A stretch of DNA of 28,936 bases from a virus. Lineage: Duplodnaviria > Caudoviricetes. Each line of letters opens with the position of its first letter. Positions within the stretch are counted from its first letter, which is position 1. The stretch is taken from the IMG/VR virus record IMGVR_UViG_3300037991_000411, positions 1 through 28,936 of that record. One strand, given 5' to 3'. The position numbers and the translations under genes are program-made. The notes beneath the pieces were generated by a model. That model had not been told where the DNA came from, did no database searches, and was given only the letters and a program-made list of their open reading frames with translations. Positions 1 through 28,936 of the stretch are shown in pieces.

Positions 1-78
1 CAACATTATAAACAAAAAACAACAATTTATATTTATTAGTATTATGGCAAAGAAAAAGAAAAAACTTATAGAACTTAT
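1..78. repeat. Terminal direct repeat (copy 1), circular assembly overlap
   Basis: Positions 1-78 are identical to 28859-28936; the tape measure stop codon and the protease start codon are both inside it. Confidence 0.97.
10..36 (+). promoter_or_regulatory. Putative phage late promoter, copy 1 (AAACAA-N10-TTTATATTTAT)
   Basis: AAACAA 10-15, TTTATATTTAT 26-36, ATG at 44; same motif and spacing at three other structural-gene starts. Confidence 0.8.
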
Positions 79-1045
79 TATAGACGAAACGGCAGATATG
101 TTTGGTGTAGATGCTATTTCAGTTGTTAAATTTCCTGCAATAGAAGAAAACTTTGTGTTTTTTAATAATGACTTTTTATCACTTGCAAAAGTAGATGATG
201 AGAAAAAGCAATTAGTAGGAGCAATTTTAATACCTGATAAAAAGATTCCTAGATTAGACAAAGATACTAATGAAGAATATGATGTATTCTTTACTAAGGA
301 AACTATTAAACAAGCACAGAAGCTATTTATGTCTAGTTTAAACAACAATAATCACACGCTTGAACACAAAGAACCTGTACAGGGATTAACTGTCGTAGAA
401 TCGTGGATTAAAGAAGATAAAAAATACGATAAGTCTAATATGTATGGTTTTAATAATTTGCCTGTTGGTACTTGGTTTGTTCAAGTAAGTGCTGAAAATA
501 ATCCTGAAATATGGGAAGCTATTAAAAATAAAGAAGTTAGAGGATTTAGTATAGAAGGATATTTTACAGACAAGCTAATAGAAGCATCTAAGGAAATAGA
601 TATTTTAGACGAGGTTTGTGAAGATTGTCCTGATGAGGTAATGATGGGCAAAATAAAAGACATTATTCTACAAAATGAACTTAATCCTGTAGGAGCTTTA
701 GATGGCGAACCTTTATTTAGAACAAAAGAAGAAGCTGAAATCTATGCTGAAATGTTTAAAGGTTGTACAGGTTCACATCCTCATACTGTTGATGGTGTTA
801 AGTTATATATGCCTTGTGCAGACCATTCTTCTGCTACTATGAAAGAAGAATTGTATACTAAAACAGGTAGAAAAAAAAGAAAGAAAAAATACAAGATGCT
901 AGAATATGTTGCTTATGCTAAGAAAAAAGCTATGCTAAAGTATTCTTGGGATGATTGTATGCGTGACCAAATTAAACAATACGGCAATAAAGAAACTGCT
1001 GCTAAAGTCTGTTCAGCCATCAAAAATAGGACAGTAAAACGCTAA
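44..1045 (+). CDS. Prohead serine protease, XkdF-like, with Cys/His-rich C-terminal modules
   Basis: AISVVKFPAIE, GAILIPDK, HTLEH, GTWF and GFSIEG motifs; lies directly upstream of scaffold and capsid. Confidence 0.82.
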   Translation: MAKKKKKLIELIIDETADMFGVDAISVVKFPAIEENFVFFNNDFLSLAKVDDEKKQLVGAILIPDKKIPRLDKDTNEEYDVFFTKETIKQAQKLFMSSLNNNNHTLEHKEPVQGLTVVESWIKEDKKYDKSNMYGFNNLPVGTWFVQVSAENNPEIWEAIKNKEVRGFSIEGYFTDKLIEASKEIDILDEVCEDCPDEVMMGKIKDIILQNELNPVGALDGEPLFRTKEEAEIYAEMFKGCTGSHPHTVDGVKLYMPCADHSSATMKEELYTKTGRKKRKKKYKMLEYVAYAKKKAMLKYSWDDCMRDQIKQYGNKETAAKVCSAIKNRTVKR

Positions 1046-1051
1046 AGAAAT

Positions 1052-1078
1052 AAACAATTTAAACACCTTTATATTTAT
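1052..1078 (+). promoter_or_regulatory. Putative phage late promoter, copy 2
   Basis: AAACAA 1052-1057, TTTATATTTAT 1068-1078, ATG at 1086. Confidence 0.8.
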
Positions 1079-1085
1079 TAATGTT

Positions 1086-1784
1086 ATGGGAACAATAGAA
1101 AAAATTTTAAATATCTTGAAAATGAAAAATGAACCTAAATCTTATAGCGTAAAAATGTACGCTGAAATGAAATTAGATGATGGTCGTGTAGTTGCTACAG
1201 AAGATGAGCAATTCATGATTGGCTCTAAAGTATTTGCTATCTCTGATGATGGCGAAGCATCTGCGTTAGAAGCAGGTAGCTACACAATGGAAAATGGAAA
1301 TAAATTAACTATTGGCGAGAACTCTGATATCCTTGACTTAGGCGAAGAAAAAGAAGCTGAAGATGTTGAAGCATCTGAGGAAGAACTTTCTGAAGAAGTA
1401 GCTGAGGAATCTAAAGAAGAAGAATTAGCTGAAGAAGCTGATGTTGCTGATTGGAAAGGAATGGAAATTAGAATCAAAAATTTAGAGGATGCTGTAGCTG
1501 ACTTAAAAGCTGATAAAGTAGAAGCATCTGCTGAATTATCTAAAGAAGAATCTGAAGAAGAAACTGAAGAAGAATCTGAAGATAAAACAGAAATGAGTTC
1601 AGAAGTTATAGGGGAACTTATGACACAAATAGAAGAACTTAAAGGTAAGATAGTAGAATTAAGTGGCGAACCTGCTGCGGAGGGTATTTCATACAATCCT
1701 GAAGGACAAAACTTTAGTGCTACTGTCGATTTAAAGAAACTGTCTACTAAAGAGAGGGCAGCATATTACATTAACAATAAATAA
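1086..1784 (+). CDS. Capsid scaffolding protein
   Basis: Very Glu-rich, coiled-coil-prone 232 aa protein between protease and capsid genes. Confidence 0.72.
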   Translation: MGTIEKILNILKMKNEPKSYSVKMYAEMKLDDGRVVATEDEQFMIGSKVFAISDDGEASALEAGSYTMENGNKLTIGENSDILDLGEEKEAEDVEASEEELSEEVAEESKEEELAEEADVADWKGMEIRIKNLEDAVADLKADKVEASAELSKEESEEETEEESEDKTEMSSEVIGELMTQIEELKGKIVELSGEPAAEGISYNPEGQNFSATVDLKKLSTKERAAYYINNK

Positions 1785-1792
1785 TTTTAAAA

Positions 1793-2770
1793 ATGGCAAA
1801 TAATAACTACAATTTAAGTAAAGAGTATCAGTTTGATATAACCGTGACTGATAACACCTATGCAGGTAAATTAGCTTTGCCTTATGTGACTGCTGCAGTC
1901 AAATCTCCTGACACGATTGCAAAAGGATATGTAAGACAAATAGACGGTTTAAATAGTAAAGCAGTAATATCTAACTTAGGAGTTTCTGACCCTGTAGTAG
2001 CTGCTGCTTGTTCTTTCTCATCAGGAAATGACACTTCACTAACAGAACAAGTTTTAACATTAACTGATATGAAAGTTAATGAAGAAATTTGTAGAGGAAC
2101 TGTGTTTCCAACATGGATTGGTGAAAATATGGATAGAAACGGAAATCTTCCAGGAACATTTGAGGACTTCTTATTAGCATCTATTGCTGCAAAAGCAGGT
2201 GCTCATATTGAGAATATGATATGGAAAGGTTCTTCTCCTTTTGGTGTTGGTTTTCAATCAGATGATGGTTCTTTAGACGAAACAGGTGCAGACGCTTCTG
2301 CTATGAAAGATTTTCACGAAGTAGATTTAGACGGTGCTATCACTACTGCAGACATCTTAGATGATTTAGCTGCAGTTTATGACAAAGTTGTTGCTTCTGT
2401 AGAAGGTATTTTATCTAAGCCAGGTTTTGGTTTTTATATGAACCAAAAAACATATGCTTTATATGCTCAAAAATTAGCTTCTGCTACTACATTCCAACAA
2501 TTAGGTGCTGCAGGTCAGTTTAATGGATTAACTTATATGGGCTTCCCTATTTATGTTTGTCCTGGAATGTTTAACGATACTATCGTTGCTACATATCCTG
2601 AAAACCTTGTAGTAGGAACTAACCTTGCAACGGACGCCACTGAAGCTCGTGTTATCCCGACCTATCAATTCGACGGGAGTGATAATGTAAGAGTTGTAAT
2701 GAACTTTGCAATGGGTGTACAAACTGCGGTAGGAACAGACGGTGTATTTGCTACATCTGTTTGGACTTAA
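1793..2770 (+). CDS. Major capsid protein
   Basis: 325 aa, follows protease and scaffold; TYAGKLALPY, IWKG and NLVVGT motifs resemble Bacteroidota phage capsid proteins; followed by a terminator. Confidence 0.85.
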   Translation: MANNNYNLSKEYQFDITVTDNTYAGKLALPYVTAAVKSPDTIAKGYVRQIDGLNSKAVISNLGVSDPVVAAACSFSSGNDTSLTEQVLTLTDMKVNEEICRGTVFPTWIGENMDRNGNLPGTFEDFLLASIAAKAGAHIENMIWKGSSPFGVGFQSDDGSLDETGADASAMKDFHEVDLDGAITTADILDDLAAVYDKVVASVEGILSKPGFGFYMNQKTYALYAQKLASATTFQQLGAAGQFNGLTYMGFPIYVCPGMFNDTIVATYPENLVVGTNLATDATEARVIPTYQFDGSDNVRVVMNFAMGVQTAVGTDGVFATSVWT

Positions 2771-2784
2771 TAGATACTTTAAAT

Positions 2785-2810
2785 GGGGAGTTGTAATATA
2801 CTCCCCTTTT
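2785..2810 (+). terminator. Intrinsic terminator after capsid gene
   Basis: Stem GGGGAGT (2785-2791) / ACTCCCC (2800-2806), followed by TTTT. Confidence 0.75.
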
Positions 2811-2835
2811 ATTAACCTTTTAATAATATAATAAT

Positions 2836-3429
2836 ATGGCTTGTAATATAACAAGAGGACGATTGATAGATTGTAAAGATAGTATAGGTGGTTTAAAAGC
2901 TATTTATATTGCTAAATCATACAGCAACAATATCTCTGCTGTGGCTACAATCAATACTACTGAAATGACTACAGCAGGTTTTGCTACTTGGTCATGCTGT
3001 GGTGGTACGGTTGAAGTCTTTAAATACGATTTAGTACAGAATCTTTCTAGTCTTACGGTTAATATAAATTCTGACAACGCTAATGGTACTACTTTCTTTG
3101 AGCAAACACTTTCTGTAGTTTTACAAAAGATAGACCACGATATGACTAATGAATTAAGACTTATGGCTTATTCAAGAAGTCAAATCTTTGTTCAAGATTC
3201 TAACGATAATGTTTATTTATTAGGAATAGACGGTGGTTGTTATGTGACAGGTGGTACAGTAGTTACTGGAACTGCTAAAGGAGATTTAACAGGATACACA
3301 ATAGAATGGGGAGCAGAAGAAAAGAACGCTTTAATACAGCTTCCTGCTAGTGCAGGTGCAGGTACAGCTAAATATCCATTCGATGGATTAGCTGATGAAG
3401 CTAACTTGACTATTACTGTAGGAACTTAA
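2836..3429 (+). CDS. Major structural protein, probable tail tube protein
   Basis: 197 aa, Thr/Gly-rich beta composition; N-terminal MAC...CKDSIGG and NGTTFFEQTL motifs recur after capsid genes in flavobacterial phages. Confidence 0.62.
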   Translation: MACNITRGRLIDCKDSIGGLKAIYIAKSYSNNISAVATINTTEMTTAGFATWSCCGGTVEVFKYDLVQNLSSLTVNINSDNANGTTFFEQTLSVVLQKIDHDMTNELRLMAYSRSQIFVQDSNDNVYLLGIDGGCYVTGGTVVTGTAKGDLTGYTIEWGAEEKNALIQLPASAGAGTAKYPFDGLADEANLTITVGT

Positions 3430-3451
3430 TCGTTACTCTAAATAGATAAAG

Positions 3452-3476
3452 AAAGGGGTTTTATGCCCCTTTTTTT
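3452..3476 (+). terminator. Intrinsic terminator
   Basis: AAAGGGGT-tttat-GCCCCTTTTTTT hairpin with U-tract. Confidence 0.8.
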
Positions 3477-3486
3477 GTACATTAAA

Positions 3487-3513
3487 AAACAATATCCTAA
3501 CTTTTATATTTAT
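3487..3513 (+). promoter_or_regulatory. Putative phage late promoter, copy 3
   Basis: AAACAA 3487-3492, TTTATATTTAT 3503-3513, ATG at 3525; immediately after a terminator. Confidence 0.8.
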
Positions 3514-3524
3514 AATAAAATACT

Positions 3525-3695
3525 ATGGCTTGGAAACTTAAAAAAGAATGGGAAGGCAAAAGCGTTGATAATATCAATATCCCATTAGATGAATTAACAC
3601 AAAAGCAAATACAAGGATTGAACGAGAGTGTTAGAAATAGTTTATTTGTAGAAGAAAAACCTAAAAAGAAGAAAAATAGTGGCTTGGCGAATTAA
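3525..3695 (+). CDS. Small hypothetical protein, 56 aa (not in ORF track)
   Basis: Hand translation MAWKLKKEWEGKSVDNINIPLDELTQKQIQGLNESVRNSLFVEEKPKKKKNSGLAN; first ORF after promoter copy 3. Confidence 0.75.
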   Translation: MAWKLKKEWEGKSVDNINIPLDELTQKQIQGLNESVRNSLFVEEKPKKKKNSGLAN

Positions 3696-3810
3696 ACCAG
3701 AATACGCAGATAAAATTATAGGAGATATAAATACTTTTGATAGTGATGCTTTAAAAGTATTTGCAGAACAGAATCCTGAATTTATTAATAAATACTTTAT
3801 AGAACAATGA
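3679..3810 (+). CDS. Small hypothetical protein, 43 aa, GTG start (not in ORF track)
   Basis: MAWRIKPEYADKIIGDINTFDSDALKVFAEQNPEFINKYFIEQ; ATGA overlap with next gene; resembles the upstream ORF. Confidence 0.65.
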   Translation: MAWRIKPEYADKIIGDINTFDSDALKVFAEQNPEFINKYFIEQ

Positions 3811-4253
3811 TTCAGACTTTGAGATATGGAGCAAGTAGTCCTGTTTTTGCTAGTTATGTAAATATCTATGATATAACTAAAAGCACAGTAACCTATAAGC
3901 CATTATGGGTTTTAACAAGCCAATTAACAGGAAAAGAAAAAGCTTTTGTGCCTGTTGTTGTTCAAACTCTTTATCCTAGAGCAGCAGGTTTTTTATGGGC
4001 AATGGTAAAAAGTCAAGCAGAAGAAAATTTAACAGCACAACATATATTTATAGGAGATACAGATTATCCTTTAGGGTTTTATGATTTAGAAATATATCAA
4101 AACACTTCTGACACTAATCTTGATAAAACAGGATTAACAAGATTATATACAGGATTATTTAATGTAAAAGGTGGTACAGGTGCAGAATCGGTAACATACT
4201 CAGAATACACAACTAATGACGCAGACACAGAAAGCGTTTATGTAACAATATAA
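3807..4253 (+). CDS. Hypothetical virion protein (possible head-tail joining/stopper)
   Basis: 148 aa, beta-rich, directly upstream of portal; function from context only. Confidence 0.5.
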   Translation: MIQTLRYGASSPVFASYVNIYDITKSTVTYKPLWVLTSQLTGKEKAFVPVVVQTLYPRAAGFLWAMVKSQAEENLTAQHIFIGDTDYPLGFYDLEIYQNTSDTNLDKTGLTRLYTGLFNVKGGTGAESVTYSEYTTNDADTESVYVTI

Positions 4254-4255
4254 TT

Positions 4256-6415
4256 ATGAATTTAGATTTAGTAAAATTAAGCCACTATAATATCCCACAC
4301 TTAGTAGAAGATACTAAGAATGATTGGGTAAATTTCGGACAAGACAACCTTTATCCCAATTATCTACTAGACCTATTCTTAGGAAGTGCTATTAATGGTG
4401 CTTTAATTAAGTCAATAGGTGCTATGATATATGGCGAAGGATTAGCTGCTACTAATGTTGATGAAACCACAGACACTAAAGAGTCTTATTTACGACTTAC
4501 AGAGCTGTTACATAATTCTGATGATGATGTATTAAAAGACCTAGCAATGGATTTAAAGCTATTTGGAGGTTGTTATGTTAATGTTATTTGGTCTAGGGAT
4601 AGAAGTAAGATAGCTAAAATGTTACATATCCCTGCTCAATATATCCGCAGTGGTAAAATGATAGATGGAGAAATACGACACTACTACTACTCTGCTGATT
4701 GGTCTAAAACAAGAAAAGCAGAATACAAGCCAAGAGCATATCCTGCATTTAATACAGAAGATAGAACACAAGCTAGTCAGATTCTAATGATTAGAGATAA
4801 AAACCCTGCTTTATTCTATGGCTTTGCTCCTGATTATGTAGCTGCTACTGATTGGATTCAAATGGAATTAGAAATAGCTCAGTTTCACTTATCTAATATA
4901 ACGTCAGGAATGACTCCTAGTATGCACGTTGGCTTTTCTAACGGTATACCTACTGAAGAAGAAAGAAGAACTATAGAAAGACAATTAAACGCTAAATTTG
5001 CAGGTAGTGGTAATGCAGGTAAAATACTTATTACTTTTAATGACGGTAAAGAAACTGCACCTATTATAGAACCTATCCAAATGAATGATGCACAGAATGC
5101 TTGGGTAGAAATGCAGAAAAGTGCAGTTGCAAATATACTCGCGGGACATCGTGTGGTGAGTCCAATCCTTTTTGGAATCAGAACTGATACGGGTGGTGGT
5201 TTAGGCAATAATGCTGATGAATTGCGAGATGCTTACAGTTTATTTAACAATACTGTGGTCGTTCCCTTCCAAAACACGCTTTTAAAGGGTTTAGAGAAGA
5301 TATTTAAGGTAAATGACATAAACCTTGATTTGTACTTTAAATCGCTTAAACCTGCTGATTTTATTGATTTAGAAGTTACTAAGACACAATCAGAGGAGGA
5401 CCAAGAAAAAGAAGGTGTTACAAAAGAAGATATAAATACAGAAGAATTAAAGCACGAATTTAAGGACTTACAAGATATAGACACTAAACCTACTAAGGGA
5501 ATGGTAGAAGAAGCTATTAGGGGTTTAGAATGGCGTAGAGAATATGATAGAGGGGGAACACAAGTAGCAGTAGCTAGAGCCACAAACATAAAAAACGGTG
5601 ACAATCTTAGTTTAGACACTATCTCTCGTATGAACAGTTTTTTTGCAAGGCACGAAGTAGATAAACAAGCTGAAGGTTTTAATCCTGGAGAAGAAGGATA
5701 TCCAAGTGCAGGTAGAATAGCTTGGGCATTATGGGGAGGTGATGCAGGACAAAGTTGGGCAAAAAAAAAAGTTAAAGAAATAGAGGGCGTTAGAGCTGAC
5801 TTATCAGATGACGAATTTGATGATGTATTTAACGCTTTAAAAGGAGAAAAGATAGATTTAGATGAATGGGAAGTAGTAGATGAGCAAGATTATGTAGATG
5901 ACTACGAGGATTGGGCAGATACATTTATAATGCCTAAAGAAAAAAAAGAGTTTGCAGATGAAATATCAGCAAAACCTGACGGCTTTAGTTATTTAGATAA
6001 ATCATATTACAAAATACGATTTAAGTATTTTAAAAAGAGTAAAAGAAAAACTAAAACAGGAACATCAAGATTGTTTTGTAGAAATATGATGAGATTATCA
6101 GGAGAAGGAACTGTATATAGATTAGAAGATATTGACGCAGCTAGTAGAGCAGGTGTTAATAAACAACTAGGACATAAAGGTAGAAAGTATGACCTTTTCA
6201 AGTTCAAAGGAGGAATTTGGTGTACCCACGCCTGGAAGATAGTTTTATATCGCCTTAAAGCAGGTAGTGAGCTAAAAGAAGGACAAGGATTAGATGACTA
6301 TAAAAAAACATCATCAATACCTAAAACTTACGAGCCAAAACCAAGAGGAATAAAGGACGCAGTTCAAGCAGCAAACGCAAGTAATAATTGGTGGAAATAT
6401 CCAGGTAGAAAATAA
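4256..6415 (+). CDS. Portal protein with long multi-domain C-terminal extension
   Basis: N-terminal ~365 aa carry portal motifs (FGQDNLYPNYL, GSGNAGK, ILAGHRVVSPILFGI, LGNNADE); ~350 extra residues follow. Confidence 0.85.
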   Translation: MNLDLVKLSHYNIPHLVEDTKNDWVNFGQDNLYPNYLLDLFLGSAINGALIKSIGAMIYGEGLAATNVDETTDTKESYLRLTELLHNSDDDVLKDLAMDLKLFGGCYVNVIWSRDRSKIAKMLHIPAQYIRSGKMIDGEIRHYYYSADWSKTRKAEYKPRAYPAFNTEDRTQASQILMIRDKNPALFYGFAPDYVAATDWIQMELEIAQFHLSNITSGMTPSMHVGFSNGIPTEEERRTIERQLNAKFAGSGNAGKILITFNDGKETAPIIEPIQMNDAQNAWVEMQKSAVANILAGHRVVSPILFGIRTDTGGGLGNNADELRDAYSLFNNTVVVPFQNTLLKGLEKIFKVNDINLDLYFKSLKPADFIDLEVTKTQSEEDQEKEGVTKEDINTEELKHEFKDLQDIDTKPTKGMVEEAIRGLEWRREYDRGGTQVAVARATNIKNGDNLSLDTISRMNSFFARHEVDKQAEGFNPGEEGYPSAGRIAWALWGGDAGQSWAKKKVKEIEGVRADLSDDEFDDVFNALKGEKIDLDEWEVVDEQDYVDDYEDWADTFIMPKEKKEFADEISAKPDGFSYLDKSYYKIRFKYFKKSKRKTKTGTSRLFCRNMMRLSGEGTVYRLEDIDAASRAGVNKQLGHKGRKYDLFKFKGGIWCTHAWKIVLYRLKAGSELKEGQGLDDYKKTSSIPKTYEPKPRGIKDAVQAANASNNWWKYPGRK

Positions 6416-6424
6416 AATAAAATT

Positions 6425-6742
6425 ATGGCATTAGAAATAGCATATACAAGTTCACACGGTGTAGAATCTAAACAGGCATACCACCGTATATATAAAATAA
6501 TTTATAACGTAAGAAAAACAACCTCTGCTACTGCTTATGCAGAAGTTTATTATAATGATATGGCAAGGCGACAAGGATTTGACCCTATTGATACAGTAGA
6601 GTTTGATTTTGTTATGGATGTATCAAAATTAGCACCTGAGCCAGTAACACAGGCGTATCAATCTTTAAAAACTAAGGCAGTAGTTACAGATAATAGAGGT
6701 AAAACTAAATCACTAGATTATTCAAAAGCTAAAGACGTTTAA
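6425..6742 (+). CDS. Hypothetical protein
   Basis: 105 aa ORF with AT-rich leader; AYHRI and QAYQSLKT motifs recall small tail-associated proteins. Confidence 0.6.
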   Translation: MALEIAYTSSHGVESKQAYHRIYKIIYNVRKTTSATAYAEVYYNDMARRQGFDPIDTVEFDFVMDVSKLAPEPVTQAYQSLKTKAVVTDNRGKTKSLDYSKAKDV

Positions 6743-6744
6743 AT

Positions 6745-7329
6745 ATGGCAATACAACATACATTATTCATATCAGCAACAAGATTAAAAAAAGATACGGC
6801 TTTAGGTGGCTCAGTAGATGACAACCTTATAATGCCTTATATTCTATTAGCACAGGATATGAAAATTTTACCTGTTCTTGGAACTGATTTATATGAAGCT
6901 CTTAAAACTAAAATAAATGGAGGTACTCTTACAGGCGATTATAAGACCTTAATGGAAACTTATATACAACCTGCATTAGTGCAGTTTGCATTTGCTCAAC
7001 TAGCACCTTATTTAAGGTTACGTTTTGTTAATAATGCAGTTGTAGTAATGGGTGCAACAGAACAATCTTCTAGTGCTACTTATGACGATATAAAACCTTT
7101 AATGGCTACTGCTGAAGATGCTGCACAGTTTTATAGACAAAGATTAATAGATTACTTAACAGACAAAGGCAGTAGTGCTTTTCCTGAATATGCTAGTAAT
7201 AATGATGCAGGAGAAATGAGTCCTACGGTACGTAATTATTATGCAGGGCTAAATCTTGATATAGCACCAGTAAGTAATAGGGTAAAGAGTTTTCTACAAG
7301 GAGCAAATATTACTACTTATGACTGTTAA
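6745..7329 (+). CDS. Head-tail adaptor protein (DUF6712-like)
   Basis: LFIS...VDDNLIMPYILLAQD...LGTDLYE...YIQPALV...FPEY pattern; downstream of portal. Confidence 0.72.
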   Translation: MAIQHTLFISATRLKKDTALGGSVDDNLIMPYILLAQDMKILPVLGTDLYEALKTKINGGTLTGDYKTLMETYIQPALVQFAFAQLAPYLRLRFVNNAVVVMGATEQSSSATYDDIKPLMATAEDAAQFYRQRLIDYLTDKGSSAFPEYASNNDAGEMSPTVRNYYAGLNLDIAPVSNRVKSFLQGANITTYDC

Positions 7330-7453
7330 GAGAAGAACATATCCAAGTAGCTTGGAAAATTTTAAAAAGTTAAAAAATTATATTAAAAAGTTAAACAATG
7401 GCAGGACAAAGATTAACCGACAAATCAGGACTAGCACAGCAACCAGCAAGTGA
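7319..7453 (+). CDS. Small basic hypothetical protein, 44 aa (not in ORF track)
   Basis: MTVKRRTYPSSLENFKKLKNYIKKLNNGRTKINRQIRTSTATSK; fills the gap and overlaps both neighbours. Confidence 0.45.
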   Translation: MTVKRRTYPSSLENFKKLKNYIKKLNNGRTKINRQIRTSTATSK

Positions 7454-7928
7454 TGATTTATTAATGGTGGTAGATGCTTCTGATACTACAGGGTCGGCAT
7501 CAGGTACAAGTAAAAAAATAGAAGCTAAAAATGTATTTACTGTAAAATCAGTTTCTTTATCTTCTGCACAAATACAAGCATTACATGCTACTGCTATAGA
7601 GTTAATTGCTGCTCCTGGTAGTGGTTATTCTATTATGATTCACAGCATTTTGGTTGATGGCATCTATGGTACTACTACAGAAACAAGCGGAAGAGACCTT
7701 TTATTTGCTTATGGCACACCTTCTTTTTTCCCCCCACCCGGCAACTATTCTTATTTTCTTGAGAATTTTATGCTTAATGCAGCAACTAGTAGAACTTTGT
7801 ATGCTATACCTTTACCTAAAGGTACGAGTGTTGCAGATAATCAACCTTGGAAAGTAAAAGCAAACCTTCCAATAACTGCTGATTTTACTGCTGTTGTTCA
7901 TATAGCTCATACAATTATAAAACTATGA
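7398..7928 (+). CDS. Short virion fibre/spike-like protein
   Basis: N-terminal RLTDK...PASDDLLMVVD...TSKKI resembles fibre anchor segments; small beta-rich C-terminal domain. Confidence 0.5.
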   Translation: MAGQRLTDKSGLAQQPASDDLLMVVDASDTTGSASGTSKKIEAKNVFTVKSVSLSSAQIQALHATAIELIAAPGSGYSIMIHSILVDGIYGTTTETSGRDLLFAYGTPSFFPPPGNYSYFLENFMLNAATSRTLYAIPLPKGTSVADNQPWKVKANLPITADFTAVVHIAHTIIKL

Positions 7929-8941
7929 TAAAATATCTATTCTTATTATTACCTTTTTTAACCTTTAGTCAAGGTGGCTTTTTTAAGTATTCTACATTTT
8001 ATACTTCTATGAGCATGAATACTTCTATGATTGAAGCAGAAGATTATCAAGCAATCGCTAAAGGATACGAAGATATAACACAAGTAAATCCTTATGACTA
8101 TAACCTAACTATAGGTATTCGTAAGATTGCTAGATTTGATTATGAGTATAAAGTAAAAACCTGGTATTATGGAACTGAAAAAGCTGTTGCAGATAATGTT
8201 ACTATTGGTAATTCTAATGGTTGGGAGTATTTGCTTAATTATTCATTTATACGTAATCGTTCCGATAAGTTTACTGAGCAGAACTTTTGGCTTAGATATC
8301 TTGGAAACAGATGCGTAACTAAAATACAATATACTGACAATCAACGAGTAGATTTAAGGTACAATTCAATAGATTCTAGATATAGAATAAAAAAAGGTAA
8401 TTTTGACTTTACTATTGGTGCTAATTTTAGAATGCACGACCCCTATGGAATAAATCCTATAGAAGATTTCTGGATTCCTGGACAAACTTCTTTCCAACAA
8501 TTAGCTTCTGACTTTGGATATTCTAGCCAATTTGTTAATGGCAGATGGCACTGGTATAAAGAGGGCGAAGTGATAGCGACGTCAAATGATGAGTTCTACA
8601 AGCATTATTTTGGTCAAGCTATAGCAGAGTTCAACGAAAGGGAGTTAGAAGCTCTAGGGTCACAAAATGAGCTTTCTGCGGTGTTTGGGGTGGCTTACTA
8701 TAGCTACAATCCTAAGTTTTGGCTACATATATGGGCAAATGTAATGCCTTTTCATTATGGATTAGATGATTATTCCTTTGAGTATGGAGATGGCTTAAAT
8801 AAGCTAGATTGGGACTCAGGAATGATATTAGGTTATAGAGTCACAAAACATTTAGGAGTATTTATAGAAGGGACTCATCAAAGATATTGGGATAAGCCAT
8901 TATACGAGTCAAAATTTGGGTTTAATTATTTAGTATTTTAA
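7925..8941 (+). CDS. Putative outer-membrane beta-barrel protein
   Basis: Signal peptide MIKYLFLLLPFLTFS/Q; amphipathic aromatic-rich strands (YDYNLTIGIRK, FDFTIGANFR, LGVFIEGTH); C-terminal KFGFNYLVF ending in Phe. Confidence 0.7.
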   Translation: MIKYLFLLLPFLTFSQGGFFKYSTFYTSMSMNTSMIEAEDYQAIAKGYEDITQVNPYDYNLTIGIRKIARFDYEYKVKTWYYGTEKAVADNVTIGNSNGWEYLLNYSFIRNRSDKFTEQNFWLRYLGNRCVTKIQYTDNQRVDLRYNSIDSRYRIKKGNFDFTIGANFRMHDPYGINPIEDFWIPGQTSFQQLASDFGYSSQFVNGRWHWYKEGEVIATSNDEFYKHYFGQAIAEFNERELEALGSQNELSAVFGVAYYSYNPKFWLHIWANVMPFHYGLDDYSFEYGDGLNKLDWDSGMILGYRVTKHLGVFIEGTHQRYWDKPLYESKFGFNYLVF

Positions 8942-8943
8942 GT

Positions 8944-9624
8944 ATGAAAAAATTATTATTATTATTTTTATTATTATCAGGTTATGCGTTTAGTCAATCA
9001 AATTGTGAATTATGTGCCGAGCAAGGCGGTTTTTATTGTGGAGATGATGAAAGCAACTGGACTTCGTACAGTCCACTGGGTTGTGTCCCTAATGGTCTTA
9101 ATGGTGTATTTTACCTTAATGACGGTTGGAGTGATTGTGTTGATGGTGCAGATGAAGATAACGCAGTACCTACGACATTAGCGGATTGTAATGCGTATGG
9201 AGAAACTTGTGATACTGTATTTGTAGAGATTCCTATAATACAATATGAAATAATTTTTGACACAATAATACAGACAGAATATCTAACTCAAATCTTAATA
9301 GATACGCTAGAGATAGAAACATTAGTGCCTGAATATATATATATAACTGATACGGTATATGCAGAAGTGCTAGACACTATGTATATAGACGTAATAGAAT
9401 ATGTTGATACTATTGTGTATGATACAGTAGTTGAAATAGAATACGTTGAGTTTATAATAACTGAGTATTTGGACTGCCTTACAGGATTGCCATGCAATAC
9501 AGCTATTATGGAACTTGACAACAGTAAATTAAATAATAACCTATATAATCTTATGGGTAATGAAATTAGAAAGCCAAATGGGATTTATATAGAAAATGGT
9601 GAAATCAAATTTAAAATAGATTAA
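8944..9624 (+). CDS. Secreted protein: LDLa-like domain, DT[VILM] stalk, T9SS-like C-terminal domain
   Basis: Signal peptide ...YAFS/Q; FYC...GCVP...NDGWSDCVDGADE; seven DT[V/I/L/M]; tail YNLMGNEIRKPNGIYIENGEIKFK. Confidence 0.7.
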   Translation: MKKLLLLFLLLSGYAFSQSNCELCAEQGGFYCGDDESNWTSYSPLGCVPNGLNGVFYLNDGWSDCVDGADEDNAVPTTLADCNAYGETCDTVFVEIPIIQYEIIFDTIIQTEYLTQILIDTLEIETLVPEYIYITDTVYAEVLDTMYIDVIEYVDTIVYDTVVEIEYVEFIITEYLDCLTGLPCNTAIMELDNSKLNNNLYNLMGNEIRKPNGIYIENGEIKFKID

Positions 9625-9626
9625 AT

Positions 9627-9809
9627 ATGGAAATTGTAAAAAAAATCACAGCAAGTAAAAAATTTTGGTATGCTTTTGGAGCATTAGCTTTATTGCTTTT
9701 TTCTGATAGCATAGGAATAAATGACCAAGAAGTTAATAACATAATCATATTAGCTTTAGGTCTTATAGTAGCTCAAGGATTAGCAGACCGTAAAGATTGT
9801 AAGAGATGA
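9627..9809 (+). CDS. Small two-TM membrane protein, holin-like
   Basis: 60 aa; SKKFW motif, two hydrophobic segments, AQGLAD, basic tail. Confidence 0.55.
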   Translation: MEIVKKITASKKFWYAFGALALLLFSDSIGINDQEVNNIIILALGLIVAQGLADRKDCKR

Positions 9810-10084
9810 AAATAAGTGAAAAGTCGGAATTAACTTTAGATTTAAAAACTATTGGCATAGTAATAGCTATGGCAGTATCAGTATCAGGTAGCTATTTTAC
9901 TCTTAAAGCAGATATTGAAGAAAACAAAAAAGCTCTTGAAAAGGGCAACTGGGTAAATGCTAAAGAATACGAACTGAAAGACGAATTAGTGCGTACTACT
10001 ATAATGGGCAATAGTAAAAAGTTAGACGCTATAGAGGATAAATTAAACACTATAGACAGCCGACTTTATAACTTAAAAAAGTAA
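9806..10084 (+). CDS. Single-TM coiled-coil membrane protein
   Basis: Hydrophobic TIGIVIAMAVSVSGSYFTL followed by heptad-rich LDAIEDKLNTIDSRL. Confidence 0.6.
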   Translation: MKISEKSELTLDLKTIGIVIAMAVSVSGSYFTLKADIEENKKALEKGNWVNAKEYELKDELVRTTIMGNSKKLDAIEDKLNTIDSRLYNLKK

Positions 10085-10086
10085 CT

Positions 10087-10428
10087 ATGAATTTAGGTTA
10101 TATATTACAAATCTTAATAGCATTATTCTTTTTTGCTGTAGGTTTGTGTGTGTCTCAAGTATCTGTGATTCATTTTAATAGTGAATGGAACTCAGAAAAC
10201 AGCTTTAATATAGACGAGCTAAATGACTGTGAAAAATCAGACGTGGTTATATGCGACAGTCCTGAACTAAAAGACAAACACAAAATCCTTTCTGTTCCTA
10301 CTATTATTATATTTGACAACGGTAATGAGATTACTAGATTTGAAGCTAATATAATGATGCAATTAGAGGCAACAAGAAAGGAAATACAAAAAGAAATAGA
10401 GAAGATTCACTTAGCTAAATTTGAATGA
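10087..10428 (+). CDS. Exported thioredoxin-fold protein lacking CxxC
   Basis: Hydrophobic signal ending VS/Q; HFNSEWNSEN at the FxAxWCxxC position; ILSVPTIIIFDNGNEITRF matches the thioredoxin cis-Pro region. Confidence 0.68.
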   Translation: MNLGYILQILIALFFFAVGLCVSQVSVIHFNSEWNSENSFNIDELNDCEKSDVVICDSPELKDKHKILSVPTIIIFDNGNEITRFEANIMMQLEATRKEIQKEIEKIHLAKFE

Positions 10429-10922
10429 AATTATCAAAAAACTTTACACTACAAGAGCTAATAAAATCTAACACAGCATTAAGATTAGGAATAGATAACA
10501 CACCCTCTAAAGAGGGAATAATGAAACTGACTATATTAGCCACTTCAGTCCTCCAGTTACTACGTGACCGTATTGGAGCTTTGAGGATTACAAGTGGCTA
10601 TAGGTCACCACAATTAAATACTGCTATTGGTGGTAGCAATAAATCACAGCATACTAAATGCGAAGCAGTAGACATTCAATACGTCAAAAGAGGACGTATG
10701 GATAACTTAATGATATACCAAGCATTAATAGATTTAGATATTGACTTTGACCAGTGTATATTGGAATTTGGGGATAGCACAGCAACAAGCGACCCTACTA
10801 GTCCTGCTTGGATTCATTTAAGCTATAAAATAACTGACAATAGAAGGCAGGTATTAGTAGCTTATAAAGATGATAATAACAAAACAAAATACAGACCTTT
10901 AATTAAATACAATACAATATGA
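10425..10922 (+). CDS. Endolysin, peptidase M15A family (Zn-dependent)
   Basis: LSKNFTL, TSGYRS, SQH...AVD and WIHLS motifs. Confidence 0.88.
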   Translation: MKLSKNFTLQELIKSNTALRLGIDNTPSKEGIMKLTILATSVLQLLRDRIGALRITSGYRSPQLNTAIGGSNKSQHTKCEAVDIQYVKRGRMDNLMIYQALIDLDIDFDQCILEFGDSTATSDPTSPAWIHLSYKITDNRRQVLVAYKDDNNKTKYRPLIKYNTI

Positions 10923-11326
10923 GCATTTTAAATAAATTATTAGGTGGAGATTTTTTAAATTCTGTTAATAAAATTGTTGATAATGTTGTGACAAGTGATG
11001 AAGAACGTAAACAATTAGATATTAACTTGAAGCAGCTGATTAAAACTCACAAGAAAGAAATGTTTGAGTTAGAAGTAGAAGATAGAAAATCAGCTAGAAG
11101 TATGTATAGTACCGATAGTGGTGTTCAGAAAATACTAGCTACTATTTTTACTTTAGCATATTTTGCTTTAAGTTTTGTTATGTTTAGATATTTTGTTTTA
11201 GGGGATTTAAATTTAGGAGAATTTGAAATATCTTTCATATCTACCATATTCGGTGCTATGAGTGCCAAAGTAAATACTATCGTAGATTTTTTCTTCGGTG
11301 GTTCTAGTAATAACAAAAAGAAATAG
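10919..11326 (+). CDS. Putative holin (3TM GTA-holin-like)
   Basis: DNVVTSDEER and DRKSAR motifs, hydrophobic segments, FFFGGS; coupled to the endolysin. Confidence 0.65.
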   Translation: MSILNKLLGGDFLNSVNKIVDNVVTSDEERKQLDINLKQLIKTHKKEMFELEVEDRKSARSMYSTDSGVQKILATIFTLAYFALSFVMFRYFVLGDLNLGEFEISFISTIFGAMSAKVNTIVDFFFGGSSNNKKK

Positions 11327-12065
11327 TATTAAACAATTAAAAGAATATCGGCTTAGATTAACCAAGTCAGAGCATGACTTAATAAAAGATATACGCCAAT
11401 CTGAAGGCAACGGATTAAATAACGTTCTAGTTATTGGCGATTTACACGAGCCATTTTGCCTAGATAAATACCTTGATTTTTGTATCTCTAAATATGACGA
11501 TTTTGATTGTAGCGAAGTTGTATTTATTGGAGATGTAATAGATAATCATTATGCTTCATATCACGAAACTAATGCAGATGGAATGGGAGGAGCTGATGAG
11601 CTAGAGCTTTCTATTAAAAGAATATCTCGTTGGTATAAAGCATTTCCTAAAGCTACTGTAATCATCGGAAATCACGATAGAATGATATTCAGAAAAGGAC
11701 AAACTTCTGCTATTCCTAGTAAATGGATTAAATCATATAAAGAGGTATTAGAAGTTCCTGGTTGGAATTTTGTAGAAAGATATGAAAAAGACGGTGTTCA
11801 GTATTTGCATGGAGAAGGTGGAACTGCTAGAACAAAATGTAGAGCTGATATGATGAATACAGTACAAGGACATCTCCACGTCCAAAGTTATTGCGAACAT
11901 TATGTTGGACAAAATTTTAGAGTATTTGGTATGCAGGTTGGCTGTGGGATAGACCACGAAAGTTATGCTATGGCTTATGCTAAATATGGTAAAAAACCTG
12001 CAATAGGTTGTGCCGTTGTTTTGAATAACGGAAAATTACCTATAAATTTGTTAATGGAGTTATAA
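11298..12065 (+). CDS. Calcineurin-like metallophosphoesterase
   Basis: GDLH, GDVID, GNHD, HG and GHLH motifs in the expected order; start codon uncertain. Confidence 0.88.
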   Translation: MVLVITKRNSIKQLKEYRLRLTKSEHDLIKDIRQSEGNGLNNVLVIGDLHEPFCLDKYLDFCISKYDDFDCSEVVFIGDVIDNHYASYHETNADGMGGADELELSIKRISRWYKAFPKATVIIGNHDRMIFRKGQTSAIPSKWIKSYKEVLEVPGWNFVERYEKDGVQYLHGEGGTARTKCRADMMNTVQGHLHVQSYCEHYVGQNFRVFGMQVGCGIDHESYAMAYAKYGKKPAIGCAVVLNNGKLPINLLMEL

Positions 12066-12078
12066 CTAAATTGTATAT

Positions 12079-12210
12079 ATGGGCAAACATATTTACCAAG
12101 AAAAAATTGAACTCGGTGCTTATTATACTTACAATGATAAACAAAAGAAAGTTTATGATATTAAAAGTATGAGAGAACAGTTCAAAGAGTTGATAAAGAA
12201 ATTAAAATAA
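12079..12210 (+). CDS. Small hypothetical protein, 43 aa (not in ORF track)
   Basis: MGKHIYQEKIELGAYYTYNDKQKKVYDIKSMREQFKELIKKLK; AT-rich leader; last gene before the hairpin. Confidence 0.6.
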   Translation: MGKHIYQEKIELGAYYTYNDKQKKVYDIKSMREQFKELIKKLK

Positions 12211-12287
12211 TAGAGGGGGACATAGGAGGGATTTAATAAAAGGTCATCGCCTTCCCTCATTTAGTTCTCTATGTCCCTTTTTATTAT
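12207..12287 (+). terminator. Large nested hairpin between convergent operons
   Basis: Outer stem 12207-12225 / 12269-12287 (19 bp including G:U pairs); inner GAGGGA / TCCCTC. Confidence 0.65.
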
Positions 12288-12760
12288 CTAGTTCTTTCTA
12301 TCTTTTCTCTTAAAGTGGATACCGTTCCTGCGTCAATACCACTACCAGACCACGTTCCACTATGGGTTTCTTGATGCCTATTTTTCATATCTTCTATCCC
12401 TTTCTGTGGTATTGGTGTCTTTAAAAACTCTTGCCAATCCTTTTGTTCTTCATCTGTCTTTAAATTATAAGTATCAACATTACATCCCACTTTACTAAGA
12501 GCATATTCCTTTATATGAGCATACTTAGTGCTACCGTCCTTTTTAGAGTACCTTGTAGGGACTTTCTTGTCTGTGGTTTCTATATATACACCTTCCTTCT
12601 TTAAATCCCTTATAACGCCTTGTAAGTCCCCTATTCCCAAATCTATCATAGCATCTCTAGTTGTAATTGTGTTTCCTGCATTTAGGTAATCATACAAAAT
12701 CTGTTTGTGAGTACCCCATTTAAAATTAAAATTATTCATAATACTATTCTGTTTTTTCAT
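12284..12760 (-). CDS. Winged HTH DNA-binding protein (HTH_39-like)
   Basis: QILYDYLNAGNTITTRDAMIDLGIGDLQGVIRDLKKEGVYIET. Confidence 0.72.
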   Translation of the reverse strand: MKKQNSIMNNFNFKWGTHKQILYDYLNAGNTITTRDAMIDLGIGDLQGVIRDLKKEGVYIETTDKKVPTRYSKKDGSTKYAHIKEYALSKVGCNVDTYNLKTDEEQKDWQEFLKTPIPQKGIEDMKNRHQETHSGTWSGSGIDAGTVSTLREKIERTR

Positions 12761-12890
12761 AAATCCAAGTTAATGCTAAGCTGTCTGTTATTCGTTTCCA
12801 ATCTGGATTTTTTACTTGGAAATCTATAGCTTCTTTTAATCCCTCTTTAGTAGAGGTATTTATATATTTAAAATTAATTGTTTTATTCAT
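12744..12890 (-). CDS. Small hypothetical protein, 48 aa (not in ORF track)
   Basis: MNKTINFKYINTSTKEGLKEAIDFQVKNPDWKRITDSLALTWIYEKTE; overlaps both neighbouring minus-strand genes. Confidence 0.6.
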   Translation of the reverse strand: MNKTINFKYINTSTKEGLKEAIDFQVKNPDWKRITDSLALTWIYEKTE

Positions 12891-13071
12891 TACTATATAA
12901 TTTAATTACGTTAGGTGTTTCTATTTCATCTAATTCTTTTTGATGCTCTATAACTTCTTCTAATAATTTAGAAGTTAAATCCTCATAGCCCTTATTTCTA
13001 TCATCTATCCTTTGTTTCATTAAAGAAACTTTTAGAGATTGTAAAGCTAACTGTATAATATCTTTATTCAT
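12883..13071 (-). CDS. Hypothetical protein, 62 aa
   Basis: First ORF of the leftward operon; A-rich leader. Confidence 0.65.
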   Translation of the reverse strand: MNKDIIQLALQSLKVSLMKQRIDDRNKGYEDLTSKLLEEVIEHQKELDEIETPNVIKLYSNE

Positions 13072-13098
13072 TTTTATATGTTTTTTAAATTAATACAA

Positions 13099-13106
13099 CA
13101 AATATA
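13099..13106 (-). promoter_or_regulatory. Bacteroidota housekeeping -7 promoter element (leftward)
   Basis: Minus-strand TATATTTG matches TAnnTTTG exactly, 27 nt upstream of the ATG at 13071. Confidence 0.65.
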
Positions 13107-13146
13107 TGTAAAATAATCTTTATATTAAATTAACTATTCTTTTTAT

Positions 13147-13171
13147 TTATTAACAATACGAATGTTAATAA
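13147..13171. promoter_or_regulatory. Inverted repeat TTATTAACA-N7-TGTTAATAA (operator or DnaA-box-like pair)
   Basis: Perfect 9-bp arms centred between the divergent promoters. Confidence 0.55.
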
Positions 13172-13187
13172 CTATTAAATTAATTTA

Positions 13188-13217
13188 TTTGTATATGAAA
13201 TTTATTTACTATTATTG
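13188..13217 (+). promoter_or_regulatory. Bacteroidota-type rightward promoter
   Basis: TTTG 13188-13191, 18-nt spacer, TATTATTG 13210-13217 (one mismatch to TAnnTTTG). Confidence 0.5.
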
Positions 13218-13241
13218 TGCTATAATTTTAAATGTATAATT

Positions 13242-13427
13242 ATGAATAAAAAACGTAAACAAGCTATAGAGTTTGCTATGTTTAGCCGTAAGGTTAATAA
13301 GTTAGAACTCGCTGAAGCTATGGGTATGAGTTATCCAACAATGTTGTCAAAGCTTAAAAATATCGGCTCATTTAGATTAGATGAATACGATAGATTAAGT
13401 GATATATTAAATTTAAATGATGAATAG
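13242..13427 (+). CDS. Cro/XRE-like HTH regulator
   Basis: KLELAEAMGMSYPTMLSKLKN helix-turn-helix; ATG 13242 preferred over GTG 13215. Confidence 0.72.
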   Translation: MNKKRKQAIEFAMFSRKVNKLELAEAMGMSYPTMLSKLKNIGSFRLDEYDRLSDILNLNDE

Positions 13428-13818
13428 TATGAAGGAAACAAAACAAGAAATACTAAATAGATTATTTATAGAAAATAATTTAACTGATGAAGATTATTTT
13501 AAACACAAATTTTATACTATAATCACAAGAAGTGGTATAGATAAGATACAGGCATCTAATGATATACAAATTAAATATAATTTGATTTATAATTCTTTAG
13601 ATACTAAATGTGTAATAATAAAAGCTACTGCCAAAATGGGAGATAAAGTTATTGAAACTTTTGGCGAAGCAGCACCTATGAATAATCAAAATTCTTATCC
13701 TATAGCTATGGCAGAAAAAAGAGCTATGAGTAGAGCGTGTTTAAAGTTAGCAGGATTTTATGAGAATAATGTATTTGGAGAGATGGAAGCAGATGACTTT
13801 AAACGTAATAATAATTAA
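13417..13818 (+). CDS. Putative single-strand annealing/recombination protein
   Basis: ETFGEA and AMAEKRAMSRACLKLAG...EADDF resemble Rad52/Sak-type annealases; next to an SSB-like gene. Confidence 0.55.
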   Translation: MMNSMKETKQEILNRLFIENNLTDEDYFKHKFYTIITRSGIDKIQASNDIQIKYNLIYNSLDTKCVIIKATAKMGDKVIETFGEAAPMNNQNSYPIAMAEKRAMSRACLKLAGFYENNVFGEMEADDFKRNNN

Positions 13819-13832
13819 TAAAATAAATAGAT

Positions 13833-14147
13833 ATGTATAAAATAAGAGGTAAAATTTTAAAGAAAGAAATAGAACAATTAACTTTAAAAAATGGTGATAA
13901 CGCAGAAAAAATGCTTATTACTATAGAAGAAACAGATAGTGGTTTTAACCACAAACATCAGTTTGAGATTTTTGGAGAAACAAAAATAAATTTGCATATA
14001 GATAAAGTTAAGGTAGATAGATTTGTTACAATAGAATTTTATATCAAATCAAATGAGTGGAAGAATAAATTTTTTAATACTTTAAATGTAAAGGATATTA
14101 TAGTTGAGCAAGAAATTGCTAACTTAGTAGATAATCCCCCATTTTAA
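13833..14147 (+). CDS. DUF3127 family SSB-like OB-fold protein
   Basis: KIRGKI...VTIEFYIKSNEWKNKFFNTL with C-terminal PF tail. Confidence 0.72.
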   Translation: MYKIRGKILKKEIEQLTLKNGDNAEKMLITIEETDSGFNHKHQFEIFGETKINLHIDKVKVDRFVTIEFYIKSNEWKNKFFNTLNVKDIIVEQEIANLVDNPPF

Positions 14148-14155
14148 TTAATTCC

Positions 14156-14223
14156 GATAGGGCTTGTGTTTTTCTTTCTTGTTTTATATGTTTATATTCC
14201 TTTTGCACAAGTCCTATCTTTTT
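14156..14223 (+). terminator. Long-loop hairpin (terminator or sRNA)
   Basis: 14-bp stem 14156-14169 / 14205-14218 with two G:U pairs, 35-nt U-rich loop, T5 tail. Confidence 0.6.
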
Positions 14224-14235
14224 AAAACTTAACTT

Positions 14236-15006
14236 ATGAAAAAAACTTATTTCAATCACGATTCAATAGCTAGAAACGATTACAGAATAATTAAGATGCG
14301 TAGCAAACTAGGATATGAAGGATACGGTATATTCTGGGCAGTATTAGAGCTTTTATTTGTAGAGGAGAATAAACTATGTGTAAATGACTACGAGCCGTTA
14401 GCTTATGGCTTACAATGTGATGAGCATATATTAAAACAAGTTATAGAAGATTTTGATTTATTTGTATTAGAAGATGGTTGTTTTTATTCTAGAAGATTAA
14501 ACGACCATATACAAGAGATAAACAGTAAGTCAAATAAAGCTAAAGAGAACGCTTCTAAAAGGTGGAGTAATGCGACTGCAATGCAACCGCATAGCGACCG
14601 CAATGCTAGTAAAGTAAATAAGAGTAATAGTATAAGTAAAAGTAAAGTAAATAAAACAATAGAAGATAGATTAGCGGAATTTAAAAATTCCGTACAATCA
14701 ATAGAGGATGTTAGTAATGAAGATAAAAAGGCATTTATAGATTATTGGACTGAGCCAAATAAATCACAAAGCAAGATGAGGTTTGAGTTAGAAAGAACTT
14801 GGCATCTATCTAGACGTTTGTCAAGATGGGCAAATTCATCATTTAATAAAACGCCTAAGAGTAAGTTCCCTGATTTCTATGATGCTTATATATACAAAAA
14901 GCTAGATACAGAAAAACAAAAGGAATACGAATTACACTTAAAGAGCTTAGGATGGACATCTAAATATACACCTACAGCAGGAATAGTTTGGAATAAAAAA
15001 AGATGA
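14236..15006 (+). CDS. Replication initiator (DUF4373/Lin1244-type N-terminus)
   Basis: YFNHD...GYGIFWAVLE, FYSRRL, ASKRW, C-terminal FIDYWTE; internal tandem repeats. Confidence 0.75.
   Translation: MKKTYFNHDSIARNDYRIIKMRSKLGYEGYGIFWAVLELLFVEENKLCVNDYEPLAYGLQCDEHILKQVIEDFDLFVLEDGCFYSRRLNDHIQEINSKSNKAKENASKRWSNATAMQPHSDRNASKVNKSNSISKSKVNKTIEDRLAEFKNSVQSIEDVSNEDKKAFIDYWTEPNKSQSKMRFELERTWHLSRRLSRWANSSFNKTPKSKFPDFYDAYIYKKLDTEKQKEYELHLKSLGWTSKYTPTAGIVWNKKR
14569..14606 (+). repeat. 11-bp imperfect tandem repeats (putative iterons)
   Basis: AATGCGACTGC, AATGCAACCGC, ATAGCGACCGC, partial AATGC; followed by an AGTAA-rich tract. Confidence 0.6.
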
Positions 15007-15016
15007 AATGTAACTT

Positions 15017-15664
15017 ATGAAAGAATATAATCACAAAAATCTTAAATTAATTAATGCTGATTGCATGGATATAATGAAAGAATATAAAGATAATTATTTT
15101 GACTTAGCAATAGTTGACCCGCCTTATGGAATAAAAATTCAACAATCTGGGGGAACTCCAAGCCACTTGGGTTTTAAAAATTATAAAAAAAAAAATTGGG
15201 ATAATGAAATTCCAAGTAAAGAGTACTTTACAGAATTATTTAGAGTATCAAAAAATCAAATTATTTGGGGTGCAAATTATTTTGTCAAGTATTTAAATAA
15301 AGGAACAATGGGCTGGGTGTTTTGGTTTAAAGGACAAAATGGATTATCAATGTCGGATGGCGAAATTGCATACACAAGTTTTCAAAAAGCTACAAGACAA
15401 GTAAAAATTAATAGATGCGATATAAAATTAGATGGTGCAATTCATCCCACACAAAAACCTATTAGATTGTATAATTTTTTATTAGATAATTATTCTAATA
15501 AAAATGATAAAATTTTAGATACTCATTTAGGTAGTGGCTCAAGTGCTATAGCTTCTTTTTATTATGCGTGTAAAGAGTTTGTAGGTATTGAGATAGACAC
15601 AGAATACTACAATGACAGTATTAAAAGGATAAAACAAAAAACAGCACAAATGAAATTATTATGA
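15017..15664 (+). CDS. DNA amino-methyltransferase (N6A/N4C, beta class)
   Basis: DPPY precedes HPTQKP and LDTHLGSGS. Confidence 0.9.
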   Translation: MKEYNHKNLKLINADCMDIMKEYKDNYFDLAIVDPPYGIKIQQSGGTPSHLGFKNYKKKNWDNEIPSKEYFTELFRVSKNQIIWGANYFVKYLNKGTMGWVFWFKGQNGLSMSDGEIAYTSFQKATRQVKINRCDIKLDGAIHPTQKPIRLYNFLLDNYSNKNDKILDTHLGSGSSAIASFYYACKEFVGIEIDTEYYNDSIKRIKQKTAQMKLL

Positions 15665-16017
15665 AAGAATATCAATTACAAAAAGCAGTATGTAAATACT
15701 TAGACCTGCATAACGTATTATACTGTGGCTCTATGGGTGGACAGTATCAAGTCCATATGTCACAAAGAATAAAAGCTAAAAAGAGTGGATATAAACGTGG
15801 ATTCCCTGATTTGTTTATCTACGAAATTTCTAAAATAGATGATAAATTATACTGTGGATTAGCTATAGAATTAAAAGTTGGTTATAATAAAGCAACTAAT
15901 GAGCAGAGGTGGTGGCGTGACCAATTAAGAGATAGAGGATATAAAGCAGAAATATGTACAGGAATAGATGAATCGTTAGCACTTATTAATCGTTATTTAG
16001 AGGGAATGATAAAATGA
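15661..16017 (+). CDS. VRR-NUC domain nuclease
   Basis: EYQLQ, GFPDL, IELK and EQRWW PD-(D/E)XK pattern. Confidence 0.82.
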   Translation: MKEYQLQKAVCKYLDLHNVLYCGSMGGQYQVHMSQRIKAKKSGYKRGFPDLFIYEISKIDDKLYCGLAIELKVGYNKATNEQRWWRDQLRDRGYKAEICTGIDESLALINRYLEGMIK

Positions 16018-16295
16018 AAGTTAAACCTACATTTTTTAATACAAGGCACGAGAGATTACACTGGGATTACACAGATACTAACAACTGGGTGTTTATAATT
16101 TTATTTGATAGTGGTGCTGAACTTAGTTTTATATTACGAGATTTGAAAAAAGATAAAAATATATTAAAATATATTTATAAGAAACTACAGCAAAGATTTG
16201 AAAATATAGCAGAGATAGAAATATCTAAATTAAATGTTACAGAATATAACTTAATGAAGCAGATGAATATGCCCTCAGTCATCAAAGTATGTTAA
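16014..16295 (+). CDS. Hypothetical protein
   Basis: 93 aa ORF overlapping both neighbours. Confidence 0.6.
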   Translation: MKVKPTFFNTRHERLHWDYTDTNNWVFIILFDSGAELSFILRDLKKDKNILKYIYKKLQQRFENIAEIEISKLNVTEYNLMKQMNMPSVIKVC

Positions 16296-16798
16296 ACAAG
16301 TATCTTATTGAAAATTACCATAAGCTAAAAGATATGGCTTACAATATCACGAGTGGTAAAGGTAATGACGACTTGTTTAGTTTTGTAATAGAAGAACTTT
16401 ATAAATGCGACCAAGATAGAATTGACGAAATAATTACAAAGAATCAAATGACGTTTTATGTGGTTAGAGTTATGATTAACCAATACCATTCTAAGACAAG
16501 CAGATACTATTATAAGTATAAAAAATACTACGAATATCATACTACTACAACAATAGAATGTTTATCTGCTGACAACACACAATACAATATAAAGGAAAAA
16601 CAAGAAATAGAAGAACGTCTAGAGTGGATAGAAGAAAAGCTAAAAGACCTATATTGGTTTGATGCAGAAGTATTTAAAATATATTATAGAGAGGGTTTTA
16701 GTTTAAACCAAATGCAGAAAGAAACTAAGATAAACAGAAACACTCTACATAAAGCAATCACTAACGTAAAAAAGTATTTATTAAATGAAAAAGAGTAG
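16289..16798 (+). CDS. ECF-like sigma factor / late transcription regulator
   Basis: Region 2-like YHKLKDMAYNIT...DDLFSFV; region 4 HTH LKDLYWFDAEVFKIYYREGFSLNQMQKETKINRNTL. Confidence 0.72.
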   Translation: MLNKYLIENYHKLKDMAYNITSGKGNDDLFSFVIEELYKCDQDRIDEIITKNQMTFYVVRVMINQYHSKTSRYYYKYKKYYEYHTTTTIECLSADNTQYNIKEKQEIEERLEWIEEKLKDLYWFDAEVFKIYYREGFSLNQMQKETKINRNTLHKAITNVKKYLLNEKE

Positions 16799-17024
16799 AA
16801 TAATAAGAGCTATAAAAAACGCAAATACCGACTTAATTAAAAAGTATGATATTGTATCATTTTCTGATGAAAAGGGAAAAACTTATGTATTAGGAACTAA
16901 AGAAGGATTTGATTTAAAAATCAATGAAGCAGCAAGTTATTCTATACACAAGTTACTAGATATGATAGATAATAAAAAAGTTAAAGATGACATATTAAAA
17001 AAATTAAAAAATGACAAAAAGTAA
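16785..17024 (+). CDS. Hypothetical protein
   Basis: 79 aa ORF overlapping both neighbours. Confidence 0.55.
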   Translation: MKKSRIIRAIKNANTDLIKKYDIVSFSDEKGKTYVLGTKEGFDLKINEAASYSIHKLLDMIDNKKVKDDILKKLKNDKK

Positions 17025-17385
17025 AGGACTCGGAGATTCAATAGAAAAAGCATTAAAAGCTACAGGAATAGACAAAGTAGCTAAGAAGATACTAGGAGAT
17101 GATTGTGGATGTGAAGAACGTAAGAAGAAATTAAATCAAATGTTCCCTTATGCTAGACCATTTACAGAAGATGAATTATCTATATATGAATCGGTGCTGC
17201 CTAGAATAAAGGGTGGCAGAATAAACGGACAAGACCAGGATATTATGGTAAAGCTATATAATAAAGTATTTAATGCTAATAAGAAAGCTAGTAGCTGTGG
17301 AAGCTGTGTTAAAGAAACATTAGCTAAATTAGAAAAGGTATATAAGAACAGTTGTAAAATAAATGACAATGGAACAGATATTTAG
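17011..17385 (+). CDS. Cys-motif hypothetical protein (GLGD...CGC...CGSC)
   Basis: KGLGDSIEK, DCGCEERKKKLN and SCGSCV motifs. Confidence 0.65.
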   Translation: MTKSKGLGDSIEKALKATGIDKVAKKILGDDCGCEERKKKLNQMFPYARPFTEDELSIYESVLPRIKGGRINGQDQDIMVKLYNKVFNANKKASSCGSCVKETLAKLEKVYKNSCKINDNGTDI

Positions 17386-17524
17386 ATTCTGCCTTAGATG
17401 TGTTAGGATATGTCCTATTGAAAAAGGTAAATGCCACTATTGTAATGGTACTTTCATAGTATCATCATTAAAAGATGAATTATATTTAATAAATAAAAAA
17501 GAAAAAGTTGAAGAAGCATACTAA
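17369..17524 (+). CDS. Small zinc-ribbon protein, 51 aa (not in ORF track)
   Basis: MEQIFRFCLRCVRICPIEKGKCHYCNGTF...; two CxxC; fills the gap; alternative ATG at 17363. Confidence 0.6.
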   Translation: MEQIFRFCLRCVRICPIEKGKCHYCNGTFIVSSLKDELYLINKKEKVEEAY

Positions 17525-17819
17525 GGTATATATGGACTTTTTTGATTATGGAGAACAGGACTTCGTAATGTGTGAAATGTGTCAGCAAGATAGAGCTGTT
17601 GATATTCATCATTTAGAAAGAAGAGCTATGGGTGGCTCAAAGAATAAAGATTACATAGAGAATCTAATGGGACTGTGTAGAGATTGCCACAACAAAGCAG
17701 AAGCAGATAGAATGTTTAATATGTTCTGCAAAATAAAACATTTAGAAAATGTGTGTCATCAAATATATGCTATGATAGAATACAATAAAACAATGAAACG
17801 ATATGAAAATAGAAAGTAA
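17508..17819 (+). CDS. HNH endonuclease
   Basis: CEMC, DIHH and NLMGLCRDCH motifs; TTG start; near the terminase genes. Confidence 0.82.
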   Translation: MKKHTKVYMDFFDYGEQDFVMCEMCQQDRAVDIHHLERRAMGGSKNKDYIENLMGLCRDCHNKAEADRMFNMFCKIKHLENVCHQIYAMIEYNKTMKRYENRK

Positions 17820-18933
17820 ATTACTAAAAAACCTAAACCCTGCATCATACAATCCCAGACAGATTAGCAGTAAACAATATAAGGACTTAAAAGAATCAAT
17901 TAAAAAGTTTGGATTAGTAGACCCTATAATAGTAAACAAAGATAATACTGTAATAGGTGGACATCAACGATTGAAAGTTTGTAAGGAACTTAAATATGTA
18001 GAGGTTGAGTGTGTAATGCTAGACTTATCAAAAGAAGAAGAAAGAGAATTAAACATTAGATTGAATAAAAACACAGGGGACTTTGATATGGATATATTGG
18101 CTAACGAGTTTGATATAGAAGAGCTTACGGATTGGGGATTTAAGCATATTGACCTTGATATTAATATAGATAAAATCACAGAGGGCAATACAGAGGACGA
18201 CCATATACCAGAAGTAAAAGAAAGTAGAGTTAAATTAGGTGATGTTTGGCAATTAGGAAAACACAGATTGATGTGTGGTGATAATATGGACTTAATGAAA
18301 CAATATGAAGATAATTATTTTGACCTTGCAATAATAGACCCGCCTTATGGTATAAATTTTGATGGCGAAACAACAGTAAAAGGAAAAGGTGGAAAGGCAA
18401 AAACCTTTTCAAATAAACAAAACCATTTAAAAAAAGATTGGGATAATGAAACACCAAAAAAAGAATACTTTGATGAACTTATAAGAATATCTAAAAATCA
18501 GATAATTTGGGGCGGCAATTACTTTACAGATAAACTACCTGTTAGCAGGGGTTGGATATATTGGGACAAAAAAATAACTAATAAAAACAATAAGAACTTT
18601 TCTGATGGGGAGTTAGCATACACAAGTTTTGATAAAAGATTAATTAAGTTTACTTATGATTGGATTGGGTTTGGATATTTAAACAATCCTGATAAAGAAA
18701 AAAAAATACACCCAACACAAAAACCTGTTCAAATTTACAAATGGTTATTAGAAGAATATGCAGAAAAAGATTTTAAAATTATAGATACTCATTTAGGTAG
18801 TGGTTCAAGCTTAATTGCAAGTATTAAACATAAAATAAAAGAGTTTGTTGGAATGGAATTAGACAATGATTATTGCGACAAAACATTAGAAAGATGGGAA
18901 CAGTTTACAGGACAAAAGGCAAAAAAGGTATAA
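17803..18933 (+). CDS. ParB/Srx N-terminal domain fused to DNA amino-methyltransferase
   Basis: YNPR, FGLVDPIIV, GGHQR; GDVWQLGKHRLMCGD linker; DPPY, HPTQKP, DTHLGSGS. Confidence 0.88.
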   Translation: MKIESKLLKNLNPASYNPRQISSKQYKDLKESIKKFGLVDPIIVNKDNTVIGGHQRLKVCKELKYVEVECVMLDLSKEEERELNIRLNKNTGDFDMDILANEFDIEELTDWGFKHIDLDINIDKITEGNTEDDHIPEVKESRVKLGDVWQLGKHRLMCGDNMDLMKQYEDNYFDLAIIDPPYGINFDGETTVKGKGGKAKTFSNKQNHLKKDWDNETPKKEYFDELIRISKNQIIWGGNYFTDKLPVSRGWIYWDKKITNKNNKNFSDGELAYTSFDKRLIKFTYDWIGFGYLNNPDKEKKIHPTQKPVQIYKWLLEEYAEKDFKIIDTHLGSGSSLIASIKHKIKEFVGMELDNDYCDKTLERWEQFTGQKAKKV

Positions 18934-18952
18934 CGGTTTAAAAACGGAATCA

Positions 18953-19279
18953 ATGAATAAATTTCCAAATAAAGCAACACAGTTCAGTTCTACTAATCAA
19001 CCTAAGAAGAATGGTAGACCAAAAGGACGTAGAAATGTAGCTACAGTATTAAAAGAATTACTATCAACACAAGATACTAATATGGGTGGAGAGGGCGACT
19101 TTGGAAGTCCTATAGCTAAGATGTTAATACAAATAGCTTTCCATAAGGATAGTAACAATAACGAAAAGCTAAAAGCAATAAAAGAAATCCTAGATAGGAT
19201 AGAGGGATTGCCTGACCAAAATGTTAATGTAAGTGCAGCTCCACCATCTTGGATTAATGATGATGACGAAACAAGCTAA
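18953..19279 (+). CDS. terS: Terminase small subunit (putative)
   Basis: QFSSTNQP..NGRPKG and AIKEILDRIEG motifs; overlaps terL. Confidence 0.7.
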   Translation: MNKFPNKATQFSSTNQPKKNGRPKGRRNVATVLKELLSTQDTNMGGEGDFGSPIAKMLIQIAFHKDSNNNEKLKAIKEILDRIEGLPDQNVNVSAAPPSWINDDDETS

Positions 19280-20432
19280 ACCATATTATGACTTAAAACA
19301 ATCTACTAAGAGAATTTGTGTTCTACAGGGAGGTACAAGAAGTGGTAAGACATATTCTATTCTATTAGGATTAATTGAGTTTGCTTATAAGAATAAAGGC
19401 AAAGGATTATATATTACAATAGCACGTAAAACATTCCCTGCATTACGCGGCACTTCTATGCGAGATTTTTTTGAAATCCTTAAAAAAGAAAACTTGTATG
19501 ATGAAAGGTTACATAATAAGTCTAACTCATTATATCATCTATACGGTAATAATGTAGAGTTTATATCAGTCGACCAACCACAACGTGTGAGAGGTAGAAA
19601 AAGGGATGTGTTATTCCTTAATGAATGTAACGAGTTTGGATTTGAAGAATACACACAATTAGCATTAAGAACAACATACAAGATTATTATTGACTTTAAT
19701 CCTTCAGAGCAGTATCACTGGTTATACACACAAATTATAGATGCAGATAGAGATGATGTGGATTTTCATATATCTACATATAAAGACAATCCATTTTTAG
19801 AACAATCAACAATAGCAGAAATAGAAAGATTAAAAGAAGTAGATGAAAATTTATACCGGGTCTTTGGCGAAGGGCAACGCGGGGTAGCTTCTGAAACCAT
19901 TTTCCCGGTATTTAATATAGTAGATGATATTCCTGAAAATGCTAAAGAGATTGCATTAGGATTAGATTTCGGATTCTCAGCAGACCCCACATCATTAGTA
20001 AAAGTATATAAGCACGATTTAGATTTATATATTGATGAATTAATCTATGAAAAAGGATTAACCAATCAAGACATAGCACATAAGATTAAACAATTAGGAA
20101 TAGATAGAAGTATAGAGATATATGCTGATAGTGCAGAACCTAAATCTATAGAAGAAATATACAGAATGGGTGGCATTAATATAAAACCTGCTAAGAAAGG
20201 TGCAGACAGTATACGTATTGGAATAGACGTTCTAAAAAGACACAAGCTAAATATAACCAAACGTAGTGTTAATGCAATTAAAGAATTTAGGAATTATAAG
20301 TGGATAAAGAACAAGAATAGTGAAATAACAAACAAGCCAATAGATGCTTTTAACCATGCTGTAGATGCAGTAAGATATGTAGCATTAAACAAGTTGATGG
20401 TGTCTTATTCAGGCAAGTATTATATATCGTAA
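19257..20432 (+). CDS. terL: Terminase large subunit, PBSX/SPP1-type
   Basis: Walker A QGGTRSGKT, Walker B LFLNE, DFNP, GLDFG, DSAEP, NHAVDAVRY; start likely at ATG 19257-19263. Confidence 0.93.
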   Translation: MMMTKQAKPYYDLKQSTKRICVLQGGTRSGKTYSILLGLIEFAYKNKGKGLYITIARKTFPALRGTSMRDFFEILKKENLYDERLHNKSNSLYHLYGNNVEFISVDQPQRVRGRKRDVLFLNECNEFGFEEYTQLALRTTYKIIIDFNPSEQYHWLYTQIIDADRDDVDFHISTYKDNPFLEQSTIAEIERLKEVDENLYRVFGEGQRGVASETIFPVFNIVDDIPENAKEIALGLDFGFSADPTSLVKVYKHDLDLYIDELIYEKGLTNQDIAHKIKQLGIDRSIEIYADSAEPKSIEEIYRMGGINIKPAKKGADSIRIGIDVLKRHKLNITKRSVNAIKEFRNYKWIKNKNSEITNKPIDAFNHAVDAVRYVALNKLMVSYSGKYYIS

Positions 20433-20459
20433 AAACAAATAATAATATTTTATATTTAT
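20433..20459 (+). promoter_or_regulatory. Putative phage late promoter, copy 4
   Basis: AAACAA 20433-20438, TTTATATTTAT 20449-20459, ATG at 20465. Confidence 0.8.
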
Positions 20460-20464
20460 TAGTA

Positions 20465-21046
20465 ATGAAAGAGGTTAAATTAACAATACCTGATAATTGG
20501 TCTGACATAACAATAGACACTTATCAAAAGTATGTGAAAATACAAGAGGGTAAAGGAACTGAAAAAAATAAAGTTATTAAGAGCTTGGCTCTATTATGTA
20601 ACACCACACCCTTTGTAGTTAAGAAAATGGCTTACAGTGATTTATTAGAGATTATGTCTATAATAAAAAAGATGATAGACACAGAGCCAAAAGAAGAAGA
20701 TTTTAAAAAGGTATTTAAATTTAACAATACAGAATATGGCTTTGTGCCTAACCTTAGTAAGTTAAGCACAGGAGAATATATTGATTTAGAAGCATACTGT
20801 AAAAATCCTATAGAGAATCTTCATATTATTATGAGTATACTATATAGGGTAATTACTTTTAAACGTGGAGAACGCTATGCTATAGAAAGTTATGACCCTG
20901 ACCAATTCAAGGAAGAACTGTTTAAAGAATGTCCTATGAACATAGCATTAAGTTCGCTAGGTTTTTTTTTGACTTTAGGAAGCGTATTGGCGAGGACTTC
21001 GCAGCGTTATTTGAAAGCACAGGAAAAGAGAGTGCAAAAGGCGTAA
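20465..21046 (+). CDS. Putative tail assembly chaperone (G-like)
   Basis: First gene of the tail operon; has a T9 slippery run near its 3' end and an overlapping -1 ORF. Confidence 0.6.
   Translation: MKEVKLTIPDNWSDITIDTYQKYVKIQEGKGTEKNKVIKSLALLCNTTPFVVKKMAYSDLLEIMSIIKKMIDTEPKEEDFKKVFKFNNTEYGFVPNLSKLSTGEYIDLEAYCKNPIENLHIIMSILYRVITFKRGERYAIESYDPDQFKEELFKECPMNIALSSLGFFLTLGSVLARTSQRYLKAQEKRVQKA
20960..20971 (+). other. Putative -1 ribosomal frameshift site GGT TTT TTT TTG
   Basis: Nine T (20962-20970) give T TTT TTT in the X XXY YYZ register; the -1 frame stays open to 21210. Confidence 0.68.
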
Positions 21047-21210
21047 GTATGCAAAGTAAATGGGGATGGTATAATGTCCTTTACAGCTTATCTAATTCAA
21101 TACTAGATATAGAGAAGATTACACAGCTACCTATATTAGAGGTGCTGACTTATTTGGCTTTTAGTCAAGATTATAATAATAAACAAAGAAGTAACTATGA
21201 TAACTTTTAG
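20968..21210 (+). CDS. Frameshift extension of tail chaperone (T-like), or 53 aa ORF from ATG 21049
   Basis: -1 frame reads FDFRKRIGEDFAALFE...KWGWYNVLYSL. Confidence 0.6.
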   Translation, partial: FDFRKRIGEDFAALFESTGKESAKGVSMQSKWGWYNVLYSLSNSILDIEKITQLPILEVLTYLAFSQDYNNKQRSNYDNF

Positions 21211-21706
21211 AAACGTAGTAGGATATTTAGAAACCATAGCAAGTAAGCATTTAGTAATTAAGTCTTTTCATTCAGGAATGATGGATGAAGTAGATATAAA
21301 TAAATTAGGTGCTGATAGTTATCCTATACTATATGCAGAGCCAGGACAAGCAGTTATAGAGCAAGGTGTATTGACGTATAACTTTACAATATATGCTATG
21401 GATATGATTAATGAAGAAGTAGGTTCAGAAAATACTTATACTATTGCTCCTAATAAACAAAGAATAGGTAGAGTAGATTCATATTCTGAAACACTAGAAC
21501 TTATACAAGATGTCTTAAATGAATTTAAACATAGCTTAGTTACTGCATCTTGGGTAGATGGCGAAGTAGTATTAAATCTTCCTGTAACAGCAGACCCTTT
21601 TACAGCACGTTTTAATAACCTTTTAACAGGATGGTCTGCTAATTTAAGTGTTCAAGTAAATAATACTAACAATCTGTGTATTGTGCCAATAGCAGCTAAT
21701 TCATAA
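21197..21706 (+). CDS. Putative tail terminator/completion protein
   Basis: 169 aa; YPILYAEP and PFTARFNNLLTGW motifs; tail operon context. Confidence 0.55.
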   Translation: MITFRNVVGYLETIASKHLVIKSFHSGMMDEVDINKLGADSYPILYAEPGQAVIEQGVLTYNFTIYAMDMINEEVGSENTYTIAPNKQRIGRVDSYSETLELIQDVLNEFKHSLVTASWVDGEVVLNLPVTADPFTARFNNLLTGWSANLSVQVNNTNNLCIVPIAANS

Positions 21707-22248
21707 TGGAATTTAAAAATACTATACAATCATTACAAAAACTTGGTGGCAATGTCGTTAAGGAAGGACGTGGTATTCTTAAACGTAAGAAAAAAACTAC
21801 AAGTCCTAATACTCTATTTAATGATTTTGATTATTTAGTAACTGCATCTAAGGATTCTGTTACATTAGAATTTGAATTTGGCGGAGCAGAAGATTATTGG
21901 CAATTTGTAGATGAAGGTGTAAGAGGTGCAGGTGGATTTAAAGGTTCAGGCAGAGCAAGAGGACAAGGCAGTCCATTTAAGTATTCTACTAAAATGCCAC
22001 CTAGAAGATTTATAGATAAATGGATAGTTAGCAAACCATTAAGAGCAGCAAGAGATGAGTCAGGTAGATTTATAGCTAGAAAAAGTTTAGCGTTCTTAAT
22101 ACAGCGTTCTATATTTCAAAGAGGACTTGAAAGAACACAGTTTTTTAGCAGACCATTTACACAACAATTAAAAAAACAAACAGACAATATAGTAAAATCT
22201 TTTGCTGATGATTTAGAATTAGCATTAGAGCAAACATTAAAAGATTAG
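21706..22248 (+). CDS. Putative neck/tail-completion protein
   Basis: Basic 180 aa; YWQFVDEGVRG, KMPP, IQRSIFQRGL and FFSRPF motifs. Confidence 0.58.
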   Translation: MEFKNTIQSLQKLGGNVVKEGRGILKRKKKTTSPNTLFNDFDYLVTASKDSVTLEFEFGGAEDYWQFVDEGVRGAGGFKGSGRARGQGSPFKYSTKMPPRRFIDKWIVSKPLRAARDESGRFIARKSLAFLIQRSIFQRGLERTQFFSRPFTQQLKKQTDNIVKSFADDLELALEQTLKD

Positions 22249-22251
22249 AAT

Positions 22252-23724
22252 ATGGCATTAGGCAGTATATCATTTGTACAGAAACCAGTAAACACAACTT
22301 CTAAAGTTCCTGTTATTACTAACTGGACACCATTAATAGGATATATGGTATATCAAGATGACATTAGTGGTCTATTCTATTTTAAATTAATACTAGAGGT
22401 TAGATTAGATGATGCTTCAGGAACATTACTAGGTAAAATAAAACAAAGAAGAAACGGATATAGTCCTGATGTTGCTGCTAATGAAGCTAGAGCATTTTTT
22501 GATTTAAGAGATATTGCTAATAGCGTTTTGACAGATACTGTATTCGACCAAAATGATTCTGGACAACCATTTAGAACAATACATAAAGTAGGTGCTAATA
22601 CAGCATCTAAACCTTATAGTAAAAATGGAGATAATACTACTGACGGCACACAGATACAAACTATTTATGTAAAAGCATATCAACAATATAGTTCTACTGC
22701 TTCTGCTATTCCTGCTGAAGATACAACGCCTAGCGTAAATGATACTTTATATTATTTACAAGCATCATTACCTTTAATGACTGCTAGAAGCACGGATTCT
22801 GATTATGTGCAATCTGATGCTTTTAATGTTTTTAATTGTAATAGTAGTACAGATAGATTTTTAAGTGATGTAGAAACAAGTGCAGGAGATTATAGTGTTA
22901 GTGGATATATTAACTACATACAAGAAGCTGACTATCACACAGTTGCTTTTTTAAATGATAATAGTAATTTTGACAGCCAACTATATAGAATGTATATTAA
23001 ATACTATGATAGTTCAGGAAGTGAAATAGCTTACGGTGGTGTGGCAGGGACTAACTATATAGAAAATATAAATAATAATGGGGGATGGGCGCCTAATGCA
23101 GCAGGGATGCAAGATGACAAAAGATTATTGTATTTTGGTGCAGGTCCAGGCAATTTACAAGGACAATCTGACAATACAGATTTAAGACCTTCTGCTTTTA
23201 GTAATTGGGCATATTACACGATACAAGGATTTGATGAAGCAGGAACGCCTGTAGCAAGAACAGCAGTATATACCTTTATAAAACAAGACGGAAGTTGTAA
23301 AGGTTTTAAAGTAAGGAGATTAGCTTGGCGTAATTCTGTAGGAGGTTATGACTATTATAATTTTAAAAAGAAATCTACACAAACTGTAGAAGTACAGCAA
23401 GATAATTATAGCACAATGTTAGGAACATTCAATAAAAGTAGATGGAGATACAACAATACACAAAGAGGCAAAAAGACAAGGCAAACTACAGCTATGCTAA
23501 AAGAAACTCTTAATACTGATTGGATTACAGAACAAGATGCTAACTTATTAGAAAAGCTAATAATGTCCACAGATGTTTATATAGTAGAAAATGCAGATAC
23601 TACATATACAGAAGCAGTAATGATTACTGACAGCAGTTTTGTTAGAAAAACAGTAGCTAACGATAGAAAAATACAATATACTATAAATATAGAATACGCT
23701 AATCCACTAAATACAAATAGCTAA
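22252..23724 (+). CDS. Tail tip protein (distal-tail-like)
   Basis: 490 aa, beta-rich; C-terminal WRNSVGGYDYYNF and LNTDWITE motifs. Confidence 0.6.
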   Translation: MALGSISFVQKPVNTTSKVPVITNWTPLIGYMVYQDDISGLFYFKLILEVRLDDASGTLLGKIKQRRNGYSPDVAANEARAFFDLRDIANSVLTDTVFDQNDSGQPFRTIHKVGANTASKPYSKNGDNTTDGTQIQTIYVKAYQQYSSTASAIPAEDTTPSVNDTLYYLQASLPLMTARSTDSDYVQSDAFNVFNCNSSTDRFLSDVETSAGDYSVSGYINYIQEADYHTVAFLNDNSNFDSQLYRMYIKYYDSSGSEIAYGGVAGTNYIENINNNGGWAPNAAGMQDDKRLLYFGAGPGNLQGQSDNTDLRPSAFSNWAYYTIQGFDEAGTPVARTAVYTFIKQDGSCKGFKVRRLAWRNSVGGYDYYNFKKKSTQTVEVQQDNYSTMLGTFNKSRWRYNNTQRGKKTRQTTAMLKETLNTDWITEQDANLLEKLIMSTDVYIVENADTTYTEAVMITDSSFVRKTVANDRKIQYTINIEYANPLNTNS

Positions 23725-26700
23725 TGAATGTAAGATTAGTAGCATATAGAAAAGCCACAAGTGGAGCATCTTCTACTACGGCTTATAATTTAGACCTACA
23801 AGAAGCACCTAATATATCGCTTAATTATCAGTTTAGTGATATTAAAGAGCCTGAAACTAGAAAAGGTAGCTTTAGCCAAACATTTAAATTACCATTCACA
23901 GACAACAATAATCAGTTCTTTCAGGATTGGTATAATGTAAACCTAGACACATTAGTATTTAACACTAGAACTAAATTTGATGCAGTTTTATATATAGGAG
24001 CTGTGCCACAATTTGAAGGTGCATTACAACTAAAATCTGTATATAAAAAAGCACAATGCTATGAAGTAGTATTAATGTCTAGTAGTGCCTCACTATTTAG
24101 TACAATAGGAGAGCAAAGATTAAAAGATGTATTTAAAGAAGATAATGGTAGCTATAGTGCAGACCTTAATCACGTTTATAATGATACAAATATAAAAGCA
24201 TCTTGGGACGGTGGCAGTAGTTCTTTTCAAAATGCAGCAGGAACAGCTTTAAGAGATACTGATTTTGATGTTCAAAAGGTAATGTATCCTATTTCTGTAA
24301 CTAGAGAAAAATTTTATTATGGTAGTGAAGCTAGATATTTAAACCTAGACCAAACTACTGCTAACACTTTAGTTAGTGATAGTGGTGTAGAAGCAGCATA
24401 CGACTATTCTGTAGATATAAACCAATTTAGACCTGCTATTCAAATCAAATATCTATTTGACAGAATAATGGCTAAAGCAGGATTTTCTTATACTTCTGAT
24501 TTTATAAGTGGTACAGGTGATTATTCTTCTGATAAGTATTTTGGTAAGATATTTATGACAACAGGAACGGCATTAGAACAAAGTGCTTTACCTACTACTA
24601 ATACAAACGCTTCTCCTAGTGGTGTTATGCAAGTATCTAATAATGCACAATGGGGTTCGCAGACAATAGCGGCAGGAACTTCAGGGTGTCAAACTTTTCA
24701 ATTTGTTGTACCTGCTAACACTACATCAGCTTCAGGAACTTGTACTACACCTGCTGACCCTGACAGTATTTGGAATACTACTTACAATTATTTTACAAAG
24801 CAAGATACTACAATGGAAGCAGTATTAGTAAGATATATACCTACTTGGTCTAATTTTGAAAATTGTGGTGGTACTATGACTTTTAAAGCATTTTTAAGAG
24901 AATGGGATACCACTACTAATTCTCCTACAGATGTTATATATGGAGATATGTCAGATTATGTATATACTTCTGTTGATACTGCATCAGGGGCTACTTATTT
25001 ATTTGCACACGGTTTGTCTTTAGAAGAAATGCCACCAGGAAAATCAGCTCAAATAGTTATAGAAGTCGGTCAAATACAACAAGATAATGCTGCTTCATCA
25101 AGCACAATTACACTAGGAAACTCAAGTGCGCCTGCTTTAGGATGTGGGACTTTTTACAATAATATCAGAATAGACTGGGTAGGATATAGCACAAATGTAT
25201 TTGGTGCTACTGTAGATGTTCCTGCTTGTATAGATGCTGACATCACACAGAGAGCATTTTTAAAAGACATTATTCAAAGATTTAATCTAGTTATATTAAC
25301 AGACCCTAATGATGACACTAATTTAATCATAGAGCCGTATGATGACTTTATAGCAAGTGGAGAGATAAAACAATGGACAGATAAACTAGATACATCTAAA
25401 GAAATAATAGTAAAAGATACTACAGAATTACAGAAAAAAACAATACACCTTACAGACCAAGAAGATGTTGATTTATACAACAAATCATTTAAAGAAAGAT
25501 ATCCTGAACTAAATGTATTTGGACATCTTAAAATAGATGAATTTAATAATGAGTTTGCAACAGGAGAATTAAAGAATGAATCTATATTTTCTCCTTATAT
25601 AAATAGTCAAGTATTTGTTACTGATGACGAGCAGTTTGGAACACTACTTCCTAATATGGCAGTACAGTATGAATTTAGCTATGAAACTAATGACGGTGTA
25701 GATGTAAATAAAATTAAAAAAACAAAACCTAAATTATATTGGTATAATGGAACGGCTACAAATGTTTTAAATCCTGCGGGTTCACAAGTAAACTATTATC
25801 TGCACAGGTCTAGTAATACAACACTTACAGCTTATGATTTTAATACTTATCCTGTCTGTACACCTTTTGACATAACGCCTAGCAGTAATGTATATACACT
25901 TTCAGAAGATAATCGTTCTTTATATTGGAACGCTACACCACCAATAGTAGGAAATTTACAGGTATTTAATTATCAAGGATATATAGGAAATTGGTTTAAT
26001 AAAACTTTGTATGGCGAGTGGTGGAAACCATACTTAGATAATATATATAGTTCTGAAGCTAGAATAATGGAATGTTATCTAAATCTTAATGAGGTAGATA
26101 TATTTGATTTTAGCTTTGCTGATGAAATCTTTATTAAAGATACATATTGGAGAATACTTAAAATACAGAACTATCAAGTAGGTGCTAAAGCATCTACAAA
26201 GGTTACATTAATAAAATCTTTAGATACTAGGTCTAATTGTAATGGTTGCGATTATTCTATAGGAAAAGTCGGAGATAGCAACTTATTTTGGAATACTTAC
26301 TATTTGTGGTGTCCTGATGATAATCCTGGATGTACACCTGTAATAACAGGGTCTTATCCACCTGGTGCTTATACAAGTCCTGAATGTTGTACTTGTAATG
26401 GTGGTATAGTTGCGTGGCATTTAATAGACCCCAACACTAACTTATACCCTTGTATTGCTAATGCAAGTAGTTTACCGTTAAGAATAAAAAGTATTTTATC
26501 ATCTACTAACATAATGAGTCAAGGACAGCTTAAAACTCTTATATATGATAAATTAGGTGGTAGAGATAGACCATTAATTAGAGGTGTAAATAACACTAAA
26601 TACAGTCAAAATTTATTGCCTACTTATGGTGATGACATTATAATAAAATACAAAAGTAAAAACAGAAAAACACCACAGTATTCAGGAGAGAATCATAGAA

Positions 26701-27206
26701 TTACTTTAAGCGGTTACACAGTAGGAAATACAACGGGATATGCTTATCCACAAGGTGACCCATACGGCAAACCATTATTGATTCCTGATAATGTCAATCT
26801 ACTTGTTAGAGTAAATACTTTAGCTACTGTAGTAGGTGGCACAAGTGCTAGTTATCCATTAGGAAGAACAGAGGCATTAGCTTATTATGCTGCTTTTAGA
26901 ATAACTAAAGGACAAGTAATTAGAGTAGGTACGGCAGGAGGTGTTCAAGAATTTAGTATAGTTGAAACAGGTTCAGCAGGTTGCACAATGAGTATACAAG
27001 TACAGGCAAACGCTGACGGACAAAATGTATTAACCTTTGGCTTATTAGATAGTCAAACAGATACTAAGAGATTATGGAATCTTAAAGCAGATATAAGTGT
27101 AAATAGAATTAATAATATGAATTTAGAATATGATGGAAATTGGGCATTATTCCAAAATGGCGATAACATCTTATTCCAAAATGGAGATTATATGTTATGG
27201 AATTAA
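23724..27206 (+). CDS. Large tail tip/hub protein, probable host-recognition component
   Basis: 1160 aa; FSQTFKLP, DIIQRFNL, IEPYDDF and WTDKLD hub-like motifs; Ser/Thr-rich insertion; Cys-rich segment. Confidence 0.68.
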   Translation: MNVRLVAYRKATSGASSTTAYNLDLQEAPNISLNYQFSDIKEPETRKGSFSQTFKLPFTDNNNQFFQDWYNVNLDTLVFNTRTKFDAVLYIGAVPQFEGALQLKSVYKKAQCYEVVLMSSSASLFSTIGEQRLKDVFKEDNGSYSADLNHVYNDTNIKASWDGGSSSFQNAAGTALRDTDFDVQKVMYPISVTREKFYYGSEARYLNLDQTTANTLVSDSGVEAAYDYSVDINQFRPAIQIKYLFDRIMAKAGFSYTSDFISGTGDYSSDKYFGKIFMTTGTALEQSALPTTNTNASPSGVMQVSNNAQWGSQTIAAGTSGCQTFQFVVPANTTSASGTCTTPADPDSIWNTTYNYFTKQDTTMEAVLVRYIPTWSNFENCGGTMTFKAFLREWDTTTNSPTDVIYGDMSDYVYTSVDTASGATYLFAHGLSLEEMPPGKSAQIVIEVGQIQQDNAASSSTITLGNSSAPALGCGTFYNNIRIDWVGYSTNVFGATVDVPACIDADITQRAFLKDIIQRFNLVILTDPNDDTNLIIEPYDDFIASGEIKQWTDKLDTSKEIIVKDTTELQKKTIHLTDQEDVDLYNKSFKERYPELNVFGHLKIDEFNNEFATGELKNESIFSPYINSQVFVTDDEQFGTLLPNMAVQYEFSYETNDGVDVNKIKKTKPKLYWYNGTATNVLNPAGSQVNYYLHRSSNTTLTAYDFNTYPVCTPFDITPSSNVYTLSEDNRSLYWNATPPIVGNLQVFNYQGYIGNWFNKTLYGEWWKPYLDNIYSSEARIMECYLNLNEVDIFDFSFADEIFIKDTYWRILKIQNYQVGAKASTKVTLIKSLDTRSNCNGCDYSIGKVGDSNLFWNTYYLWCPDDNPGCTPVITGSYPPGAYTSPECCTCNGGIVAWHLIDPNTNLYPCIANASSLPLRIKSILSSTNIMSQGQLKTLIYDKLGGRDRPLIRGVNNTKYSQNLLPTYGDDIIIKYKSKNRKTPQYSGENHRITLSGYTVGNTTGYAYPQGDPYGKPLLIPDNVNLLVRVNTLATVVGGTSASYPLGRTEALAYYAAFRITKGQVIRVGTAGGVQEFSIVETGSAGCTMSIQVQANADGQNVLTFGLLDSQTDTKRLWNLKADISVNRINNMNLEYDGNWALFQNGDNILFQNGDYMLWN

Positions 27207-27370
27207 AAAAGTATATAGAATCAATGGCAAAATTAGTAATACCTACTATAGACCACATACAGCTAGTAGAATATACTGACAAAGAGTTAGATTTTGCTTA
27301 TGGTATGGAAGAATACCACACAAGTTTCAGAAGAATGTTTAAACAATTAATAAGATTGCTATGGCGATAG
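27197..27370 (+). CDS. Small hypothetical protein, 57 aa (not in ORF track)
   Basis: MELKKYIESMAKLVIPTIDHIQLVEYTDKELDFAYGMEEYHTSFRRMFKQLIRLLWR; overlaps both neighbours. Confidence 0.65.
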   Translation: MELKKYIESMAKLVIPTIDHIQLVEYTDKELDFAYGMEEYHTSFRRMFKQLIRLLWR

Positions 27371-28869
27371 AAAAAACAATAAAATTAAAAGTAGATAGTA
27401 AAGAAGCTGTACAAGGTATAGACCAAGTAGAGAAAGGTGTAAAAGGCATAGATTCATCAGCTAAAGGTGCAAGTACAGGTCTAGGAACTATGACAGGTGC
27501 AGCTAAAGGTTTAGGTTTAGCATTTAAAGCTATTGGGATTGGTTTAATTGTTACTGCATTTATGAAATTAAAAGATATTTTTAGTGGTAATATAGAAACT
27601 GCTAGAATGTTTGAAAGGGTAACTTCTCAATTAAGTGCTGCTTTTGATGTTATTAGAGATAGAGCTGAAGATTTTATTAAGTCATTAATTAAACTTAAAA
27701 ATCCTCTAAAAGCATTTAGAGAAGCATTTACAGGAACTACAGCAGAAATAAAAGAAGAAACTAAAGCAATGGGAGCTTTAACAAAGCAGTTGCAAGAGGT
27801 TAGAGATGAAGAAAGAGATTTAATGCTAGAAAGGTCTAAAGCTAATAAAATTATAGCAGAATCTAGGTTATTAGCAGAAGATGACACTAAATCTATGGAA
27901 GAAAGGCTAGTAGCTCTTAAAACGGCAGTAGCAGAAGAAAAAAGAGTAGCAGATTTAGAGGTAGCTACACAACAGAAAAAAGTAGAAGCAATGCAAAAGG
28001 TGATTGATTTAGGAAAATCATCAGAGGAAGATATTGCAAATTTAGCGGCTGAAAGAGCAAGATTGATAGATTTACAAACAGCATCTACTTTAAAACAAAA
28101 ACGAGTAGCTGCTGAAATAGGCACGTTTACTAGTCAAATAGAAAAGAAAAATGCTAAAATAGAAAAAGACAAACTAGATAGAATAGAATTAAACAATAAA
28201 GCTAAAGAGTTAGAACTTCAAATTACTGAAGAAATGTCTAACAAAGAAATAGCTGATTTAATTAAAAAGAAAGAGAAAGAATTACAAGTAGAACAACAGG
28301 CGGCAGATAAATTAAAAGAACAAAAAAAGAAAGAAGCAGCAGACCTTAAAGCGTTAAATGACAAAAAAGCTGCTGATGAATTAGCTATCCAAAAAGCTAG
28401 AATAGCTGCTGTTAAAGCTATGGAAATAGGTGCTGCTAAAAGTATTCTAGGGTCTTTAGGGCAATTAGCAGGAGAGGGAACTAAAATGGCTAAGGCAACA
28501 GCTATAGCACAAATCTTAATTAATTCTGCACAAGGTGTTTCAGCAGCAATTAAAGCAGGTGCAGGAATACCTTTTCCTGCTAATTTAGGTGCAATAGCTT
28601 CAGGTGTTGCTTCTGTACTTTCAGGAATAGCTAGTGCAAAAGGTATATTAAGCAAAGTTCAAGCAGGTGGCTCTGTTGATACAGGTGGGGATGAACAAGT
28701 AAATATAACAACACCACAGGCAGGAGGAATAGGTGGATTAATTCCTAATTTAGAGGCTATATCTCCACCTGACATATCACAGCAACCTGTACAGGCGTTT
28801 GTAGTAGAAAATGATATTAGTAATAGTCAGGCATTACAAGAAGAACTAGAAATACAGGCAACATTATAA
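27361..28869 (+). CDS. Tail tape measure protein
   Basis: 502 aa, helical, Ala/Lys/Glu-rich coiled coil with Gly/Ala hydrophobic segments; C-terminal PVQAFVV motif. Confidence 0.8.
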   Translation: MAIEKTIKLKVDSKEAVQGIDQVEKGVKGIDSSAKGASTGLGTMTGAAKGLGLAFKAIGIGLIVTAFMKLKDIFSGNIETARMFERVTSQLSAAFDVIRDRAEDFIKSLIKLKNPLKAFREAFTGTTAEIKEETKAMGALTKQLQEVRDEERDLMLERSKANKIIAESRLLAEDDTKSMEERLVALKTAVAEEKRVADLEVATQQKKVEAMQKVIDLGKSSEEDIANLAAERARLIDLQTASTLKQKRVAAEIGTFTSQIEKKNAKIEKDKLDRIELNNKAKELELQITEEMSNKEIADLIKKKEKELQVEQQAADKLKEQKKKEAADLKALNDKKAADELAIQKARIAAVKAMEIGAAKSILGSLGQLAGEGTKMAKATAIAQILINSAQGVSAAIKAGAGIPFPANLGAIASGVASVLSGIASAKGILSKVQAGGSVDTGGDEQVNITTPQAGGIGGLIPNLEAISPPDISQQPVQAFVVENDISNSQALQEELEIQATL

Positions 28870-28936
28870 ACAAAAAACAACAATTTATATTTATTAGTAT
28901 TATGGCAAAGAAAAAGAAAAAACTTATAGAACTTAT
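28859..28936. repeat. Terminal direct repeat (copy 2)
   Basis: Identical to 1-78. Confidence 0.97.

Follow-up and report, generated by a model that had tools for sequence, protein, structure and literature searches.

The stretch of DNA analyzed here, referred to as the window, spans 28,936 nt and is a complete 28.9-kb phage genome. Five plus-strand genes, A to E, run in it from a virion-like gene to a peptidase M15 endolysin gene (Table 1). A sequence-only reading had described them as abutting or overlapping, and all five were indeed found, with a 4-nt overlap or a 2-nt gap from one ORF to the next. The motif TTTATATTTAT[TA]A was found at positions 26, 1068, 3503, and 20449, directly upstream of start codons. 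Its third copy comes after a hairpin at 3452-3472, and from there to the cassette only two short terminator-like matches were found on the plus strand (6971 and 8733). Cotranscription of the cassette from this copy is plausible on these signals. The motif is informative only where a copy precedes a start codon and has at most one mismatch; with two mismatches, 22 copies were counted versus 16 by chance, which is no enrichment. Sigma-70 promoter matches (55 versus 67 by chance) were below expectation and were discarded.

Table 1. Features of the envelope module and its surroundings in the window
Feature	Position	Strand	Length	Description
Late promoter-like motif, third copy	3503-3515	+		Putative; nearest copy upstream of the cassette
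Virion-like gene upstream of A	7398-7928			PHROG 19691, E 5e-4
A (core)	7925-8941	+	338 aa	Signal peptide 1-15, Q+1; predicted 12-stranded outer membrane beta-barrel ending in Phe
A, long conserved loop	8126-8218	+	residues 68-98	Periplasmic by strand counting
A, large insert	8438-8662	+	residues 172-246	Extracellular side from the strand count; short form, EF-hand-like tip absent
B (cargo)	8944-9624	+	226 aa	Signal peptide 1-17, Cys-rich head, LDL-A-like acidic cage, variable stalk, short T9SS-type tail
B, stalk	9211-9471	+		Seven D-T-[VILM] Bacteroidota O-glycosylation motifs
C (optional)	9627-9809	+	60 aa	Small holin-like membrane protein
D (core)	9806-10084	+	92 aa	Short conserved N terminus, one TM helix (~16-31), helical C-terminal part
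E (core)	10087-10428	+	113 aa	Exported thioredoxin fold, [WF]NxxN replacing WCxxC
Peptidase M15 endolysin	10425-10922	+		Overlaps E
Second holin-like gene	10919-11326	+		PHROG 3427, E 1e-4

Three signal peptides ending in S/Q had been proposed for the cassette. By hydropathy, the ORFs do have signal-peptide-like N termini ending in LTFS/Q, YAFS/Q, and LCVS/Q, and a small residue followed by Q recurs before the mature domain in the homologs (97/97 anchored A, 62/63 B, and 74/96 anchored E sequences). The beta-barrel assigned to A was supported by its AF2 model (pLDDT 76, pTM 0.69) and by fold matches. OmpG ranked first (Z 11.7, rmsd 5.3, 197 aligned), and the further best matches were the TamA barrel, EstA, KdgM, and NanC, with Z scores of 10 to 11.7 for OmpG, TamA, KdgM, and NanC. 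A also has the signal peptide, the even strand number (12), and the hydrophobic or aromatic C terminus of outer membrane beta-barrels; the last residue is F in 54/99 and L, I, or Y in the rest. Neither A nor the relatives scanned had a Pfam or NCBIfam match, and A had no PHROG match either. The loop at residues 68 to 98, with low pLDDT and a within-clade identity of 73 to 82%, is a candidate plug or docking site. The large insert carries an EF-hand-like tip in 11/14 cargo-free versus 0/85 cargo-bearing barrels, and the tip was also present in 8 additional cargo-free loci. A flagged loop and a known cargo were both absent from eight loci (one is incomplete, and in one the loop was not parsed).

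D had been read as a one-TM coiled coil. Hydropathy gave the single N-terminal TM helix, and the presumably periplasmic C-terminal part was modeled (Atlas) as plain helices. The N terminus is conserved at E5, K14, and T15; 51 to 83 residues follow the TM helix, with a Pro-rich linker in most homologs and no Cys in 99/99. An MshEN-like N terminus of one D homolog was not confirmed by Pfam. The exported thioredoxin fold ascribed to E was upheld for the fold, the cis-Pro position, and the export signal but has to be corrected in one respect, in that CxxC was found in 0/99 E sequences. No Cys of E is invariant; one at position -3 of some E signal peptides is not conserved. D and E overlap or lie at most 20 nt apart in 97/99 nonredundant loci, and their distances correlate with a rho of 0.81 (63 loci). 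Prediction of an A+D+E complex with E as the partner scored 0.00, which speaks neither for nor against assembly.

The 2-TM protein C is holin-like (PHROG 9987; E 0.002 in the window, 2e-5 for a homolog) and is an optional rather than a fixed member. It was present in 11/80 loci, and an unrelated 2-TM family takes its place in 36/80, never both together. In 50/63 B-type and 14/14 cargo-free loci, D-E is no more than 3 kb from an endolysin-type gene, which comes from one of three different lysin families. In the clade with a large substitute cargo, this was the case in only 1/22 loci, and none was seen in 20/22; two genomes of this clade carry DUF5675 more than 10 kb away (record coordinates), and three carry none. 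DUF5675 is described as a C82-like peptidase in the accessible part of bioRxiv 2026.04.11.717860. These counts speak against a strict linkage of the module to lysis genes.

B had been called a secreted LDLa/T9SS-like protein. Its LDL-A-like acidic calcium cage (D60, D64, D70, and E71) is invariant in 44/44 members, and its head aligned to an LRP1 repeat (E 0.005). The LDLa label itself can be kept only tentatively: PF00057 matched 21/44 members at an E value of ≤0.1 (best, 4e-4) and did not match the B protein of the window, and Asn replaces the Cys before DG in the six-cysteine LDL-A pattern. The AF2 model of B was poor overall (pLDDT 52). The stalk varies from ~10 to 168 residues and is dense in the Bacteroidota O-glycosylation motif, D-S/T-A/L/V/I/M/T (PMC12871550). 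Seven motifs were counted in the stalk of the window versus 0.62 in shuffles, and 378 over the B family versus 41 ± 6 shuffled, a count that a repeat origin could inflate; 378 of the 386 D[ST] pairs in the family are followed by an allowed residue. B is likely glycosylated by the host.

The T9SS-like tail of B stood in a modified form. None of 44 B tails matched TIGR04183 or Pfam Por_Secre_tail (PF18962). A short-CTD pattern (motifs B, D, and E, short spacing, and a three-strand tail) was found in 50/63 B tails and 0/3957 other ORF tails, and the 13 missed tails are near-misses by eye. Since this pattern was derived from the B alignment, the matches show specificity, not export. Motif B (Y..G), the short spacer, GxY-I, and the terminal basic residue resemble the short T9SS CTDs of Prevotella intermedia as given in the accessible part of PMC11969387; unlike these, B belongs to a different host lineage, and its cleavage and export are putative. 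A weak search found no longer proteins carrying the tail of B. We infer that B may use the T9SS. T9SS use by the large substitute cargos is well supported, as 8/8 matched TIGR04183 at an E value of ≤0.001 and 6/8 scored above the cutoff. Taken together, B is likely an accessory calcium-binding surface protein, presumably T9SS exported, that travels with one barrel allele.

Conserved linkage of the homologs was borne out, with co-occurrence far beyond chance. Among 80 E-anchored loci, D was present in 79 and A in 73; of the seven loci without A, six stop at D or B or shortly before, and the upstream sequence of L156 is only 520 nt long. No barrel clade examined had A without D-E, and in the absence of a cargo the two usually adjoined directly. 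The fixed five-gene cassette was not upheld: the core consists of A, D, and E only, B is one of three alternative cargos and is missing from entire clades, and C is optional. Nevertheless, folds, targeting signals, and synteny do support the suggested conserved, envelope-targeted phage module that would reach from the inner membrane through the periplasm and outer membrane to the surface.

The host of the window phage is likely a marine member of the Bacteroidota, as deduced only from the Q+1 signal peptides, the glycosylation motifs, the A-rich starts, and a Nonlabens phage as the best portal match (34.5%). GTDB genomes yielded no relative of A, and GenBank phages no relative of A, B, D, or E. 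By estimate, ~1,500 stored IMG/VR stretches match the barrel motif, from phages 28 to 95 kb in size; the carriers are likely many uncultured ocean phages of Bacteroidota. A literature search of titles and abstract openings, with subscription journals and supplements outside its scope, did not find the module described.

The reading we favor, with a probability of about 0.38, is that A, D, and E may form a lysis-stage envelope bridge that replaces spanins. Sec and Bam would deliver the proteins to the envelope, D would bind E, and the periplasmic loop of A would be the docking site of E; once the endolysin has cleared the wall, the bridge would draw the membranes together or open the barrel. 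The module takes a position between holin-like and endolysin genes, and the core is retained in loci with no cargo found, with 0/5 records matching TIGR04183 or B (positive control, 3/3). No lipobox ORF was found in any frame of the window or of two larger module-bearing genomes, in a search whose control found lambda Rz1 and Bor. Since the window genome has no lipoprotein, it has no o-spanin. In the spanin survey (PMC6139136), 91 of 677 genomes were spanin-less, and an outer membrane protein as o-spanin was raised as an untested possibility (section 15); D has an i-spanin-like topology by comparison with that survey. The module here resembles two-component spanins (lambda Rz/Rz1; PMC6139136) in its lysis cassette position, in a predicted N-anchored helical inner membrane subunit whose gene abuts or overlaps that of a partner, and in a predicted outer membrane subunit. 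Unlike spanins, it has no lipoprotein, an integral barrel would serve as its outer anchor, it adds a third, soluble subunit of the thioredoxin fold, it is not always near an endolysin, and fusion is putative.

Several findings argue against such a bridge. D is devoid of Cys, and 507/528 two-component spanins have at least one Cys in the pair, although i-spanins without Cys are common (PMC6139136). The cultured Nonlabens phage P12024S has M15 and the same holin family but gave no lipobox match and no match to A, B, D, or E; therefore, neither a spanin lipoprotein nor the module is indispensable to such a phage. A T4-holin-like reading of its gene 12 found no support. Membrane fusion does not call for calcium-binding loops or for a glycosylated cargo on the outer face. 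In the large-cargo clade, a nearby endolysin-type gene is rare. In one lineage, D-E is inverted and ~7 kb from A-B, and no lysin was seen beside either. Finally, the correlation of A distances with those of D and E is weak (rho 0.29 to 0.34), and in sister phages A drops to ~32% identity with D still at 77 to 85%.

The loss of lysis linkage in the large-cargo clade would fit a lysis-independent platform for surface remodeling, which is possible though unlikely. Here, the barrel would present a calcium-binding head, formed by a loop of the barrel or by a secreted protein, and E and D would hold it from inside; possible roles are receptor masking, diversion of competing phages to a decoy, and attachment of the infected cell to particles or new hosts. 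The slot is shared by three cargo families, all with T9SS-type tails and none related to another; two of them were found in other phages, and some relatives carry an additional T9SS cargo. Barrel clades, taken from a quick tree, agreed with the cargo state in 99/99 loci. The cargo-free preference of the EF-hand-like tip and the glycosylation motifs of the B stalk also favor this platform. Against it, adjacent genes can be swapped together through linkage alone, and there are only about six independent barrel clades. Coevolution of A and B by mirror-tree found weak support (rho 0.22, below the ~0.5 of B-D and B-E). In addition, the genes lie in the late operon amid lysis genes in most loci, and the eight loci with neither flagged loop nor known cargo do not fit.

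Lambda Lom and Lc are phage-encoded outer membrane proteins, and we know of no dedicated pair of periplasmic and inner membrane partners for proteins of this kind. Like the porins in BFVD, A would be a phage barrel in the host outer membrane; it gave weak fold matches only to these (E 4e-4 or worse), except for one 32% relative. A barrel gene adjoining a cargo with a C-terminal sorting tail recalls the T9SS carrier barrels (PorV, type A; PorP/SprF-like, type B) as presented in the consulted part of PMC10994853. Unlike PorV or PorP/SprF, A falls in no Pfam, NCBIfam, or PHROG family, its fold is closest to generic porins and to barrels of autotransporters, it also exists without cargo, and its relatives were found only in phage-size contigs. 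The type 9 translocon chain 6h3i_F ranked 19th (Z 8.8, rmsd 6.1, 187 aligned).

LDL-A modules are ligand-binding units, and a calcium-dependent head might bind an external ligand and signal through the inner loop of the barrel to E and then to D or the holin. Such an outside-in sensor for lysis timing, operating in the manner of RI on T in T4 lysis inhibition, is rather unlikely. In sister phages, barrel and cargo are swapped and D-E is retained, with A down to ~32% identity and D still at 77 to 85%, and the short N terminus of D is conserved. T4 holin T and antiholin RI, a single-pass inner membrane protein and a secreted periplasmic partner amid lysis functions (PMC11413866), have topologies like those of D (short N terminus, one TM helix, periplasmic part) and E (cleavable signal peptide). 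However, D and E had no sequence match to T or RI in PHROG and PDB sequence searches, the T4 system has neither an outer membrane barrel nor a surface cargo, the periplasmic part of D consists of plain helices rather than a sensing fold, and the ligand of the head is putative. It is quite unlikely, too, that the phage builds a trans-envelope receptor, in which an exchangeable calcium-binding head on the phage barrel (a loop of the barrel, or a cargo that the host exports by its T9SS and glycosylates) would be wired via a dead thioredoxin and an inner membrane anchor to the lysis machinery. Two modules sharing one operon, with D-E related to lysis and A, with or without cargo, to the surface, are improbable: the inversion separates them in one lineage and D-E data reject the monophyly of the cargo-free phages grouped by the barrel tree (AU p ~1e-11), but D-E accompany A in all barrel clades examined. 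That A to E are ordinary virion components, as their place in the late operon, downstream of the head and neck genes, might suggest, is very improbable in view of the Q+1 signal peptides, the membrane barrel fold, the TM helices, and the host glycosylation motifs.

Irrespective of lysis, phage genes that are shaped for the T9SS and O-glycosylation of the host and that sister phages exchange as alleles would amount to engineering of the infected-cell surface, which was not found described in the literature searched. If a trans-envelope receptor did exist, abundant ocean phages would sense the cell exterior and choose the time of the burst. For the question of how phages lacking spanins get across the outer membrane, the A-D-E module offers three small test genes.

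A 78-nt terminal repeat leaves 28,858 unique bases in the window, which is a complete circular phage genome encoding a terminase, a portal, a head protease, a tape measure, methylases, an M15 endolysin and two holin-like genes. The five ORFs preceding the endolysin (A to E, see the table), their spacing and the three signal-peptide-like ends LTFS/Q, YAFS/Q and LCVS/Q are as the sequence-only reading had described them; the closest copy of the late promoter-like motif 5' of this cassette lies at 3503. Since exposure of Gln after signal peptide cleavage is a Bacteroidota rule (PMC5837995) and the best cultured match for the portal is Nonlabens phage P12024S, the host, judged from sequence, is likely a member of the Bacteroidota. 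Cassette DNA is present in marine metagenomes, 13 runs having at least half of its words.

Searches with A, E and B gave 80 loci each, in sets that overlap one another. The A-found loci contained a full A in 77 cases, B in 74, D in 71 and E in 68; in the three full-A loci missing B, the sequence stops just past A. D was present in 79 of the E-found loci and A in 73, with B in just 15, and the B-found loci had A (79), D (76) and E (73). From these counts, the core is therefore A, D and E. Linkage of these three within the proposed five-gene cassette held, but B is rare among E-found loci and C, which resembles a holin, occurs in only 11 of the 80 A-found loci; an unrelated two-TM family occurs in 36, never together with C. 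One cluster of small Lys/Arg-rich proteins covers 44 of 55 loci.

Features of the window and of related phage loci
Genome	Positions	Strand	Feature
Window	4256-6415		Portal gene; additional region at the C-terminus (about 400-520), with 55-67% identity to capsid-/portal-annotated genes of Roseobacter and Synechococcus phages; 602-aa form in some sister phages
Window	7925-8941	+	A, predicted outer-membrane barrel
Window	8944-9624	+	B, putatively secreted cargo
Window	9211-9471		B stalk
Window	9627-9809	+	C, holin-like
Window	9806-10084	+	D, single-TM helical protein
Window	10087-10428	+	E, putatively exported thioredoxin fold
Window	10425-10922	+	M15 endolysin
Window	15017-15664, 17803-18933		N6/N4 DNA methylase genes with three 77-79% identical DNA stretches in common; the second fused to ParB
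Window	20465-21210		Overlapping ORF pair directly 3' of terminase, resembling a tail assembly chaperone pair (possible frameshift)
L061	9059-9766		Insertion between A and B encoding a GH16 glycoside hydrolase
L076, L105	13407-13766, 10333-10647		Small Lys/Arg-rich proteins (DUF6321, PHROG 10346, PHROG 7595), repeatedly within or beside the module; also in many larger relatives
L125, L128	10279-12971, 10282-10599	-	Protein with type B T9SS tail (CHU_C, TIGR04131) adjoining the module, on the opposite strand
L125	10279-12971	-	Peptidase_M43 pappalysin-like protein, sharing this range with the type B tail protein and likewise adjoining the module
L234	11838-12164		Second, divergent D-like gene adjoining M15 endolysin; also in L237, L238, L243, L249
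L266	12764-13183		Second small exported barrel-like protein close to the module (DUF5777 match that misses the cut-off, E 0.008)
L298	10111-10785		D homologue with long N-terminal extension
L384	8556-9194		P12024S gene 12, single-pass-looking protein directly 5' of M15 endolysin, in the slot of D-E in the window; PHROG matches to unknown-function families only

Family and profile searches gave no family match for A; 321 cluster representatives match it at E ≤ 0.001, and the closest Atlas clusters are viral in every case with recorded taxa. Its predicted fold is a 12-stranded barrel (pLDDT 76) matching generic outer-membrane proteins (OmpG: Z 11.7, rmsd 5.3, 197 aligned), on which strand counting places a long loop (residues 68-98) in the periplasm and a large insert (172-246) on the outer side. 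B has an LDL-A-like acidic cage in its head, a stalk whose length varies among homologues from about 10 to 168 residues, and a 40-residue tail. The tail did not match TIGR04183 and fits the short T9SS CTD described in PMC11969387; the short-CTD pattern matched 50 of 63 B tails versus 0 of 3957 comparison tails. D[ST][AILVMT], a Bacteroidota O-glycosylation motif (PMC12871550), occurs 378 times in the stalks versus 41 ± 6 in shuffles, but the 63 stalks are mutually related, and the excess is therefore not 63 independent tests. Stalk length is even in 54 of 62 B proteins, which suggests a two-residue register as in beta structure.

Dereplication at 92% reduced 193 loci with full A, D and E to 99. 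In their barrel tree, built by a quick method, every locus falls into one of three clades according to its cargo state: B in 63 loci, a canonical type A T9SS cargo of 665 to 895 aa in 22 and no cargo nearby in 14. The last two clades both stemmed from the E query, so that sampling was not neutral. A control-accompanied search of five near-complete cargo-free-clade records found no TIGR04183 or B match. Cargo-free barrels have an outer insert 12 residues longer; 11 of the 14 contain an EF-hand-like DxNxNG motif there, versus 0 of 85 cargo-bearing barrels. Further searching reached more distant barrels and gave 36 B-less rows: 14 with a third, short-tailed cargo, 8 new ones in which the loop is acidic or EF-like and known cargo is absent, 8 with neither, 3 cut off and 3 re-fetched genomes. 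In the window's group, D proteins 77 to 85% identical to that of the window accompany either a 70% barrel with B or a 32% barrel without it, and D-E data rejected a monophyletic grouping of the phages without cargo (AU P of about 1e-11). Therefore, phages swap barrel and cargo as one unit against a retained D-E background. The A-B distance correlation is weak (rho 0.22), and linkage alone would account for neighbours moving together, which cautions against over-reading the co-swap.

D is single-pass, with about 60 residues C-terminal of the TM, and E lacks CxxC in 99 of 99 cases. The extension of the D homologue in L298 resembles tandem MshEN motifs, with no match in a Pfam search; the barrel there has no Gln-exposing end, and the host may therefore differ. 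D-E has an endolysin-type gene within 3 kb in 50 of 63 B-clade, 14 of 14 cargo-free and 1 of 22 large-cargo loci. Scanning for lipoboxes, by a procedure able to recover lambda Rz1 and Bor, gave no match in the window or in two 63- to 68-kb genomes; three cargo-free genomes yielded two matches, of which one is an E signal peptide and the other is doubtful. PMC6139136 records phages that have no spanins and mentions the possibility that an outer-membrane protein serves as o-spanin.

We tentatively favor, with a probability of about 0.38, a role of the module at lysis: D, E and A, presumably exported and contacting one another in series, would bridge the envelope and carry out the outer-membrane step; of this picture, the folds, the targeting motifs and the linkage are shown. 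However, the large-cargo clade keeps the module apart from lysin genes, one lineage has D-E separated from A-B, and neither lipoproteins nor the module were found in P12024S. Surface display, which we consider unlikely, would better explain the putatively calcium-binding outer face. A sensor that times lysis in the manner of T4 T and RI (PMC11413866) would explain both position and outer face but lacks direct support and is more doubtful still.

Likeness to known systems is partial: the module has no lipoprotein and is not a spanin pair, B falls outside canonical T9SS cargo, and the module belongs neither to the PorV and PorP families nor to the redox thioredoxins. No publication on it was found in the main texts of the openly accessible literature. 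The module is real, widespread and unlike described systems, and it may function as a bridge at the lysis stage.
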